From an uncultured Thermoleophilia bacterium (GTDB lineage Bacteria; Actinomycetota; Thermoleophilia; UBA2241): a DNA stretch of 64,000 bases. Positions within the stretch are counted from its first letter, which is position 1. Every line of letters starts with the position of its first letter. The position numbers and the translations under genes are program-made. The stretch covers positions 33,523 through 97,522 of the forward strand of contig CAWAUK010000044.1 in the NCBI GenBank assembly GCA_963784975.1. The letters are read 5' to 3'. This document shows positions 1 through 64,000 of the stretch, piece by piece. The notes beneath the pieces are model-generated. The model was not told the DNA's origin. It made no database searches and saw only the letters and a program-made list of their open reading frames with translations.

Positions 1-353
1 ACCGCCGCGACCGCAGGCGCGGCGGCGGTCCACAAGAAGGCGAAGCCCGTCTCCAGGTCCTCGGCCCGCGCCGCATCGGCCACATCCCGATCCGGCTCGA
101 GCGCGCCCTCGCCCTTCGCGAGCACCTCCGGGTCGAACGGCCCGGCGACGCGCGCCGCGGAGGAGCGGGCGACGCCGGGCGGCCGGTCCGGGTCGGCGCC
201 GGTCACGGACCCGCGGAACAGCACCAGCAGCAGGACCGTGAACGCTCCGTTGGCGAGCGCGAACCAGCTCCAGCTCCACCCCACGATCGCGAGCACGATC
301 GCGATGACCCCCACCACACCGCAGCCGATCGCCAGCGGCACCAGACGCTTCAT
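1..353 (-). CDS. hypothetical membrane protein (partial, runs off window start)
   Basis: Manual translation from ATG 353 (GGAGG RBS upstream): MKRLVPLAIGCGVVGVIAIVLAIVGWSWSWFALANGAFTVLLLVLF..., two hydrophobic segments; open to position 1. Confidence 0.6.
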   Translation of the reverse strand, partial: MKRLVPLAIGCGVVGVIAIVLAIVGWSWSWFALANGAFTVLLLVLFRGSVTGADPDRPPGVARSSAARVAGPFDPEVLAKGEGALEPDRDVADAARAEDLETGFAFLWTAAAPAVAA

Positions 354-368
354 GACGCCTCCCGTCCT

Positions 369-1940
369 TCAGTCGTAGTGCTGGAAGTCCGGCCACATCT
401 CCGCCCACGGACGCAGCGGCTGGCGGCACAGCCAGATCGACTGCCCCTGCTCCTCGTTGTCCACGCCCGCCGCATTGCCGATCCTCGCGACGCGATCGAC
501 CTGTCCGAAGTGCTGCTCGAGCCAGCGGGGATCCTCGCCCATGCCGACGGCGATGACCGTCGTGGCCTGTGCCGGCGGCGCGCCCCAGAGGTAGAAGTTG
601 TTCTGGCCGGAGTAGACCGGCGGCAGGCCGAAAGCCGGCCCGTAACGCTGGAGCGCGCCGGCCTCTCCGTAGTTGCCGGTGACGATCGCTGTTCTGGCCT
701 GCTCCGCCGGCGAGAGCGACCGGTACACGCCGGCGACCGTCTTCGTCAGGTCCGGCCAGCCGATCTCCTCGCCCAGGTTGTAGTTGATCTTCTGCAGCGG
801 GACGGTGTGCAGCCAGTGCGCCGGGAGGACCGGCAGCGATAACGGGACCAGGAGCACGGCGAACGCGACCATCCAGTGTATGCGGCGCGCGGCGAGCGCC
901 AGAGGAGGCGCCGCGCCGGTGGCCTCTCGGTGAAGAACCGGCGCGACCCATCGACCACGCCGGCCGTCGACCACAGAGCCGGCGCCGAACAGCACCAGGT
1001 ACAGCGGCCCGAGATAGTAGGGCCGGTCCCCCATGGCCGCCATGAGCAGGACGAAGAGCAGCAGGTAGGCAATGGCGAACGCCCGATAGTCGCGCAGCCG
1101 ACGATCCCGCAGCAGCGCCCACAGCCCCGCGAGCCAGACCGGGGCTGCCCAGAGCCCCGGCAGGACGAACTGCAGGATGACGAACGTGACGCTGTAGCCG
1201 GCCCCGGAGTGCTTCTCCCGGAGCGCCCCGCTCATCGCCAGCGTGGGCCAGCCGTGGTCCGCCTGCCAGAGCAGGTTGGGCACCCACAGCAGGATGGCGA
1301 TCCCGGCTCCGATCCAGAGATACGGGCTGCGGAGCACCTTCCACTGCCGGTTCACGACGAACCCCACCAGCAGCGCGATCACGAGAAACAGGATCGTGTG
1401 CTTCGCATACAGCGAGACCCCGACGAGGAAGCCGGCGAGCAGCCACAGGCGCTGGTCACCGCTGCGCAGGATGCGCAGCACGACGAGCATGACAAGTGCC
1501 CAGCCGACGAGGTCGTAGACGGTCGGCCCCGCCAGGTGCGCCAGGATCAGGAACGGGGAGACGGCGAGGAGAAGCGCGGCGAGAGTCTGGGCGAAGCGGC
1601 GGCCGCCCAGCTCGCGGGCCGTGAGGCCCGCGAGCACCACGGCCGCCGCGAACGCCAGGGCGGGGAAGAGCCGAAGGCCGGAGAGCGAGTCGCCGAAGAG
1701 GCGTCGCGCGAGCCAAACCAGCGCGACGCTCAGCGGCGGCTGGTCGACGTACCCCCAGGCCAAGTGCTTGGACGCGGCCACGAAGTACAGCTCGTCCCGG
1801 TGGTAGCCGTAGCGCCCGGCGAGCAGCATGAGGAGGACGAAGGCGCCGGCGGCGATGCCGGCCACTGGCAGCCACGCGACCGGCGCGAGCTCACGTGGCC
1901 AGCCGGAATCCGGGCGCTCACCTTTCAGACTCGTCGTCAT
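369..1940 (-). CDS. GT-C fold membrane glycosyltransferase (family 39/83, PMT/ArnT-like)
   Basis: RYGYHRDELYF and LAWGYVDQPPL motifs, many TM helices; probable pair of compensating indels around 880-970. Confidence 0.8.
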   Translation of the reverse strand: MTTSLKGERPDSGWPRELAPVAWLPVAGIAAGAFVLLMLLAGRYGYHRDELYFVAASKHLAWGYVDQPPLSVALVWLARRLFGDSLSGLRLFPALAFAAAVVLAGLTARELGGRRFAQTLAALLLAVSPFLILAHLAGPTVYDLVGWALVMLVVLRILRSGDQRLWLLAGFLVGVSLYAKHTILFLVIALLVGFVVNRQWKVLRSPYLWIGAGIAILLWVPNLLWQADHGWPTLAMSGALREKHSGAGYSVTFVILQFVLPGLWAAPVWLAGLWALLRDRRLRDYRAFAIAYLLLFVLLMAAMGDRPYYLGPLYLVLFGAGSVVDGRRGRWVAPVLHREATGAAPPLALAARRIHWMVAFAVLLVPLSLPVLPAHWLHTVPLQKINYNLGEEIGWPDLTKTVAGVYRSLSPAEQARTAIVTGNYGEAGALQRYGPAFGLPPVYSGQNNFYLWGAPPAQATTVIAVGMGEDPRWLEQHFGQVDRVARIGNAAGVDNEEQGQSIWLCRQPLRPWAEMWPDFQHYD

Positions 1941-1999
1941 GAGCGAATCGTACTCGCGCCGCCGAGCGCGCGACAGAGGTCTTCGCCCCGATCGGGACG

Positions 2000-2024
2000 G
2001 TTTCGCCCCTGAGAGTGAGGGAAC
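2000..2024 (+). promoter_or_regulatory. candidate SigF/SigB-type promoter for cupin gene
   Basis: GTTT-N15-GGGAAC, resembles the actinobacterial SigF consensus GTTT-N15-17-GGGTA. Confidence 0.4.
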
Positions 2025-2065
2025 GGGCCAGTATGGGCATCCGGCTCGTCACAACGAGGTGAACG

Positions 2066-2446
2066 ATGGACAAGATACGCGCGACGTCGCGCTCCCTGAG
2101 TGAAGCCGACGAGCAGGTAGACAGGGGACCGGTCCACATCGACGCCATCCGGCTCGGCGACTTCAAGGTGAAGCGGCAGACCTACCCGCCGGGCTGGCGG
2201 TTCTCGAAGGACATGGGCCAGGCGCAGTGCTACGACACCCATGTCGGCTATGCCATCTCGGGGCACGTGCACGTCCAGTTCGGGAACGGGCGGGAGCTCG
2301 ACGTCCGGGGCGGCGATGTCTTCGTCATCCCCCCGGGCCACGACGCCTGGACGGTCGGCGACGAAGCCATGGTGATGGTGCAGTTCGACGAGGGCGCGTC
2401 CGCGCTCGAGCGGTTCGGCGTGGAAGCGCCGGCCAAGGCGGCCTGA
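2066..2446 (+). CDS. cupin domain protein
   Basis: PPGWRFS...HVGYAISG...GDVFVIPPGHDAWTVGDE cupin motifs; GAGG RBS. Confidence 0.8.
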   Translation: MDKIRATSRSLSEADEQVDRGPVHIDAIRLGDFKVKRQTYPPGWRFSKDMGQAQCYDTHVGYAISGHVHVQFGNGRELDVRGGDVFVIPPGHDAWTVGDEAMVMVQFDEGASALERFGVEAPAKAA

Positions 2447-2461
2447 ACGCCGCGTCGCGAA

Positions 2462-2500
2462 CGGCGGACCGGAGCCCCGCGTCAGGGCTCCGGTCCGCCG
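2462..2500. terminator. 16-bp perfect hairpin between convergent genes
   Basis: CGGCGGACCGGAGCCC (2462-2477) / GGGCTCCGGTCCGCCG (2485-2500). Confidence 0.6.
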
Positions 2501-2572
2501 GCGCGAAGATGAGAAGACGGAGCCACGACTCCATCCGTCGCCGGGCAGGCAAGGGCCGGAACGGCCGGCCGC

Positions 2573-3524
2573 TCAAGTGGAAGGCGTGTCCGCGGCGGAC
2601 GACGCCCTGCCGGCGCCCCCGGAGAGCGCCTCGACCTCGATGAAGATGCGGCTGACCTCGGGGAACGGCTCGCCGATCCGCTCCTCGATGCGGTGCACGG
2701 CGTCGTGGATCTCCTCGGCCGGCAGGCCGGGCGTGAACTTGACCTCGATGTTGAGGAGCACGTCGTCCGGGCCAAGGTGCATGGTGAGCACCACGCCGAG
2801 GCCCGTCACCGCGGGGTCCTCAAGCACGATGCGGCGGATGTCCGCGACCATCTCCGGATCCGCCGCTTCGCCCACCAGCAGGCTCCTGCTCTCGTAGGCG
2901 AGCCAGAGCGCCGCGACGATGAGGATGCAGCCGATGACGACCGACGCGAGGCCGTCGAAGACCGGCGCATGGAGCAGGTGGCTGATGGCGACGCCGACGA
3001 ACGCGACCGACAGGCCCAGCAGGGCGGCCGTGTCCTCGAAGAGCACGGTGAACAGGCTGGGATCCTTGCCGTGGTGGATCGCCGCGATCGTCGTGCGTCC
3101 CGCGCCTGGTCCCGCGGAACGTCCGCCAGGCGACGCTGAACGAGATGCTCTCGAAGAGGGCGGCCAGCGCAAGCACGACGTAGTTGATCGTCGGGTTCTC
3201 GAGGGGGACAGGGTGCCGGATGTGGATGATGCCCTCGTAGATGGACATGCCGCCGCCGATGCCGAAGATGCTGACGGCGACGATGAGGCTCCAGAAGTAG
3301 ACCTCCATGCCGTGGCCGAAGGGGTGCTGGTCGTCGGCCGGTCTGGCGCCGCGATTGAGGCCGTAATAGAGGAGGCCGCCGTTGCCGGTGTCGACGACGG
3401 AGTGGATGCCTTCGCTGATCATCGCCGAGCTGCCGGTCATGGCTCCGGCGACGAACTTGATGGCCGCGATCGCGATGTTGCCGATGATCGCGGCGACGAC
3501 CGCCTTCTTGGATTCCTGCGCCAT
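2573..3524 (-). CDS. cation diffusion facilitator (CDF) family transporter, frameshifted near 3100
   Basis: N-half SSAMISEGIHSVVDTGN...HPFGHG in ORF 2820-3524; C-half KDPSLFTVLFED...TMHLGPDDVLL...RIFIE in ORF 2573-3172. Confidence 0.85.
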
Positions 3525-3631
3525 GGACGGAGTCTACTGCACGCCGCGCGAGGGACCGGGTCTTCACCCGACTTCCAAACGGGTACGTAAAGAGTAAGAA
3601 TGGACTCGTGGCTCTTGAAGGGAGTACCACG

Positions 3632-3799
3632 ATGCCTGGCAGCAGCGAGTATGAGTGTGGCGAATGTCGCCACCGCTTCCGCGCACCTGAGGGTGTGCCT
3701 CGAGACACGCGTTCTCTCATGTGTCCCGCGTGCGGGAGCATCGACCTCAACCTCATGAACAGCGATCGGCCGGCTCCAGGCCGTCTGGACCGCCCGTGA
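3632..3799 (+). CDS. small zinc-ribbon protein (FmdB-like)
   Basis: MPGSSEYECGECRHRF...CPACGS, two CxxC pairs; GAAGGGAG RBS 7 nt upstream of ATG. Confidence 0.7.
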   Translation: MPGSSEYECGECRHRFRAPEGVPRDTRSLMCPACGSIDLNLMNSDRPAPGRLDRP

Positions 3800-3934
3800 G
3801 GCAGCGCCCGCCGAGCAGTGGCGGGCGCCGAGCGAACCGGCGTCCTCGTAGCGGCGCTCGACCCGGGCCGCCGGCCTCGCCCGACGAGGGCGAGGCGGCG
3901 GCGACTGCTTCATGCGGTCTGGTACCCTAGGCTC

Positions 3935-4670
3935 ATGCTGAGAGCCGTCACGTTCGACTTCTGGAGCACCCTGTTCGTGGACTCCCGCGGCGGCGAGCGA
4001 GAAGCGCTGCGCGCCACCGTCCTCGCGGACGCCCTGCGCGCCGCGGGCCTCAAGGCCTCCGCCCAGGCGCTGCGCGAGTCCTTGCGCGCCAGCTGGGACC
4101 ACTTCGACGCCGTGTGGCTGCACGAGCATCGCACGCCGCCGTGCGCGGAGCTCGTCGACGCCATCCTCGGTTCCCTGCACGTGCAGCTGCCGCCGCCGCT
4201 CCGTGGAGGCGCTCGTGGACCGCTTCGAGCGCCTCATCCTGGAGATACCTCCCGAGCCCATGCCGGGCGCCGTCTCCACGATGCCGCAACTCGCCAAGCG
4301 CTACCGGCTCGCCATCATCTGCGACACCGGGTACTCGCCCGGAGCGGTGCTGCGCGAGCTGCTCGACCAGCACGACCTGCTCGGATACTTCGAGTACACG
4401 TACTTCTCCGACGAGCACGGGATGAGCAAGCCGGACACGCGCGTCTTCCTGCACGTCCTCGAGGAGTTGAGCGTGCGTCCCGCCGAGGCGGCCCACGTCG
4501 GCGACATCCAGCGCACGGACGTCGCCGGGGCGCAGGCCGCCGGCATGGCCGCCGTCCACTTCGTCGGCGCCAACAACGCCGACGTCCCTCACTCCACCGG
4601 GGACGTCATCGTCAGTCACTTCGAAGAACTGCCGCAGGCGCTCGGCAGCCTCAGCTGTGCCGGCTGCTGA
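3935..4670 (+). CDS. HAD family hydrolase, frameshifted near 4200
   Basis: MLRAVTFDFWSTL motif I in one frame; SKPD and HVGDIQRTDVAGA motifs in ORF 4203-4670. Confidence 0.8.
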
Positions 4671-6141
4671 CCACAAGTCCCGCGTGAGCCGGCAGCGCCG
4701 GCCGTACCTGATCGCCGCCGGCGCCGGGCTGGCGGTCTTCGTGGTCGTGGCCATCCTCATGCACGCCGGTGTCCTGGACTCGTTCGACGTCAGGGTCGTC
4801 GACTTCTTCGCCGCGCATCATCGCCGGCAGCCGTTCACGGGTGTCGCCGAAGTGCTCGACGCGCTCGACAGATGGTGGCTCCTGACCATCATCGTCGCCG
4901 CGCTGCTCGGCGGCCTCTGGTGGTCCGGACGCATGGTGCAGGCCGTGTACCTCGGCGTCAGCATCGCCGTGGCGCTGGTCCTCAACCCGCTCCTCAAGGT
5001 GGCGTTCGAGCGGCCGCGCCCCACGGGGACCGCACTCGTCACCGTCTCGAGCACCGCCTTCCCGAGCGGTCACACGACGACGGCGACCACCATCGCCACC
5101 GCGCTGGCCGTGATCGCCTGGCCCACGCGCTGGCGCTGGCCGGTCATCGGCGCCGCCGTGGTGTTCAGTGTGGCGATGGGCGTGTCGCGCGTGTACCTCG
5201 GGGTGCACTGGCCATCCGACGTGGTCGGCGGCCTCGCCCTCGGGTTCACCATCGCCATGGGCGTCCGTGCGCTCATGCCGTGGCCCTCGGCCGCGGAAGC
5301 GGCACTGATGCAGAGCGGGAAGGCCGCGACGGCCGCTGGAGAGCGCGGCGCGACCGCGGCGGCCGGCGGAGCAGACGTCGTCCCGGTGGACGACGCGCCC
5401 GCCATCGATGTCGTCTTCCTGGACTGGGGTAACACGCTCATGGTCGACCTCGGGATGCGTGATGGTCCCATGAAGGACTGGGAGAAGGTCGAGGTGGAGG
5501 CCGGCGCGCAGGAGGCGCTGCTCCGCCTGCGCGCCCGCTACCGCCTCGTGGTCGCCACCAACGCGGCGGACTCACCCGGCTCCGACGTGCGCCTCGCGCT
5601 CGCGCGCGTGGGCCTGGACGAGTACGTCGACGACGTCATCTCCTCCGCCGACGTCGGCGACCACAAGCCCAACTACGCCTTCTTCCGCGCCGCGCTCCTG
5701 CGCGAGGGAGACCGCGGCCTGCCGCTCGACCCGCGCCGCGCCGTCATGGTGGGCGACGGCACCACCAACGACATCGCCGGCGCGCAGCGCGCCGGGATCC
5801 GGACGATCTGGTACAACCCGACCAAGCGCCGGTTCCCCGAAGCGGCGCGGCCGCCGGACGCGGTGATCCGCAAGCTCACGGAGCTGCCGGCGGCGGTCGA
5901 CCGGCTCGCCGGCGTCCAGCCGGAGAAGCGGTCGCGCAGGCAACGCAAGTCCGACGCCGATGCGGCCGCCACGGCGGCTGCGGCGGCCGCCGCCGGGACC
6001 CTGCGGGCCGAGACGGCCGCCGAGGATTCCGCGGCGTCCGCGGCCGCCGCGATCTCCGGGCAGCACAAGATGGACGCGCCTGCGGAGCAGACGCCCGACG
6101 CGCTCACCGGCACGCCGGCCGGACCACCGGACGAGAGGTAG
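4657..6141 (+). CDS. PAP2 phosphatase-HAD hydrolase fusion protein
   Basis: KVAFERPRP, FPSGH, SRVYLGVHWPSDV (PAP2), then FLDWGNTL, HKPN, VGDGTTND (HAD); start may be GTG 4684. Confidence 0.8.
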   Translation: MPAADHKSRVSRQRRPYLIAAGAGLAVFVVVAILMHAGVLDSFDVRVVDFFAAHHRRQPFTGVAEVLDALDRWWLLTIIVAALLGGLWWSGRMVQAVYLGVSIAVALVLNPLLKVAFERPRPTGTALVTVSSTAFPSGHTTTATTIATALAVIAWPTRWRWPVIGAAVVFSVAMGVSRVYLGVHWPSDVVGGLALGFTIAMGVRALMPWPSAAEAALMQSGKAATAAGERGATAAAGGADVVPVDDAPAIDVVFLDWGNTLMVDLGMRDGPMKDWEKVEVEAGAQEALLRLRARYRLVVATNAADSPGSDVRLALARVGLDEYVDDVISSADVGDHKPNYAFFRAALLREGDRGLPLDPRRAVMVGDGTTNDIAGAQRAGIRTIWYNPTKRRFPEAARPPDAVIRKLTELPAAVDRLAGVQPEKRSRRQRKSDADAAATAAAAAAAGTLRAETAAEDSAASAAAAISGQHKMDAPAEQTPDALTGTPAGPPDER

Positions 6142-6143
6142 TC

Positions 6144-6683
6144 ATGGACCTGTCACAGCCAGACCAGTGGTGCCGCCGTGCGCTGCAGCTCGGCGTGGAC
6201 GCGGCGACGCCGGTGGACGCCGACGCGATCGTCGCCGCCGAATGGGTGCGCATGAAGTGCGTCTTCGGCTGCGACGAGGTGGGGATCCGCAAGACGTGCC
6301 CGCCCAACCTGCAGCCCGTCGCCGTCACCCAGAAGCTGCTCTCGGAGTACCGGACCGGCGTGCTTCTCGAGGTCGGCCCTATCGTCGGCGAAGAGAACAG
6401 CGACCCCGAGTCGCGACGCCTCAACGACGCCGCGCTCGCGCTCGAGCGCGACCTCTTCCTCGCCGGGCATCACAAGGCGTGGATGATGGGCGCCGGACCG
6501 TGCGACATCTGCGAGTCCTGCGCCAAAGGCAGGGAGTGCCCCACCCCCGAGAAGGCCCGGCCCTCGATGGAGGGCTGCGGCATCGACGTCTTCGCCACGG
6601 TGCGCAATGCCGGGCGGATCATCGACGTGGTGCGGGACGTGGACGACGAGTACCGCTACTTCGCCCTCGTCCTCGTCGACTGA
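6144..6683 (+). CDS. DUF2284-like Cys-rich metal-binding protein
   Basis: CVFGC...CPP, GAGPCDICESC, ARPSMEGCGIDVFATVRNAG. Confidence 0.8.
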   Translation: MDLSQPDQWCRRALQLGVDAATPVDADAIVAAEWVRMKCVFGCDEVGIRKTCPPNLQPVAVTQKLLSEYRTGVLLEVGPIVGEENSDPESRRLNDAALALERDLFLAGHHKAWMMGAGPCDICESCAKGRECPTPEKARPSMEGCGIDVFATVRNAGRIIDVVRDVDDEYRYFALVLVD

Positions 6684-6684
6684 C

Positions 6685-7560
6685 TCAGGCCGCCCGCGAC
6701 ACACCCTGCCGGCTCAAGCCGACGTGCCGACGGCAGAGGTCGAGCCCGCCGCCCTCCTCCAGCCAGCTGGCGAACGTGTGCAGCCGCGGGTGGACGCCGC
6801 GCAGCCACTCCACGTCGTGCACCTGGGTCGAAGCCTCCTGGTAGACGAACACGCCTTCGACCTGGACCTCTTCGTAGCCCACCGGCTCACCCAGGGCGGC
6901 GGTCAGCTGCGCCGCGATGCCGAGCGGCGTCTGCGTGTCTCCGGCGACGTCGAATGCACGGCCGGCGAACTCGCCCGGGCGCGTCGCCGCGAGAGCGGCC
7001 AGGGCGCCGACGTCGTCGAGCGCCACGAGCGGCAGGTGCGCGCCGGCCGTGAACGGCGTCGACAGCGTCAGGTCCGGCCCGAAGCGACTGAGCCAGTACC
7101 AGGGCACCTCCTCCATGAAGGTCGCCGGCCGCAGGACGGTCGCCGGCAGGTCCAGCGTATGCAAGTAGCGCTCGGTCTCTGAGCTGACGTCGCACGACAA
7201 CCGGTGGTGGTCCGGCCCGGTGGCGGCGGCGAAGACGATGTGCGGGACGCCGGCCCGCGTGGCCGCGTCGATGATGTTCCGGCCGTGGCGCAGCCGCTCC
7301 GCGGGGCCGGTGTCCGGGTCCTCGAGGACGAGGACGAGTGCGCTTGCGCCACTCAGGGCGCCCTCGACGGCGCCGGGATCGTCGAAGCGCACGAGCCGTG
7401 TCGCGGCGCCGGCCCAGCGCTCGTCGCGCAGCCGGCGGCTGTCCCGCTCGTCGAAGAGCGCGTGCGCCTCGACGCCAAGCGCGCGCAGATGGCGGATGGC
7501 CGCTCCGCCCTGGTGCCCGGCGGCGCCGACGACGTAGACCGGGCCTGTCGCTGTGCTCAT
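6685..7560 (-). CDS. NmrA-like NAD(P)-binding protein
   Basis: VYVVGAAGHQGGA Rossmann motif, TVLRPATFME, VALDDVG. Confidence 0.75.
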   Translation of the reverse strand: MSTATGPVYVVGAAGHQGGAAIRHLRALGVEAHALFDERDSRRLRDERWAGAATRLVRFDDPGAVEGALSGASALVLVLEDPDTGPAERLRHGRNIIDAATRAGVPHIVFAAATGPDHHRLSCDVSSETERYLHTLDLPATVLRPATFMEEVPWYWLSRFGPDLTLSTPFTAGAHLPLVALDDVGALAALAATRPGEFAGRAFDVAGDTQTPLGIAAQLTAALGEPVGYEEVQVEGVFVYQEASTQVHDVEWLRGVHPRLHTFASWLEEGGGLDLCRRHVGLSRQGVSRAA

Positions 7561-7820
7561 GACCCTTACCCCGCTTCCGTGCTCACGGGAAGTGCTTCCG
7601 ATACGAGGGTTGTTCCCACGAACGAACATCCGGGTCGTTGTCGGAGGCATCGCGGCGTCTTCCGACCCCGCAGCCAAGGCTCACGATGCTGCTCTGCGCG
7701 CGCGGATCTCTGCCTGGACCCGACGCGGGAGGTGGCCCCGAGGGCGCTCTCCTGGAAGCTCTCCAGACGCATGCCGGACTGCGGGACCTGGCCCCGGCCG
7801 AGGTAGTGAGGGCGCTGCAG

Positions 7821-9371
7821 CTACAGCAGCGCGGCCGCCTGCTCGAGGCGGGCGACGGCGTTGTCGCGGCCGAGCACCCAGAGACTCTCGAAGAGGCCGG
7901 GGGTGACGCTCTGGCCGCTCATACCGAGGCGGAGAGCGGCGAAGACGGCTTTGGGCTTGAGCTCGAGGGTCGGCGGCAGCTCGCGTACGAGCGTCTCGAC
8001 GGCAGGCACGTCCCACTGGTCGAGCTCGCGGAGGCCGGCGGCGGCGGCGGCAAGGGTCTCCGCCGCTCCCGCGGTCGTCTGGAGCCGCTCGAGCGCCTCC
8101 GGCGCGAACGCGAGCGGCCGGAAGAACCAGCCGGCCATCGGGATGAAGTCGGCGAGCGCCTCGATCTTCTCATGCACGAGCGGAGCGACCTCGCGTGTGA
8201 GCGCCTCCTGCTCCTCATCCGGTACAGTCGGCGGCAGGTTCTCGGTCTCGGCGTCCTCTACGGCGGCGGCGAGCGCCTGCGGCCCCTCGGCCGCCAGCTC
8301 GCCGACGGCGGTCGGATCGCCGTAGAAGCCGACCCGCGTGAGGTACTCGACGAGGCGACCGCCGAGCCACTCGTCGGTCATGGCGCGCACGTAGCGGCCG
8401 TTCATCCAGCGGAGCTTCTCCGGGTCGAAGATGCTCGGGCTGGTGCCCAGCTTGGTGACGTCGAAGTTCGCGACGAGGTCGTCCAGCGACCAGGTGATCA
8501 TCGTCTCGTCGAACTCCGCGCTGAGGAAGCAGAGGTAGTTGCGCACCACCTCGACGAGGAAGCCCTCCGCGGTGAGCTGCTCGAGCTTGGTGGCGCCGTG
8601 CCGCTTGCTGAGCTTCTTCTTGTCGGTGCCGAAGAGGAGCGGCATGTGCAGGAACTCGGGGACGGCGGCGCCGAGCGCCTCGTAGACGACCACCTGCTTG
8701 GGTGTGTTGCTGATGTGGTCGTCGCCGCGGATGACGTGCGTGACCTCCATGGTGACGTCGTCGACGACCACGGCGAGGTTGTAGGTGACGGTGCCGTCCG
8801 AGCGCTGCACGATGAAGTCGCCGATTGTCTCGTTCTCGAAGGCGACATCGCCGCGCAGGATGTCGTGGAAGACGGTGCGGCCGGCGGGCACGTGCACGCG
8901 CAGCGTGTACGGTTCTCCGGCCTCCTGGCGGCGCTGGACCTCTTCCGCCGCCAGCGCCCGACACTGGCCCGAGTAGACCCAGTCGCGGTCCTCCCGCTGG
9001 GCCGCCGTGCGCTCGGCCTCGAGCTCCTCCGACGTGCAGAAGCACGGGTAGACGCTGCCCGTCCCCAGCAACCGCGCGACGTACTCGTGATAGATGTCGT
9101 CTCGCTCCGTCTGCCGGTACGGCCCGTGGGGCCCGGGCACGCCGGGTCCCTCGTCCCAGTGCAGGCCCATCTCCCTCATCGACGCGACGATCTGGACGAT
9201 GGCCTCGTCCGTGCTCCTGCTGAGGTCGGTGTCCTCGATGCGGAGGATGAACGTGCCTTTGTGCCGGCGCGCGAAGATGTAGTTGTAGAGACCCGTACGC
9301 GCGCTCCCCAGATGCAGGTAGCCGGTGGGCGACGGGGCGAAACGGACGCGGACGTGGCGGTTCTCGGGCAT
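7821..9371 (-). CDS. gltX: glutamate--tRNA ligase
   Basis: RVRFAPSPTGYLHLGSART, LRIEDTD, HVIRGDDH, KLSKRHGA. Confidence 0.97.
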   Translation of the reverse strand: MPENRHVRVRFAPSPTGYLHLGSARTGLYNYIFARRHKGTFILRIEDTDLSRSTDEAIVQIVASMREMGLHWDEGPGVPGPHGPYRQTERDDIYHEYVARLLGTGSVYPCFCTSEELEAERTAAQREDRDWVYSGQCRALAAEEVQRRQEAGEPYTLRVHVPAGRTVFHDILRGDVAFENETIGDFIVQRSDGTVTYNLAVVVDDVTMEVTHVIRGDDHISNTPKQVVVYEALGAAVPEFLHMPLLFGTDKKKLSKRHGATKLEQLTAEGFLVEVVRNYLCFLSAEFDETMITWSLDDLVANFDVTKLGTSPSIFDPEKLRWMNGRYVRAMTDEWLGGRLVEYLTRVGFYGDPTAVGELAAEGPQALAAAVEDAETENLPPTVPDEEQEALTREVAPLVHEKIEALADFIPMAGWFFRPLAFAPEALERLQTTAGAAETLAAAAAGLRELDQWDVPAVETLVRELPPTLELKPKAVFAALRLGMSGQSVTPGLFESLWVLGRDNAVARLEQAAALL

Positions 9372-9453
9372 GGGTCGCCATGATACCGCATCGTCACTTC
9401 CGCCAGGCGCCGCACGGCTTTCCAGCCTCGCAGAAGTGGACTACAATGACCCG

Positions 9454-9822
9454 ATGGACACCTCTCCCCAGCGAATGCGGGTCACGGAATCCCGGCCGCG
9501 CGATCACGTCGAGACCATCCGCATCAGCCCGGGCGACGTCGTCGGCGTCGGGCATCGCAACCAGCAGTACCCCGAGTTCCTCTGGTGCGCGTCGGAGTAC
9601 GGCCTCCAGGGCTGGGTCGCGGAGGCGTACCTCGAGATGACCGGCGAGAAGGAGGCAGTGGCGCTGCGCGAGTACGACGCCGCGCAGTTGACCGTCGTGA
9701 AGGGCGAAGTGCTCGACGTCCTCGACCAGCAGGGCGCCTTCATCCTCTGCCGCAACGCCGGCGGCGTCCAGGGTTGGGTCCCCCGGCGCGTTCTCGAGGA
9801 AGACGCCCAGGGCGACTCCTGA
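9454..9822 (+). CDS. tandem SH3-domain protein, paralog 1
   Basis: Two SH3-like repeats (GWVAEAYL; ALREYDAAQLTVVKGEVLDV...GWVP); TACAAT 6 nt before ATG. Confidence 0.75.
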   Translation: MDTSPQRMRVTESRPRDHVETIRISPGDVVGVGHRNQQYPEFLWCASEYGLQGWVAEAYLEMTGEKEAVALREYDAAQLTVVKGEVLDVLDQQGAFILCRNAGGVQGWVPRRVLEEDAQGDS

Positions 9823-9871
9823 GGGGCGGAATGACGCGCGGATCGTGCGTCGAAGAGACCGCGGAGGGATC

Positions 9872-10252
9872 ATGACCGAGCAGGAGTTGCCACAGCGCGT
9901 CCGCGTCATCGAATCGCACGTCACCAGCGACCCCAACCCGGTGCGCTTCCGGACCGGCGACACCGTAGGCGTGGGGCACCACGACCAGGTCTGGAAGGAC
10001 TACGTGTGGGGGACCGACCAGGCGGGGCGTTCGGGCTGGGTGCCGGACGTCTATCTGGAGATCGGCCCCGACTGCCACCAGGCGACGGCGCTGTGCGACT
10101 ACGACTCGACCGAGCTCACGGTGGGCCGCAAGGAGATCCTCGAGGTGCTGGACGAGGTCGGCGGCTGGTACCTGTGCCGCACGGAATCCGGCGTGTCCGG
10201 CTGGGTGCCGGGCACGTCGGTCGAGCCGGTGCCGGCCGTCACGCAGGGCTGA
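9872..10252 (+). CDS. tandem SH3-domain protein, paralog 2
   Basis: GWVPDVYL; ALCDYDSTELTV...GWYLC...GWVP; GGAGG RBS. Confidence 0.78.
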   Translation: MTEQELPQRVRVIESHVTSDPNPVRFRTGDTVGVGHHDQVWKDYVWGTDQAGRSGWVPDVYLEIGPDCHQATALCDYDSTELTVGRKEILEVLDEVGGWYLCRTESGVSGWVPGTSVEPVPAVTQG

Positions 10253-10295
10253 GGGCGAGCCCGGCGGCCGCAGGCCGCGCCGCCCGCCCCGCACC

Positions 10296-10952
10296 TCATT
10301 CCGCAGCCGTGTAGCTCACCGAGCCGGCCACGCGGCAGAACCTCACCTCCGTGAAGTGCGCGGGGTACCAGCGGTCCAGCGTCTCGCGCCGGTACGCGGT
10401 GGTGTGGCTGTCGTAGACCCACTCACCGCCCCGCCTGCCAGCGCAGATGATCACGTGCTGCCACTCCAGCTCGCCGTCCACCACATTGCCCAGGTACACG
10501 ATGTCGCCGGCGGCCCAGCCGCGCGGCAGCGACCGTATGGCACGCACGAAGTAGCGCGAGTGGCCGGCGGCACGCGCCGATAGCGCGCGCAGTTGCGCGC
10601 CGCAGTTCACCCATGCGACGGTCGGGAACTCGGTGCCGTTGGAGCGCCACTCGCGGCCGGCGTCGTAGGTCTGCCGCAGTCCCCCGGCCGCGAGACACTG
10701 CGAGACGAAGTTGGCACAGTCGTTGTCCGGCGACGACCAGTACTCCGGGTTCACGCGCAGCGCCCAGGTATCCGCATATGCAGCCGCGGCGCTGCGGTCG
10801 TAGGTCACCCTGACGCGTTCGCGCCCTCCGCCCTGCGCGGTGACGACGACGATCGCCGCCAGAGCGACCGCGACGAGGACCGCGAGGGCCGACCGGCGCC
10901 GCCGCACGGCCCGAGAACGATAGATGCGGCGGCGCCTGTGGTCACGATGCAT
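10296..10952 (-). CDS. putative amidase domain protein (Amidase_6-like), membrane-anchored
   Basis: YDRSAAAAYA...NPEY...DCANFVSQCLAAGG, WQHVII, SHT; N-terminal TM helix. Confidence 0.75.
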   Translation of the reverse strand: MHRDHRRRRIYRSRAVRRRRSALAVLVAVALAAIVVVTAQGGGRERVRVTYDRSAAAAYADTWALRVNPEYWSSPDNDCANFVSQCLAAGGLRQTYDAGREWRSNGTEFPTVAWVNCGAQLRALSARAAGHSRYFVRAIRSLPRGWAAGDIVYLGNVVDGELEWQHVIICAGRRGGEWVYDSHTTAYRRETLDRWYPAHFTEVRFCRVAGSVSYTAAE

Positions 10953-12732
10953 CGTCCTTGGGCGCGACCGTGGTCGCGGCCGTCTCGGTGGCAGTGGGCG
11001 CAACCGGCTCAACGGCCGCGGCGGCAGGCGCCTCTCCGGGCGGGAGCGCGACCATGAACGCCGTGCCGACGCCGACTGCGCTGGACACGCTCACCGTGCC
11101 GCCCATCGCTTCGGTGAGGTCCTTGACGATGGCCAACCCGAGGCCCGTACCGACCGGCCGGTCAGTGCCGTATCGGCTGTAGAGGTAGAAGCGCTCGAAC
11201 GCGCGCGGCAGGTCATCGCTCGTCAGGCCGCGCCCGGTGTCCGAGACCGTGATACTCCCCGGCGCCGTGGTGATCGTCACTGTGCCGGGCGCCGGTGTGC
11301 AGCGGATCGCGTTCTCGACCAGGTTGCTCACCACCTGGAGCACGCGGTCGTGGTCGCCGACCGCGCCGCCGCCCGCCTCCGTGTTCATGAGCAACGTGAG
11401 CCCGGAGTCGCGCGCCGTGGCCTCGCAGCGGCGCGCGACGTCCTCGGCCACGGCCGCGAGGTCCACCGCCTCGCGGTGCACGGTGAAGGCGCTCTTTCGC
11501 ATGCGCCCAGACTCGAGCAGGTCGCCTACCAGGCGCTCGAGGCGGCTCGACTCGACGCCTATCACATCGGCGCCTTCCACCGGCTCCACGGTCCCGTCGC
11601 CGACGCCCTCGGCGTAGCCGCGAATGGACGTGAGCGGCGTCTTGAGCTCGTGGCTGACCGAGAGGAGGAACGCCTGCTCGGTCTCCTGGGCTTTGGCCAG
11701 CTTGGCGTTCATGTCGTTGAACGAGACGGCCAGCTCGCGCAGCTCGCGCGGCCCTTCCGGCGTGACGGTGACGCCGGCTTCGCCTTCGGCGAGCCGGCCG
11801 CTCGCCGCCGCCAGTCGCCGTACGGGGCGCACGACGCCGCGGGAGAGGAGCCATGCACCTATGAGTCCGAGGGCGATGATCAGCGCCAGGCCGAGCGCGC
11901 CGATGCGCACCAGCCGCGTGACCGGCGCGTAGGGCTCGAACGTCTGCAGATCACCCCAGTAGTCGGTGTAGTAGTAGGCCGACCGCGGCCCCGTGCGCCA
12001 GGCGACGATCGCCGTGTACTTGCCTGGGCGGGACGGCCCCTTCCAGGTCCCGATCGCGTACCCCTTCTGCTTCATGCTCCGCGCCGCCCACTCGGGCAAC
12101 ACGCGCGCGCTGGGGTCGGTGAGGGCCGTGAGGTCGCCGATCAGGGCGCCTGCGGCGTGGCCGCGGACGCTGAACGCTTGGACGATCGCCTGGCTCAGCA
12201 TGGCTCGCTCCGCGGGCGTGTAGAGGCCGGGCTCCGCGGAGAGGCTCCCGATCTCGGTGTTCAGCTCCTGGGCCCGGAACGAGGCCTGATCGCTCATGAG
12301 CGTGGAGGCCGTCTCCCAGCTGCGGTAGTAGGCCCAGACGCCGAAGGCGGCGACGCACCCCGAGGGGATGAGCACCGCCACGGCGATGACGACGAACGAC
12401 CGGGTCCTGAGGGAGGTCACGTGGCCCCTCCGCCCGGTGAAGAGCACGACGACGGCCACGGCCACCCCCGCAGCGATCAGGATGCCCGATGCGACGATCA
12501 GAGCCTTCAGGTCGATCCCGTAGCCCAACGGCAGGCCTCGCACGCGAGCCGCAAGGAATGCGCCCACCGCGAGCACGAACAGCAGGCAGGGCAGGATGAT
12601 GAGCGCCGCGACCAGCATGAGCACCCGTCGCGAGCGCGCGGGAGTGCGGCCGGCTTCGCCCCGCCGAGCGGCCGCTTCGCGGGCCAGCGAGGGAGCGCCG
12701 GCCACGCCGCCCGCCGGCGATCCCGCGCTCAC
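10942..12732 (-). CDS. membrane sensor histidine kinase (HAMP-HisKA-HATPase)
   Basis: FLLSVSHELKTPL, NLVENA, DTGRG, GTGLGL; GTG start overlaps the response regulator stop (GTGA). Confidence 0.92.
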   Translation of the reverse strand: MSAGSPAGGVAGAPSLAREAAARRGEAGRTPARSRRVLMLVAALIILPCLLFVLAVGAFLAARVRGLPLGYGIDLKALIVASGILIAAGVAVAVVVLFTGRRGHVTSLRTRSFVVIAVAVLIPSGCVAAFGVWAYYRSWETASTLMSDQASFRAQELNTEIGSLSAEPGLYTPAERAMLSQAIVQAFSVRGHAAGALIGDLTALTDPSARVLPEWAARSMKQKGYAIGTWKGPSRPGKYTAIVAWRTGPRSAYYYTDYWGDLQTFEPYAPVTRLVRIGALGLALIIALGLIGAWLLSRGVVRPVRRLAAASGRLAEGEAGVTVTPEGPRELRELAVSFNDMNAKLAKAQETEQAFLLSVSHELKTPLTSIRGYAEGVGDGTVEPVEGADVIGVESSRLERLVGDLLESGRMRKSAFTVHREAVDLAAVAEDVARRCEATARDSGLTLLMNTEAGGGAVGDHDRVLQVVSNLVENAIRCTPAPGTVTITTAPGSITVSDTGRGLTSDDLPRAFERFYLYSRYGTDRPVGTGLGLAIVKDLTEAMGGTVSVSSAVGVGTAFMVALPPGEAPAAAAVEPVAPTATETAATTVAPKDDAS

Positions 12733-13397
12733 GGCCGCACCAGCTTGTAGCCGACGCCGCGGAGCGTCTCGATGCGCAGCGCGTCCCCTAGCTTGGCGCG
12801 CAGCTGCGCGACGTGCTGGTCGACAGTGCGCGTGCCGCCGGGGAACTCGAGTCCCCAGACCTGCTCCAGCAGCTGCTCCCGCGAGAGCGCCAGACCAGGG
12901 TGGTCCAGGAAGCAGGCGAGCAGGTCGAACTCCTTCATCGTCAGGTCGAGGGCGGCGCCCGAGGAGGTGGCCTCGCGGGCGCCACGCCGCAGTTCGACAC
13001 CGCCGAGCGTGAGCACGGCCTCCGGCGGCCGCGGCTGCGTCCGCCGCAGGACGGCCTTGACGCGCGCGACGAGCTCGCGCGGGCTGAACGGCTTGGGCAC
13101 GTAGTCGTCGGCGCCGAGCTCGAGGCCGAGCACTCTGTCGACCTCTTCGTCGCGCGCCGTGAGCATGATGACCGGCGTCTCGCCGAGGGCGCGGATGCGC
13201 CGGCACACCTCGAACCCGTCGATTCCGGAGAGGCCGACATCCAGGACCACCAGGGCCGGCCGCTGCCGTTCGAGCTCGGTGATCCCGTCCTCGCCGCTGC
13301 GGACCCAGACCACGCCGTAGCCGTCGCGCTCCAGGTACGTCCGCACAAGGTTCCCGATGTTGCGGTCGTCTTCGACGATGAGGATGGTGGCGCCCAT
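12729..13397 (-). CDS. OmpR-family response regulator
   Basis: ILIVEDD, VVLDVGL, LGADDYVPKPF, TRTVDQHVAQLRAKL, ETLRGVGY. Confidence 0.95.
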   Translation of the reverse strand: MGATILIVEDDRNIGNLVRTYLERDGYGVVWVRSGEDGITELERQRPALVVLDVGLSGIDGFEVCRRIRALGETPVIMLTARDEEVDRVLGLELGADDYVPKPFSPRELVARVKAVLRRTQPRPPEAVLTLGGVELRRGAREATSSGAALDLTMKEFDLLACFLDHPGLALSREQLLEQVWGLEFPGGTRTVDQHVAQLRAKLGDALRIETLRGVGYKLVRP

Positions 13398-13548
13398 ACG
13401 CCACCGCATGCTATCAAGCCGTTCCCCGGGACGAGCCGCGACCGTCACCGCTCTCATGAGGACCTCCCTTGCCCGCTGCCTGGAGCCATCCTCCGCGGAC
13501 AGAGTCATGCGCTTACGGCGCGAGCGTCAGGGGAGTGTAAAGCGTGAC

Positions 13549-15292
13549 CTACTTGACGCTGATGGTCACGTGCCCGGAGGCGACGGGGCCCTGGAACTGG
13601 CCGGCGCCGGCGAAGCGCAGCTCGTAGGCGCGCCGCCGCGCCGGCCGGACCGTCCCGGTCCACACGCCGTTCTCGCCGGTCGTGAGCGTCGCCATCACCT
13701 TGCCGTCGGCGAGCCGGACCAGCTGGAGCGGCGTGAGCCGGGCGACGGGCAGGCCGGCGCTCGTGCTGCGCGCGTAGAGTCGCGCCGCGGAGCCGGCCAC
13801 CACCGAGGACGTCTTCTTTGTGAAGGCAGCGTCAGTCGCGAGCTCCAGAGTGACCGGCGTTGGGCCGGCCCACAGGTTCCTGGTCCGGGCGGCGGTCTCG
13901 CCGGTCGTCGCCTCGAGCTCGAGCGTGTGACGCCCCGGCGTGAGGGACTCGGTCGTCAGGGTCCAGCCTTCGGAGGGCTCGTCGAACAGGCCGTCGGTCG
14001 CCGTCAACGGCTGCCAGGCGCCGCCGTCCACGCGATACCGAGCGTCGTGCGGCACCTTGATGCTCAGGTCGTGGCGGAAGTAGACGCCCGAGCTGATGCG
14101 GCCGCGGCGGCGCGGCCGCTCGGCCACGGTGCCCCGCAGGGTCACCGCGCCGCTCGCGGCCGTCGACTCCAGCCGGGTCGAGAAGCCCGGTCGCGTGTCC
14201 ACCACGTCGGGCCGCGAATCGCCGTCGCTGTCGCGTAGCCCGGTCTGGCCGATCGTCGACGGGCAGACGGCGCCGGCGGCGAACGCGCCCAGCGTCCCGT
14301 TCGATCCCCGCATGATGCAAGGAAGGTCGGTCGTGCCCCCTCTGACGGCGTTCCTGTTGCGCACGCCCAGGTAGCCCGAGGTCAGGTCTCCCGTGCTGGG
14401 GTAGCCGGGCGACGGCGGAGAGTACTCGTCCAGTGCCCCGAACACGTGGCCCATCTCGTGGGCGATCACGGCGTCGAAGTGCTCGAAGCCGTAGCCGTCG
14501 TTGTCGTAGGTGAGCGTGCAGTACGGACCGAAGAGGTCGGCCGTGTAGGCGACCACCTTGTTGCGGAACATGCCGTCCGCGTCACGCAGACTGTCGACCA
14601 CGTAGACGACGAACGCCCAGTCCGCGTCATTGAGGCGGCGCACCTTGTCGGCGAACAGCGTCTCCGGGTACGGGCGGTCGTCGACGATGTCGTGCGGGAA
14701 CCCGAGCCTGTTCATGGCTTGCCAGCGCCAGGCGGCGTCGGAGAGCACGTCGTGACCGGCCCAGCCGTACTTGACGCTCATCCTGATCGGCTCGTTGCCG
14801 ACCGTGACGGTCTGCGGCGCGCCGTAGGAGCCCGCCGCAGGCAGGAAGAGCTCGAGCGAGCCGTCCGGGAGACTGCGCGTCCCACCAGTCGAGCGCGTTC
14901 TGGATCTTGTCCAGGACCATCTGCCGGCGGTCCTGGCCCAGGTAGCTGGGATCCTGGCGCGTCCAGTCCTCCGAGCTCGTCATCTTGCCACCGTCGCTCT
15001 CGAGGAAGACGACGGCGACGGCGACGCGGCCGGCGGCGAAGGCAGCCGTCTCGCGCGCACCGGGGAAGGCGCCCAAGCCGACGGGAAGGCCGGCCGCTGC
15101 GGCGCCGGCCCCGCGCCCCATGAGGTCCTCGAGCACTGGAGGCGCCGGCTGCACGGGTCCGGCGGCAGGCAGCGCGAAGCTGCCGGCCGCGCGTGCGGCC
15201 GCCGGCAGCCACGCGCTCGCGCCCAGCAGCGCACACGCGAGCGCGACCAGGACTGCGGACGCTGCGACGATGTCGTGACGGCCCCGTGTCAT
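13549..15292 (-). CDS. secreted zinc metalloprotease with Ig-like C-terminal domains, frameshifted near 14860
   Basis: Signal peptide in ORF 14627-15292; HEMGHVFGALDEY (HExxHxxGxxD) and CIM Met-turn in ORF 13549-14781. Confidence 0.7.
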
Positions 15293-15399
15293 GCGCCCGA
15301 TTGTCGCACGGGGCCTGTACGGCGGTCGACTCAGTCCGATCGGCCGCGGGGCCGGCGACGCTCCGCGGGACCGTAGACCCAGCGCCGCGTCCCGCCGGG

Positions 15400-15877
15400 C
15401 TACTTCACCCCCATCTGCTCCAGGAGACCCAGCTGGTCGTAGTACGTGTGGTACGAGCGGATCTTCCCGTCAGCGACACGCGACACGTCGGCGAAGCGCA
15501 GGTCGATGCTCGCGCCTGTGGGTGCGATATCGCCGTCCGGGCTCTCCAATGGGCCGGTGTGCGTGCCCACGAACCGGCCCTCCACGATCACCATCTCGCC
15601 GGCCTCATGGACCTGTTCGATGAGGGCGCGTGCGTCGGGCACCGCCCGCTTGAGCCCGCGCAAGTACTCCCGGAAGGGCGCCGAATCCATGGACCGTTCC
15701 CATCCCCGGATCGGTCGTCTCCAGGTCTCTGGAGAAGACCGACAGCGCGCGCTCGAGGTCGCCCAGATCGAACTCCTCGTAGAACCGCAGCACGATCTCC
15801 CGCGGGCCGGTACCGATCTCGTGCAGCGTCTGCGGCCGGTTCGCGGCCGTGTGCTCTGTGGTTCTGTTGACTGCCAT
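15400..15877 (-). CDS. ester cyclase / SnoaL-like protein, frameshifted near 15690
   Basis: REIVLRFYEEFDLGDL... then GTHTGPL...PTGASI...DGKIRSYHTYYDQLGLLEQMG; AGGAG RBS. Confidence 0.75.
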
Positions 15878-16127
15878 CTTGCCGCTCCTGAGCGCGGCGG
15901 ACGTCTCTGCACGCCCGTCCGGCACCTTCGATCTCGTGACGGGCCGCGCCCGTCCTGACACTTCGGGCTTTCCCCGGTGTGGCCGCGCCATTCCGTTCGG
16001 CAGCACTCGCGCAATGACTTCGCCTCCCGCGCGCACGAACGTGCGCGCGCGATGGCCATCTGGTAACCTTCCGGCTTCGTGAACGAGCTTCCCCACACTC
16101 CCAACCCCCGGACCCTGGACGCCTGAC

Positions 16128-17081
16128 ATGCCGCAGCTGCGCATCGTCGTCCTCGTCAAGCAGGTCCCGGACACGGCCAACGTGACCGGCGAGGCCATGA
16201 AAGAGGACGGCACCATCAACCGGTCGGCGCTGCCGGCCGTGTTCAACCCCGAAGACCTCAACGCGCTCGAAGAGGCGCTCAAGCTCAAGGACCGCCACGA
16301 CGCCCGCGTGACCGTGGTGACCATGGGCCCGCCGGCCGCCGTGCAGGTGCTGCGCGAGTCGCTCTACCGCGGCGCCGACGAGGTCATCCTGCTCACCGAC
16401 AAGGCGTTCGCCGGCGCCGACACGCTCGCGACCAGCTACGCCCTCTCGCTCGCCGTCGAGAAGCTCGGCGGCGCCGACCTCGTGCTCTGCGGCCGCCAGG
16501 CGATCGACGGCGACACGGCGCAGGTCGGTCCGCAGACGGCCGAGAAGCTTGGCTACCCGCAGATCACCTGCGTGAGCCGGATCGACGAGCTGACGTCGGC
16601 GGCGGCAGGCGGCGAAGCCGGCTCCGGCGACGGCGCCGCAACAGGCTCCATCACCGCCACGCGCAGCATCGAGGGCGGGTTCGAGACGCTCACCAGCACG
16701 CTGCCGTGTCTGCTCACCATCACCGGCGAGGCCAACGACCCGCGTCCGCCGAGCGTCAAGCTCGTCATGACCTACAAGGGCATCGCCGCCGAGGCCCTGC
16801 CCGAGTACGACGACAGCTACCTGAACCCCGAGAGCGACGAGGCCGAGGTGTGCATGATCGGGCGCGACGGCAAGCCCGTGTGTCGCGCCCGCGTCGTCCA
16901 GTGGGACCACGAGGCGCTGGCCGCCGACCGCGAGGCGCTCGGCCTGCGCGGCTCGCCGACGCGCGTCAAGGAGATCGAGAGCGTCGTCCTCGCCCAGAGC
17001 GCGGCGCGCATGGTCGAGCCCGACGAGGCCGGCATCGCCGAACTCGTGCACGAGCTGATCGAGGAGCACATCCTTGGATAG
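16128..17081 (+). CDS. etfB: electron transfer flavoprotein beta subunit
   Basis: VKQVPDT, NPEDLNALE, GADTLATS, QAIDGDTAQVGP. Confidence 0.93.
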   Translation: MPQLRIVVLVKQVPDTANVTGEAMKEDGTINRSALPAVFNPEDLNALEEALKLKDRHDARVTVVTMGPPAAVQVLRESLYRGADEVILLTDKAFAGADTLATSYALSLAVEKLGGADLVLCGRQAIDGDTAQVGPQTAEKLGYPQITCVSRIDELTSAAAGGEAGSGDGAATGSITATRSIEGGFETLTSTLPCLLTITGEANDPRPPSVKLVMTYKGIAAEALPEYDDSYLNPESDEAEVCMIGRDGKPVCRARVVQWDHEALAADREALGLRGSPTRVKEIESVVLAQSAARMVEPDEAGIAELVHELIEEHILG

Positions 17082-18192
17082 GGCAGCCGATCCCAACGAC
17101 GTCTGGGTCGTCGTCGAGCAGCACGACGGCGTGGCGGCCGAGGTCAGTCTCGAACTGCTCGGCCGCGCCCGCGAGCTCGCCGACCAGCTCGGCGTGCAGG
17201 TCGGCGCCGTGCTCATCGGGGCCGGCGACGTCCTCAAGCACGTCGCGACGGCGCTCGTCGCCCGCGGCGCCGACACCGTCTACTTCGTCGCCCACAGCGA
17301 CCTCGCGCAGTACCTGGCCCTGCCGTACACGCGGATCGTCACCACCCTGATCCGCGAGCATGAACCGCAGATCGTCCTCTACGGCGCCACCACCACCGGC
17401 CGCGACCTCGCGCCGCGCGTGGCCAGCGCCCTGCGCACCGGCCTCACCGCCGACTGCACCGACCTGCGCATCGGCGACCACTCGCTCAAGGGCGAGGACT
17501 ACAAGGATCTGCTCTACCAGATCCGGCCGGCGTTCGGCGGCAACATCATCGCCACCATCATCAGCCCGCTGCACCGGCCGCAGATGGCCACCGTCCGCGA
17601 GGGCGTCATGGTCATGCCGGAGGAGGACCGGCGGCGCGACGGGCGCATCATCGCCGTGCCGGTCACCCGCACTCCCGAACCGATGGAGGTGCGGGCGGGC
17701 GTGGCGCTCAGCGACGCCGACTTCATCGTCAAGCTGGTGAAGCGCGTGCGGGAGGAGAAACGCGTCGACCTCAAGGGCGCGCGCATCGTCGTCTCCGGCG
17801 GCGTCGGCGTCGGCTCGCGGGAGGGCTTCGCGCTGGTCGAGGAGCTGGCCCGCACGGTCGGCGGCGTCGTCGGCGCCAGCCGCGCCGCCGTGGATGCGGG
17901 CTGGATCGCGCACGACCACCAGGTCGGCCAGACCGGCACCACCGTGCGCCCCAAGCTCTACGTCGCCTGCGGCATCAGCGGCTCCGTGCAGCACCGCGCC
18001 GGCATGGACCAGAGCGCGCGCATCCTCGCCATCAACAGCGACCCGCTGGCGCCGATCTTCAGCGTCGCCCACTACGGCGTGGTCGGCGACCTGCACAAGG
18101 TCATCCCGCTGCTGATCCAGGCGTACAAGACGAAGGGCGCGGGCGGCGCAGCCGCTCCCGCGACCCTCGCGGCCGATGGAGGAGCGTCGTGA
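17074..18192 (+). CDS. etfA: electron transfer flavoprotein alpha subunit
   Basis: GLTADCT, RPAFGG, QVGQTGTTVRPKLYVACGISGSVQH. Confidence 0.95.
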   Translation: MDRAADPNDVWVVVEQHDGVAAEVSLELLGRARELADQLGVQVGAVLIGAGDVLKHVATALVARGADTVYFVAHSDLAQYLALPYTRIVTTLIREHEPQIVLYGATTTGRDLAPRVASALRTGLTADCTDLRIGDHSLKGEDYKDLLYQIRPAFGGNIIATIISPLHRPQMATVREGVMVMPEEDRRRDGRIIAVPVTRTPEPMEVRAGVALSDADFIVKLVKRVREEKRVDLKGARIVVSGGVGVGSREGFALVEELARTVGGVVGASRAAVDAGWIAHDHQVGQTGTTVRPKLYVACGISGSVQHRAGMDQSARILAINSDPLAPIFSVAHYGVVGDLHKVIPLLIQAYKTKGAGGAAAPATLAADGGAS

Positions 18193-19944
18193 GCAACTTC
18201 TACAGCGACAACCGGGACCTCCAGCAGACCCTGCGCAGCCTCGACCTCGCGCGCGTGGTGCGCCTGCGCGAGGACGACTACGCGCAGGCCCGCGACTTCG
18301 CCTACGCGCCCAGCGATTTCGAGGACGCCGTCGACTCCTATGCGCGCACGCTCGAGATCGTCGGCGACCTCGCCGGCGAGTACATCGAGCCCCGCGCGGA
18401 GGACGTCGACCGCGCCGGCAGCGAGCTCGTCCAGGGCGAGGTCTGCTACGCCCCCGGCATCGCCGAGGGCCTCGAGCGCCTCAAGCAGGCCGACCTCATG
18501 GGCATCACGCTGCCGCGCAAGTACGGCGGCCTCAACTTCCCCGTCTCCGTCAGCGTGATGATCGTCGAGATGGTCAGCCGCGCCGACCCCGCGCTCATGA
18601 ACATCTTCGGGCTCCAGGACATCAGCGAGACCGTGAACAAGTTCGCCGACGACGAGATGAAGGCGGCCTACCTGCCGCGCTTCGCCAGCGGCGAGGTCAC
18701 CGGCAGCATGGCGCTCACCGAGCCCGAGGCCGGCAGCGACCTCCAGAACGTCCAGCTCAAGGCGACGGAACAGCCCGACGGCACCTGGCTCCTCAACGGC
18801 GTCAAGCGCTTCATCACCAACGGCTGCGGCCAGATCAGCCTCGTCCTGGCGCGCTCGGAAGAAGGCACGACCGACGCCCGCGGGCTCAGCATGTTCCTCT
18901 ACGAGCGCGACGAGCACATGCGCATCCGCCGCCTCGAGGACAAGCTCGGCATCCACGGCTCGCCGACGTGCGAGCTGCAGTTCGACGACGCGCCGGCGCT
19001 GCTCGTCGGCGAGCGCCGGCGCGGCCTCACCACCTACGTCATGAGCCTCATGAACGGCGCCCGTCTCGCCATCGCGGCGCAGGCGCAGGGCATCGCCGAG
19101 GCGGCGTACCGGGCGGCGGCCAAGTACGCCGCCGAGCGCATCCAGTTCGGCGCGCCCATCGGCGAGCTCACGGCCGTCAAGGGACTGCTCGCCGACATGC
19201 GGGTGAACGTCGAGGCGGCGCGGGCTCTGCTCTACGAGACCGCGCTCATCGTCGACACCAAAGAGGTGCTCGAGCACCGCATCGCGCAGCTGCTGGCGGC
19301 CGAGAAGGCCGGCGACGCTCCGCCGGCCGGCCCCGACACCGACGTCAAGGCGCTGCGCGGCGAGCTCAAGACCTACACGCGGCTCGCCGCCCTCTACACG
19401 CCGCTCGCCAAGGCCTGCTGCACGGAGATGGCCAACCAGGTCGCCTACGACTCGCTGCAGGTGCACGGCGGCTCCGGCTACATGCGCGACTTCGCCGTCG
19501 AGCGGTACGCCCGCGACGCGCGGATCACCAACATCTACGAGGGCACGACGCAGCTGCAGGTCGTGGCCGCCATCGGCGGCATCCTCGGCGGGCACGCTGG
19601 CCGGGCGTCTGGACGAGTACGACGGCGAGGACTTCACGGCCACGCCGGAGCTGCTGGCGCGCGTGCGCCGCGCCCGCGCGCGCCTGGCGGAGGCGGTCGC
19701 TCGCGTGCGCGAGCTCGACGATGTGCGCTACCGCGACTTCCACGCCCGCCGCCTGACCGAGATGGCGATCGACGTGAACTGCGCCTACCTGCTGCTGCGG
19801 GCGGCGCAGACCGACGCGCGCCGCCTGCTCGCGGCGGAGTACTTCGTCGCCGCCGCTTCGGCGCGCGTCGAGGGCGCCGCCGCCCAGGTCCTGGGCGGCG
19901 ACCCGGCGATGCTGGACGCGCTCACCACGCTCGCGTCCGGCTGA
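18189..19944 (+). CDS. acyl-CoA dehydrogenase, frameshifted near 19595
   Basis: ALTEPEAGSDL, KLGIHGSPTCE, QVHGGSGYMRDF, IYEGTTQLQ; C-terminal domain continues in the frame ending at 19944. Confidence 0.9.
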
Positions 19945-20069
19945 GACCGGGCTGCCGGCCGCCCCGCCCCGGCCCGGGCGGCCGCGCCTCCGCCGCTCGT
20001 CCGGCGGCGGGCAGAGCTCTTGCGCCCTGCCCGCCGCGGCCCGGTCTTGCGCGCCGGTGGCGGCGCCCG

Positions 20070-21570
20070 CTAGGCCGGCGCGTCCTCTGGCGCGCCACCC
20101 TCTTCGTCCTCTTCTTCCGGCTCGGGCAGCGGCGGCTCGATGCAGTCGCCGCCCGCGGCGCGCGCCGTCCCGAGCCGCTCGTCGGCTTTGCTCGCCAGCT
20201 CGTCCGCGTCCTCGGCGGCGTCGGGGAACCCCGCCACACCCAGGCTCATCGTGAACCGGCCGAGCTCGCCGAAGTCGTCGTGGGAGAGGCGCGTCACGGC
20301 CGCCCGGGCGCGGATCCGCTCGGCGACAAGCCCCGCGGCGTCTGGTCCGGGACCCGTGTTCGGCAGCAGGAGGGCGAACCGGCCGCCGCCGAGCCGGCAG
20401 GCGACGTCCACCCTGTCGCGCAAGCTGGTCTGCAGCAGCCGCGACACGGCGACGAGGACTGCGTCGCGGAACTCCGGCCCGCGCGTGCGGGCCAACTCCT
20501 CCTCGCCGTCGAGCTCGCCGGCGACGAGCGCCAGCGGCTGACGGTAGCGGCGAGCGCGGGCGACCTCGGCGTACAGCCGCTCGTAGAAGTACCAGCGGCT
20601 GTACAGTCCGGTGAGCGTGTCCGTAGCCGACCGGCTCTGCAGCGCCCGGAACGCGCGCGCCCGGTCCAGAGCGGCGGCGGTCTGACCGGCGAGCAGCGAG
20701 GCAAGCTCGACTTCGGACTCGCGGAACTGGCGCGGCAGCGACGCGGTGAGCTCCAGGTACCCGGCCGGGCGCCCAGCGATGGCGAGCGGCAGCACCAGCC
20801 GCGCTCGCCCATCGGCGGTGCGCCCCCGTTCCGGGCGCCCGAGATCGGCCGCCTGCCGCGCCAACGCGTCGGCGCGCCAGACCGCGCCGGTCTCCCCGGC
20901 CGGCGCCACGCGCACGAACGTCCCGTCGTCCTGGCGCAGCACCACCTCGGCGGCGCACTCGACGCCGCCGATGAGCCGCGCCGCCTCCTGACGCACGGCG
21001 ACCACGATCTCCTGAGCCGACAGCGACGCCGAGAGGCCGTGGCCGGTGACCAGCAGCGCGGTCAGCCGCTTCGCCCGCTCGCCCTCCGCCTCGTACAGGC
21101 GCGCGGCGCGCAGCACCGCGGCGGCCAGGCGGGCGAGGGTCGCGAGGTGCACGCGATCGTCGGGCGAGAGCCGCCGCACCGCGCGCGTCTCGGCGAGACT
21201 GAGGACGCCGAGCACCTCCGCGCCGGCAAGGAGCGGCACGTCGATCCTGCTGGTGAAGCCGGCCTGCGTCAGCGCCGCGATGTCGGCCGGAGAAAGGTCG
21301 TCGTCGCGGTGCCGCTCCACGACCTCCGCGGCCAGCACCAGGCGGCGCAGGTCGTGGCTCTGGTCGAGGCCGACCACGGCGCCCACGCAGTCACCGGCCT
21401 GGGGGGCCGGGTCCCGGCACCAGTACGCGCGACACTCCAGCGTGTCCGCGTCGTCGCTGAACGTCCAGAGGTCGACCGACCACAGGTCGAGCGACTCCCC
21501 GACGTCGGCGACCACCGCGTGCAACAGCTCGCCGACGTCTCGCGCCGCCAGAGCGCCCGGCCTCGGGGAG

Positions 21571-21578
<8 letters not shown>
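20070..21578 (-). CDS. GAF-GAF-degenerate GGDEF protein
   Basis: DTLTGLYSR, GELDG in place of the D-x-D-x-FK metal site, RLGGGRF in place of GG(D/E)EF. Confidence 0.85.
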
Positions 21579-25838
<4,260 letters not shown>

Positions 25839-25846
<8 letters not shown>

Positions 25847-27929
25847 CGAACACCTCCACACGGTTCTTGCCGAGCCGCTTGGCGAGATAGAGCGCCTTGT
25901 CGGCATTGCGCACCAGCTCGCCGGGACCGCCGGCCGCGCCAGGGAAGCAGGCGACGCCGATGCTCACCGTGATCCTGGTGTCGTCGTCCACGCCGGGCAG
26001 CGACGCTCCGGCCACCGAGACCCGGATGCGCTCGCTCACGCTCACGGCGCCCTCTTCGTTGGGCGGCGGGGCGCCGGGCAGCGAGGAGAGTTCGCGCGCC
26101 AGGCGGGTCCCGACCACCTGGGCGCCGTCGCGGGTGGTGTTGGGCAGCACGATGGTGAACTCCTCGCCGCCGTAGCGCGCGGCGATGTCGATGCCGGCAC
26201 GCAGGTTGGAGCCGAGGATGCGGCCGACCTCCGTGAGCACGAGGTCCCCGGCGGGATGGCCGAAGCGGTCGTTGAAGTGCTTGAAGTCGTCGATGTCGAT
26301 CATGAGCATGGAGAGCGGCAGCCCGTAGCGCTGCGCCCTTGCGATCTCCTGGTTCAGCCGCTCGTAGAAGTAGCGATGGTTGTACAGCCCCGTGAGCCCG
26401 TCGGTGATCGCCTGCCGCTCGATCGTGCGGTACAGCGCCGCGTTGGCCAGCGCCGCAGCGGCCTGGCTGGCGAGGATCTGCAGCAGCTCGACCTCGTCGT
26501 CGCCGGTCGCGAGCCCGGCGCCCCCGCGGATGTCGAGCAGGCCCTCCGCGGCGTCGCCCGAGACGAACGGCACGACCAGCCGTGAGCCGGCAGCGTCCTC
26601 AGCGATCGCCGGGCCGAGCGCGGCGACGGCCCGGCGGTGGAGGTCGTCGAGCTCCACCACCGCCGGCTCCTCGCCGGACCCGGCCGCGACGGGACCGGGT
26701 TCGAAGGGCACGAATGCCTCGCCGCGACGCAGCAGCAGCGTCACGGCGTCGCCGTGGACGTCGAACAGGTCGGCGACCTCGCGCCTCACCTCTCCGAGCA
26801 CGGCGCCGGCGTCGAGCGACGAGACCAGGACGCGGCTCGTCTCGAGCAGCGCCACGAGCCGCCGGTTCTGGCGCTCGCCGCGCCGGTACAGCCACGCGTG
26901 GCGGATGGCCGTCGCGGCCTGTTCCCCCAGCGCCCGCGCGAGCTCGATCTCAGCGGAGCTGAAGACCCGCTCGCGCGCCGTCTCGATGAGCACGAGGAGC
27001 CCCAGGGGCTCGCCCTCGACGACGAGCGGGACGTTGAGGCACGCCTTCTCGCCCCACTGCTCCATGGACTCGCGCACGTCCGGCGGGAGCGTCTCGTCCG
27101 AGAGCGTCTCCTGCACGACTGCGCCGCGGCGCAGGATCTCCCGGTCGGCGGGGTAGTCGTCGAGCGGGTAGACGCCGGCCTCGTCAAGGGCGGACGGCCG
27201 GCCGTCACGGCCGTAGAACGCGCGGAACACGATCGCGTCGCGCGCAGCGTCCAGCTCGTAGGCCACACACTCCACAGTCTCGAGGGCCTCGGCCGCGGTA
27301 CGGCAGATCTGCGCCAGCGAATCCTCCAGCGTGACCGTGGACGTGATCGCCCGCGCGGTGTCGACCATCGAGCCGAGGTAGCGGTTCTGCTCCTGCTGCA
27401 GGCGGAAGAGGCGCGCGTTACGGACGGCGACGGCCGCCGGGCCGGCGAGCAGGGTGACGAGCTCGCGGTCCTCGTCGGTGAAGCGCCGGCCCTCGCGCTT
27501 CTCGATCAGCGTGAGACAGCCCACGACGCCCTTGTCGCGGAAGTGCAGCGGGACGGCCAGGGTGGCGACCTCGCCCCACTCCAGCATCGCCGTGCGGTCC
27601 GCGGGATCGAGGTCCGCGTCGTCGATGCCCGTGAGCACGCAGGCGCCGCCCTCGATTATCGGCACGTAGCCGGGGCGATCGTCGAGGCTGACGCGAGTGC
27701 CGACCCAGGCGAGGTCCTCGTTCGTGAGCTCGCGCGCCCAGAGGGCGGCGGCGGTGAGCGTGCGGCTCTCCGGGTCGTACTCGTAGAGGTCGCACTCCCA
27801 GGCGTCGAGCGCTTCGGCGACGCGCCGGACGATGACGGTGGGCGCATCGTCGCGCACCAGCGCCTGCGTGATCTCCGCCCCGGCCTCGACGGCCAGCCTG
27901 AAGCGAGCGCTCTCGGTGGCCGGCTTCAT
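25839..27929 (-). CDS. diguanylate cyclase, 3xGAF-GGDEF
   Basis: DGLTGLYN, MIDIDDFKHFND, RYGGEEF; ATG overlaps the peptidase stop (ATGA). Confidence 0.9.
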
Positions 27930-29317
27930 CGCACGGCCCGAGGCTCGGCGGGGCGCGGGCGGGCAAGGCGGTAGCGATCGCGCGTGGCCACGAGCGCACA
28001 GAGCAGGGACGCGACCTGGCACTGGACGAGAGAGCGGATGGGCGTCGCCTCGATGCCGCCCGCGGCCGCGAGGCGCTCGGCACGCGTGCGCACCTCCGCG
28101 ACGGCCTCGTCGTGCAGCGTGCGCAGCACGTCGTCCTGCTGCGCCTCGGCGGCGATCATCCCGGCGAACTGGCCCACGCGGGCCAGCGTGTCGAGCTCAC
28201 GCAGGTACACCTGGTCGAAGAGCTGGGCCACCGTCGCCTCCTGCGCGAACTCGGGCTCGGTCTCGGCCTGTACGCGCGCGGCGCGGATGTCGTCCTTGAT
28301 CTCGCCGAGGTGGGCGTGCACGGTGCGCTGCCACGGCGTCTCGGCGGTGAGACGGGAGGCGGCCTTCACGTAGCGCTCGTGCAGCCATAGCGCCAGCTGC
28401 TCCTGCACCTCGAGGCCGCGCAGCTTGGCCTCGCGGCGGGAGAGCCCGGCTGGGCTCCGGTCGGCGATGCGTGGGCTCGTGAAGTACGGCACCTCGCTGA
28501 CCAGCGTGAAGCAGTCCCACATGGCCTCGGCGTAGTCGTCGCTCGAGGTGCCGAAGGTGAGGACCACCGCAGGGTCGGCCCCATAAGCTTCGTAGAACTC
28601 GTAGTCCTCGGCGAGGCCGAACCCGCGGAAGATCCCGGGCGCCAGCTGGCGCAGATACGGCATCTCGGGCTCGCCGCAGTCGGGCGGCAGCCCGGCCGCC
28701 GCCATGACGAAGGCGAGCTCGTCCTGAAGCTGGGCGTCCTCGGCCGACAGGTAGTAGTACGCGCCGCCGAAGGTGGAGTTGTGCAGCGGCATGTAGAAGT
28801 CGAGCGGGCGGCGGCCGATGACCTCCATCACGGCCGCCGCCTCCGGCAGCGGCCTGGTGAACGCGTAGCGCTTGTAGCTCACCGGGAACGTCCACTCGAA
28901 CTGGTCGTGCGGCGGCGGCCGGTACACACGCAGCAGGAAGCCGGTGAGGTCGTAGGGCTCGTCGAACCAAGGCTCGTTGAGCAGCGTCGCGTCAGGGTCG
29001 CCGGCCTTGATCACGGAGAAGTTGAAGCCGAGCTCGGTGGCCAGGCCGTCCGCGAGCAGAGGCAGCAGGTACTCGAGCGCGAGCGTGCCGACGGGCTCTT
29101 CCGGGTGCGGCAGGCCGACGAGGAGCGCCTGCAGCGGGCCGCCGGGGATCTCGAGGCAGCGCAGCGGGTGGCCGGCCCGCGACGCGCCCGGCGACCACAC
29201 CTCGATCTCGGGATGCGCGGCGGCCAGGCCGTCGGTGGACCGCTCGAGCTCGCCCAAGGTCAGGTAGCGCTCGAGGGCCGGGACCCCTGCCACGATCTCG
29301 TCGAAACACGGGAACAC
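27926..29317 (-). CDS. M14 family zinc carboxypeptidase
   Basis: GASRAGHPL, HPEE (HxxE), LHNS, SEVPYF; no signal peptide. Confidence 0.8.
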   Translation of the reverse strand: MFPCFDEIVAGVPALERYLTLGELERSTDGLAAAHPEIEVWSPGASRAGHPLRCLEIPGGPLQALLVGLPHPEEPVGTLALEYLLPLLADGLATELGFNFSVIKAGDPDATLLNEPWFDEPYDLTGFLLRVYRPPPHDQFEWTFPVSYKRYAFTRPLPEAAAVMEVIGRRPLDFYMPLHNSTFGGAYYYLSAEDAQLQDELAFVMAAAGLPPDCGEPEMPYLRQLAPGIFRGFGLAEDYEFYEAYGADPAVVLTFGTSSDDYAEAMWDCFTLVSEVPYFTSPRIADRSPAGLSRREAKLRGLEVQEQLALWLHERYVKAASRLTAETPWQRTVHAHLGEIKDDIRAARVQAETEPEFAQEATVAQLFDQVYLRELDTLARVGQFAGMIAAEAQQDDVLRTLHDEAVAEVRTRAERLAAAGGIEATPIRSLVQCQVASLLCALVATRDRYRLARPRPAEPRAVR

Positions 29318-29392
29318 GCTGACCCCCCAGTCGACGCCGCCTCATCGTGTCGCCGTAGCTTACCAGACGGTCGCCGCCGGGCTGCGGAATGC

Positions 29393-29419
29393 TCAAGGTC
29401 TCTGCGCGGCTGCCGATAC
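29393..29419 (+). promoter_or_regulatory. sigma28/FliA/WhiG-type promoter
   Basis: TCAA-N15-GCCGATAC against the consensus TAAA-N15-GCCGATAA. Confidence 0.7.
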
Positions 29420-29424
29420 AGAGA

Positions 29425-29480
29425 GTGGTACCCCCTTCAGAGGGCCGGACCGGCGCCGTTCGCCGGCCCGGCCCTTTTGT
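29425..29480 (+). ncRNA. candidate ~55-nt small RNA with C-rich seed
   Basis: Bounded by the sigma28-type promoter and an intrinsic terminator; no ORF; seed GUGGUACCCCCUUCA is complementary to the RBS at 3616-3630. Confidence 0.55.
29441..29478 (+). terminator. intrinsic terminator
   Basis: AGGGCCGG-A-CCGGCG / loop CCGTT / CGCCGG-C-CCGGCCCT followed by TTT. Confidence 0.7.
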
Positions 29481-29603
29481 CTGCCCGGACGCTGTCTCTT
29501 CCGTCAGCTCCCGCCGGCGATCCCGACCGCGAACCCGCCCTGCGGACTCTGGCCCCCCACGTCGGGCATGTGCTACGGTTGGCGTAAGCCTCGGGAGGGC
29601 GCC

Positions 29604-29801
29604 GTGATCTACTGCGTGGTACCTCCGGAGCTCGGCGAAGACGCATTCCGGCGCCTCGTGGAGCACTACCGGGACAACCCGAACGTCAAGGTCATCATGG
29701 ACCGCCGCCACGGCGAGCGCCGCACCGATCGCTCCGGCGGCGGCGAGCGCCAGACCCGCGACCGGCGGCGGCGGCGCGCTCCGGGCTCGTTCGACATCTG
29801 A
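29604..29801 (+). CDS. small hypothetical protein with DRR/ERR motifs
   Basis: GGGAGG RBS and GTG start; MIYCVVPPELG...VIMDRRHGERRTDR...; extended -10 TGCTACGGT upstream. Confidence 0.7.
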   Translation: MIYCVVPPELGEDAFRRLVEHYRDNPNVKVIMDRRHGERRTDRSGGGERQTRDRRRRRAPGSFDI

Positions 29802-29823
29802 CCCTCCCGCCCAAGGGGACTCC

Positions 29824-30306
29824 ATGAACGAACCACTGCCGCGCGGCAGCGAGACCAGCCTCGTCCTCACCCACCTCACGCAGCCCGCCGACGCCAACTA
29901 CATGGGCAACATCCACGGCGGCATCATCATGAAGCTCATCGACGAAGCGGCCGGCGCGTGCGCCTTCCGCTTCTGTCGCACGACCATCGTCACGGCGGCC
30001 ATCGACCGCATCGACTTCCACCATCCGGTCCGGGTGGGCAACCTCGTCCGCTTCCGGGCCAACGTGAACTTCGCCGGCACGAAGTCGGTGGAGGTCGGGG
30101 TGCGCGTCGAGGCCGAGGACCTCATGACGGGGATCACGACCCACACCAACTCCGCCTACCTGGTGTTCGTGGCGCTCAGCGACGGGGGCAAACCGATCCC
30201 GGTGCCCAGGCTCGTGCCGCAGACCGACCAGCAGAAGGAGTGGTACGCGGAGGCGAAGGAGCGGCGGCGCAAGCGGCTCGTCGAGCGCGAGCCGGCCGAC
30301 GACTGA
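29824..30306 (+). CDS. acyl-CoA thioesterase (hotdog fold)
   Basis: DANYMGNIHGGIIMKLIDEAAG, IVTAAIDRIDF, SVEVGVRV. Confidence 0.92.
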   Translation: MNEPLPRGSETSLVLTHLTQPADANYMGNIHGGIIMKLIDEAAGACAFRFCRTTIVTAAIDRIDFHHPVRVGNLVRFRANVNFAGTKSVEVGVRVEAEDLMTGITTHTNSAYLVFVALSDGGKPIPVPRLVPQTDQQKEWYAEAKERRRKRLVEREPADD

Positions 30307-30386
30307 CTGACGCGCCGGCCGGCGTCTGACACGCCGGCCCGTGCCCGGACAAGCGGCGGCTCAGGTGGCCGGCCGCCGCCCGCGGC

Positions 30387-31187
30387 TCAGGCGGCCGGCG
30401 CCCCGCCGCCCTCCAGCCGCAGTAGTTCCTGCAGTGCCAGGTCGGCCACGTCCAGCTGGTCGTCCGAGGGCTCGCTGGTCGTGAACAGGCGCTGCATCTC
30501 GAGGCCGGGCTTGCCGAGCGTCCGCGCCAGCGGGTGGTCCTGATGGCGCGACATCCAGGAGAACAGCTCCATCGCCGTGCCGATGCTGACGAGCCCGCCG
30601 ACGAACGTCGCCAGCGGTTGCCGCTCTCTTCCGGCCGCCCGCAGCAGCAGGTTGGTAGCGAGGCTGGTGACCACCATCGGCGCGATGAGGTTGGAGCCGC
30701 AGCGCGCGTGTTCCTTGTGGGCCGCGGACGGATCGCCGCCGTTCTCGTAGGCGGCGACGCTCTTGTGTTCGGCGCCGTGGTACCGCGAGAGCCGGGAGTC
30801 CCGCAGCGCGAGGAGCACCGGGGCCAGGCCGGCGCCGGCCACGGCCAGCTCGCGCAGCACCGGCGAGCCACGCCCCGACGCGCGCAGCGCGACCGTCACG
30901 GCCGCGCTCGCCGCCGTGGCCGCGAGCATGCGCGGGTCCTCCTGGGGCAGGACCGGCTGGCCGGTCTTGCGGCGCACCGCCGGCAGGACCGCCATAGCCT
31001 CACCCAGCCGGACCAGGCCGCGGAGGACCGGCACCTGGCGGAGCGTCTCTCGCGCCGGGAGCTGTACCTTCGGCCCGGAGACGACCTTGACGCCCCCGTT
31101 CTCTTCGCGCACGGCCGCGGCCCAGTAGCCGTCGCTCTGCAGAAGGACTCCATCTCTCAAGGCCATGCCGCCGAGCTGCATCGTCAT
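30387..31187 (-). CDS. DUF1385-like protein
   Basis: LGGMALRDGV, YHGAEHK, HARCGSN, QRLFTTSEP; GAGGAG RBS. Confidence 0.8.
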   Translation of the reverse strand: MTMQLGGMALRDGVLLQSDGYWAAAVREENGGVKVVSGPKVQLPARETLRQVPVLRGLVRLGEAMAVLPAVRRKTGQPVLPQEDPRMLAATAASAAVTVALRASGRGSPVLRELAVAGAGLAPVLLALRDSRLSRYHGAEHKSVAAYENGGDPSAAHKEHARCGSNLIAPMVVTSLATNLLLRAAGRERQPLATFVGGLVSIGTAMELFSWMSRHQDHPLARTLGKPGLEMQRLFTTSEPSDDQLDVADLALQELLRLEGGGAPAA

Positions 31188-31389
31188 CGTCTCCTCAGAA
31201 GGAAGGTCACGCGTCGCGAGCAGCGCCCGCGCTACCCTCCAGTGTTCCCCAACGCGGGCGCAAGCGCTACCGCCCCTCTCGGAGCTTGCGACTCGTATGC
31301 AGCCGAGGTCTGGACGCGAAGCCGCGCAGGCGCGAGACTGACCGGGTGACGAGCCGGCGCTCCGCCGGAGCACGGCCAAGGAGGGCGAG

Positions 31390-32118
31390 ATGGGGTTCTT
31401 CGACACAGTCAAGGACAAGGCGGGCGCCCTTGCGGCCGACACCCAGCGTGCCGGTAGGGTGACCGCCGCTCAGGCTCGCCTGGTCGTCCTGCAGAACGAC
31501 CTCAAGAAAGCGGAGCGCGAGCTCGGCCACGCCGCGTTCGCCCTGGCCGAGCGCGGGGAACTCGATCACCCCGAGCTTGTACACGCCGTCGAGCGGCTGC
31601 GTGCGACGTCGGCCGAGGTACGCGCCAAGGAGGCCGAGATCTCGGCCCTGCGCGGCGAGGCTCCGGAGCCCGCGGCGACGGCGGCGGCCCCGGCGGCCGC
31701 CGTTCCTGCCGAGGCGCCTGCGACGCCGGCGGCGACCACCGTGGAGACGGCCGCCGGACCCGTGATCGTCACGTCGACGCCGCCGCCCGCGCCGCAGGAG
31801 CCGAAGGCCGGAGAGGCGGCCGCAGCTGAAGAGGAAGCCGCCCCGGAAGGCCCGGCGAAGAAGGCCGCGCGCAAGCCTGCGGCCAGGCCCGCGGCGCCGG
31901 CGAAGAAGTCGGCCGCCAAGTCCGCAGCCAAGAAGCCGGCCCCGAAGAAGGCCGCTCCCAAGAAGGCGCCGGCCGAGAAGGCGCCGGACGCGCCCATCGT
32001 CGTGCCGGCCGCGACTCCTCGCAGCCAGACCAAGGCCGGCGCCACTCCCAAGAAGCCGACGCGGCCCTCGTCGTCCGGCCCGCGGCCCGCCGGCAAGAAG
32101 CGCCCCGCCGGCACCTGA
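31390..32118 (+). CDS. hypothetical protein with coiled-coil N-terminus and histone H1-like PAKK tail
   Basis: MGFFDTVKDKA start, AAGGAGG RBS, Ala/Lys/Pro-rich repeats. Confidence 0.7.
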   Translation: MGFFDTVKDKAGALAADTQRAGRVTAAQARLVVLQNDLKKAERELGHAAFALAERGELDHPELVHAVERLRATSAEVRAKEAEISALRGEAPEPAATAAAPAAAVPAEAPATPAATTVETAAGPVIVTSTPPPAPQEPKAGEAAAAEEEAAPEGPAKKAARKPAARPAAPAKKSAAKSAAKKPAPKKAAPKKAPAEKAPDAPIVVPAATPRSQTKAGATPKKPTRPSSSGPRPAGKKRPAGT

Positions 32119-32265
32119 GCCGCCGGTACCTGAGCCGCCGGCGCTGCAGCCGCCCGCGCCCGCCCCGCCGAGGCGCCCGCCTGCGGCGGCCGGCCAACGT
32201 GAACCGTCCGCCCGGCGGACCCCGTCCGGGCCGTCTGGTACCCTGACGGGGACCAAGGAGATCCC

Positions 32266-33267
32266 ATGTCCGATCAGGCCAGCTTCCCGGGCGCGACCAC
32301 GCGCATCGCCATCATCGACTTCCAGAGTGGGCAGACCGTCGACGGCGTCTACGCCTGCTCTGAGCTCGCAGCCGCCACCGACCGCAACGGCAAGGCCTAC
32401 CTGCGCCTCAAGCTGCGCGACGCCACCGGCGAGGTAGCCGCCATCCACTTCGATCCGTCCGACGACGCGCTTGGCGTCACCGCCGGCGACGTCGTCTGCG
32501 TCGGCGGCACCTACAGCGTCCACCCCCAGTACGGCGCGCAGATCCAGGTCCGCCGCTTGCGTGCCGCCGACGACGAAGAATACGACGCCGGCGACCTCGT
32601 GCAGGTGTCCCCGGTCGGCACCGCCGAGCTCGCCGAGCGCCTGCACGCACTCATCGATTCCGTGGAGGAGCCGCACGTGCGCGCGCTCCTGGAGCGCGCC
32701 TTCGACGGCTCGCGCGAGCCCGGCGCCACGTTCGCCGTCGCGCCGGCGGCCGTGCGCAACCATCACGCCTACCGGCACGGCCTGCTCGAACACTCGGTCA
32801 TCGTCGCCGAGGCGGCGGCGGGCGTGGCGTCGCGGTTCGACTCCGTCGACCGCGACCTCGTCGTCGCCGGCGGCCTGCTGCACGACATCGGCAAGACCCA
32901 GGCGTACACCAGCGGCGGCCTCGCCCCGCAGATGACCGACGCCGGCCGTCTTCACGGCGAGATCGTCATCGGGCACGACATGGTGCGCGAGCTCATCGAG
33001 GAGGACGCGGACTTCCCGCCCGAAGCCGCCAAGCGGCTGCGCCACATCATCGTGGCGCACCACGGCATGCGCGAGAAGGGCAGCCCCGTGGTGCCCCAGA
33101 CGCGCGAGGCGATCATCGTGCACTACTGCGACGACATGACGGCTCGCATCGGCGCCATCGACGACGCCGAGGCGGCTACCCCGGCCGGTGAGCATTGGTC
33201 CAGCCGCATCTTCATGATCGACGCGCCGGCCTACCTCGGCCCGCGCGATGAGCGGGACGAGGACTAG
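32266..33267 (+). CDS. yhaM: 3'-5' exoribonuclease YhaM/Cbf1 family (OB + HD domains)
   Basis: YLRLKLRDATG OB fold, PAAVRNHHAYRHGLLEH, LLHDIGK, HIIVAHHG, GSPVVP. Confidence 0.85.
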   Translation: MSDQASFPGATTRIAIIDFQSGQTVDGVYACSELAAATDRNGKAYLRLKLRDATGEVAAIHFDPSDDALGVTAGDVVCVGGTYSVHPQYGAQIQVRRLRAADDEEYDAGDLVQVSPVGTAELAERLHALIDSVEEPHVRALLERAFDGSREPGATFAVAPAAVRNHHAYRHGLLEHSVIVAEAAAGVASRFDSVDRDLVVAGGLLHDIGKTQAYTSGGLAPQMTDAGRLHGEIVIGHDMVRELIEEDADFPPEAAKRLRHIIVAHHGMREKGSPVVPQTREAIIVHYCDDMTARIGAIDDAEAATPAGEHWSSRIFMIDAPAYLGPRDERDED

Positions 33268-33713
33268 CCCCAGATCTCCCTACAGTCCTCGAGCACCACG
33301 GACGCGTGTCCCTTGGCCTTCACGGCCGGATACACCTTGCGCAGCGTTCCGTCGGGGTCGATGAGCCAGGTCGTGCGCTTGGCCACGCCGACCATCGGCC
33401 GCGCGACGCCGAAGGCGCTCGCCACCGTGTGGTCGCCGTAGTCGCTGATCAGCGGCATCTTGAGGTCGTACTTCCGCGCCCAGCGCTCGTTGGCGGCGGG
33501 CTTGTCGACGCTCGCGCCGATCACCTGCACGCCGAGGGCGGCGAACTCATGAAGCAGGCCGTTGAACTCAACGGCTTCGGCCGTTCAGCCCGCGGTGTCG
33601 GCTTTGGGATAGAAGAAGAGGACGGTGCGCCTGCCCGGCGCGCCGAGGTCGAAGGTTGCTCCGTCGTAGGAGGCGCCGGTGACCGCCGGCGCCTTGTCGC
33701 CTTCCTTGAGCAT
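33264..33713 (-). CDS. bcp: BCP/PrxQ peroxiredoxin with in-frame UGA (selenocysteine) at 33585-33587
   Basis: MLKEGDKAP...FFYPKADTAG-UGA-TAEAVEFN...VIGASVD...KRTTWLIDPDG; both halves in the same frame, 149 aa. Confidence 0.9.
33551..33578 (-). promoter_or_regulatory. candidate bacterial SECIS hairpin
   Basis: GCCGUUG-AGUU-CAACGGC stem-loop, loop starts 16 nt after the UGA; T-ending codons are atypical for this genome. Confidence 0.6.
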
Positions 33714-33851
33714 CGGGACCCCTCCCGTGTGGTCGCGGGCTGCGGCGCCTGGACGGGGCCGCGTTTCCCTTCGGCAGTCTGCATGCCCCCGGCGCACCGC
33801 GACGAAACGATGCCGCCCGCGCCGGTCGGCCGGTCGAGATAGACTCCGCTG

Positions 33852-34118
33852 ATGGCACGCAAGCTGAGAGTCAGCGTCGACTACGACAGGTGCACAGGCG
33901 TCGGCGCCTGCGAGCAGGTCTGCCCCGAGGTCTTCTTCATGAACGAGGAGGGGCTCCCGGACGTGCTCGAGGAGGAGCCCCACGAGACGCTCTGGGCCGC
34001 CGTCGAGCGGGCCGAAGAGGCCTGCCCGGAGGAGGCCGTGATCCTGGAGTGGGTGGAGGACCAGGCCGATGCGGACGCGCGTCGTGGTCGCGACGCCCCG
34101 CGCCGCCCTCCTGCCTGA
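33852..34118 (+). CDS. ferredoxin (3Fe-4S type)
   Basis: VDYDRCTGVGACEQVCPEVF...ACPEEAV. Confidence 0.88.
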   Translation: MARKLRVSVDYDRCTGVGACEQVCPEVFFMNEEGLPDVLEEEPHETLWAAVERAEEACPEEAVILEWVEDQADADARRGRDAPRRPPA

Positions 34119-34121
34119 AGC

Positions 34122-34760
34122 TCACCCACGCTCGAGCGGAAGGATCGTGACGGGCACGCTGCAGCGCTCGCGGAACCGCTCGGCGTCGCCGGCGTCGCCG
34201 ACGACCTCGCCGTAGTGCATGGGTACGGCGGCCGTTGTATGCAGCAGGTCGCAGGCCGCGGCCGCCTCGTCCCACGTCATCGTGAACGTGCCGCCCACGG
34301 GCAGCAGAGCGACGTCGCAGTGCACGGCGGCCATCTCCGGTACCGCGTCGGTGTCGCCGGCGTGGTAGTAGCGCACGCCGTCGAGCGTGATCACGTAGCC
34401 GACGTGGCCGGCCTCCCTGGGATGGTACGGCTGCCCGGGAGCGCGGAACTTGGTGAGGTTGTAGGCGGGGACGGCCTCGATGCCGACTCCCCCGACCTCG
34501 GTGCTGTCACCAGGTGCGACGGTGACGGTCTCGAGGTCGCCGACCTGCGCCGTGACGGAGGCCGGACCCACCACCACAGTGTCCGGCCCGGCGAGCGCCC
34601 GGATGTCCGGAAGGCTGAGGTGGTCGAAGTGCTCGTGCGTGACAAGGATCAGGCCGGCCGGCGGCAGCCCCGCCGGCAGCTTCCAGGGATCGATGTAGAC
34701 GGTCACGGTGCCGTCCAGCCGGAACGAATCGTGGCCGTGCCAGTGGATGTTCTCGAGCAT
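34122..34760 (-). CDS. MBL-fold metallo-hydrolase
   Basis: WHGHDSF, THEHFDH, YHAGDTD, PMHYG. Confidence 0.9.
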   Translation of the reverse strand: MLENIHWHGHDSFRLDGTVTVYIDPWKLPAGLPPAGLILVTHEHFDHLSLPDIRALAGPDTVVVGPASVTAQVGDLETVTVAPGDSTEVGGVGIEAVPAYNLTKFRAPGQPYHPREAGHVGYVITLDGVRYYHAGDTDAVPEMAAVHCDVALLPVGGTFTMTWDEAAAACDLLHTTAAVPMHYGEVVGDAGDAERFRERCSVPVTILPLERG

Positions 34761-34817
34761 CGCCGCCTCCCTTGATAGTCGTCTCCTGCGGTTCTACCCC
34801 GAGGAGGGCGGCAACAC

Positions 34818-34866
34818 GACGGGCCGGCCACTGGATCCCGAGCGATCCTCCAGTGGCCGGCCCGTC
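34818..34866 (-). terminator. 18-bp perfect hairpin downstream of csp gene
   Basis: GACGGGCCGGCCACTGGA (34818-34835) / TCCAGTGGCCGGCCCGTC (34849-34866). Confidence 0.65.
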
Positions 34867-34881
34867 AGCAACTCGGAGTCC

Positions 34882-35238
34882 TTACTCGGCCTCTTCCTCT
34901 TCCTCGACCTCGACGGGGGCCTCTTCATCGACGACGACCTCTTCCTCGACGACGACCTCTTCCTCGACGTCGCCGGCCTCATCCTCGACCTCGGCGACCT
35001 CGACGGTCTCGGTTACCTCAGCCGCCGGCGCCGCCGCCGCGCTCGCGGGCCTCACGTTGGTGGCCTGCGGGCCCTTGCGGCCCTGCTCGACCTCATACTC
35101 GACGAGCATGTCCTTGTCGATCGCGGTGACGCCGTCGGCCAGGCCGGTGACGTGCACGAAGATGTCGTTGTCGTTCTCCTGCTCGATGAATCCGAAGGCC
35201 TTCTCGGTCGAGAACCACTTGACTTTACCCTGAGGCAC
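34882..35238 (-). CDS. cold-shock domain protein with acidic C-terminal tail
   Basis: GKVKWF, KAFGFI (RNP1), DIFVH (RNP2), KGPQATNV; AAGGAG RBS; ~100-nt leader after TACACT -10 (35347-35352). Confidence 0.9.
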   Translation of the reverse strand: MPQGKVKWFSTEKAFGFIEQENDNDIFVHVTGLADGVTAIDKDMLVEYEVEQGRKGPQATNVRPASAAAAPAAEVTETVEVAEVEDEAGDVEEEVVVEEEVVVDEEAPVEVEEEEEAE

Positions 35239-35431
35239 TTTGTTCTCCTTTTGATCTTGAAGCGCGTTCCGCCGGTGCTCGGTGGTGTGACGAGATGCGC
35301 TCCTTGTGCCGCTCGCGCCGTTCTCTGAGACGCAGAGCGTAGGGGTAGTGTACCCGCGTTTTCGGACCCTCGAAAGCCGGGCGCCGTGAGGCCGCGACCG
35401 CGCGGCCGCGAGGAGCCGCGCGCGGTCCCCT

Positions 35432-36028
35432 CTAGCAGCGCGTGACGACGAAGATGGCGATGCGCGCCACCAGGTTGGGGGCCACGAGGCGCGGCGGCGG
35501 AGGCTTCTCGACCGAACGCAGATACTGCTCGTGCTCGATGCAGAGGCCCTCCTCGCGGCAGAGCGCGCGGAAGTCCTGGATCGTGCAAAGGTGGATGTTG
35601 GGCGTGTCCCACCACTGATACGGCAGGTCGCGCGAGACGGGCATGCGCCCGCGCAGGAACAGCTGCGAGCGCGGGACCCAGTGGGCGAAGTTCGGGAAGC
35701 TCACGATGGCGAGGCGGCCGACGCGGACCATCTCGCGGACGATCATCCGCGGCCGGCGCAACTGCTGCAGGCTGAGGCTCAGGATCACGACGTCGTGCGA
35801 CTGGTCGTCGAAGTCGGCGAGACCGGCGTCGAGGTCGCCGTGGAAGACTGAGAGGCCGCGGCCGACACACTTCTCCACCGCGGCCTGGTCGATCTCCACC
35901 CCGCTGCCGCGCACGTGCTTCTCGGCGATGAGCTCACTGAGCAGCTCGCCGTCGCCGCAGGCGAGGTCGAGGACGGTCGAGCCGTCCGGCACGAGGTCCT
36001 GGATGAGCTTGTAGTCGATGCGGCGCAC
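35432..36028 (-). CDS. metW: methionine biosynthesis protein MetW
   Basis: VLDLACGDG, IVSFPNFAHW, GRMPVSRDLPYQWWDTPNIH; follows metX. Confidence 0.92.
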   Translation of the reverse strand: MRRIDYKLIQDLVPDGSTVLDLACGDGELLSELIAEKHVRGSGVEIDQAAVEKCVGRGLSVFHGDLDAGLADFDDQSHDVVILSLSLQQLRRPRMIVREMVRVGRLAIVSFPNFAHWVPRSQLFLRGRMPVSRDLPYQWWDTPNIHLCTIQDFRALCREEGLCIEHEQYLRSVEKPPPPRLVAPNLVARIAIFVVTRC

Positions 36029-36049
36029 GGTGCGTATCCTACGCTGCGG

Positions 36050-37276
36050 TCAGCCGGCCGGCGCAGCCGGGCCCGGCGGCGAGTACGTCCTGGCGCCGCT
36101 GGCCAGGAACGCGGCGATGATGCCTTCCATCTTCTCGCGCTCGAGCAGGAAGGCATCGTGGCCGTAGTGGCTCTCGACCTCGTAGTAGCTCACGTGCTTG
36201 TGGGTCGCGCGCAGCGCGCTGACGATCTCCTTGAGCTGGTAGGGCGGGTGCAGCCAGTCGCTGCTGAAGCCCATGACGAGGAACCGCGCCTTGACGTCGG
36301 CGAACGCCTTCACGAGCGTGCCGTGCTCCCGCGTGAGGTCGAAGTAGTCCAGCGCGCGCGTGATGTACAGGTAGGTGTTGGCGTCGAAGCGATTGGTGAA
36401 GCTCAGTCCCTGGTGGCGCAGGTAGCTCTCCACCTCGAAGTCGGCCGAGAACGTGAACGTGTAGTCGCGGATGTCCTGCAGACGGCGGCCGAACTTCTCC
36501 TCCATCGCCTCATCGCTGAGGTAGGTGATGTGCCCGACCATGCGCGCTACGCTCAGGCCCTTGGCCGGCGACTTGCCGCCGTAGTAGTGGCCACCGCGCC
36601 AGTTGGGGTCGGCCATGATCGCCTGGCGGCCGACCTCGTTGAAGGCGATCGCCTGGGTGGGCTGGCGCGCCGCCGTCGCCAGCGGTACGCAGAGATGGGT
36701 GCGACCCGGGTGAGACACCGCGAGCTCGAGCACCTGCATACCGCCCATCGAACCGCCGACCGCGGCCAGCAGCTTGCCGATGCCCAGGTGGTCGAGCAGC
36801 ATGACCTGCGCCTTCACCATGTCGGCGATGGTGATGATGGGGAAGTCGGTGCCGTAGGGCCGGCCCGTAGCGGGGTTCTCCGAGGCCGGCCCGGTGCTGC
36901 CGCTGCAGCCGCCGATCACGTTGGCGCAGATGACGAAGTACTTGTCGGTGTCCAGCCCCTTGCCCGGACCGATCATCATGTCCCACCAGCCGGGGCGCTT
37001 GTCGTTGGCGCTGTGGAGCCCGGCCACGTGAGCGTCGCCGGAGAGCGCGTGTGTGACGAGGACGGCGTTGTCCTTGCGCTCGCTCAGCGTGCCGTACGTC
37101 TCGTAGGCGAGCGTGAACGGCGCCAGCATGCCGCCCCCCTCGAGGGTGAGCTCCTGACCGGGCTGGTCGAACGTCACCCTGCGGGTGCGGACGACGCCGG
37201 CGTTGCCGGCGTCGTCGTCGTACCCCATGGCGACGTCGCCGATCTCCTTGCGGGCTGCGGGCTTCTTCTCGGTCAT
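36050..37276 (-). CDS. metX: homoserine O-acetyltransferase
   Basis: HALSGDAH, GWWDMMIGPG, GGSMGGM, FDANTY, GHDAFLLE. Confidence 0.95.
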   Translation of the reverse strand: MTEKKPAARKEIGDVAMGYDDDAGNAGVVRTRRVTFDQPGQELTLEGGGMLAPFTLAYETYGTLSERKDNAVLVTHALSGDAHVAGLHSANDKRPGWWDMMIGPGKGLDTDKYFVICANVIGGCSGSTGPASENPATGRPYGTDFPIITIADMVKAQVMLLDHLGIGKLLAAVGGSMGGMQVLELAVSHPGRTHLCVPLATAARQPTQAIAFNEVGRQAIMADPNWRGGHYYGGKSPAKGLSVARMVGHITYLSDEAMEEKFGRRLQDIRDYTFTFSADFEVESYLRHQGLSFTNRFDANTYLYITRALDYFDLTREHGTLVKAFADVKARFLVMGFSSDWLHPPYQLKEIVSALRATHKHVSYYEVESHYGHDAFLLEREKMEGIIAAFLASGARTYSPPGPAAPAG

Positions 37277-37385
37277 GGCTCCGATGATTCTAGCGAACGC
37301 GGGCGCGTCGCGGGCGAACGCCGCTACGGGGCGGAGGTGTCGTCGACCTCCGCCCCGCCGCGGCCGCGCCCGCGATGTGCGCCCG

Positions 37386-39159
<1,774 letters not shown>

Positions 39160-39179
39160 GTCACTCCCGTGGACGCCTC

Positions 39180-39204
39180 TAATTCCTACTTCTCACTAGG
39201 ATTA
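39180..39204 (-). promoter_or_regulatory. candidate Rrf2/CymR operator
   Basis: AT-rich imperfect palindrome TAATCCTA-N8-TAGGAATTA (minus strand) directly upstream of the Rrf2 gene. Confidence 0.6.
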
Positions 39205-39305
39205 TGGAGTTTATGAGCCGGGCCGACGCTTGTCAAACGCCGTTTCCACCGGCTGTCCGAACGCGCCGGACGCGACCGAGTGGCGCGCCTGCTACGATGG
39301 CCGGC

Positions 39306-40232
39306 ATGACGACGCCCGCCGATCAGGCCGCCGACCCGCGCGTGCGGGAGACGCTGCGACGCGAGGTGCCCGGCCTCGAGGAGGCCGTCCCTCTCGCGTC
39401 GTTCACCGCCTACGGCGTCGGCGGCCCGGCCGAGTTCCTGGTGTGCGCCGGCACCACCGGCGTGCTCGTGCACGCCGTGCTCACGGCGCGCGAACTCGGC
39501 GTCCCGGTCACGGTGCTGGGGCGCTGCACCAACGTGCTCGTCGGCGACGCCGGCGTGGCCGGACTCACCGTGCTCGCTCGCAACGACGGCACCACGCTGC
39601 ACGGCGACGTCCTGCGCGCGGAGGCCGGTGTGGAACTGCCCGGCCTGGTGGCCGACCTTGCCGGGCAGGGACTCGCCGGCCTCACTTTCGCCGCCAACAT
39701 CCCCGGGTCGGTCGGCGGCGCGATCGTCGGCAACGCCGGCGCGTACGGCGAGTCGGTGAGCGACTGCCTCCTCGACATCCACCTGCTGGAAGAGGGCAAG
39801 GAGCTCGTCGTCGAACCAGATCGCCTCGACTTCGGCTACCGCACCTCGCTGCTCAAGTCGCGGCGCGACCTCGTCGTCCTCTCCGCCTCGTTCCAGCTCC
39901 ACGACGGCCTCCGCCACGACTTGCTGCGGCGCATCGACGACGACGCCGCGCTGCGCAAGAGCAAGCATCCGCTCGAGTACGCCAGCTGCGGCAGCTACTT
40001 CAAGAATCCTTCGCGCGAGCTGCCGGCGGCCCGCCTCATCGAGGACGCCGGTCTCAAAGGCCTGCGGGTCGGCCACGCACACGTGAGCGAGAAGCACGCC
40101 AACTTCCTCGTCGCCGAGCCGGGCGCGACCGCGGGGGACATCACGGCGCTCGCGGCCGAGGTGGTCCGTCGCGTCCGCGAGAACAGCGGCTACGAGCTGG
40201 CCGAAGAGGTCCGCCGCCTCGGCTTCGCCTGA
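39306..40232 (+). CDS. murB: UDP-N-acetylmuramate dehydrogenase
   Basis: GVGGPA, IPGSVGGAIVGNAGAYG, FGYRTS, SCGSYFKNP, SEKHANF. Confidence 0.95.
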   Translation: MTTPADQAADPRVRETLRREVPGLEEAVPLASFTAYGVGGPAEFLVCAGTTGVLVHAVLTARELGVPVTVLGRCTNVLVGDAGVAGLTVLARNDGTTLHGDVLRAEAGVELPGLVADLAGQGLAGLTFAANIPGSVGGAIVGNAGAYGESVSDCLLDIHLLEEGKELVVEPDRLDFGYRTSLLKSRRDLVVLSASFQLHDGLRHDLLRRIDDDAALRKSKHPLEYASCGSYFKNPSRELPAARLIEDAGLKGLRVGHAHVSEKHANFLVAEPGATAGDITALAAEVVRRVRENSGYELAEEVRRLGFA

Positions 40233-40301
40233 CGGCGGCGTCTCTCCCGGCCGGCCGGGCGGACCGGCCGCCGCGCTATACTTCTTGCGTCCGGCGCGTG
40301 C

Positions 40302-40326
40302 GAACCCGCCCGGCGGCACGAGCGTC
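40302..40326 (+). promoter_or_regulatory. candidate ECF autoregulatory promoter
   Basis: GAAC-N17-CGTC; a TATACT -10 lies upstream at 40277-40282. Confidence 0.5.
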
Positions 40327-40346
40327 TCTCACCCAGGAGGAAGGCA

Positions 40347-40883
40347 ATAGAGGAACTGCCGCACGGTCTCGTGGACCGCTTGCGAAGGGGGCAGCCCGAG
40401 GCGCGCGCCGAGCTCTTCCGGCGGTACGCGCCCCAGGTGCGGCGCATCCTCTACCTCCAGGGGTTCTGTGAGGAGGTCGACGACGCCGTGCAAGAAGTGT
40501 TCATCAAGGTCTACCGGGCCGAGATCCCTCGCGAGGAAGTGTTTCTCGCGTGGTTCTACCGGGTCATCCTCAACACCGGCCGCGACCACGGCCGGCGACG
40601 CAAGACGAGGTACGGCCTGATGGACAAGCTGCAGCAGATCGCGCCGGAGGCGACGGCGGACCCGCCGTCGGAGCCGGCCGACCCGGCGCTGCGCGCCGCG
40701 CTGGCCACGCTGCCCGACGAGCTGCGCGAGTGCGTGGCACTACGCTTCTTCGCCGACCTCCCGCTGGACGAGATCGCCAAGGCACAGGACATCCCTGTGG
40801 GCACGGTCAAGTCGCGCCTCCACGGTGCGGCGAAGAAGCTGAAGGCCGCCCTCCTGGAGGGCGGCTATGTTCGCGAGAGCTGA
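40347..40883 (+). CDS. ECF-family RNA polymerase sigma factor (probable ATA start; alternative GTG at 40371)
   Basis: DDAVQEVF, FLAWFYRV, EIAKAQDIPVGTVKSRLH. Confidence 0.9.
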   Translation: MEELPHGLVDRLRRGQPEARAELFRRYAPQVRRILYLQGFCEEVDDAVQEVFIKVYRAEIPREEVFLAWFYRVILNTGRDHGRRRKTRYGLMDKLQQIAPEATADPPSEPADPALRAALATLPDELRECVALRFFADLPLDEIAKAQDIPVGTVKSRLHGAAKKLKAALLEGGYVRES

Positions 40884-40902
40884 CGACGAGACGTGACGAC
40901 TG

Positions 40903-41865
40903 ATGACTGACGAACGCATCGACGACGGTAGGCAGCCGGGTGGCGGCTTCGACGACGACCGCCTGCTGGCGCTCGCGCTCGGGCTCGACGACGACCCCGG
41001 ACTGCTGGCGGCCGCCGAGAGCGACGCGGAGCTGGCCGGACGGCTGGCGACGATGCGCGCCGACGTCGCCCGCATCGGCGCACAGGTCGGCGCGGCGGTG
41101 CCGGCGCCGGACGCCGGCTACACCGACCTGTCCGGCGACCGCTGGAGCGGCCTCAAGGAGTACTTCGAGCCGGCGGCGAGCGGCGTCGCGCCGCGCCGCG
41201 AGCGCCACTGGTGGCGCCTCCTCGTGCCCGTCGCGGCGCTCATCGTGCTTGCCCTGGCCGTCGGCATCGTCGCGGTGAACCGGGGCGGACGGATTCTATC
41301 CACCTCGAGCGGCTCGTCGTCCGAGGTCGCCCGCTCTAGCAGCGGCGCCGGCCAGCCCGTCAGCGGCCAGACCACCGACTCCGGCAAGACCGCGCAGGAC
41401 ACGGCGGCGGAGCAGTTCGCCGAGCAGCTGGATCGCTTCGCGGTCGTCGTGCTCGCGCGTGCCCGCGCGGCTACGGGCGCTTTGCAGAAGTTCGCCGTCC
41501 TGCGCATCTTCAAGGGCGAGGCGCCCAAGGTGGTGCAGCTCGAGGTGGACGGGCAGCCGGCGGACCAGGGACGCCTGCATCTGCTCATGCTCGACCCCGT
41601 CGCCGCGGCCGACAACGAACTCTCGTCTCCCGCGCCCTCGTCGCTGTTCTCGTCCCCTCCCGCATCGCCACCGGGATCGCCGTTCGCATCGCCGGAGTCG
41701 ACGGGATCCCCGATCGCGCCGATGCTCGAGCCGTCGCCGGCGTACTTCGAGACCGCCGTGGGCCAGCCCCTTGCCGTTGCCTACACGTACCACGGCGAGC
41801 CGACCATGGTGCGCGAGTTCGCCGCCGGTACCGACCCGGACAGCGTCACGCTGCTCATTCCCTGA
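40903..41865 (+). CDS. putative single-pass membrane anti-sigma factor
   Basis: Directly downstream of the ECF sigma; short cytoplasmic N-domain, one TM helix, Ser/Pro-rich extracellular part. Confidence 0.55.
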   Translation: MTDERIDDGRQPGGGFDDDRLLALALGLDDDPGLLAAAESDAELAGRLATMRADVARIGAQVGAAVPAPDAGYTDLSGDRWSGLKEYFEPAASGVAPRRERHWWRLLVPVAALIVLALAVGIVAVNRGGRILSTSSGSSSEVARSSSGAGQPVSGQTTDSGKTAQDTAAEQFAEQLDRFAVVVLARARAATGALQKFAVLRIFKGEAPKVVQLEVDGQPADQGRLHLLMLDPVAAADNELSSPAPSSLFSSPPASPPGSPFASPESTGSPIAPMLEPSPAYFETAVGQPLAVAYTYHGEPTMVREFAAGTDPDSVTLLIP

Positions 41866-41912
41866 GCGGCGGCGCCCGCCGGCCGGCCGCCGGGCGCGTG
41901 TATGATGCGGCG

Positions 41913-42574
41913 ATGGACAACGGTACTTCCTCGGGACCTTCCGTCCCGCGACGCTACTTCCGTGACGCCAAGCCGGCGTTCCTGCAGCTGATCGACCCGC
42001 GCGGACTGCGCGTGCTCGATCTCGGCTGCGGCGGCGGGCACAACGGCGAACTCCTCAAGAAGGCCGGCGCGCGCGAGGTCGTGGGCGTCGAGCTCGACCC
42101 CGGGGCGGCCAGCGAGGCGCGCAAGCGGCTGGACCGGGTCGTCGAGTGCGACCTCGGGGAGCTCGATCCGGCGGACCTGGGGGACGAGCTGTTCGACGCG
42201 ATCCTCGCCAGCGACGTGCTCGAGCACCTGTACGACGCTGAGGCGTGCTCGCCCGGGCGGTCACGCGACTGCGCCCGGGCGGCGCCGTCGTCATCTCGCT
42301 GCCCAACATCTCCAACGTCTACGTCTTCTCGCAGCTGCTGCTCAAGACCTGGCCGCGGCGCAGCTCGGGGATCTTCGACCGCACGCACGTGCGCTTCTTC
42401 GCCAGGCGCGACATGGTCCGGCTGCTGCAGGGCGCGGGCCTGCGCGTGCTCCGCGTCGAGCCGTACTTCACCCGCTACCGGGCGATCAGGACGGCGTCGT
42501 TGATCCTGTCCCTGTACGTCTTCCGCGACTACTGGGCGAGGCAGTTCCTGCTGCTCGCCGTCAAGCCGGACTGA
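41913..42574 (+). CDS. class I SAM-dependent methyltransferase, frameshifted near 42250
   Basis: RVLDLGCGGG, DVLEHL, then LRPGG..ISLPN, GIFDRTHVRFF. Confidence 0.8.
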
Positions 42575-42593
42575 CCTGACCGCAGGAGGCCTC

Positions 42594-43412
42594 GTGACCG
42601 GATCGACCAGCGAACCCGGGTCGACTGAGGGGGCACCGCCGGCGCACCCTCTCCTGCTGGACGGCAAGCACTTCCTCGTGACCGGCGCCGCCAACTCGCG
42701 CTCGATCGCCTGGGCGGTGGCCAAGGCGGTCAAGCGCCACGGCGGCGCCGTCGCGCTGACGTATCAGGCGGAGCGTCTGAAGCGGCGCGTGGAGCAGCTC
42801 GCCGACGAGCTGGGCGGCGCGCCGATGATAGAGCTCGACGTGGGCAGCGACGCGGCGGTGAAGCGCGCCGTCGACGAGCTGCAGGAGCAGATGCCGGTGC
42901 TCGACGGCCTCGTGCACAGCATCGCCTGGGCCCCGGCGCACGACCTGCAGGGCAGCTTCGTCGAGACGACGCGCGACGGCTTCGCCCAGGCGAACGACAT
43001 CAGCTCGTACTCGCTGATCGCGACCGCACGGGAGGCGCGCCGCCTCATGACGCGGGGCGGCGCGATCGTCACCATGACGTACGCCGGCTCCTGGCGGGTC
43101 GTGCCCAACTACAACGTCATGGGACCCGCCAAGGCGTCGCTCGAGAGCGCCGTGCGCTACCTGGCGGCGGACCTGGGGCCGGAGGGGATCCGCGTGAACG
43201 CGGTGTCCGCCGGCCCGATCGCCACCGTGGCGGCGCGCACGATCAAGGACTTCAGCGGCATGCTCGAGCTGCTCGAGAGCCACACGCCGCTGCGCCGCAA
43301 CGTCACCAGCGAAGAGGTCGCCGACGCCACGGTGTTCCTGCTCAGCGACCTCAGCCGGGCGATCACCGGCGAGGTCGTCCACGTGGACGCCGGAGCTCAC
43401 GCGACGATCTGA
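42594..43412 (+). CDS. fabI: enoyl-ACP reductase
   Basis: GAANSRSIAW, DISSYSL, YNVMGPAKASLE, RVNAVSAGPI. Confidence 0.93.
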   Translation: MTGSTSEPGSTEGAPPAHPLLLDGKHFLVTGAANSRSIAWAVAKAVKRHGGAVALTYQAERLKRRVEQLADELGGAPMIELDVGSDAAVKRAVDELQEQMPVLDGLVHSIAWAPAHDLQGSFVETTRDGFAQANDISSYSLIATAREARRLMTRGGAIVTMTYAGSWRVVPNYNVMGPAKASLESAVRYLAADLGPEGIRVNAVSAGPIATVAARTIKDFSGMLELLESHTPLRRNVTSEEVADATVFLLSDLSRAITGEVVHVDAGAHATI

Positions 43413-43488
43413 GGCCCGCACGTCAAGAGCGCCGCAGAGCACCGTCGCCGCCCGTCGACGACACTTCCCATAAGGTAGTATCGAGGCA

Positions 43489-44249
43489 ATGATCGCGTAC
43501 GTCGCCAGGGAGCTCGATACCGGCAGGACGCTCAGCGCCCATGAAGACGTACAGCTTCCCTCGTACTCCACTATCAAAGTGCTGCTCGCCGCCTCGTTCT
43601 GGCGCATGGTCGCGCGCGGCGAGATCGACGAGGCGCAGCCCGTCGTCTGCACACCGGGCGCCTGCGTCGGCGGGAGCGGCGTGCTCCGCGGCCTGCGGCA
43701 CGCCGCGACACTCAGCACTCGCCGACATCGTGCATCTTGCGCTCGTGGTCAGCGACAACGACGCGACCAACATCGTCGCAGAGGCGGTCGGCCTCGAGCG
43801 CGTCAACGCGCTCGCCGACGAGCTGGGGCTGACTCAGACACGGATGCAGCGTTTGATGATGGACCAGGAGGCGGTGGCGGCCGGCCGCGAGAACTACACC
43901 TCGGCCGGCGACCTGGCACGGCTGCTCGAGGAGCTCGCCTGCGGTGACGACGCTCGAGCCGATCGTCGGCGAGCGGGTGCTGGCGTCGCTCGAGCTGCAG
44001 GAGCACCTCGACGGCATCGCCCGCTACCTGCCGCCTGACGCGGTCTACGCCGGCAAGTGCGGCGACGACTCGCCGGTGGGCCGGTACGCGCACGACTGCG
44101 CGCTGGTGCGCACGGGAGACCGGCGAGCGGTGCTCGTCGTGATGACGCGCGACTCCGGCGGGTTCGAGACGGTCGCGCGCACCGGGGCCGCTCTGTACGC
44201 GGCGCTCGGCGAAGCCCCTGCGCCGCACCGGCGCGGGAGCGACGCGTAG
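43489..44249 (+). CDS. serine hydrolase of class A beta-lactamase family, frameshifted near 43715 and 43945
   Basis: STIK (SxxK), VSDNDATN, AGKCG, HDCA across three frames; no signal peptide. Confidence 0.75.
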
Positions 44250-44300
44250 ACCGCGCCGGCGCGTCCGCCCCGTCCGGGCCGCCCGGCCCAGCCTCCCGCG

Positions 44301-45326
44301 TCAGGCGGTCGGCCACACCCCCAGCCCCGGCGCTTCCGACGCGGTGAGCAGGTCGCCGTCCACGCCGATGCCCGTGAACGGGTCATCGGCCAGCAGCAGC
44401 GCCCCGTCGAGGTCGACGTAGTCGGCCAGCCCGGCGAGCTGCAGCGCCGCGGCGATGCCCAGGCTCGACTCGACCATGCAGCCGATGAGCACGCGCAGGC
44501 CGAGCTCGGTGCACGCCGAGATGAGGGCGAAGGCGCTGGCGATGCCGCCGGCCTTGGCCAGCTTGACCACGACGCCGTCGTAGGCCTCGTTCACGGCGTC
44601 GAGGTCGTCGATCGTCAGCACCGCCTCGTCGGCGAGCAGCGGGATGTGCGTGCGCTCCTTGAGCCAGGCCATGCCCTCGGTGTCCGAGGCCGGCAGCGGC
44701 TGCTCGACGAGCTCGGCGTCGAGGTCCTCGAGGATCGCGAGGGCAGACGCCGCCCGCTCGCGGTCCCACCCCTCGTTGGCGTCGTAGCGGAACGTCGTCT
44801 CCGGAAGATCCAGCTTGAGACGGCGCGCCAGGTCGAGGTCGCCGTCGAACCCGAGCTTGACCTTGAGCGTGCCGAACGCGGAGGCGGCGCGCGCCTGCGC
44901 CAGCATCTCCTCGGGCGCGCCGATGGCGATGGTGTACGAGGTCCGGACCGACGGCCGGGCGAGCCCGAGCATCCGCCAGACGGGCTCGCCGGCCTGCTGG
45001 CCGGCGAGGTCCCAGGCGGCGGCGCTGAGGCCGGCCCGCAGGGCCGGCACGCCCGCCGCCGCCAGCCCGTCGCAGAACACCTCGACGCCCGCCGGCCCCT
45101 CGAGGTCGGCGATGTCGGGCGCGAGATCGGCGAGCAGGTCCATGTCGCGCTCGCGCTCCTCTCCGTACCGGGCGTTCGGAGCGCCTTCGCCCATCCCTAC
45201 CAGGTCGCCGTCGCGCAGTTCGACCACGAAGCGGGCGAACTCGCTGTGCGTCCAGCGGGAGATGCCGAACGGGGCGGCGGTGCGCAGGTCGAAGGGACGT
45301 GTGGAGACGAATGCCATGGCCGTCAT
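44301..45326 (-). CDS. dipeptide epimerase (L-Ala-D/L-Glu epimerase family, enolase superfamily)
   Basis: LKVKLG, DANEGW, EQP, ADE, KLAKAGG, GCMVES, DLDG. Confidence 0.88.
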   Translation of the reverse strand: MTAMAFVSTRPFDLRTAAPFGISRWTHSEFARFVVELRDGDLVGMGEGAPNARYGEERERDMDLLADLAPDIADLEGPAGVEVFCDGLAAAGVPALRAGLSAAAWDLAGQQAGEPVWRMLGLARPSVRTSYTIAIGAPEEMLAQARAASAFGTLKVKLGFDGDLDLARRLKLDLPETTFRYDANEGWDRERAASALAILEDLDAELVEQPLPASDTEGMAWLKERTHIPLLADEAVLTIDDLDAVNEAYDGVVVKLAKAGGIASAFALISACTELGLRVLIGCMVESSLGIAAALQLAGLADYVDLDGALLLADDPFTGIGVDGDLLTASEAPGLGVWPTA

Positions 45327-45448
45327 CCTTCCCCGGCGACCCGGAAGACGCTGTCGAAGCAGTCGTCGAAGTTGTACGGGCGCGCCTGGGGCCCGAGGAG
45401 CTCGAGGGCGCGCATGAGAGCGGCGGGCGTGAGCGGGTCTGTGCGCAT
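45323..45448 (-). CDS. small 41-aa hypothetical protein (below ORF-track cutoff)
   Basis: AGGTGA RBS, MRTDPLTPAALMRALELLGPQARPYNFDDCFDSVFRVAGEG, high GC3, TGA overlaps the epimerase ATG. Confidence 0.55.
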   Translation of the reverse strand: MRTDPLTPAALMRALELLGPQARPYNFDDCFDSVFRVAGEG

Positions 45449-45485
45449 GTCACCTGCATACCAGCCTGTCGCGCGCGGGTCAAAG

Positions 45486-45537
45486 GAAGGCGCCGTCTGT
45501 CACCCCACGTCCGAAGGCGCCTGTCTGTCACCCCACG
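45486..45537. repeat. 24/25-bp direct repeat in divergent promoter region
   Basis: GAAGGCGCC(T)GTCTGTCACCCCACG at 45486-45509 and 45513-45537. Confidence 0.85.
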
Positions 45538-45568
45538 AGGCCGCAAGCGTGCTATACACTGGCGAGGC

Positions 45569-46586
45569 ATGGGTGCTGTGGGTAACACGCTTCTCCGGCT
45601 CACCGATCTCACCGTGGACTTCGCGTCACAGGAGGGCACGGTGCACGCGGTGAACCGCGTCAGCTTTCGACGTGGCGCCCGGCGAGCTGGTCGGGCTCGT
45701 CGGCGAGAGCGGCTGCGGCAAGAGCGTCACCGCCAGCGCCATCATCGGCCTCACCGGCATGGTGCCCAACGCCACCGTGAGCGGCGGCGTCGAGTTCCTC
45801 GGCCGAGACCTGCTCGCGATGGCCGAGTCCGACGTCCGCGCCATCCGTGGTCGTGACATCTCCATGATCTTCCAGGACCCGGTCACCAGCCTGAACCCGG
45901 TGCTCACCATCGAGCGGCTCATGACCGAGGGCCTCGAGCTCCACCTCGGTCTCAGCCACGGCGACGCCGTCAAGCGCTCCATCGAGCTGCTCGGCGAGGT
46001 CGGCATCCCCAAGGCGGCCAACCGCATCAAGGACTACCCGCACCAGTTCAGCGGGGGCATGCGCCAGCGCGTGATGATCGCGATCGCGATCTCCTGCAGC
46101 CCCAAGCTGCTCCTGGCCGACGAGCCGACTACCGCGCTGGACGTGACCATCCAGGCGCAGATCCTGCGCCTGCTCAAGAAGCTCGCGCGCGAGCACGAGG
46201 CGGCGGTGATCGTCATCACCCACGACCTCGGCGTCGTCGCCGGCATGTGCCAGCGCATCCTCGTGATGTACGCGGGGCGCATCGTCGAGAGCGGGCCGGC
46301 CAAGCCGCTCTTCGCGCACCCGCACCACCCGTACACGATCGGGCTGCTCAAGAGCGTGCCGCGGCTCAACGAGCCGCGGGCCGAGACCCTGCAGACCATC
46401 GCCGGACTGCCGCCCGACCTCGCCCATCTGCCGCCGGGCTGCTCCTTTGCGCCACGATGCTACCTGGCCACGGACGAGTGCTGGGCGGCCGGCCCGGAGC
46501 TCGAGCCTACCGACCACGGCCGCCTCTCGGCCTGCTTCCACGCGGGCCAGCTGCGTGAGGACGCGGCGGCGGGGGTGACTGCGTGA
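45569..46586 (+). CDS. oppD: oligopeptide/dipeptide ABC ATP-binding protein, frameshifted near 45665
   Basis: [15 protein letters not shown]...[35 protein letters not shown]. Confidence 0.9.
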
Positions 46587-47856
46587 CCGCCGCAGCAGAA
46601 GGCCACCGAAGGCGAGCATTCGTGCGGGACTGCGGAGCAGCACCGCACATCGGCCGTCGAGCGCGGCGCCGGAGGGGCGCCGCTCTCCGCCGCCGCTCCC
46701 AGGACGACACCCTGGTGCGGGTCGAGGACCTCCGCGTCCACTTCCCCATCACCAGTGGTGTCATCCTCCAACGCAAGGTCGGCGCCGTGTACGCGGTGGA
46801 CGGGCTCACGTTCGACGTGCGCCGCGGCGAGACGCTCGGCCTGGTGGGCGAGAGCGGCTGCGGCAAGAGCACCACCGGCCGCGCCATCCTGCAGCTCATC
46901 CGGCCCACCACCGGCCGCGTGCTCTACGAGGGCGGCGACCTGGCCAACCTCAAGGGGAGGCGTCTGCGCGAGCAGCGCAAACGCATGCAGATGATCTTCC
47001 AGGACCCCTACGCAAGCCTGAACAGCCGCATGACGATCGGCGACATCATCGGCGAGCCGCTGCTGGTCCACAAGATGGGGACCGAGCCCTGCAAGACCTG
47101 TGACGGCAGCGGCACGAAGCCGGAGACGATGTCGGAGGTCTGCCCCAGGTGCCAGGGCCGCGGCGTGGTCGCCCGCAACCTCACCAAGGCGGAGCGCAAG
47201 GCCAAGGTGCGCGAGCTGCTCGAGACCGTGGGCATCAACCCGAACACGCTGAACCGCTACCCCCACGAGTTCAGCGGCGGCCAGCGCCAGCGCATCGGCA
47301 TCGCCCGGGCGCTGGCGGTGGAGCCCAACTTCATCGTCTGCGACGAGCCGATCAGCGCCCTGGACGTGTCGATCAGGGCGCAGATCATCAACCTGCTGCA
47401 GCAGCTGCAGCGGGAGTTCGGGCTCACCTATCTGTTCATCGCCCACGACCTCAGCGTCGTGCGTCACATCTCGGACCGCGTCGCGGTGATGTACCTCGGG
47501 ACGCGTCGTCGAGCTGGCCGAGAACGCCGAGCTCTACGAGGCGCCGATGCACCCGTACACGCAGGCGCTGCTCTCCGCCGTGCCGATCCCCGACCCGGAG
47601 GCCGAGGAGCGGCGGCGACCGGTGGTGCTCACCGGCGACGTGCCCAGCCCCGTCGAGCCGCCGAGCGGCTGCCACTTCCACACGCGCTGCCCGGCGGCCA
47701 AAGGACGGCCTCTGTGACGTCGACGACCCGCCGCTGCTCGAGGTGCGCCCGAGCCACTGGGCCGCGTGCCACCTCATCACCGGCAGCGACTACCCGCACA
47801 TCCGCGCCGGCGAGGACGACCTCGCCGTGGTGGCCGGAGGTGGTGACCCGGCGTGA
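46583..47856 (+). CDS. oppF: oligopeptide/dipeptide ABC ATP-binding protein with zinc-finger insert, frameshifted near 47500 and 47700
   Basis: [61 protein letters not shown]. Confidence 0.88.
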
Positions 47857-48883
47857 GCTACATCCCGCCGCAGGGCCCGGGCTAGCGACCAGATCGTGCA
47901 CGGCCTGGAGCCCGAGACGGAGATCGACCTCGGGCTCGGCTCCACCTACGTCCGGCGCCTCAGAGATCGCTACGGCCGTCGGCGCCGCCGGCATGTGGAG
48001 CCCCGACGCGCTGCTCATCGAGCACCGCTCGCTCTGGGGCGAGATCTGGCGGCGCTTCCGCCGCGACAAGTTCGCGATGGTCGGCGTGGTCATCATCATC
48101 CTGCTCGTCCTCGTCGCCGTGCTGGCGCCGTGGATCGCGCCGCACGACCCGACCAAGCAGTACGACGAGGGCCTGACCATGCAGGGCATGCCCGTCGGGC
48201 CGTCAAGCCAGTTCTGGCTGGGCACCGACACGCTCGGCCGCGACCTGCTCAGCCGCCTCATGTACGGCGCCCGCGTCAGCCTCGTCGTCGGCGTGCTCGC
48301 CAACGGCTTCGCGCTCGTGCTCGGCGTGATCTTCGGCCTCACCGCCGGCTACTTCCGCGGCGGGACCGAGACGCTGCTGATGCGCATGACGGACGTGATG
48401 ATGGCGTTCCCCATCATCCTGTTGGCCGTGGCGCTGGTGAGCGTGCTCAAACCGAGCATCTGGATCCTGATCCTCGTCATCGGCATCGTGTACTGGACGC
48501 CGATGACGCGCGTGATCCACGGCGAGGTGCTCAGCATCCGCGAGAAGGAGTTCGTCGACGCGGCGCGGCTCACGGGTTGCAGCAACCGGCGCATCCTCAC
48601 CCGCCACATCCTGCCGCACCTCGTCGCCGTCATCCTCGTGTACACCAGCCTGGGTCTCGCCACCACGATCCTCTTCGAGGCGACGCTCAGCTACATCGGC
48701 CTCGGCATCCAGCCGCCGACGCCGTCGTGGGGTCAGATGATCAGCGAGGGCCAGCCGTACTACCTCTCGGCGCCGCACCTCGTGATCTATCCGGGACTCG
48801 CGATCATGATCACGGTGCTCGCGTTCAACCTCGTGGGGGACGGGTTGCGCGACGCCTTCGACCCGCAGCAGCGCAGGCGATGA
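47853..48883 (+). CDS. oppC: peptide ABC permease (N-terminus with indels)
   Basis: [44 protein letters not shown]. Confidence 0.9.
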
Positions 48884-48924
48884 CCACGACACACACTGGA
48901 TGGGGCACGTCCAAGGAGGCAGCT

Positions 48925-50611
48925 ATGACTCGTCGTTCGATCAGCGGAGGTGTCTTCGCGACCGTCGCGGTGCTGGGACTCGTCCTGGTGCTGGCGCTCG
49001 GACTCGCCGCGTGCGGCACCACGACCGGCGGCGGAGGTGGCGGCAGCCCCTCCTCGTCCTCGGACCAGCCCAGGCAGGGCGGCACGCTCACCCTGTCGTA
49101 CCTCACGGAGCCGTCGAGCCTCGACCCGGCGATCGCCTGGAACGTCATCGACTGGCAGATCGAGCACGACATCTACCAGGGCTTCCTGCAGTACGCGCAC
49201 GAGCCCGGCCAGGCCGGCACCGAGCTCATCCCGTGCCTGGCGACCGAGGTGCCCAGCACCGCCAACGGCGGCATCTCGGCCGACGGCAAGACGTACACCT
49301 TCCACCTGCGCAAGGGCGTCAAGTTCCAGCCGCCGGTCAATCGTGAGGTGACGGCGGCCGACTTCAAGTACAGCTTCGAGCGCATGATGCTCGAGCCGCG
49401 CGCGCCGGCCACGTCCTTCTACATGGGCGTCGTCGGCGCCGACGAGTTCATGAAGGGCAAGGCCACTGAGATCGCCGGCTTCAAGGCCGTCGACGACTAC
49501 ACCGTCGAGATCACGCTCAAGAACCCTGACCTCTCCTTCCTCAACGCCGTCACCATGGACTTCTGTGACGTCGTGCCCAAGGAGTGGGTCGAGAAGTGGG
49601 GCAAGCAGTTCAACCGTCACCCGCTGGGCACCGGCCCGTTCGTCTTCCAGAAGTGGACGCCGGGCCGCGAGATCGTGCTCACCCGCAACCCGCAGTACTG
49701 GGAGCAGGGCAAGCCGTACCTCGACACGATCGACTACCAGCTTTCGTTCAGCCCGTCCACCGCCCTGCTCAAGCTCCAGCGCGGCGAGGTGGACGTGCTC
49801 GGCGACGGCATGCCCGACCGCCGACCTGGCGCGCATCCAGGTCGACCCCAAGTGGAAGCAGCAGATCTTCTCGCAGCCGCTGGTCGCGATCAGCTACATG
49901 TTCATGAACGTCGGCATGAAGCCGTTCGACAACGTCAAGGTGCGGCAAGCGCTGAGCTGGGCGATCGACCGCGACAAGCTCGTGAAGCTCCAGGGCGGTC
50001 AGGCGATGAGCCTCTGGCAGTTCTATCCCAAGGGCATGCCGGGCTACCAGGAAGGCAAGGTCTACTACGGCTACGACCCGGCCAAGGCCAAGCAGCTGCT
50101 CGCCGAGGCCGGCTTCCCCAAGGGGTTCAAGACGATGCTCTACACCGACAACGTCGACCCGAACCCCAAGCTCTGGACGTCGGTCCAGGCGGACCTGCAG
50201 GCCGTGGGCGTGCAGGCCGAGCTCAAGACGATGAGCAACAACAGCTACTACTCGCAGCAGTCCACGCCCAAGACGCTCACCGCCGGCAGCTTCGGCTGGT
50301 GGATGGACTTCCCCGACCCGAGCGACTGGATCGCCCCGCTGTTCAGCAAGTCGGCTGCGGTCCCCGGCGGCATGAACTCCAGCTTCTGGTGGAGCCCCAA
50401 GCTGGAGAAGATGTTCACTGAGGCTCAGGCCATGACCGACCCGCAGGCGCGGATCGACAAGTTCACCGCCATGCAGGAGTACATCGCCACGCAGGCTCCC
50501 TACGTGCCCTGCTACCAGCCCATCCAGACCACGATGTGCACCGAGACCACGGGTGGCTTCTACCTGCACCCGGTGTACGAGATCGACCCGACGCAGTACT
50601 GGAAGAAGTAG
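48925..50611 (+). CDS. peptide ABC substrate-binding lipoprotein 1 (family 5), frameshifted near 49815
   Basis: LAAC lipobox, SLDPA, SADGKTYTFHLRKGVKF, GTGPF, PFDNVKVRQAL. Confidence 0.88.
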
Positions 50612-50654
50612 AGAACATCCGAACCTGAGGGTGGGGCAGGAAAGGAGCCAGGAC

Positions 50655-52346
50655 ATGAGGGGACGCACGACGATATGGGTGGCTGTGGCGCTGGTAGTGC
50701 TGCTGGCCCTCGCCGTTGGACTCGCCGCCTGCGGCGGTCGAGCAACTCGGGCGGCGGCACCAGCAGCAGCACCGCAGCCTCGAGCGGCACGCCCGTCAAG
50801 GGCGGCACACTCACGGTCACTTTCCAGGGCGAGCCGACGGAGCTCGACCCGGCGGTCGCCTGGGAGGTCGAGTCGTGGAGCATCGAGCGGCTCACATACC
50901 AGACGTTCCTCACGTACGCGCCGCAAGTCGGGCGAGGCCGGCACGGTGCTGGTGCCCGACCTCGCGACCGAGGTGCCGTCCGCCGCGAACGGCGGCATCT
51001 CCGCCGACGGCAAGGTCTACACCTTCCACCTCAAGAAGGGCATCAAGTTCGCCCAGCCGATCAGCACCGAGGTCACGGCGGCCGACTTCAAATGGAGCTT
51101 CGAGCGGATGATGAAGGAGCCGCTCGCGCCGGCGACGTTCTTCTACACCGGCATCGTCGGCGCCCAGGACTTCATGGACGGCAAGGCCAAGGACATCAGC
51201 GGCTACAAGGTCGTCGACCCCAACACCGTGCAGATCACCCTCGAGAAGCCGGACGGCGCGTTCCTGATGGCCATGACCATGCCGTTCACGTCCGTGATGT
51301 CCAAGGCGTGGTGTGCCAAGGTCGGCAAGCAGATCAAGCGCAAGCCGCTCGGCACCGGCCCCTACGTCATCACGAACTGGACGGCCGGCCAGTCCATCAC
51401 CGCCGAGAAGAACACCAACTGGACCGGGACCAGCCAGCAGTGGGTCGACAAGATGGAGTTCGACTTCACCGCCAACCCGAGCACGGCGCTGCTCAGACTC
51501 GAGCGCGGCGAGGTGGACGTCCTCGGCGACTCCATCCCGAGCGCCGACTACATCCGCACCAGGAACGACCCGACCTGGAGCAAGTACATCGTCTCGCGCG
51601 CCGCAGATCGCCTGGTACTACGTCTTCATGAACGTGCTCGAGAAGCCGTTCGACAACATGAAGGTCCGCCAGGCGATCAACTACGCGATCGACACGGCGC
51701 AAGATCCAGAAGCTGCTCGCCGGGCCAGGGTCAGTCGCTCAACCAGATCTATCCCAACGGCATGCCCGGCTACCAGGCGGACAAGCAGTTCTACACCTAC
51801 GACCCGGCGAAGGCGAAGCAGCTGCTCGCCGACGCCGGCTTCCCGAACGGGTTCAAGACGACGTTCGTGACCCACAACGTCGACCCGTTCCCCAAGCTCG
51901 CCCAGGCGGTCCAGGCCGACCTCAAGGCGGTGGGCATCAACGCGGAGCATCAAGCAGATGGACCGCGCCACCTACTGGGACTACATCAGCCTCAAGAAGT
52001 CCCACGCCGCCATCGGCCTCAGCGACTGGTACCAGGACTTCCCGGACCCGAGCGACTGGATCGGGCCGCTGTTCACGCAACCCGATCGACGGCGGGGCCG
52101 AACTCGAGCTTCTACGAGAACCCGCAGGTCAACACGCTGTACGGCGACTCGGCGAGCGAGCTCGACTCGGCCAAGCGCATCGACATGTTCGAGCAGATGC
52201 AGGACATCATCATGACCGACGCGCCGACGGCCCCGCTGTACCAGCCCACGTGGAACGGCATGTACGGCAAGACGACCGGCGGCTACTACATCAACCCCGT
52301 CTGGATCTTCACGTTCCAGGACTACTGGAAGACCGACGGCAAGTGA
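50655..52346 (+). CDS. peptide ABC substrate-binding lipoprotein 2 (family 5), several indels
   Basis: LAAC lipobox, ELDPA, SADGKVYTFHLKKGIKF, GTGPY, PFDNMKVRQAI. Confidence 0.85.
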   Translation: MRGRTTIWVAVALVVLLALAVGLAACGGRATRAAAPAAAPQPRAARPSRAAHSRSLSRASRRSSTRRSPGRSSRGASSGSHTRRSSRTRRKSGEAGTVLVPDLATEVPSAANGGISADGKVYTFHLKKGIKFAQPISTEVTAADFKWSFERMMKEPLAPATFFYTGIVGAQDFMDGKAKDISGYKVVDPNTVQITLEKPDGAFLMAMTMPFTSVMSKAWCAKVGKQIKRKPLGTGPYVITNWTAGQSITAEKNTNWTGTSQQWVDKMEFDFTANPSTALLRLERGEVDVLGDSIPSADYIRTRNDPTWSKYIVSRAADRLVLRLHERAREAVRQHEGPPGDQLRDRHGARSRSCSPGQGQSLNQIYPNGMPGYQADKQFYTYDPAKAKQLLADAGFPNGFKTTFVTHNVDPFPKLAQAVQADLKAVGINAEHQADGPRHLLGLHQPQEVPRRHRPQRLVPGLPGPERLDRAAVHATRSTAGPNSSFYENPQVNTLYGDSASELDSAKRIDMFEQMQDIIMTDAPTAPLYQPTWNGMYGKTTGGYYINPVWIFTFQDYWKTDGK

Positions 52347-52388
52347 GGCGATGACCGTGGCACGGCGCAAGGCGAGCAGGCGGCGACG

Positions 52389-53320
52389 ATGGGTAAGTAC
52401 GTCGTCCGCCGGCTGCTCTGGATGGTGGTGGTGCTCTTCTTCGTGAGCCTCATCACGTTCCTGCTCGCCTTCGCCGTGCCCGGCGACCCCGCCAAGAGCA
52501 TCGCCGGCACGCACGCCACGCCGGAGATCCTGGCGAGGATCCGCCACACCCTGGGACTCGACCAGCCGCTCTAGAAGCAGTACGGCCTCTACCTCTGGCA
52601 CCTGCTGCACGGCAACATGGGCTACAGCTACGAGACGCTAGCTGCCCGGTGGCGACCGCCATCCTGCAGCGCTTCCCCGCTACCGTGATGATCGCCATGT
52701 TCGGCATCTTCTTCGAGCTGCTCATCGGCATCCCGGTGGGCATGACCAGCGCCCTCAAGCAGTACGGCATCCGCGACCGCTCCTTCACGGTGCTCAGCCT
52801 GCTGTTCCTCAGCATGCCGATGTTCTTCCTCGGCATGATCCTCATGTACCTCTTCGCCTTCCAGTGGCAGATCTTCCCGCTGGGCGGCTACGAGGGCTGG
52901 ACGGCGCCCCTGTACGGGATCCTGCCGGGGCTCACGCTCGGCCTCACCGGCGCCGCCTGGTACTCGCGGCTGCTGCGCAGCAGCATGCTCGACATCCTCA
53001 ACGCCGACTTCGTGAAGGCGGCCCGGGCCAAGGGCCTTCCCGAGCGCACCGTCGTCTGGCGGCACATCATGCGCAACGCCTGGAGCCCGATCGTCACACT
53101 GCTCGGCATGGACGTGGGCTGGTTCCTCGGCGGCGTGCTCATCATCGAGATCGTCTTCGGCATCCCCGGCATCGGCGGGCAGGCCTACCAGGCCATCCAG
53201 ACCCAGGACCTGCCGCTCATCATGGGGACGGTGCTGTTCGCCGCCCTGCTTGTCACGTTGAGCAATTTCGTAGTAGACCTTGCCTACACGTGGCTCGACC
53301 CGCGCGTGAAGTACAGCTGA
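52389..53320 (+). CDS. oppB: peptide ABC permease with internal TAG (52572-52574) and indel near 52640
   Basis: YVVRRLL, PGDPA, LGLDQPL*KQY, ARAKGL, QDLPLIMG, LDPRV. Confidence 0.82.
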
Positions 53321-53354
53321 TCTGACCCGCCGCCCCGGCGCCGGGAATCATCGC

Positions 53355-55068
53355 ATGGCCGGCTCCCGTCCGACAGATACGTTCGGCCCCGTCAGGTCGC
53401 GGCTCATCGCCGTGGCCGAGTACCTGCGCGCCCGTCCCCTCCGGCTGTTCTTCGCGGGCAGCGCTGCTCATCGTCGCGTTCCTCGTGCCGTTCCACTACG
53501 TCAACTGGCAGGCGCATTTCATCGGGCTGCCCGCGGCCCTCGTCTCGCTGACCGTGGTCGCGGGGGCGGTCTCCGGCGGGCCGCGCGTGGGCATCGCGCT
53601 CGCGCTCGTCGCCGGCGTCGCCTACGACATCCTCGCCATCAGCGACCGATGGCTCGTCCAGGGCGCGACGTCCGCCGCGGTCGTCGTCCTCTGGGTCTGC
53701 GCCGGCCTGGGCGTCGGGCTGCTGGGCGACCGCTACCGCGCGCAGGTCGCGCGAGCGCTCGACGAGGCCCACCGCTCGCGCGACGCGCTCGACCGGGTGG
53801 TCGGGGCGACACCGCTGTTCCACGCCCGGGGCGGCCCCGCGGCGGTGGCCCGGGCGATCTGCGACGTCACCCGCGAGACCTTCGACTGCGACCTCGTCGC
53901 GCTGTTCGCGATCGAGGGCGAGCGGCTGCGGCTGCTGGCCCGCTCGCCGTACCTGTCCAGGAGCGGCGAGCGGCTGATCATGGAGCCGTCGTTCGAGCTG
54001 CAGCGGGAGCTCGCCGAGAACCTCCTGCCGCAGTTCATCCACGACGTGCGCGAGCCGTTCGGCCCGCGCGTGCCGCGCGTCATCACCGCCGACCCCGAGC
54101 AGGTCTCCGCCATCCGCGCACCGGTGCTGCTCGACGACCAACCGGTGGCGCTGCTGGCCATGAGCTGGGCGCGGCGCATGCCGGAGCCCGAGCGCGGCGA
54201 GCTCGGCGTCGTGCAGCGCTTCGCCGAGCACGCCGCTGTGGCCCTCGCCCAAGCCCAGCGCACCCAGGCGCAGCAGGACGTGGCCGCGCTCTACCGCCGG
54301 TTCCAGGCGAGCCTCTCGCCGGCGGTCAAGGTGGAGACTCCGTTCGTCAAGGTGGCCACCTTCTACCGCCCGGGCGAGGGGCGCATGCTGCTCGGCGGAG
54401 ACTTCATCGACGCCGTGACGCGGCCCAACGGGTCGCTGGCCGCGGTGATCGGCGATGTCACCGGCCACGGCCCGGACGCCGCGGCGCTCGGCGCCAGCCT
54501 CCGCGCCGCGTGGCGCGCCCTGGCCCTCCGCGGCGCGTCCCTGCAGGCGAACATGAAGACGCTGAACAGCCTGACGCTGGACGAGAGCGACCGCGCCGAG
54601 CAGGGCGAGCTCGGCCTCGGCCTGCTCGCCACCGTCTGCGCGGTCGAGATCGACGCGGCCGGCCGCCGCGCCCGCTTCGTCAACGCCGGCCACCCCATGC
54701 CCCTGCTGCTCGGGACCGAGGCCGTGCCGCTGGTGCACACGCCCGGCATGATGCTCGGCGTGGAGCAGTACGGCGACTGGGCGCCCCACGAGGTGACGCT
54801 GCCGGACGAGTGGGGTCTCCTCCTCTACAGCGACGGCATCGTCGAGGCGCGCATGGCGCCCGGCTCGCGCGACAGGCTGGGGCTGCAGCGACTCCTCCCG
54901 GCCGTCGACGACCTCTGGCGGCGGCGCGCGACGACGGCCGCCGACCTCCAGACGCTCGTGGACGGCGTCCGGGCGGACCGGGAAGGCGTGCTGGAGGACG
55001 ACGTCACCCTGCTGCTGCTGTCCCGCGACGGCGTCGGCGCCGGCCACAGCCGGGGTCACGTGGTGTGA
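53355..55068 (+). CDS. membrane GAF-SpoIIE/PP2C (RsbU-like) phosphatase, frameshifted near 53450
   Basis: TM helices, GAF-like region, GGDFID, IGDVTGHG, NAGHP, YSDGIVE, EDDVT. Confidence 0.85.
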
Positions 55069-55135
55069 GGGGCCGCGCGGCTGCCCGCCGGGCCGCGGCG
55101 ACGAGGAGCGGGCGGCACAGGCCCACCCCGGCTCG

Positions 55136-55738
55136 TCAGTCCTGGACGACCTCGCCCGGCAGCCCGGACTCGAGCAGCTCCGGCAGCGAGCGCTGCAGCA
55201 TGAACTCGAGCACCGCGTAGGCCCGGCTCATGTCGAACTCGTCGTCGATGGCCTCCTGGATCGCCAGGCCGTCGACGACGGCGGTCATGAGCTCGGCGAC
55301 GCCGAGCAGCGCCTCCTGCTCGGGCGGCGTCGGCTCGTCGCCGCCGCGCAGCCAGTCGCGCTTGATCTGCCGGTAGGAGTCGTAGGCACGGGCCATCCGG
55401 CTCCTGAGCCCCTCGTTGCGCAGCGCGTACGGCAGGATGTCGAAGAAGACGCGGAACGAGCGCGAGGAGCTGATGGTGCGCAGGCCGTCCACGAACCGCG
55501 GCAGGCGGTCGTCGCTCGTGACCGTGCTCATGGCGGCCGCGGCGTCCTGCTGGTCGTCCCGGAACACCGAGTCGATCATCGCCTTGACGAGGCCCTCTTT
55601 GTTGCCGAAGTAATACTGCACCATGGCCGAGTTCTCGCCCGACTCCTGGGCGATCGCGCGCAGCGTCAGACCGGTGAAGCCCTTCTCCACCAGCACCCGC
55701 TGCGCGGCGGCGAGCATGTTGAGAGCAGGCGGCGACAT
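55136..55738 (-). CDS. TetR-family transcriptional regulator
   Basis: GFTGLTLRAIA...MVQYYFGNKEGL; true start may be GTG 55863 with an indel near 55740. Confidence 0.9.
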   Translation of the reverse strand: MSPPALNMLAAAQRVLVEKGFTGLTLRAIAQESGENSAMVQYYFGNKEGLVKAMIDSVFRDDQQDAAAAMSTVTSDDRLPRFVDGLRTISSSRSFRVFFDILPYALRNEGLRSRMARAYDSYRQIKRDWLRGGDEPTPPEQEALLGVAELMTAVVDGLAIQEAIDDEFDMSRAYAVLEFMLQRSLPELLESGLPGEVVQD

Positions 55739-55883
55739 ACCCGCCTGGGGTCACCGCTGGGCTGCGCGGTATCGCCGTCGCGGCGCGCGGCGTGACCGTT
55801 CGTCGCGGCGCCGGCCGCGGCAGCGGACGACTTCACGGTCACGTCAGACTCGGCTGGACTCACGGCGGCTTCCCTCTTGGCAG

Positions 55884-55912
55884 TTGAAGTTAATCACTTG
55901 ATTGATTAGACT
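55884..55912 (+). promoter_or_regulatory. housekeeping-sigma promoter with overlapping TetR operator
   Basis: TTGAAG-N17-TAGACT with palindrome TAATCA-N6-TGATTA (55891-55908) in the spacer. Confidence 0.65.
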
Positions 55913-55968
55913 CCTTCCAGCCGCACCAATCAACCCCCCAGCCAGCGAGAGGAACGAGAGGACCCGCA

Positions 55969-57507
55969 ATGGCGACAGTCGAGAAGACCGACGTGCAGAT
56001 GCTGAAGTACTGCGTCGACGGCGAGTGGCGCGAGTCGACGACCGACACGTACATGGACGTCACCGACTCGAGCACCGGCGAGGTGTTCGCCAAGGCGCCG
56101 TGCTGCACGGCCGCCGAGGTCGAGGGCGCCATCGAGAGCGCCCACCGGGCCTTCCAGACCTGGTCGACCACGCCCATCCAGAAGCGCACCCAGGTGCTCT
56201 ACCGCTGGAAGGCCCTGCTCGAGGAGCACGCCGAGGAGATCACGTTTCTCTGCTCTCGCGAGCTCGGCAAGAACCTCGACGAGGCACGCGGCGAGGTCAT
56301 CAAGATCATCGAGGGCTGCGAGGTCGGCGTCTCCGCCCCGATGACGATGAAGGGCGAGTCGCTCATGAACGTGTCCACCGGACACGACACCGTGAGCTAC
56401 CGCGAGCCGATCGGCGTGTTCGCCGGCATCGCGCCCTTCAACTTCCCCGGCATGATCCCCTTCGGCTGGATGCTGCCGCTGTGCATCGTCACCGGCAACA
56501 CCCTGGTCCTGAAGCTGGCCAGCATGGTGCCGACGACCGGCATGCGCCTGCTCGAACTGCTCTACGAGGCCGGCCTGCCCAAGGGCGTCGTCAACGTCGT
56601 CACCTGCTCGCGCGTCGAAGCCGAGATCATGATGACCCACCCGCTGGTGCGCGGCGTCAGCTTCGTCGGCTCGACCAGCGTCGGCAAGCACGTCTACTCG
56701 CTGGCCGCCGCCCACGGCAAGCGCGTCCAGGCCCAGACCGAGGCCAAGAACCACGGCCTCGTGCTCGCCGACGCCTCGCTCGAGCGCGCCGCCGCCGGCA
56801 TCATCAACTCGACCTTCGGCTGCGCCGGCATGCGCTGCATGGCGCTGCCCGTGATCGTCGTGGAGAACGCGATCGCCGACGAGTTCATCGGCTACATGAT
56901 GGAGTTCGCCAAGCAGCGCGTCGTCGGCTGCTCCTACGACCCCAAGACCGAGCTCGGCCCGGTCGTCTCCGCCGACCACCAGGCCTCCGTCAAGGGCTGG
57001 ATCGACAAGGGCGTCGAGGAAGGCGCCGACCTGCTCCTCGACGGTCGCGACCTCGTCGTGCCCGGCTACGAGAACGGCTTCTTCGTCGGCCCGACGATCT
57101 TCGACAACGTGACCGAGGACATGGCGATCGGCCGCGAGGAGATCTTCGGCCCGGTGCTCGCCATCAAGCGCGTCGCCGACTTCGAAGAGGGCATCACGAT
57201 CATGAACGACAGCCGCTTCGCCAACGGCTCCTGCATCTTCACCGAGAGCGGCTACTACTCGCGCGAGTTCGCCAAGCGCACGCACGCCGGCATGGTCGGC
57301 ATCAACGTCGGCATCCCGGTGCCGGTCAGCTTCTTCCCGTTCGCCGGCCACAAGGAGTCGTTCTTCGGCGAGAGCCACGTGTTCGGCCTCGACGGCATCC
57401 GCTTCTTCACCGAGAGCAAGTGCGTCACCTCGCGCTGGTTCACCGAGGTGGAGAAGAAGGAGAAGAAGGTCGGCACCTGGGAGGGCACCGTCAACAAGCA
57501 GTGGTGA
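55969..57507 (+). CDS. mmsA: CoA-acylating methylmalonate-semialdehyde dehydrogenase
   Basis: APFNFP, SFVGST, AKNH, FGCAGMRCMAL, EEIFGPV, GINVGIPVP. Confidence 0.9.
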   Translation: MATVEKTDVQMLKYCVDGEWRESTTDTYMDVTDSSTGEVFAKAPCCTAAEVEGAIESAHRAFQTWSTTPIQKRTQVLYRWKALLEEHAEEITFLCSRELGKNLDEARGEVIKIIEGCEVGVSAPMTMKGESLMNVSTGHDTVSYREPIGVFAGIAPFNFPGMIPFGWMLPLCIVTGNTLVLKLASMVPTTGMRLLELLYEAGLPKGVVNVVTCSRVEAEIMMTHPLVRGVSFVGSTSVGKHVYSLAAAHGKRVQAQTEAKNHGLVLADASLERAAAGIINSTFGCAGMRCMALPVIVVENAIADEFIGYMMEFAKQRVVGCSYDPKTELGPVVSADHQASVKGWIDKGVEEGADLLLDGRDLVVPGYENGFFVGPTIFDNVTEDMAIGREEIFGPVLAIKRVADFEEGITIMNDSRFANGSCIFTESGYYSREFAKRTHAGMVGINVGIPVPVSFFPFAGHKESFFGESHVFGLDGIRFFTESKCVTSRWFTEVEKKEKKVGTWEGTVNKQW

Positions 57508-57565
57508 CGGCGTCACCGGGGCGGTCGCCGCGCGGCGGCCCCGGCGCAGCTGAGCGTGACCCGCG

Positions 57566-57600
57566 AAAGGGCGGGGTGACCAACGGTCACCCCGCCCTTT
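57566..57600 (+). terminator. intrinsic terminator after mmsA
   Basis: 16-bp perfect stem AAAGGGCGGGGTGACC-AAC-GGTCACCCCGCCCTTT. Confidence 0.75.
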
Positions 57601-57729
57601 GCGTCGCACCGAGGCCGGAGGGCGGGCAGGCCCGCCGCCCGGCCTCGCCATCCTGCCCGAGCCGGTCGTCGTCGAAATGGCCGCCATCGGGTAGGTACGT
57701 CGGCAACACCATGACCAAAGGAGACCGAC

Positions 57730-58179
57730 GTGGCTCACGAGTTCCCCGAGATCACCGCCTACGGGCCGGCGCTCCGCTTCGCCCTCGAGGCGGAGCAGGC
57801 GTGCGCCGACTTCGCGGCTGCCGCCGGCGTCGTGGCGCCTGACCAGGAGTGGCAGGACAAGCTCGAGGAGATCGTCTGCACGCACGACGACCGCGTGCAG
57901 AAGCTGATGACGCAGCAGGGGCAACTCGGCGACAGGGCGTCCGCTCCGGCCGGCTCGCTCAAGGGCGCCCCGTACCTGGGCGTGCTGGACGCCGAGCCCG
58001 AGACGAGTTGGCCGGCGGCCGTGGAGCAGCTCATCCAGGCCGAGGAAGACACCGCGCGCTACCATGAGGAGTTCGTGATGCAGTGCGCGGACACGCTCGA
58101 GTTGCAGGCGCGCCTGTTCGGCAAGAGCGCCCAGCAGGACCGCGCGTACGCCGCGGAGCTCAGGGAGCTGCTGGAGTAG
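57730..58179 (+). CDS. ferritin-like four-helix protein
   Basis: AAGGAG RBS; ALRFALEAE...H and LIQAEE...Y helical repeat pattern. Confidence 0.5.
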   Translation: MAHEFPEITAYGPALRFALEAEQACADFAAAAGVVAPDQEWQDKLEEIVCTHDDRVQKLMTQQGQLGDRASAPAGSLKGAPYLGVLDAEPETSWPAAVEQLIQAEEDTARYHEEFVMQCADTLELQARLFGKSAQQDRAYAAELRELLE

Positions 58180-58450
58180 ACGCGCGCCGGCGGTAGCCGG
58201 CGGAGACGCGAAGACGGTGGCCGGGGCGGGTGGCCGGAGGGAGCACCCGCCCCGGCCTTTCGCTGAGCGCGATCACCGTCGCGCTCACGCGGCTTGCCGG
58301 CGAGAGCGGTTGCGGTTGCGCCGGCCGGGGCCGGACGGCGCGGCCGGGGAGGCCGCCGCTCCGGCTGCCGGGCGCGCACTGGGTGGACGCCCCGGGTGGT
58401 GCAGGGAGGCGGGGCGGGCGCCACGCGGCACCCCGCCCGCCCCGTCTCCC

Positions 58451-59810
58451 CTACGTCGCCGCCTCCGGCGGCTGACCGTCTTCCGCCGGCGCCGCGACTT
58501 GCGCGGCGGCGTGTCCCACGGCGGGCGTCCCGCCGGAGCCGGGGAGGCTGCGCCCCCTGACGGCCGCGAGCAGCGCCTCCTCGTCGGCGAAGAACTGCGC
58601 ACCGGCGGCGGCCAGTTCGTCGACGGCGCCGGCGAAGTCGTTGGCTCGCACGCCCTCGTCGGCCCACACAGGGATTCCCGCGGCCAGCGCCTCGCGAGCC
58701 GCGGCGATGTTGCGCGCGTTGCCGTGGCTCACCGGGATGGCGCTCACGACGACGAGATCGGCGGTGTGCAGCAGCTCCAGATTCTCGGCGTGCGCCTCGT
58801 CACCGACCGGCGAGAACGGCGCCTCCACGGCCATCTCGAGGCCGAGCTCACGACCCGTCTCCTCGTCGGTGTCGAGAGCGTTGAGGACGCCGGCGGTGAC
58901 TTCGTAGCCGGCGTCCGCCAGCTCGCGCATCATGCCGGCGCCGGTGCCGCCGCCGCAGATCAGGTGGACGCGGCCGCGGCGCTCGCCGCGCAGCCGCGGC
59001 GAGAACGTGAGGTACGTGCGTCCGGCGTGCCGGTGCAGGTAGGCGCGCACGCCGTAGACGGCCTCGACGACCTCGGGCCGCAGCACGTCGTCGGGCGGCC
59101 CGAATGCGGCGACCTCCCCGTCGCTCAGCACCAGCAGCTTGTCGAAGTAGTGCAGCGCCAGGTTCAGGTCGTGGAGGACGCAGAGCACAGTGAGCCCGTC
59201 GGCGTTGAGCTCCTTGAGCAGGTCGAAGAGCCGCAGCTGATGCGAGACGTCGAGGGCGGAGGCAGGCTCGTCGAGCAGCAGCAGGGGAGCCTGCTGCATG
59301 AGCGCCTGAGCGAGCACCACGAGCTGCTTCTCGCCGCCGGAGAGCTCCGAGAACCGGCGGCTCGCGAGGTCGGCGACCCCGAGACGCGCCAGCGTCAGCT
59401 CGGGGTCGCCGCAGCGCCGGGTCCTTACCGAGGCAGTAGCTGCCCATCTCGACCACCTCGCGCACGGCGAGGTCGAAGTCGAGGTCGAAGTGCTGCGGCA
59501 CCAGCGCGACCTCGCGCGCCATGTCCCGGCGCCGGTACCGGCGCGTCGGCACGCCCTTGACGAGCACCTGACCGGCCGCCGGCTGGTGGATGCCGTCGAT
59601 GAGGTCGACCAGCGTCGACTTGCCGCTGCCGTTGGGGCCGACGATGCCGACGAAGTCGCCGGCCTGCAGCGCGAAGCTGATGCGGCGGAGCACGGGACGC
59701 TCGTCGTAGGCGAAGTCGACGTCCTTGAGCGCGACGAGCGGGGCGGCCGGGGCGGCCTGCCCGGCGGCGCCTGTAGGCGGGGTCACGTCGCGAGGCTGCG
59801 ACGTGGCCAT
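58451..59810 (-). CDS. cobalamin/iron-chelate ABC ATP-binding protein with C-terminal extension, frameshifted near 59420
   Basis: GPNGSGKST, LSGGEKQ, LLDEPASALD, VLHDLN, RVHLICGGGTG extension. Confidence 0.85.
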
Positions 59811-60808
59811 CACGCCCGCCTCCCGCGCCGCAGCAGGTACACGAACAGCGGCGCGCCCACGAACGTGGTGACCACGCCGACCGGGATCTCGTTGGGCGCG
59901 ATGACCGTGCGCGAGAGCAGATCGGCCACGACCATCAGCGAGGCGCCGGCCAGCAGGGAGACCGGGATCAGCCCGCGGTGTCCCGGTCCCATCAGCAGCC
60001 GCACGATGTGCGGCACGACCAGACCGACGAAGGCGATGATGCCGCTCACCGAGACGGCCAGAGCGGTGAGCACCCCGGCCGTCACCAGCAGCATGCGCTT
60101 GGTGCGCTCGACCTCCACGCCGAGCTCGAGCGCGCGCTTCTCCCCCTGCAGCAGGATGTCCATCTCCCGCGTGAAGAACAGCGGCAGGATCATGAACGGG
60201 ATCGTCACCAGGGCGATGCGCACATCGGGCCAACCGCGCCCGGAGAAGCTGCCCATGAGCCAGTAGATGATCGCCGTCATGTCCTCGTTGGCCTTGATCA
60301 TCAGGACGGTGACGAGGGCGCTGGCGAGGTACGAGATGGTCACGCCGGCGAGCAGGAGCACGAAGATGTCGATACGGCCCCGCCGGCGCGCCGCCATCCA
60401 GACAAGGACCAGCGTCCCAAGGCCACCGACGATGGCGAGCACGCTGATCCACGGCAGGTTGGAGAGGTGCAGGACGATGCCGATGGTGGCGCCGAGCGCG
60501 GCGCCCGACGAGACGCCGGTGACATATGGGTCGGTCAGCGGGTTGAGGAAGAGCCCCTGGAGGATCACGCCGGCCACGGCCAGCGCCGCGCCGACAAGCG
60601 CGGCGGTGAGGACGCGCGGCATGCGGATCTGCCAGAAGATCGCGTTGTCGAGGTCTCCCTGGGCCGGCCCCGCGAGCAACAGGTGCCAGATCCGTCCCGC
60701 GGACAGCGAGGCCGGTCCCAGGGCGAGCGCCAGCACGAGGCAGACGACGAAGATGCCGGCGGCCAGGAGGATCCCCGGCCACAAGCCTGTGCGGGCGAGC
60801 TTGCTCAC
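59810..60808 (-). CDS. FecCD/BtuC-family ABC permease
   Basis: IRMPR, QGLFLNPLTDPYVTGVSSGA, GIIAFVGLVVPH, EIPVG. Confidence 0.92.
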   Translation of the reverse strand: MSKLARTGLWPGILLAAGIFVVCLVLALALGPASLSAGRIWHLLLAGPAQGDLDNAIFWQIRMPRVLTAALVGAALAVAGVILQGLFLNPLTDPYVTGVSSGAALGATIGIVLHLSNLPWISVLAIVGGLGTLVLVWMAARRRGRIDIFVLLLAGVTISYLASALVTVLMIKANEDMTAIIYWLMGSFSGRGWPDVRIALVTIPFMILPLFFTREMDILLQGEKRALELGVEVERTKRMLLVTAGVLTALAVSVSGIIAFVGLVVPHIVRLLMGPGHRGLIPVSLLAGASLMVVADLLSRTVIAPNEIPVGVVTTFVGAPLFVYLLRRGRRA

Positions 60809-61764
60809 GGAGCGGGCGAGGCCTCCGGGTGGATCATCTCGGCCAGCTTCTGCAGGCCCTCGGCGAGACGCGGACCGGGGCGCGCGATGATGCTGTCCTC
60901 GATCACGTAGACCTTGCCGTCCTTGACGGCGGTGAGCTCGCTGAAGCCGGCGCGCTTGGTGATGTCGCCGGGAGCGCTCATGGACCCGGAGTCGGCGATG
61001 TAGACCTGCGGGTCGTCCTTGACCAGCACCTCGGTGCTGAAGTTCGGGAACCCGCTCCCGGCCTGGGCGCCGATGTTCTCGCCGCCGGCGATGGTGATCA
61101 TGTCGTCGATGAAGGTGCCGGAGCCGGCCGTCATCAGCGGCTTGCTGTAGATCTCGAGGAAGGTCGTCGCCTTGGGCAAGTCGCCGACCTTCGCCTGCAC
61201 TTCCTGCCGGGCGACGGTCATCTTGTCGGCGACCGCCGCGGCGGTGGCCTCGGTGCCGGCGAGCTTGCCGACGTTCTCGATGGTCGCGATGGTACCGTCG
61301 TAGGTCTTGGGGTCGACCACGTAGACCTTCATGCCGAGAGCCTCGAGCTTGCTGCGCAGCTTGTCCTGGATGCCGCCGGCGGCGAGGACCAGGTCCGGCG
61401 AGTACGAGGCGATCTTCTCGATGTTCGGGTTGGCGAAGTCGCCGATCTTGGGCAGGGTCTTTGCCTCTTCCGGATAGTCGTCGTAGCTGGTGCCGGCGAC
61501 CATCTTGTCGCCGGCGCCGATGGCATAGGCGATCTCGGTGTTGGCCGGCGCGAGGCTGACGATCTTCGCGGCGGCCTGGTCGAGCGTGACCTCGGTGCCG
61601 GAGTCGTCGGTGACGGTGATGGGGCCGGCCGCGGCCGCCGACGGGGAGCTCGAGGCGGTGGAGCCGGAGCTCGAGCCGCAGGCGCTCAGGGCGACGACGC
61701 CTCCAGCGAGGATCGCGATGAGGAGGAGCGCCGCGGTGAGGCGGCCGATACGGGTCGTAGACAT
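60805..61764 (-). CDS. BtuF-like substrate-binding lipoprotein
   Basis: LSAC lipobox, IVSLAPANTE, NIEKI, AVKDGKV, RPGPRL. Confidence 0.88.
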   Translation of the reverse strand: MSTTRIGRLTAALLLIAILAGGVVALSACGSSSGSTASSSPSAAAAGPITVTDDSGTEVTLDQAAAKIVSLAPANTEIAYAIGAGDKMVAGTSYDDYPEEAKTLPKIGDFANPNIEKIASYSPDLVLAAGGIQDKLRSKLEALGMKVYVVDPKTYDGTIATIENVGKLAGTEATAAAVADKMTVARQEVQAKVGDLPKATTFLEIYSKPLMTAGSGTFIDDMITIAGGENIGAQAGSGFPNFSTEVLVKDDPQVYIADSGSMSAPGDITKRAGFSELTAVKDGKVYVIEDSIIARPGPRLAEGLQKLAEMIHPEASPAP

Positions 61765-61792
61765 GGCGATGGTGGCTCCCTTCGTGAATTGG

Positions 61793-62560
61793 CTAGACGT
61801 ACCTGAGGACGTGGTGACCCTCGCGCTCCTCAGTCCCCTTCCACACGAGTGGGACGGTACGCGAGAACAGCGGGGCCTTGGTGACCATGGTGTGGTACTC
61901 GCCTGCTTCGCCGCAGGCGTCGGCTCCGGCAGCCTCGAGGCGGCCGATGACGTCATCGTCCAGCTCGAGGCCCAGGAACTCGGCGCCCAGCTTGGACGCG
62001 TCGACTGCGACGATAGTGGCACGGGAGTCGCCGGCCAGGAACTCGTCGAGCAGCCGGCGGCGCGGCTCCTGCCACAGCGGCAGGTGACAGCCGAGGCCGG
62101 CGACCTCGCAGACGTTCTCGACCCAGTCGCGGTGCGCCTGCAGGTCGATGTCGCCGAACACGCCGGCCTCCACGCCCTGCCCGCGCAGCTCGTGGAGGAG
62201 CGAGACGTAGGTCGCCTCGTACTCGTCCCACGTCGTGGCGCTCGCGACGAGCGGGATACCGAGCACGGCGGCCTGCTCCTCGAGCAGCGCGAGCGGCAGG
62301 CCGTGGCCGCGGCTCACGCTGCCGTCTTCGTGGAGCATGCAGACGAGGGCGGCCGGTACGCCGCGGCGCAGCGTCGCGCGCTGCAGCGCGAGGTAGGCGT
62401 CCTTGCCGCCGCTCCACGAGCAGAACAAGCGCCGGCCGGCAAGCGGATCGGGCCCTGCGCCAGCCGGGCCGGCGCTCGAACCGGCTCGATCGGCGAGCGA
62501 CGCGCCGGCGGACCGGCCGTTGGCGGACGGAACGCTGGTCCGCGGCGCGTCACTCGCCAT
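61793..62560 (-). CDS. DUF71 / diphthine-ammonia-ligase-like PP-loop ATPase
   Basis: SWSGGKD, VFGDIDL, PLW, DACGEAGEYHT. Confidence 0.85.
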   Translation of the reverse strand: MASDAPRTSVPSANGRSAGASLADRAGSSAGPAGAGPDPLAGRRLFCSWSGGKDAYLALQRATLRRGVPAALVCMLHEDGSVSRGHGLPLALLEEQAAVLGIPLVASATTWDEYEATYVSLLHELRGQGVEAGVFGDIDLQAHRDWVENVCEVAGLGCHLPLWQEPRRRLLDEFLAGDSRATIVAVDASKLGAEFLGLELDDDVIGRLEAAGADACGEAGEYHTMVTKAPLFSRTVPLVWKGTEEREGHHVLRYV

Positions 62561-63002
62561 GGTCGCCCTCCCTCACAGCGCGACAGGAGGGGCAGATGCC
62601 GTACACCTCGAGGTGATGGCCGTAGATGGTGAACCCGGTGGCCTCCGCGAGCTTCGCCTCGAGCTCGGCGACGTCGCCGTCGCCGTCGAAGCGCACGACC
62701 CGCCGGCAGACGCCACAGATGAGCGGGTGACTGTGGCCGATGGGCGGCGCGATGAAGCGCATCTCGCCGCGCCCATCCTGCACGCGCGCGAGCAGGCCGA
62801 GGTCGCTGAGGAGCTGGACCGTGCGGTACACCGTGGCTTGGCCCACGCCTTCGATGCGCAGGGCGTCGGCCGCCTCGGTGATGGCGGCGGCGCGGTCGGC
62901 GCCGGCGAAGAAGTCCCAGATCTGCCGGCGCTGCCGCGTGAACGGGATGCCCTTCTGACGGAAGACGGCCTCGATCTCATGCGCCGGCTGCGGGTCGGTC
63001 AA
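62550..63002 (-). CDS. Fur-family transcriptional regulator
   Basis: TRQRRQI, GQATVYRT, HSHPLICGVC, HHLEVYGICPSC. Confidence 0.9.
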   Translation of the reverse strand: MTDPQPAHEIEAVFRQKGIPFTRQRRQIWDFFAGADRAAAITEAADALRIEGVGQATVYRTVQLLSDLGLLARVQDGRGEMRFIAPPIGHSHPLICGVCRRVVRFDGDGDVAELEAKLAEATGFTIYGHHLEVYGICPSCRAVREGDHGE

Positions 63003-63024
63003 CTCGTGTACTCCCCAAGCTCCA

Positions 63025-63065
63025 GTTGAGAACTGTTCTCAACAGTGTTGAGAAAACCTATCAAC
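63025..63065. promoter_or_regulatory. tandem Fur-family operator boxes
   Basis: Perfect 9-1-9 palindrome GTTGAGAAC-T-GTTCTCAAC (63025-63043) plus imperfect copy GTTGAGAAAACCTATCAAC (63047-63065). Confidence 0.8.
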
Positions 63066-63155
63066 CGGCAGCGAGGCCGTCAACTCCTGCCGGTGCCTCC
63101 GCAACGGGCACGTGACTCGACGCCCCCCAGGGCTCCGAGTAGCATGCGCACGATC

Positions 63156-63818
63156 ATGCGCTACGCGATCCAGCGATTGGTGCTCCTCGCCCTGTTCGCG
63201 GTCCTGCTGTTCGGGGCCGCCGGACGGGCGGCGTGGCCGCGTGGATGGGCCTACGTCGTCACGGTGTTGCTCCTCGAGCTCGTGACTCTCGTGCTGCTGG
63301 CCGTCCGCTCCCCGGACACCCTTCGCCGGCGTGGGCGCGCCGGCGCCGGCGTCGAGCGCTTCGATCGTGTCTTCGCCGTGCTGTGGCTGACGCTCGCCGT
63401 CCTGACGCCGGTAGTCGCGGGCCTGGACGTGCGCTTCGGGTGGTCGCCACTGCCCTGGTCCGCCTTCTTCGCCGGCCTCGCCGTGATGGTCCCGGCCTCG
63501 CTCTTCGGGGACTGGGCGATGGTGGGGAACGAGCACTTTGAGCAGTTCGTCCGCATCCGGCATGACCGCGGCCAGCGCGTCGTGACGACCGGCCCCTACC
63601 GACTCGTCAGGCATCCGGGCTACCTGGGAGCCGTCCTCGGGGCCCTGGTGACGCCGCTGCTGCTCGGCTCCGCTTGGACGTTCGTCCCGGCTGTCCTGGT
63701 CGCGACCCTCTTCGTGGTGCGGACGGGCCTCGAGGACAAGACCCTGAGAGCCGGCCTCGCAGGCTACGAGGACTACACGCGGCACACGCGCTTCCGCCTC
63801 GTGCCGTGGATCTGGTAG
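63156..63818 (+). CDS. isoprenylcysteine carboxylmethyltransferase (ICMT/PEMT) family membrane protein
   Basis: VVTTGPYRLVRHPGYLG, RTGLEDKTL, GYEDY, RLVPWIW. Confidence 0.88.
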   Translation: MRYAIQRLVLLALFAVLLFGAAGRAAWPRGWAYVVTVLLLELVTLVLLAVRSPDTLRRRGRAGAGVERFDRVFAVLWLTLAVLTPVVAGLDVRFGWSPLPWSAFFAGLAVMVPASLFGDWAMVGNEHFEQFVRIRHDRGQRVVTTGPYRLVRHPGYLGAVLGALVTPLLLGSAWTFVPAVLVATLFVVRTGLEDKTLRAGLAGYEDYTRHTRFRLVPWIW

Positions 63819-63924
63819 GCGAGCCGGACGACCTATGCTCGCCTACGTCTGCGTGCGCGACCGTCGTCCCAGGAACCCATCTGACGAACGGCCATCCGGA
63901 CCGTGACGCCGGCGCGCGTCCGGG

Positions 63925-64000
63925 TCAGAGGTCGCCGCGGCGCTGCAGGAGGACGAAGGTCAGCCAGCCCGGCAGGATCGGCAGCCAGAAGGTGACGATG
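63925..64000 (-). CDS. C-terminus of lysylphosphatidylglycerol synthase TM-domain (UPF0104-like) protein, partial
   Basis: ...IVTFWLPILPGWLTFVLLQRRGDL* by manual translation. Confidence 0.55.
   Translation of the reverse strand, partial: IVTFWLPILPGWLTFVLLQRRGDL

Follow-up and report, generated by a model that had tools for sequence, protein, structure and literature searches.

A probable small regulatory RNA gene with a sigma28/WhiG-type promoter, conserved in one family of Thermoleophilia

Small RNAs (sRNAs) that depend on sigma28 are described from E. coli, where UhpU, MotR, FliX and FlgO are UTR-derived and serve flagellar synthesis (PMC10578931), and a FliA-dependent sRNA is reported from Campylobacter jejuni (PMC11187230). 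As these reports present them, they are small base-pairing RNAs that form a post-transcriptional layer of the sigma28 regulon, and the element proposed here would share that character. However, measured against the E. coli sRNAs as they are described, the element is a stand-alone intergenic gene, and its host is one in whose source assembly a flagellin was looked for and not found. The sigma28-type regulon of the host also differs from that of the E. coli and Campylobacter sRNAs presented in those reports, being made up of c-di-GMP and pilus genes, and there is no sequence similarity to them.

WhiG is a c-di-GMP-controlled sigma28 relative of Actinomycetota. The WhiG regulon of Rubrobacter radiotolerans is described as having 12 start-site-verified promoters, with type IV pilus and DGC/PDE genes among its members (PMC8325347), and the WhiG2 consensus is given as T(A/C)AA-N16-GCCGATAA (PMC8325347; PMC12871210). 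The R. radiotolerans promoters, from a sister class with a single-motif RsiG, share with our element the same consensus and govern the same kinds of regulon members; as described there, the searches considered only sites with a start codon no more than 200 bp away, and the targets reported are all protein-coding (PMC8325347; PMC12871210). An sRNA with whiG-dependent expression, scr1906, has been reported from Streptomyces coelicolor, for which no WhiG-type promoter was found and an indirect effect was proposed by the authors (PMC2602773). Both scr1906 and the element are actinobacterial, but the element carries a consensus WhiG-type promoter whereas scr1906, as that report describes it, is without one (PMC2602773). 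In the published WhiG regulons all listed genes code for proteins, as the searches were confined to sites close to a start codon. A non-coding gene that is conserved and has a consensus WhiG-type promoter would add a post-transcriptional layer to the c-di-GMP switch, and it shows that searches of this kind miss RNA genes.

The 6C/B11-type sRNAs of Actinobacteria and the UCCC-motif sRNAs of Firmicutes use unpaired C-rich stretches to pair with G-rich ribosome-binding sites (RBSs) in high-GC or Hfq-independent settings. These RNAs carry their C-rich motifs in hairpin loops, whereas in the element the motif stands at the 5′ end. No Rfam family matched the window at its gathering score, and none, 6C included, matched the element at E ≤ 10; the best local match reached 18.9 bits against a threshold of 50 and was driven by the hairpin. 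The earlier note on this DNA, made from the sequence alone, had not recognised the element as a described family, and that judgement holds against the Rfam scan and against the running texts of the WhiG-regulon papers PMC8325347 and PMC12871210, in which the word ‘sRNA’ does not occur. We conclude that the element would constitute a new RNA family of an already known kind.

The window, the whole stretch of DNA that was analysed, comprises 64,000 nucleotides from an uncultured Thermoleophilia bacterium whose source assembly (G000) has a size of 3.6 Mb and is 83% complete. The promoter lies on the + strand and consists of a -35 hexamer, CTCAAG, at 29392-29397 (TCAA at 29393-29396), and a -10 octamer, GCCGATAC, at 29412-29419, separated from TCAA by a 15-nt spacer. 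Downstream is a predicted small RNA of about 50-55 nt with a putative start (29427-29480, + strand), supported by a conserved GGTACC and by the covariance model described below. Its 5′ part is a seed, GGUACCCCCUUCA (29427-29439, + strand), that is predicted to be unpaired and has the core TACCCCCTTC at 29429-29438. A GC-rich terminator hairpin with a U-tract follows on the same strand (29442-29478), with its stem at 29442-29474 and TTTT at 29475-29478.

The earlier note had centred on a slightly longer 15-mer, GTGGTACCCCCTTCA (29425-29439, + strand), and its positions for this 15-mer, for TCAA-N15-GCCGATAC, and for the hairpin and U-tract are all correct by sequence. A 66-nt stretch folds with a free energy of -34.2 kcal/mol (z = -3.3), a value that no shuffle out of 200 equalled. 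The hairpin was not called by a simple terminator/promoter scanner, which models sigma70 promoters and perfect stems only. The ORFs that overlap the element are all spurious; the setting is intergenic, with a promoter and a terminator belonging to the element itself.

Relatives were searched for promoter and seed together with the composite pattern T[AC]AA-N15-16-GCCGAT-N5-14-TACCCCCTTC, its reversed form serving as control. The pattern is present in the source assembly and in 55 of the 79 other genomes of the family, spread over five genera, although such counts overstate independence, since genomes of one family are relatives and not independent samples. It occurs once per genome, G072 alone having two copies on two contigs. 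None of 321 genomes from 11 other families of the class contains it, and the reversed control gave no match in the same genome set. A BLAST search with the intergenic region was positive for 22 of 24 genomes of the genus, and 16 genomes that represent other families of the class gave no hit.

A covariance model was built from 20 aligned copies using the RNA part only, with the promoter left out. This model scores 76.5 bits at 29427-29480 and yields one full-length match per genome, at 48-81 bits, in 45 of the 54 genomes of the genus; in a second genus, 6 of 13 genomes have one full-length match of at least 48 bits. Weaker matches are ordinary terminators, and the other matches in the source assembly (on contigs C49, C64 and C22) were set aside as plain terminators that lack the seed. 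In the 20 sequences, 97.1% of the cells are paired and 6 of the 12 pairs are altered on both sides, values reached by none of 500 shuffles, and registers slid along the alignment are only 32-61% paired. The model overlooks a third genus, in which the same promoter and seed stand before a longer hairpin that is quite different.

In the 5′ stretch, GUACCCCCUUCA is nearly invariant among 58 distinct copies, GTACCCCCTTCA is nearly invariant across the five genera, and the core TACCCCCTTC is kept in 55 of the 58 copies. Averaged over the seed, the probability of being unpaired has a median of 0.77 among the 58 copies, 4 of which lie below 0.5. In the genera g15 and g23 the hairpin sequence is entirely different while promoter and seed are unchanged, and in many relatives the U-tract is poor or imperfect. 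Replacement of the hairpin sequence with retention of promoter and seed is hard to explain unless the element has a function. The claim that the locus is a self-contained short non-coding unit with a sigma28/WhiG-type promoter is supported by the persistence of promoter, seed and covarying hairpin in five genera. Judged from these comparisons, what is conserved in one Thermoleophilia family is very probably a true gene for a small regulatory RNA, not described before, with a sigma28/WhiG-type promoter.

Among the 58 distinct copies the -35 hexamer reads CTCAAG in 34, CTAAAG in 23 and TTCAAG in one, and its distance to GCCGAT is 15-16 nt in every copy, with a spacer whose sequence varies freely. 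The G ahead of CCGAT is likewise kept in all 58, though it was not demanded by the selection pattern. Of 46 loci found by the promoter-free model, 44 have the promoter pattern upstream; one exception has a one-base variant of the -10 element (GTCGATAT), and the other is a false locus in a genome whose true copy carries the promoter. The promoter matches the WhiG consensus, given as T(A/C)AA-N16-GCCGA(TAA) in the published descriptions (PMC8325347; PMC12871210; PMC2602773).

When the motif T[AC]AA-N14-16-GCCGATA was searched through the source assembly, 15 sites were found, as compared with 0-4 at five other spacings, one for the reversed motif and 0-3 with scrambled -10 elements. Most of the 15 sites precede genes, among which are those for a response regulator-EAL protein, an HD-GYP-like protein, a PilB-like ATPase with MshEN, a response regulator-MshEN protein and an NlpC/P60-SLH protein. 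These motif-bearing c-di-GMP and type IV pilus genes parallel the make-up of the R. radiotolerans WhiG regulon.

The reading put forward in the earlier note depended on a sigma28-family gene in the genome, and one is present. The FliA/WhiG-family sigma gene (G000:C27:5221-5898) scores 278.6 bits with TIGR02479, for which the cut-off is 189.6. The best PDB matches of its product, at 286-288 bits, are chains of 6pfj and 6pfv named ‘RNA polymerase sigma factor’, which we take to be the Streptomyces RsiG-WhiG complex; FliA scores 177 bits. TIGR02479 exceeds its cut-off in 42 of the 54 genomes of the genus. Because WhiG also occurs in the eight genus genomes without the RNA, the distribution adds nothing on WhiG dependence, and phyletic support for such dependence was dropped. 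The assignment of the promoter to the sigma28/WhiG type is well founded on the features of the predicted promoter and the sigma gene.

In the 58 copies the conserved GGTACC lies 5-11 nt downstream of the -10 octamer. Sigma28-type promoters usually start transcription at such a distance, and therefore the seed is probably the very 5′ end of the RNA. In the source genome a GU before GG extends the pairing with the zinc-ribbon mRNA discussed below; these two nucleotides are not conserved among the copies and may lie upstream of the start and so not be transcribed.

Gene order around the element is the same in three genera: a divergent GAF-GGDEF gene, the RNA, a gene for a 65-aa protein, a 4HBT thioesterase gene and a DUF1385 gene. 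In the window, the GAF-GGDEF diguanylate cyclase gene, assigned by Pfam and traced by tblastn synteny in the three genera, lies at 25839-28022 on the - strand. The first gene of this divergent operon is a 463-aa ORF (27926-29317, - strand) to which profile searches assigned no family; it is present in g1 and g23 and absent from the g15 loci examined. A -10-like TAAGCT, from which transcription of the divergent operon appears to begin, is located to the left of the promoter of the sRNA, which makes an overlap in antisense improbable. Cis-antisense control of the GGDEF operon was ruled out on this ground and by weak pairing with the TIR.

On the other side, the gene for the 65-aa Arg-rich protein (29604-29801, + strand) lies 100-190 nt downstream of the sRNA in three genera, across which the protein is 70-82% identical. 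All 472 protein clusters to which it leads are named hypothetical, and neither Pfam, NCBIfam nor the Atlas gave a lead. Between the terminator and this gene is a -10-like sequence, which reads TGCTACGGT in the source genome (29570-29578), TGCTACCGT in most relatives and TAGATT in g15. Therefore the 65-aa gene probably has a promoter of its own.

Taken together, the interpretation that we consider probable is that of an independent sRNA gene with a WhiG-type promoter and an intrinsic terminator, whose 5′ end pairs with the G-rich Shine-Dalgarno (SD) sequences of several mRNAs. The stretch 29392-29480 would be read from the sigma28/WhiG-type promoter and transcription would end at the intrinsic terminator, giving an RNA of ~50-55 nt that consists of little beyond an unpaired C-rich 5′ end (GGUACCCCCUUCA) and a stable hairpin. 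The 5′ end would pair with G-rich SD regions resembling GAAGGGGG and so keep ribosomes from binding to certain mRNAs, which would not be the same ones in every species, with the zinc-ribbon mRNA as one candidate target in the source genome and its close relatives. Because its promoter type matches that regulon, the RNA may be the post-transcriptional arm of the WhiG regulon, which includes genes for c-di-GMP turnover and type IV pili. We infer from the DNA sequences that the gene is transcribed and from where, that this requires WhiG in vivo, that the RNA represses, and which mRNAs it may act on.

The trans target singled out in the earlier note, TGAAGGGAGTACCAC at 3616-3630 (+ strand), covers the SD and spacer of a zinc-ribbon gene, a 55-aa ORF with its ATG at 3632 (CDS 3632-3799, + strand) that has weak zinc-ribbon matches in Pfam and NCBIfam below the cut-offs. 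We confirmed that 14 of the 15 positions of TGAAGGGAGTACCAC agree with the reverse complement of the 15-mer, and that the sequence ends two bases before the ATG. Shuffles of the window lead one to expect 0.07 matches with at most two mismatches; apart from the element, the window contains one. Across the 3.6-Mb assembly the zinc-ribbon site is the best Hamming match and the sole site with at most one mismatch, there being two sites with two mismatches and 34 with three. Base composition predicts ~0.3 such sites by chance genome-wide, and therefore the match by itself carries no significance for a genome of this size.

Target prediction was carried out on one whole genome, the source assembly. 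With the conserved 15-nt seed the zinc-ribbon duplex has an energy of -21.5 kcal/mol, and 16 of 4584 SD-bearing candidate RBS regions pair as well or better, which places it ~17th, in the top 0.35%. With the 17-nt form specific to the source genome it ranks ~4th of 4584, three regions being as good or better. In a duplex scan of all sites on both strands, the zinc-ribbon site comes out ~142nd; thus energy alone does not single it out. The proposed target is weakly supported: it is among the top 0.35% of RBS regions but is not unique, and its extended match is kept in only part of the orthologs.

These data bear on an explanation in which the RNA is a dedicated regulator that mainly represses the zinc-ribbon mRNA by pairing over its SD and spacer. 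Such a role would agree with the standing of the site in the assembly and among the RBS regions, with the retention of TGAAGGGAGTACC in 19 of 29 close orthologs of the gene, and with the occurrence of the gene within the genus, where 43 of the 46 RNA-bearing genomes have it and the eight genomes without the RNA do not. This co-occurrence may, however, reflect a single loss event, as the two loci are syntenic and 15-34 kb apart, and in g15 the RNA is present in at least 8 of 12 genomes while the gene was detected in none of the 12. The earlier note held that the pairing runs well beyond the generic SD; among relatives this extension is limited to a subclade, with GAAGGGAGTACC retained in just 20 of 42 genus orthologs and the others having a generic SD and a different spacer while the RNA seed is unchanged. 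A covariation of seed and RBS was likewise not found: no compensatory change between seed and target variants was seen among the orthologs compared, and the central C-A mismatch persists in all but one genome. The mRNA leader also folds on itself (CGUGG/CCACG plus CUYCUU/GGGAG, -7 to -17 kcal/mol), and this hairpin recurs, with compensatory variants, in almost all of the 29 close orthologs, so that conservation of the spacer is explained without any sRNA; the hairpin would moreover have to be melted, at a cost in energy, for the sRNA to pair. The additional GU pairing is not conserved either, as noted above. We therefore regard a dedicated role as unlikely, and consider it rather improbable that the zinc-ribbon mRNA is a true target in this subclade.

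Two further explanations dispense with pairing in trans. The element could be a cis-acting leader or attenuator, in which a WhiG transcript stops at the hairpin and conditionally reads into the 65-aa and thioesterase genes when the 5′ stretch is bound by an antitermination factor. In each of the three genera examined the element and the 65-aa gene share a strand, with the gene 100-190 nt further downstream; this fits such an arrangement, as do the weak U-tracts of many relatives, which would permit read-through. However, only ~15 nt precede the hairpin and the seed has no alternative pairing (its median unpaired probability is that given above), no Rfam cis-element matches, and the conserved -10-like element between the hairpin and the 65-aa gene further weakens a reading that we hold to be quite improbable. 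The other possibility, which we consider very improbable, is that the conserved 20 nt are a binding site, either a DNA operator that overlaps the transcription start or an RNA serving to titrate a protein, for instance the Arg-rich 65-aa product. In its favour, GGTACCCCCTTCAGAGGGCC hardly varies, being more constant than is usual for seeds, and includes short palindromic parts (GGTACC and CCCT..AGGG), and the very conserved basic small protein is constantly adjacent. Against it, base-pairing sRNAs are as a rule built like the element, with a promoter, an unpaired 5′ end and a covarying hairpin, and the 65-aa protein belongs to no recognised nucleic-acid-binding family.

The RBS of a Fur-like gene, GGGGAGTACAC (63006-63016, - strand), precedes a Fur-like ORF with a TTG start at 63002 and had been put forward as a second, weaker match; it proves to be ordinary, with a duplex of only -16.4 kcal/mol that 347 of the 4584 RBS regions equal. 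The TIRs of the WhiG regulon, of whiG and of the 65-aa gene, together with Fur, were discarded as unremarkable, with ranks from 347 to 4567 of 4584. The other good sites in the source genome precede unrelated genes, encoding an MtmB-like protein, a cupredoxin, a C11 peptidase, SdhC, OTCase and an M28 peptidase.

A comparative test of TIRs used five genomes (G017, G001, G014, G095 and G078). In these, the OTCase and SdhC TIRs keep the SD alone and were rejected. MtmB was also rejected as a conserved target, a true ortholog being present in one of the five and complementarity not being kept beyond the SD, and no cupredoxin orthologs were found in the five. None of the zinc-ribbon, OTCase, SdhC and MtmB TIRs is a target conserved throughout the family, distant members keeping a generic SD.

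Perfect 10-nt complements of the seed precede start codons in 50 of 89 genomes of the family, in unrelated genes. By hand count there are ~80 such matches as against ~33 for a reversed control, about one-fifth of them being the antisense strand of the sRNA gene itself. Nine of the genes with a 10-nt complement, picked for the look of a signal peptide, encode unrelated exported proteins, a biased choice that demonstrates no enrichment. The seed presumably resembles the anti-SD sequence; the 16S rRNA gene of the source assembly is cut by a contig end at model position 1326. We conclude from these sequence matches that the seed would be aimed at strong G-rich SDs.

The regulatory context of the element suggests a link to c-di-GMP, given the neighbouring diguanylate cyclase gene and the abundance of c-di-GMP proteins among the motif-bearing genes, and from this we infer control of the RNA by c-di-GMP and RsiG. 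Single-motif RsiG proteins are reported in Thermoleophilia. The rsiG gene that the earlier note had looked to was not detected: strict and relaxed six-frame scans of the 83%-complete source assembly for the RsiG motif E(X)3S(X)2R(X)3Q(X)3D gave no plausible small helical ORF. A more elaborate, and quite improbable, reading would make the RNA the riboregulatory output of the c-di-GMP/RsiG/WhiG switch. On this reading a fall in c-di-GMP would free WhiG, and the resulting anti-SD mimic would silence mRNAs bearing the extra-strong SD GAAGGGGGUAC, several of them for exported proteins, perhaps with the 65-aa protein as a dedicated partner in a phylum without Hfq. If this were true, the RNA would be the first sRNA in Actinomycetota found to depend directly on WhiG.

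The element, with its 13-nt seed and hairpin, offers a very compact RNA for the study of Hfq-independent pairing at G-rich RBSs. The host organisms are uncultured and known as metagenome-assembled genomes only. A scan of genome contigs returned at least 120 matches, most of them due to chance; among the matches listed, 16 carry the full promoter, and 15 of these 16 show the same build of seed plus hairpin, in entries titled as Thermoleophilia, Actinomycetota or Actinomycetes MAGs.

The mRNA of the zinc-ribbon gene, a candidate trans target of the predicted small RNA (sRNA), carries a conserved leader hairpin of its own (window 3590-3634, plus strand). In this structure the Shine-Dalgarno sequence GGGAG is paired with an internal CUYCUU, and the CCACG immediately 5′ of the start codon is paired with CGUGG. 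The corresponding hairpins of relatives show compensatory variants. In this arrangement the leader seems to occlude its own ribosome-binding site. Directly 5′ of the ribosome-binding site of the Fur-like gene lies a long inverted repeat, ttctcaacactgttgagaacagttctcaac (window 63017-63055, minus strand), which has the appearance of a Fur-type autoregulatory operator.

In two relatives (locus L167 on contig C12 of genome G011, and locus L168 on contig C4 of genome G024), leaders complementary to the sRNA precede genes whose exported products have TasA/camelysin-like N-termini. The complementarity spans 17 nt (CCCTCTGAAGGGGGTAC) and extends into the base of the sRNA hairpin, and a short hairpin similar to the antisense strand of the sRNA lies 5′ of these leaders.

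The sRNA is always adjoined by a gene for a 65-aa protein (window 29604-29801, plus strand), which is 70-82% identical among three genera. Its N-terminal half is invariant (IYCVVPPELGE...NPNV.VI.DRR) and its tail is Arg-rich. Every one of its 472 clusters is named hypothetical, and comparison with Pfam, NCBIfam and Atlas gave no lead.

Elsewhere in G000, the assembly containing the window, two more sites match a WhiG-type promoter and lead not straight into a gene but into non-coding DNA that folds strongly, one on contig C46 (28080-28330) and the other on the minus strand of contig C60 near position 12660. On C46 there are two promoters 220 nt apart, the downstream one of which precedes an RR-MshEN gene. 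Both stretches may represent either additional short transcripts driven by WhiG or long leaders.

Contig C72 of the same assembly carries an MtmB-like monomethylamine methyltransferase gene (24857-26230, of which locus L289 spans 24857-25477), and its ribosome-binding site is one of the sites that match the sRNA seed best. The Pfam MtmB match scores 241 bits and spans the first 207 aa, codon 209 is an in-frame TAG, and the frame remains open downstream for a total of ∼458 aa. This layout, in a Thermoleophilia assembly, is as would be expected for a pyrrolysine codon.

Follow-up and report, generated by a model that had tools for sequence, protein, structure and literature searches.

The minus strand of the window, the whole stretch of 64,000 nucleotides that was analysed, carries one intact AhpC/TSA gene at 33264-33713 with a TGA inside its reading frame. 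We consider it very probable (roughly 0.93), judging from sequence, that the gene encodes a Bcp/PrxQ thiol-dependent peroxidase whose peroxidatic residue is selenocysteine (Sec). The selenoprotein interpretation, put forward in an earlier note on this DNA, is strongly supported by the Sec machinery of the genome, the conservation of the UGA codon, the conservation and covariation of a hairpin and the existence of Cys-form relatives. The refuting conditions that the note had named, checked on assembled contigs in the case of the codon itself, all turned out in favour of this interpretation.

With TGA read as U, the frame from 33713 to 33264 yields a 149-residue protein containing ...FYPKADTAG-U-TAEAVEFNGLL.... 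There is only one in-frame TGA (codon 43, 33585-33587), and the frame ends at TAG (33264-33266). The Pfam AhpC-TSA domain (PF00578) covers residues 5-126, across the TGA, with an E value of 3.8e-31. Translation and domain match bear out the earlier note in that the frame is intact past the UGA to 33264 and the UGA occupies the peroxidatic position of PxxxTxxC. The features are:

33264..33713, minus strand: coding sequence of the predicted Sec-containing Bcp/PrxQ-type peroxiredoxin, 149 codons plus TAG (33264-33266), ATG at 33711-33713 (reading frame, Pfam, AF2, Foldseek)
33719..33726, minus strand: possible Shine-Dalgarno-like element GGGAGGGG, 5 nt upstream of the ATG (suggested by its sequence)
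33594..33608, minus strand: codons Pro36...Thr40 of the PxxxTxxU active-site motif; P36 and T40 at least 90% conserved in the 89-row alignment
33585..33587, minus strand: UGA codon 43, probably read as Sec at the peroxidatic position (TGA in orthologs, Cys in Cys forms)
33576..33584, minus strand: 9-nt spacer ACGGCCGAA from the UGA to the hairpin, of invariant length in the ungapped 83-row alignment
33558..33575, minus strand: predicted bacterial SECIS hairpin with 5' arm GCCGUUG (33569-33575), loop AGUU (33565-33568) and 3' arm CAACGGC (33558-33564) (conservation and covariation)
33570..33585, minus strand: alternative hairpin AACGGC-CGAA-GCCGUU, peculiar to this allele and taking in the A of the UGA (fold energy, alignment)
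33375..33377, minus strand: codon of Arg113 within AKRTTWLID, the active-site arginine, which is at least 90% conserved and lines up with the R of ...ERSTFLID in Bcp structures
33282..33284, minus strand: codon of Cys144 (TGT), the only cysteine, in the C-terminal helix and not conserved (sequence and AF2)

Public proteins mostly represent the 3' part of this gene. Among the best 120 matches in the protein collection, 118 are ORFs of 81-117 residues that start at an internal start codon, so the expectation that pipelines would call a pseudogene was wrong. No curated NCBIfam model scored over its cut-off; the best rows were PrxQ/Bcp models (83.8 vs 260 and 82.5 vs 140 bits). Because the matches are fragments and no model reaches its cut-off, gene callers miss the catalytic half of this antioxidant enzyme, whose lineage is widespread in soil and sediment. 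The short ORFs could also be taken at face value, with termination at UGA43 and a product that is either the 88-residue C-terminal ORF from GTG 33530 or a 42-residue peptide. Database ORFs are gene-caller output, however, and no proof of a product. The 88-residue piece is missing about 40% of the fold along with Pro36, Thr40 and the catalytic residue, and the sequence before the TGA is conserved in frame as protein. We regard a short product as extremely improbable.

The surroundings of the gene are conserved among relatives. Across 28 loci of the genus, an MBL-fold gene is present in all, an HD-domain gene in 26 and a divergent ferredoxin in 19. The ferredoxin was considered as a functional partner and rejected, as it occurs at 19/28 loci only and the arrangement is ordinary synteny among close relatives.

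Conservation of the UGA codon and the Sec machinery

The UGA codon is retained throughout the Sec-form homologs. All 29 extracted orthologs of the same genus have TGA at codon 43. All 83 parsed Sec-form homologs, which belong to two families of the class and reach down to 38% identity, have it at the corresponding place in the alignment. Each of the 37 homolog matches with at least 56% identity has exactly one TGA. In the class sample, the same is true of the 55 listed matches with at least 50% identity, every one of which comes from family f1; a match is present in 51 of the 55 f1 genomes. A hand count of the listing for family f4 gives one TGA in 34 of 40 genomes with a match. Cys aligns to the TGA column in 19 parsed Cys forms (the Cys-form homologs include L102-L107) and in P0002 and P0003. 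UGA/Cys pairing, a check suggested at the outset, is accordingly seen as UGA in close and distant orthologs and Cys in the Cys-form homologs. The organisms are represented by metagenome-assembled genomes (80 of 80 listed records).

The codon is also stable among assemblies. Spanning contigs from three DNA runs and one RNA run have no listed difference at 33585-33587; as assembled contigs they report presence and not allele frequencies, and 27 differences fall outside the listing. In the RNA runs, 0.04-0.06 of the words are present. RNA-run contigs over the gene come from relatives (6-18 differences) and may contain DNA, and we therefore claim no expression for the source organism.

A pseudogene would likewise show a single in-frame stop, and the TGA could have arisen by nonsense mutation or through faulty assembly or sequencing. 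The genome comes from a bin that is 83% complete with 5.9% contamination, and another TGA-containing candidate in it, described below, does look degraded downstream. This explanation is contradicted by the TGA being kept in all parsed Sec-form homologs, by protein conservation that is intact on both sides of it (genus orthologs; 89-row alignment), by contigs of three further DNA runs that span the codon with no listed change there and by synonymous sites that are frozen exactly beneath the hairpin. We give this explanation next to no weight.

The genome encodes the components needed for Sec. The search for selA, selB, selC and selD that the earlier note had called for found selA (440 bits), selB (313 bits), selD (319 bits) and two tRNA-Sec matches (65.9 and 64.9 bits). 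SelD is itself of the Sec type, with its own in-frame TGA at codon 16. TGA is the main stop of the genome and ends 367 of 473 long ORFs, so the code is not reassigned. SelA occurs in 206 of 301 sampled genomes of the class, and the statement that Sec use is uncommon in Actinomycetota fails here. The Sec trait is common in the class, and a cysteine-free Sec-Bcp has been retained in two of its families.

A genome-wide scan for selenoproteins required at least 40 coding-like codons on each side of a TGA. It returned 30 candidates, mostly adjacent genes in the same frame, and the convincing ones are the peroxiredoxin gene and an FdhA-like molybdopterin oxidoreductase. In the latter, the TGA falls within ...HCARTUH... 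and is followed 11 nt later by a hairpin. The scan misses N-terminal Sec sites such as that of selD and thus does not describe a complete selenoproteome. A DUF72-like candidate on contig C30 was rejected as a selenoprotein: its Pfam match spans just 94 of the profile's 217 positions, and the sequence further downstream looks out of frame.

The hairpin downstream of the UGA

The predicted SECIS hairpin overlaps codons Ala47-Val-Glu-Phe-Asn-Gly52. The earlier note had described GCCGUUG-AGUU-CAACGGC with a G in the loop, and this structure was found on the minus strand at 33558-33575. Its distance of 16 nt holds from the UGA to the loop, but the stem begins 9 nt after the A of the UGA. Of the rare T-ending codons mentioned with it, one (GTT, Val48) lies inside the hairpin, whereas CTT and CAT lie further downstream and are peculiar to this allele.

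The hairpin is conserved together with the UGA, as a bacterial SECIS should be. A 5-bp core starts 11 nt after the UGA and all five of its pairs are present in 81/83 Sec forms; the AGUU loop is invariant (83/83). RNAalifold predicts the same core. The named helix has 92.5% of cells paired against 85.2% in shuffles, a value reached by 0/500 shuffles. Its covariation score of 0.194 compares with 0.079 in shuffles (0/500) and with at most 0.098 when the 3' arm is slid. As the 83 sequences are related, these shuffle statistics overstate significance. Compensatory double changes occur at four pairs in 30 cells (for example C-G in 58 and G-C in 24), and one split between f1 and f4, at one pair, accounts for 24 of the 30 cells.

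Codon use beneath the hairpin is constrained. Among the 51 f1 orthologs, codons 46-52 are GAA (50/51), GCC (51/51), GTT (51/51), GAG (51/51), TTC (51/51), AAC (49/50) and GGC (47/51). The six codons under the hairpin are thus frozen at synonymous sites, while codon entropy is about 1-1.6 bits at other fourfold-degenerate codons of the gene. The full core persists in one of six Cys forms of the same clade, having been lost in the other five, and in none of 13 CxxxxC Bcp proteins.

UGA43 might instead be decoded as Trp, Cys or Gly without any part for Sec, either because a suppressor or near-cognate tRNA reads it or because the lineage treats UGA differently. The Cys forms of the clade are functional alternatives, and the Sec reading is a prediction from sequence. 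This view is opposed by the many long ORFs that end in TGA and by the complete selA/selB/selD/tRNA-Sec set. It is also opposed by the decay of the hairpin where TGA has become TGY and by the position of the loop G-U: counted from the UGA, it falls at nt 21-22 in the peroxiredoxin gene, at nt 21-22 in the genome's own selD and at nt 23-24 in its FdhA. Decoding as another amino acid appears very unlikely, and Sec remains our reading of the codon.

The competing hairpin AACGGC-CGAA-GCCGUU that had been noted over the UGA does exist, at 33570-33585. At -8.3 kcal/mol it is less stable than the SECIS hairpin (-11.2 kcal/mol), and it depends on G33581 (Ala45), which is unique to this sequence among 83 aligned Sec forms, the relatives having A. 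When 54 nt of this allele are folded locally, the structure of lowest free energy (-20.9 kcal/mol) uses the alternative pairing, including the UGA. A ribosome positioned on the UGA would presumably melt it. A regulatory role for the competing hairpin was rejected because it is confined to this allele.

Protein family and proposed catalytic cycle

The peroxiredoxin belongs to the Bcp/PrxQ subfamily, on the basis of fold and sequence, and is a member without a resolving Cys. The AF2 model has a mean pLDDT of 97 and places U43 at the beginning of helix 41-52. Bcp/PrxQ structures are the top PDB matches both in Foldseek (TM 0.84-0.89) and by sequence (E 1e-20 to 1e-13). A resolving Cys is absent from either usual Bcp position (CxxxxC or helix alpha3), where Val48 and Ala79 are found. 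The replacement of the CxxxxC resolving Cys by Val, as first noted, is confirmed: Val48 lies five residues after the peroxidatic site and is encoded by GTT in 51/51 f1 orthologs. Since 1-Cys Bcp proteins are known, the missing residue does not exclude Bcp membership. The single Cys reported near the C-terminus is present (Cys144) but is not invariant; a Cys falls within the last 12 residues in 25 of the 52 Sec forms from f1 and in none of the 27 from f4. No Cys at all is found in 41 of 83 Sec forms.

We infer SelB binding, selenium incorporation, peroxidase activity and the identity of the reductant as follows. The hairpin 9 nt 3' of UGA43 (7-bp stem, AGUU loop, G-U at 21-22 from the U of the UGA) would be bound by SelB with Sec-tRNA(Sec). 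SelB would deliver Sec at UGA43 in competition with release factor 2. The selenolate, at the N-terminus of helix alpha2 and beside Pro36, Thr40 and Arg113, would then attack the peroxide and form a selenenic acid. Because the usual Bcp positions hold no resolving Cys and half of the Sec forms are cysteine-free, an external thiol, most likely thioredoxin, would have to reduce the oxidised selenium directly, in a 1-Cys-type ('1-Sec') cycle.

We lean slightly towards a history in which the Sec form is ancestral to a Bcp clade of two Thermoleophilia-type families. In this '1-Sec' peroxidase with a single selenol and often no cysteine, the SECIS would have stayed frozen within the helix alpha2 codons (EAVEFN) from the family split onwards, and repeated Sec-to-Cys reversions would have been followed by decay of the hairpin. 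If true, nature has run a replicated experiment in this clade on what a peroxiredoxin gains from Sec, and comparative data alone define a compact SECIS of 5-7 bp with an AGUU loop and a 9-nt spacer. With the nested Cys revertants, the catalytic benefit of Sec could be tested in matched pairs.

Comparison with known selenoproteins and peroxiredoxins

Two papers catalogue a Sec 'Peroxiredoxin (Prx)' with a TxxU motif (PF00578/COG1225, Bcp) as a bacterial selenoprotein family (PMC13188914; PMC9312934). A third counts 91 Sec-Prx proteins in 78 organisms (PMC5029168), and a fourth counts 12 proteins with 5 Cys-to-Sec events (PMC1794560). Set beside this catalogue by description, the protein in the window shares the AhpC/TSA domain, the PxxxTxxU motif with peroxidatic Sec, a downstream SECIS and Cys homologs at the same column. 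Unlike the catalogued proteins, its clade is Thermoleophilia-type, without a resolving Cys and often Cys-free. No paper on a Sec-Bcp from Thermoleophilia turned up in the literature search.

PrxU of Eubacterium acidaminophilum is likewise a peroxiredoxin with Sec as the peroxidatic residue. It was reportedly shown by experiment to be a Sec-peroxiredoxin, in work attributed to Sohling et al. in 2001. The window protein scores 42.2 bits against the PrxU model NF040737 (233 positions; cut-off 270) and therefore belongs to a different Prx subfamily. Prx-SUH is also a redoxin-fold selenoprotein, but its motif is CxxU rather than TxxU, and the window protein scores 38.5 bits against its model (NF045827; cut-off 298).

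Cys-type Bcp/PrxQ proteins of solved structure were compared from Burkholderia ambifaria (5enu), Xanthomonas campestris (PrxQ, 5iiz/3gkk), Sulfolobus (Bcp1, 3drn) and M. tuberculosis (BcpB, 5epf). They share the FYPK..T.G(C/U)T.E and R.T(F/W)LID motifs with the window protein. The solved proteins have a peroxidatic Cys and most have a resolving Cys, whereas the window protein has Sec and, five residues on, Val48. Ala79 aligns with the position mutated in the C84S structure 5iph.

The SECIS of E. coli fdhF is a stem-loop about 11 nt after the UGA, in which loop nucleotides G23 and U24 contact SelB. The hairpin in the window likewise lies directly 3' of the UGA inside the coding sequence and has an apical-loop G-U, here at nt 21-22. 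It differs in its shorter spacer (9 nt), its 4-nt AGUU loop and the lack of an evident bulged U. The known picture of bacterial selenoproteins is unchanged by a Thermoleophilia Sec-Bcp: Sec-peroxiredoxins are already known as a kind, and what is new is a mis-annotated member in uncultured Thermoleophilia-type Actinomycetota.

An in-frame TGA in a Bcp-type peroxiredoxin gene

The window encodes a peroxiredoxin whose frame crosses a TGA at the site of the peroxidatic residue. Its gene has no immediate neighbour on the same strand, and an MBL-fold hydrolase gene comes after the neighbouring ferredoxin gene.

33713 to 33264, (-) strand: coding frame of 149 sense codons, a single frame
33711-33713, (-) strand: start ATG, with GGGAGGGG just before it
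33585-33587, (-) strand: TGA, codon 43, the sole in-frame TGA (translated as U)
33264-33266, (-) strand: stop TAG, the end of the frame
32266-33267, (+) strand: HD-domain gene, convergent, on one side
33852-34118, (+) strand: small 4Fe-4S ferredoxin gene, divergent, on the other side

These neighbours recur in genus relatives (HD 26/28, MBL 28/28, ferredoxin 19/28), as expected among close kin, and we claim no functional link.

With TGA as U, the protein reads MLKEGDKAP...FYPKADTAG-U-TAEAVEFNGLL...CREIWG. The earlier note had proposed a selenoprotein split by the ORF caller, and this is borne out: the standard ORF list cuts the frame into a 5' ORF, which the TGA terminates, and an 88-residue ORF from GTG 33530, and the Pfam domain AhpC-TSA spans the TGA (residues 5-126, E 3.8e-31). 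Judged from sequence, the selenoprotein gene is real and intact, belongs to a known family and is mis-cut by gene callers.

The TGA is retained in relatives. A search of 60 relatives found a match in 33 of the 36 same-genus genomes, and each of the 37 listed matches with at least 56% identity contains exactly one TGA. It falls at codon 43 in 29/29 extracted orthologues (a set that leaves out L039, a partial locus), with the protein conserved on both sides. A class survey drew an even sample of 301 genomes, with hand counts from 150 listed rows and 44 further matches beyond them. In family f1, a match was found in 51 of 55 genomes, and one TGA is present in each of the 55 listed matches that reach 50% identity. 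Family f4 has a match in 40 of 55 genomes; among the matches listed, 34 of these genomes have one TGA and 6 lack it, and no listed match from f2, f3, f5, f7, f8 or f9 has a TGA. After 73 more loci were added, 102 homologues were parsed, comprising 83 Sec forms (TGA at codon 43) and 19 Cys forms; left out were L080, a Sec form clipped at the locus start by the search pattern, and three tandem paralogues. The UGA/Cys pairs that the earlier note suggested seeking do exist, as two full-length Cys forms in the protein collection (79% and 77% identity) align their Cys to U43. At 33585-33587 no difference is listed for the contigs that cover the codon, which come from three additional DNA runs and an RNA run.

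The top NCBIfam rows for the protein are the PrxQ and Bcp equivalogs, every one under its cut-off. A phmmer search of PDB sequences ranks Bcp proteins first (Burkholderia 5enu, 1e-20; Xanthomonas campestris Bcp/PrxQ, about 2e-19). An AlphaFold2 model that uses an alignment of 89 homologue rows (mean pLDDT 97, pTM 0.92) places residue 43 at the start of helix 41-52, and its best Foldseek PDB matches are all Bcp/PrxQ structures (TM 0.84-0.89). The active-site set is complete, with Pro36, Thr40 and Arg113 each at least 90% conserved in this alignment. No resolving Cys was found at either usual Bcp position: Val48 stands five residues past the peroxidatic residue, and in the alignment Ala79 corresponds to the substituted Ser of the X. 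campestris C84S structure. Of the 52 f1 forms, only 25 have an equivalent of the window protein's Cys144, and cysteine is absent altogether from 41 of the 83 Sec forms (17/52 in f1, 24/27 in f4). These counts argue that the predicted catalytic cycle is independent of an internal resolving thiol and cannot rely on one.

A putative SECIS hairpin and a competing fold

A putative SECIS hairpin follows the UGA.

33558-33575, (-) strand: hairpin GCCGUUG-AGUU-CAACGGC, beginning nine nt past the UGA

Across the 83 Sec forms, aligned without gaps, neither the AGUU loop nor the G-C pair that closes it varies. Pairing in the 7-bp helix holds for 92.5% of cells versus 85.2% in shuffles, and 0/500 shuffles attain the observed value, a control that overstates significance because the Sec forms are kin. 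Both-sided changes affect four helix pairs in 30 cells (e.g., C-G 58 and G-C 24, U-A to C-G, G-C to A-U), 24 of them at a single pair, where f1 and f4 differ. Shifting the 3' arm by 1-3 columns lowers pairing to 19-56%, and an independent RNAalifold prediction recovers the inner 5 bp. A full set of five standard core pairs is present in 81/83 Sec forms, 1/6 same-clade Cys forms and 0/13 Bcp proteins of the CxxxxC type. Across 51 f1 orthologues, codons 46-52 are nearly fixed at synonymous sites (GCC, GTT, GAG and TTC each 51/51), GTT being a rare Val codon elsewhere in the window gene; fourfold-degenerate codons outside the hairpin vary freely. Counted from the U of UGA, the loop G-U occupies nt 21-22, as in selD of the window's own genome (G000), and nt 23-24 in the FdhA gene of that genome.

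The competing hairpin that the earlier note placed over the UGA, AACGGC-CGAA-GCCGUU, is present and its pairing includes the UGA (-8.3 kcal/mol versus -11.2 for the SECIS hairpin). The minimum-free-energy structure of a 54-nt local fold extends it (-20.9 kcal/mol). It needs G33581 (Ala45, GCC); at this position A (Thr45, ACC) is found in relatives and in contigs from two further runs, so the hairpin is created in this allele and is not a conserved feature among relatives. A ribosome with the UGA in its A site would cover the UGA and the 5' codons of the alternative pairing. Since this pairing thus lies inside the decoding ribosome, we infer that it does not compete when the UGA is decoded.

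Selenocysteine machinery, distribution and evolution

G000 (3.61 Mb, 77 contigs, 70% G+C, 83% complete) encodes all the machinery that the earlier note proposed to look for: selA (440 bits), selB (313 bits, above cut-off), selD (319 bits, one in-frame TGA) and tRNA-Sec (selC), with two matches above the Rfam gathering score. Contig C41 carries selD, selA, selB and one tRNA-Sec copy.

C41:29487-30374, (-) strand: selD, TGA at codon 16 (C41:30342-30344; ...AAKSG-U-AAKLG...)
C41:7-100, (-) strand: tRNA-Sec copy 1
C45:3733-3826, (+) strand: tRNA-Sec copy 2
C48:40965-43748, (+) strand: FdhA-like molybdopterin oxidoreductase (L122), 927 codons, N-terminal Fe-S domains, TGA at C48:42090-42092
C30:1383-1946, (-) strand: DUF72-family frame (L123), TGA at residue 48 (...YAERG-TGA-DCVEVNYTF...)

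The selD gene is itself a predicted selenoprotein gene, with a short hairpin (loop CGUGC) about 10-12 nt past its TGA. The two tRNA-Sec copies differ very little, and one of them is right at a contig end. They could represent a single locus that was assembled twice, or two strains binned together (bin contamination 5.9%).

A coding-potential scan of G000 for TGA codons with coding-like flanks recovered the window gene and the FdhA-like gene. In the latter, the Pfam Molybdopterin domain runs across the TGA (...IDHCART-U-HAP...) and a 7-bp hairpin, GGUCGCC-GGUCU-GGCGACC, lies 11 nt downstream, making it a clear second selenoprotein candidate. The DUF72 frame matches just 94/217 profile positions, looks frameshifted past the TGA and is probably a broken gene or assembly error. 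Of the 473 long ORFs that trained the scan, 367 terminate in TGA, which is thus the ordinary stop and is not reassigned.

SelA occurs in 206 of the 301 class genomes (f1 50/55, f3 48/52, f4 42/55, f6 24/24). Sec use is therefore common in this class, and the earlier note's view that it is uncommon in Actinomycetota fails for the class sampled. In a 185,579-species genome collection, 106 stretches match the UGA-plus-hairpin pattern exactly. The 80 records listed are all metagenome-assembled genomes, titled Thermoleophilia bacterium (42), Actinomycetes, Actinomycetota or Actinobacteria bacterium (35), and Gaiellales bacterium, Deltaproteobacteria bacterium and bacterium (one each).

A quick maximum-likelihood tree of 104 proteins, rooted on an outgroup and with many forks lacking resolution, splits 13 CxxxxC Bcp proteins from a 91-row clade (SH-aLRT 100) in which every one of the 83 Sec forms falls, together with 8 Cys forms without resolving Cys. 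Cys forms sit at several places within the Sec forms, and the Sec/Cys label requires 7 changes across the tree, 6 of them within this clade. The simplest reading would be one Sec gain before the f1/f4 split, then several Cys reversions; the common SECIS position and loop fit a single gain.

A paralogous Sec-Bcp occurs in four same-genus genomes (L053, L054, L055 and L100 in G020, G025, G006 and G071). It has an insertion of about 10 residues before Sec (WFSPKGG...DRL.PAWSP-U-T...), has lost the canonical PxxxTxxU spacing, retains the TGA and hairpin, and forms a supported clade (SH-aLRT 99). It was not found in the window's genome. Three tandem AhpC/TSA paralogues lie directly upstream of Sec-Bcp in f1 genomes.

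G035:C107:10810-11253: L043
G062:C36:65552-65980: L084 (Pfam 6e-15)
G089:C3:55798-56226: L088

Their identity is 36-40%, the peroxidatic site has no Cys and no TGA (e.g., ...FFYREAGSPASADL...), and they are possibly a non-catalytic redoxin-fold partner.

Comparison with known selenoproteins

The gene merits recording for its annotation, its compact, well-supported SECIS and a single-selenol design that dispenses with cysteine and has natural revertants to Cys. Our literature search found no paper on Sec-Bcp in Thermoleophilia. The window Sec-Bcp is no surprise to a specialist. Passages of PMC13188914 and PMC9312934 place 'Peroxiredoxin (Prx)', PF00578 or COG1225 (Bcp) with motif TxxU, among the experimentally supported prokaryotic selenoprotein families, citing the E. 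acidaminophilum enzyme. Excerpts of two surveys count 12 Sec-Prx proteins (PMC1794560) and, later, 91 (PMC5029168). By NCBI's models the window gene belongs to neither PrxU (42 vs cut-off 270) nor Prx-SUH (38.5 vs cut-off 298), both scores being far under. It has all sequence-level hallmarks of the catalogued Sec-Prx family (PF00578/COG1225, TxxU).
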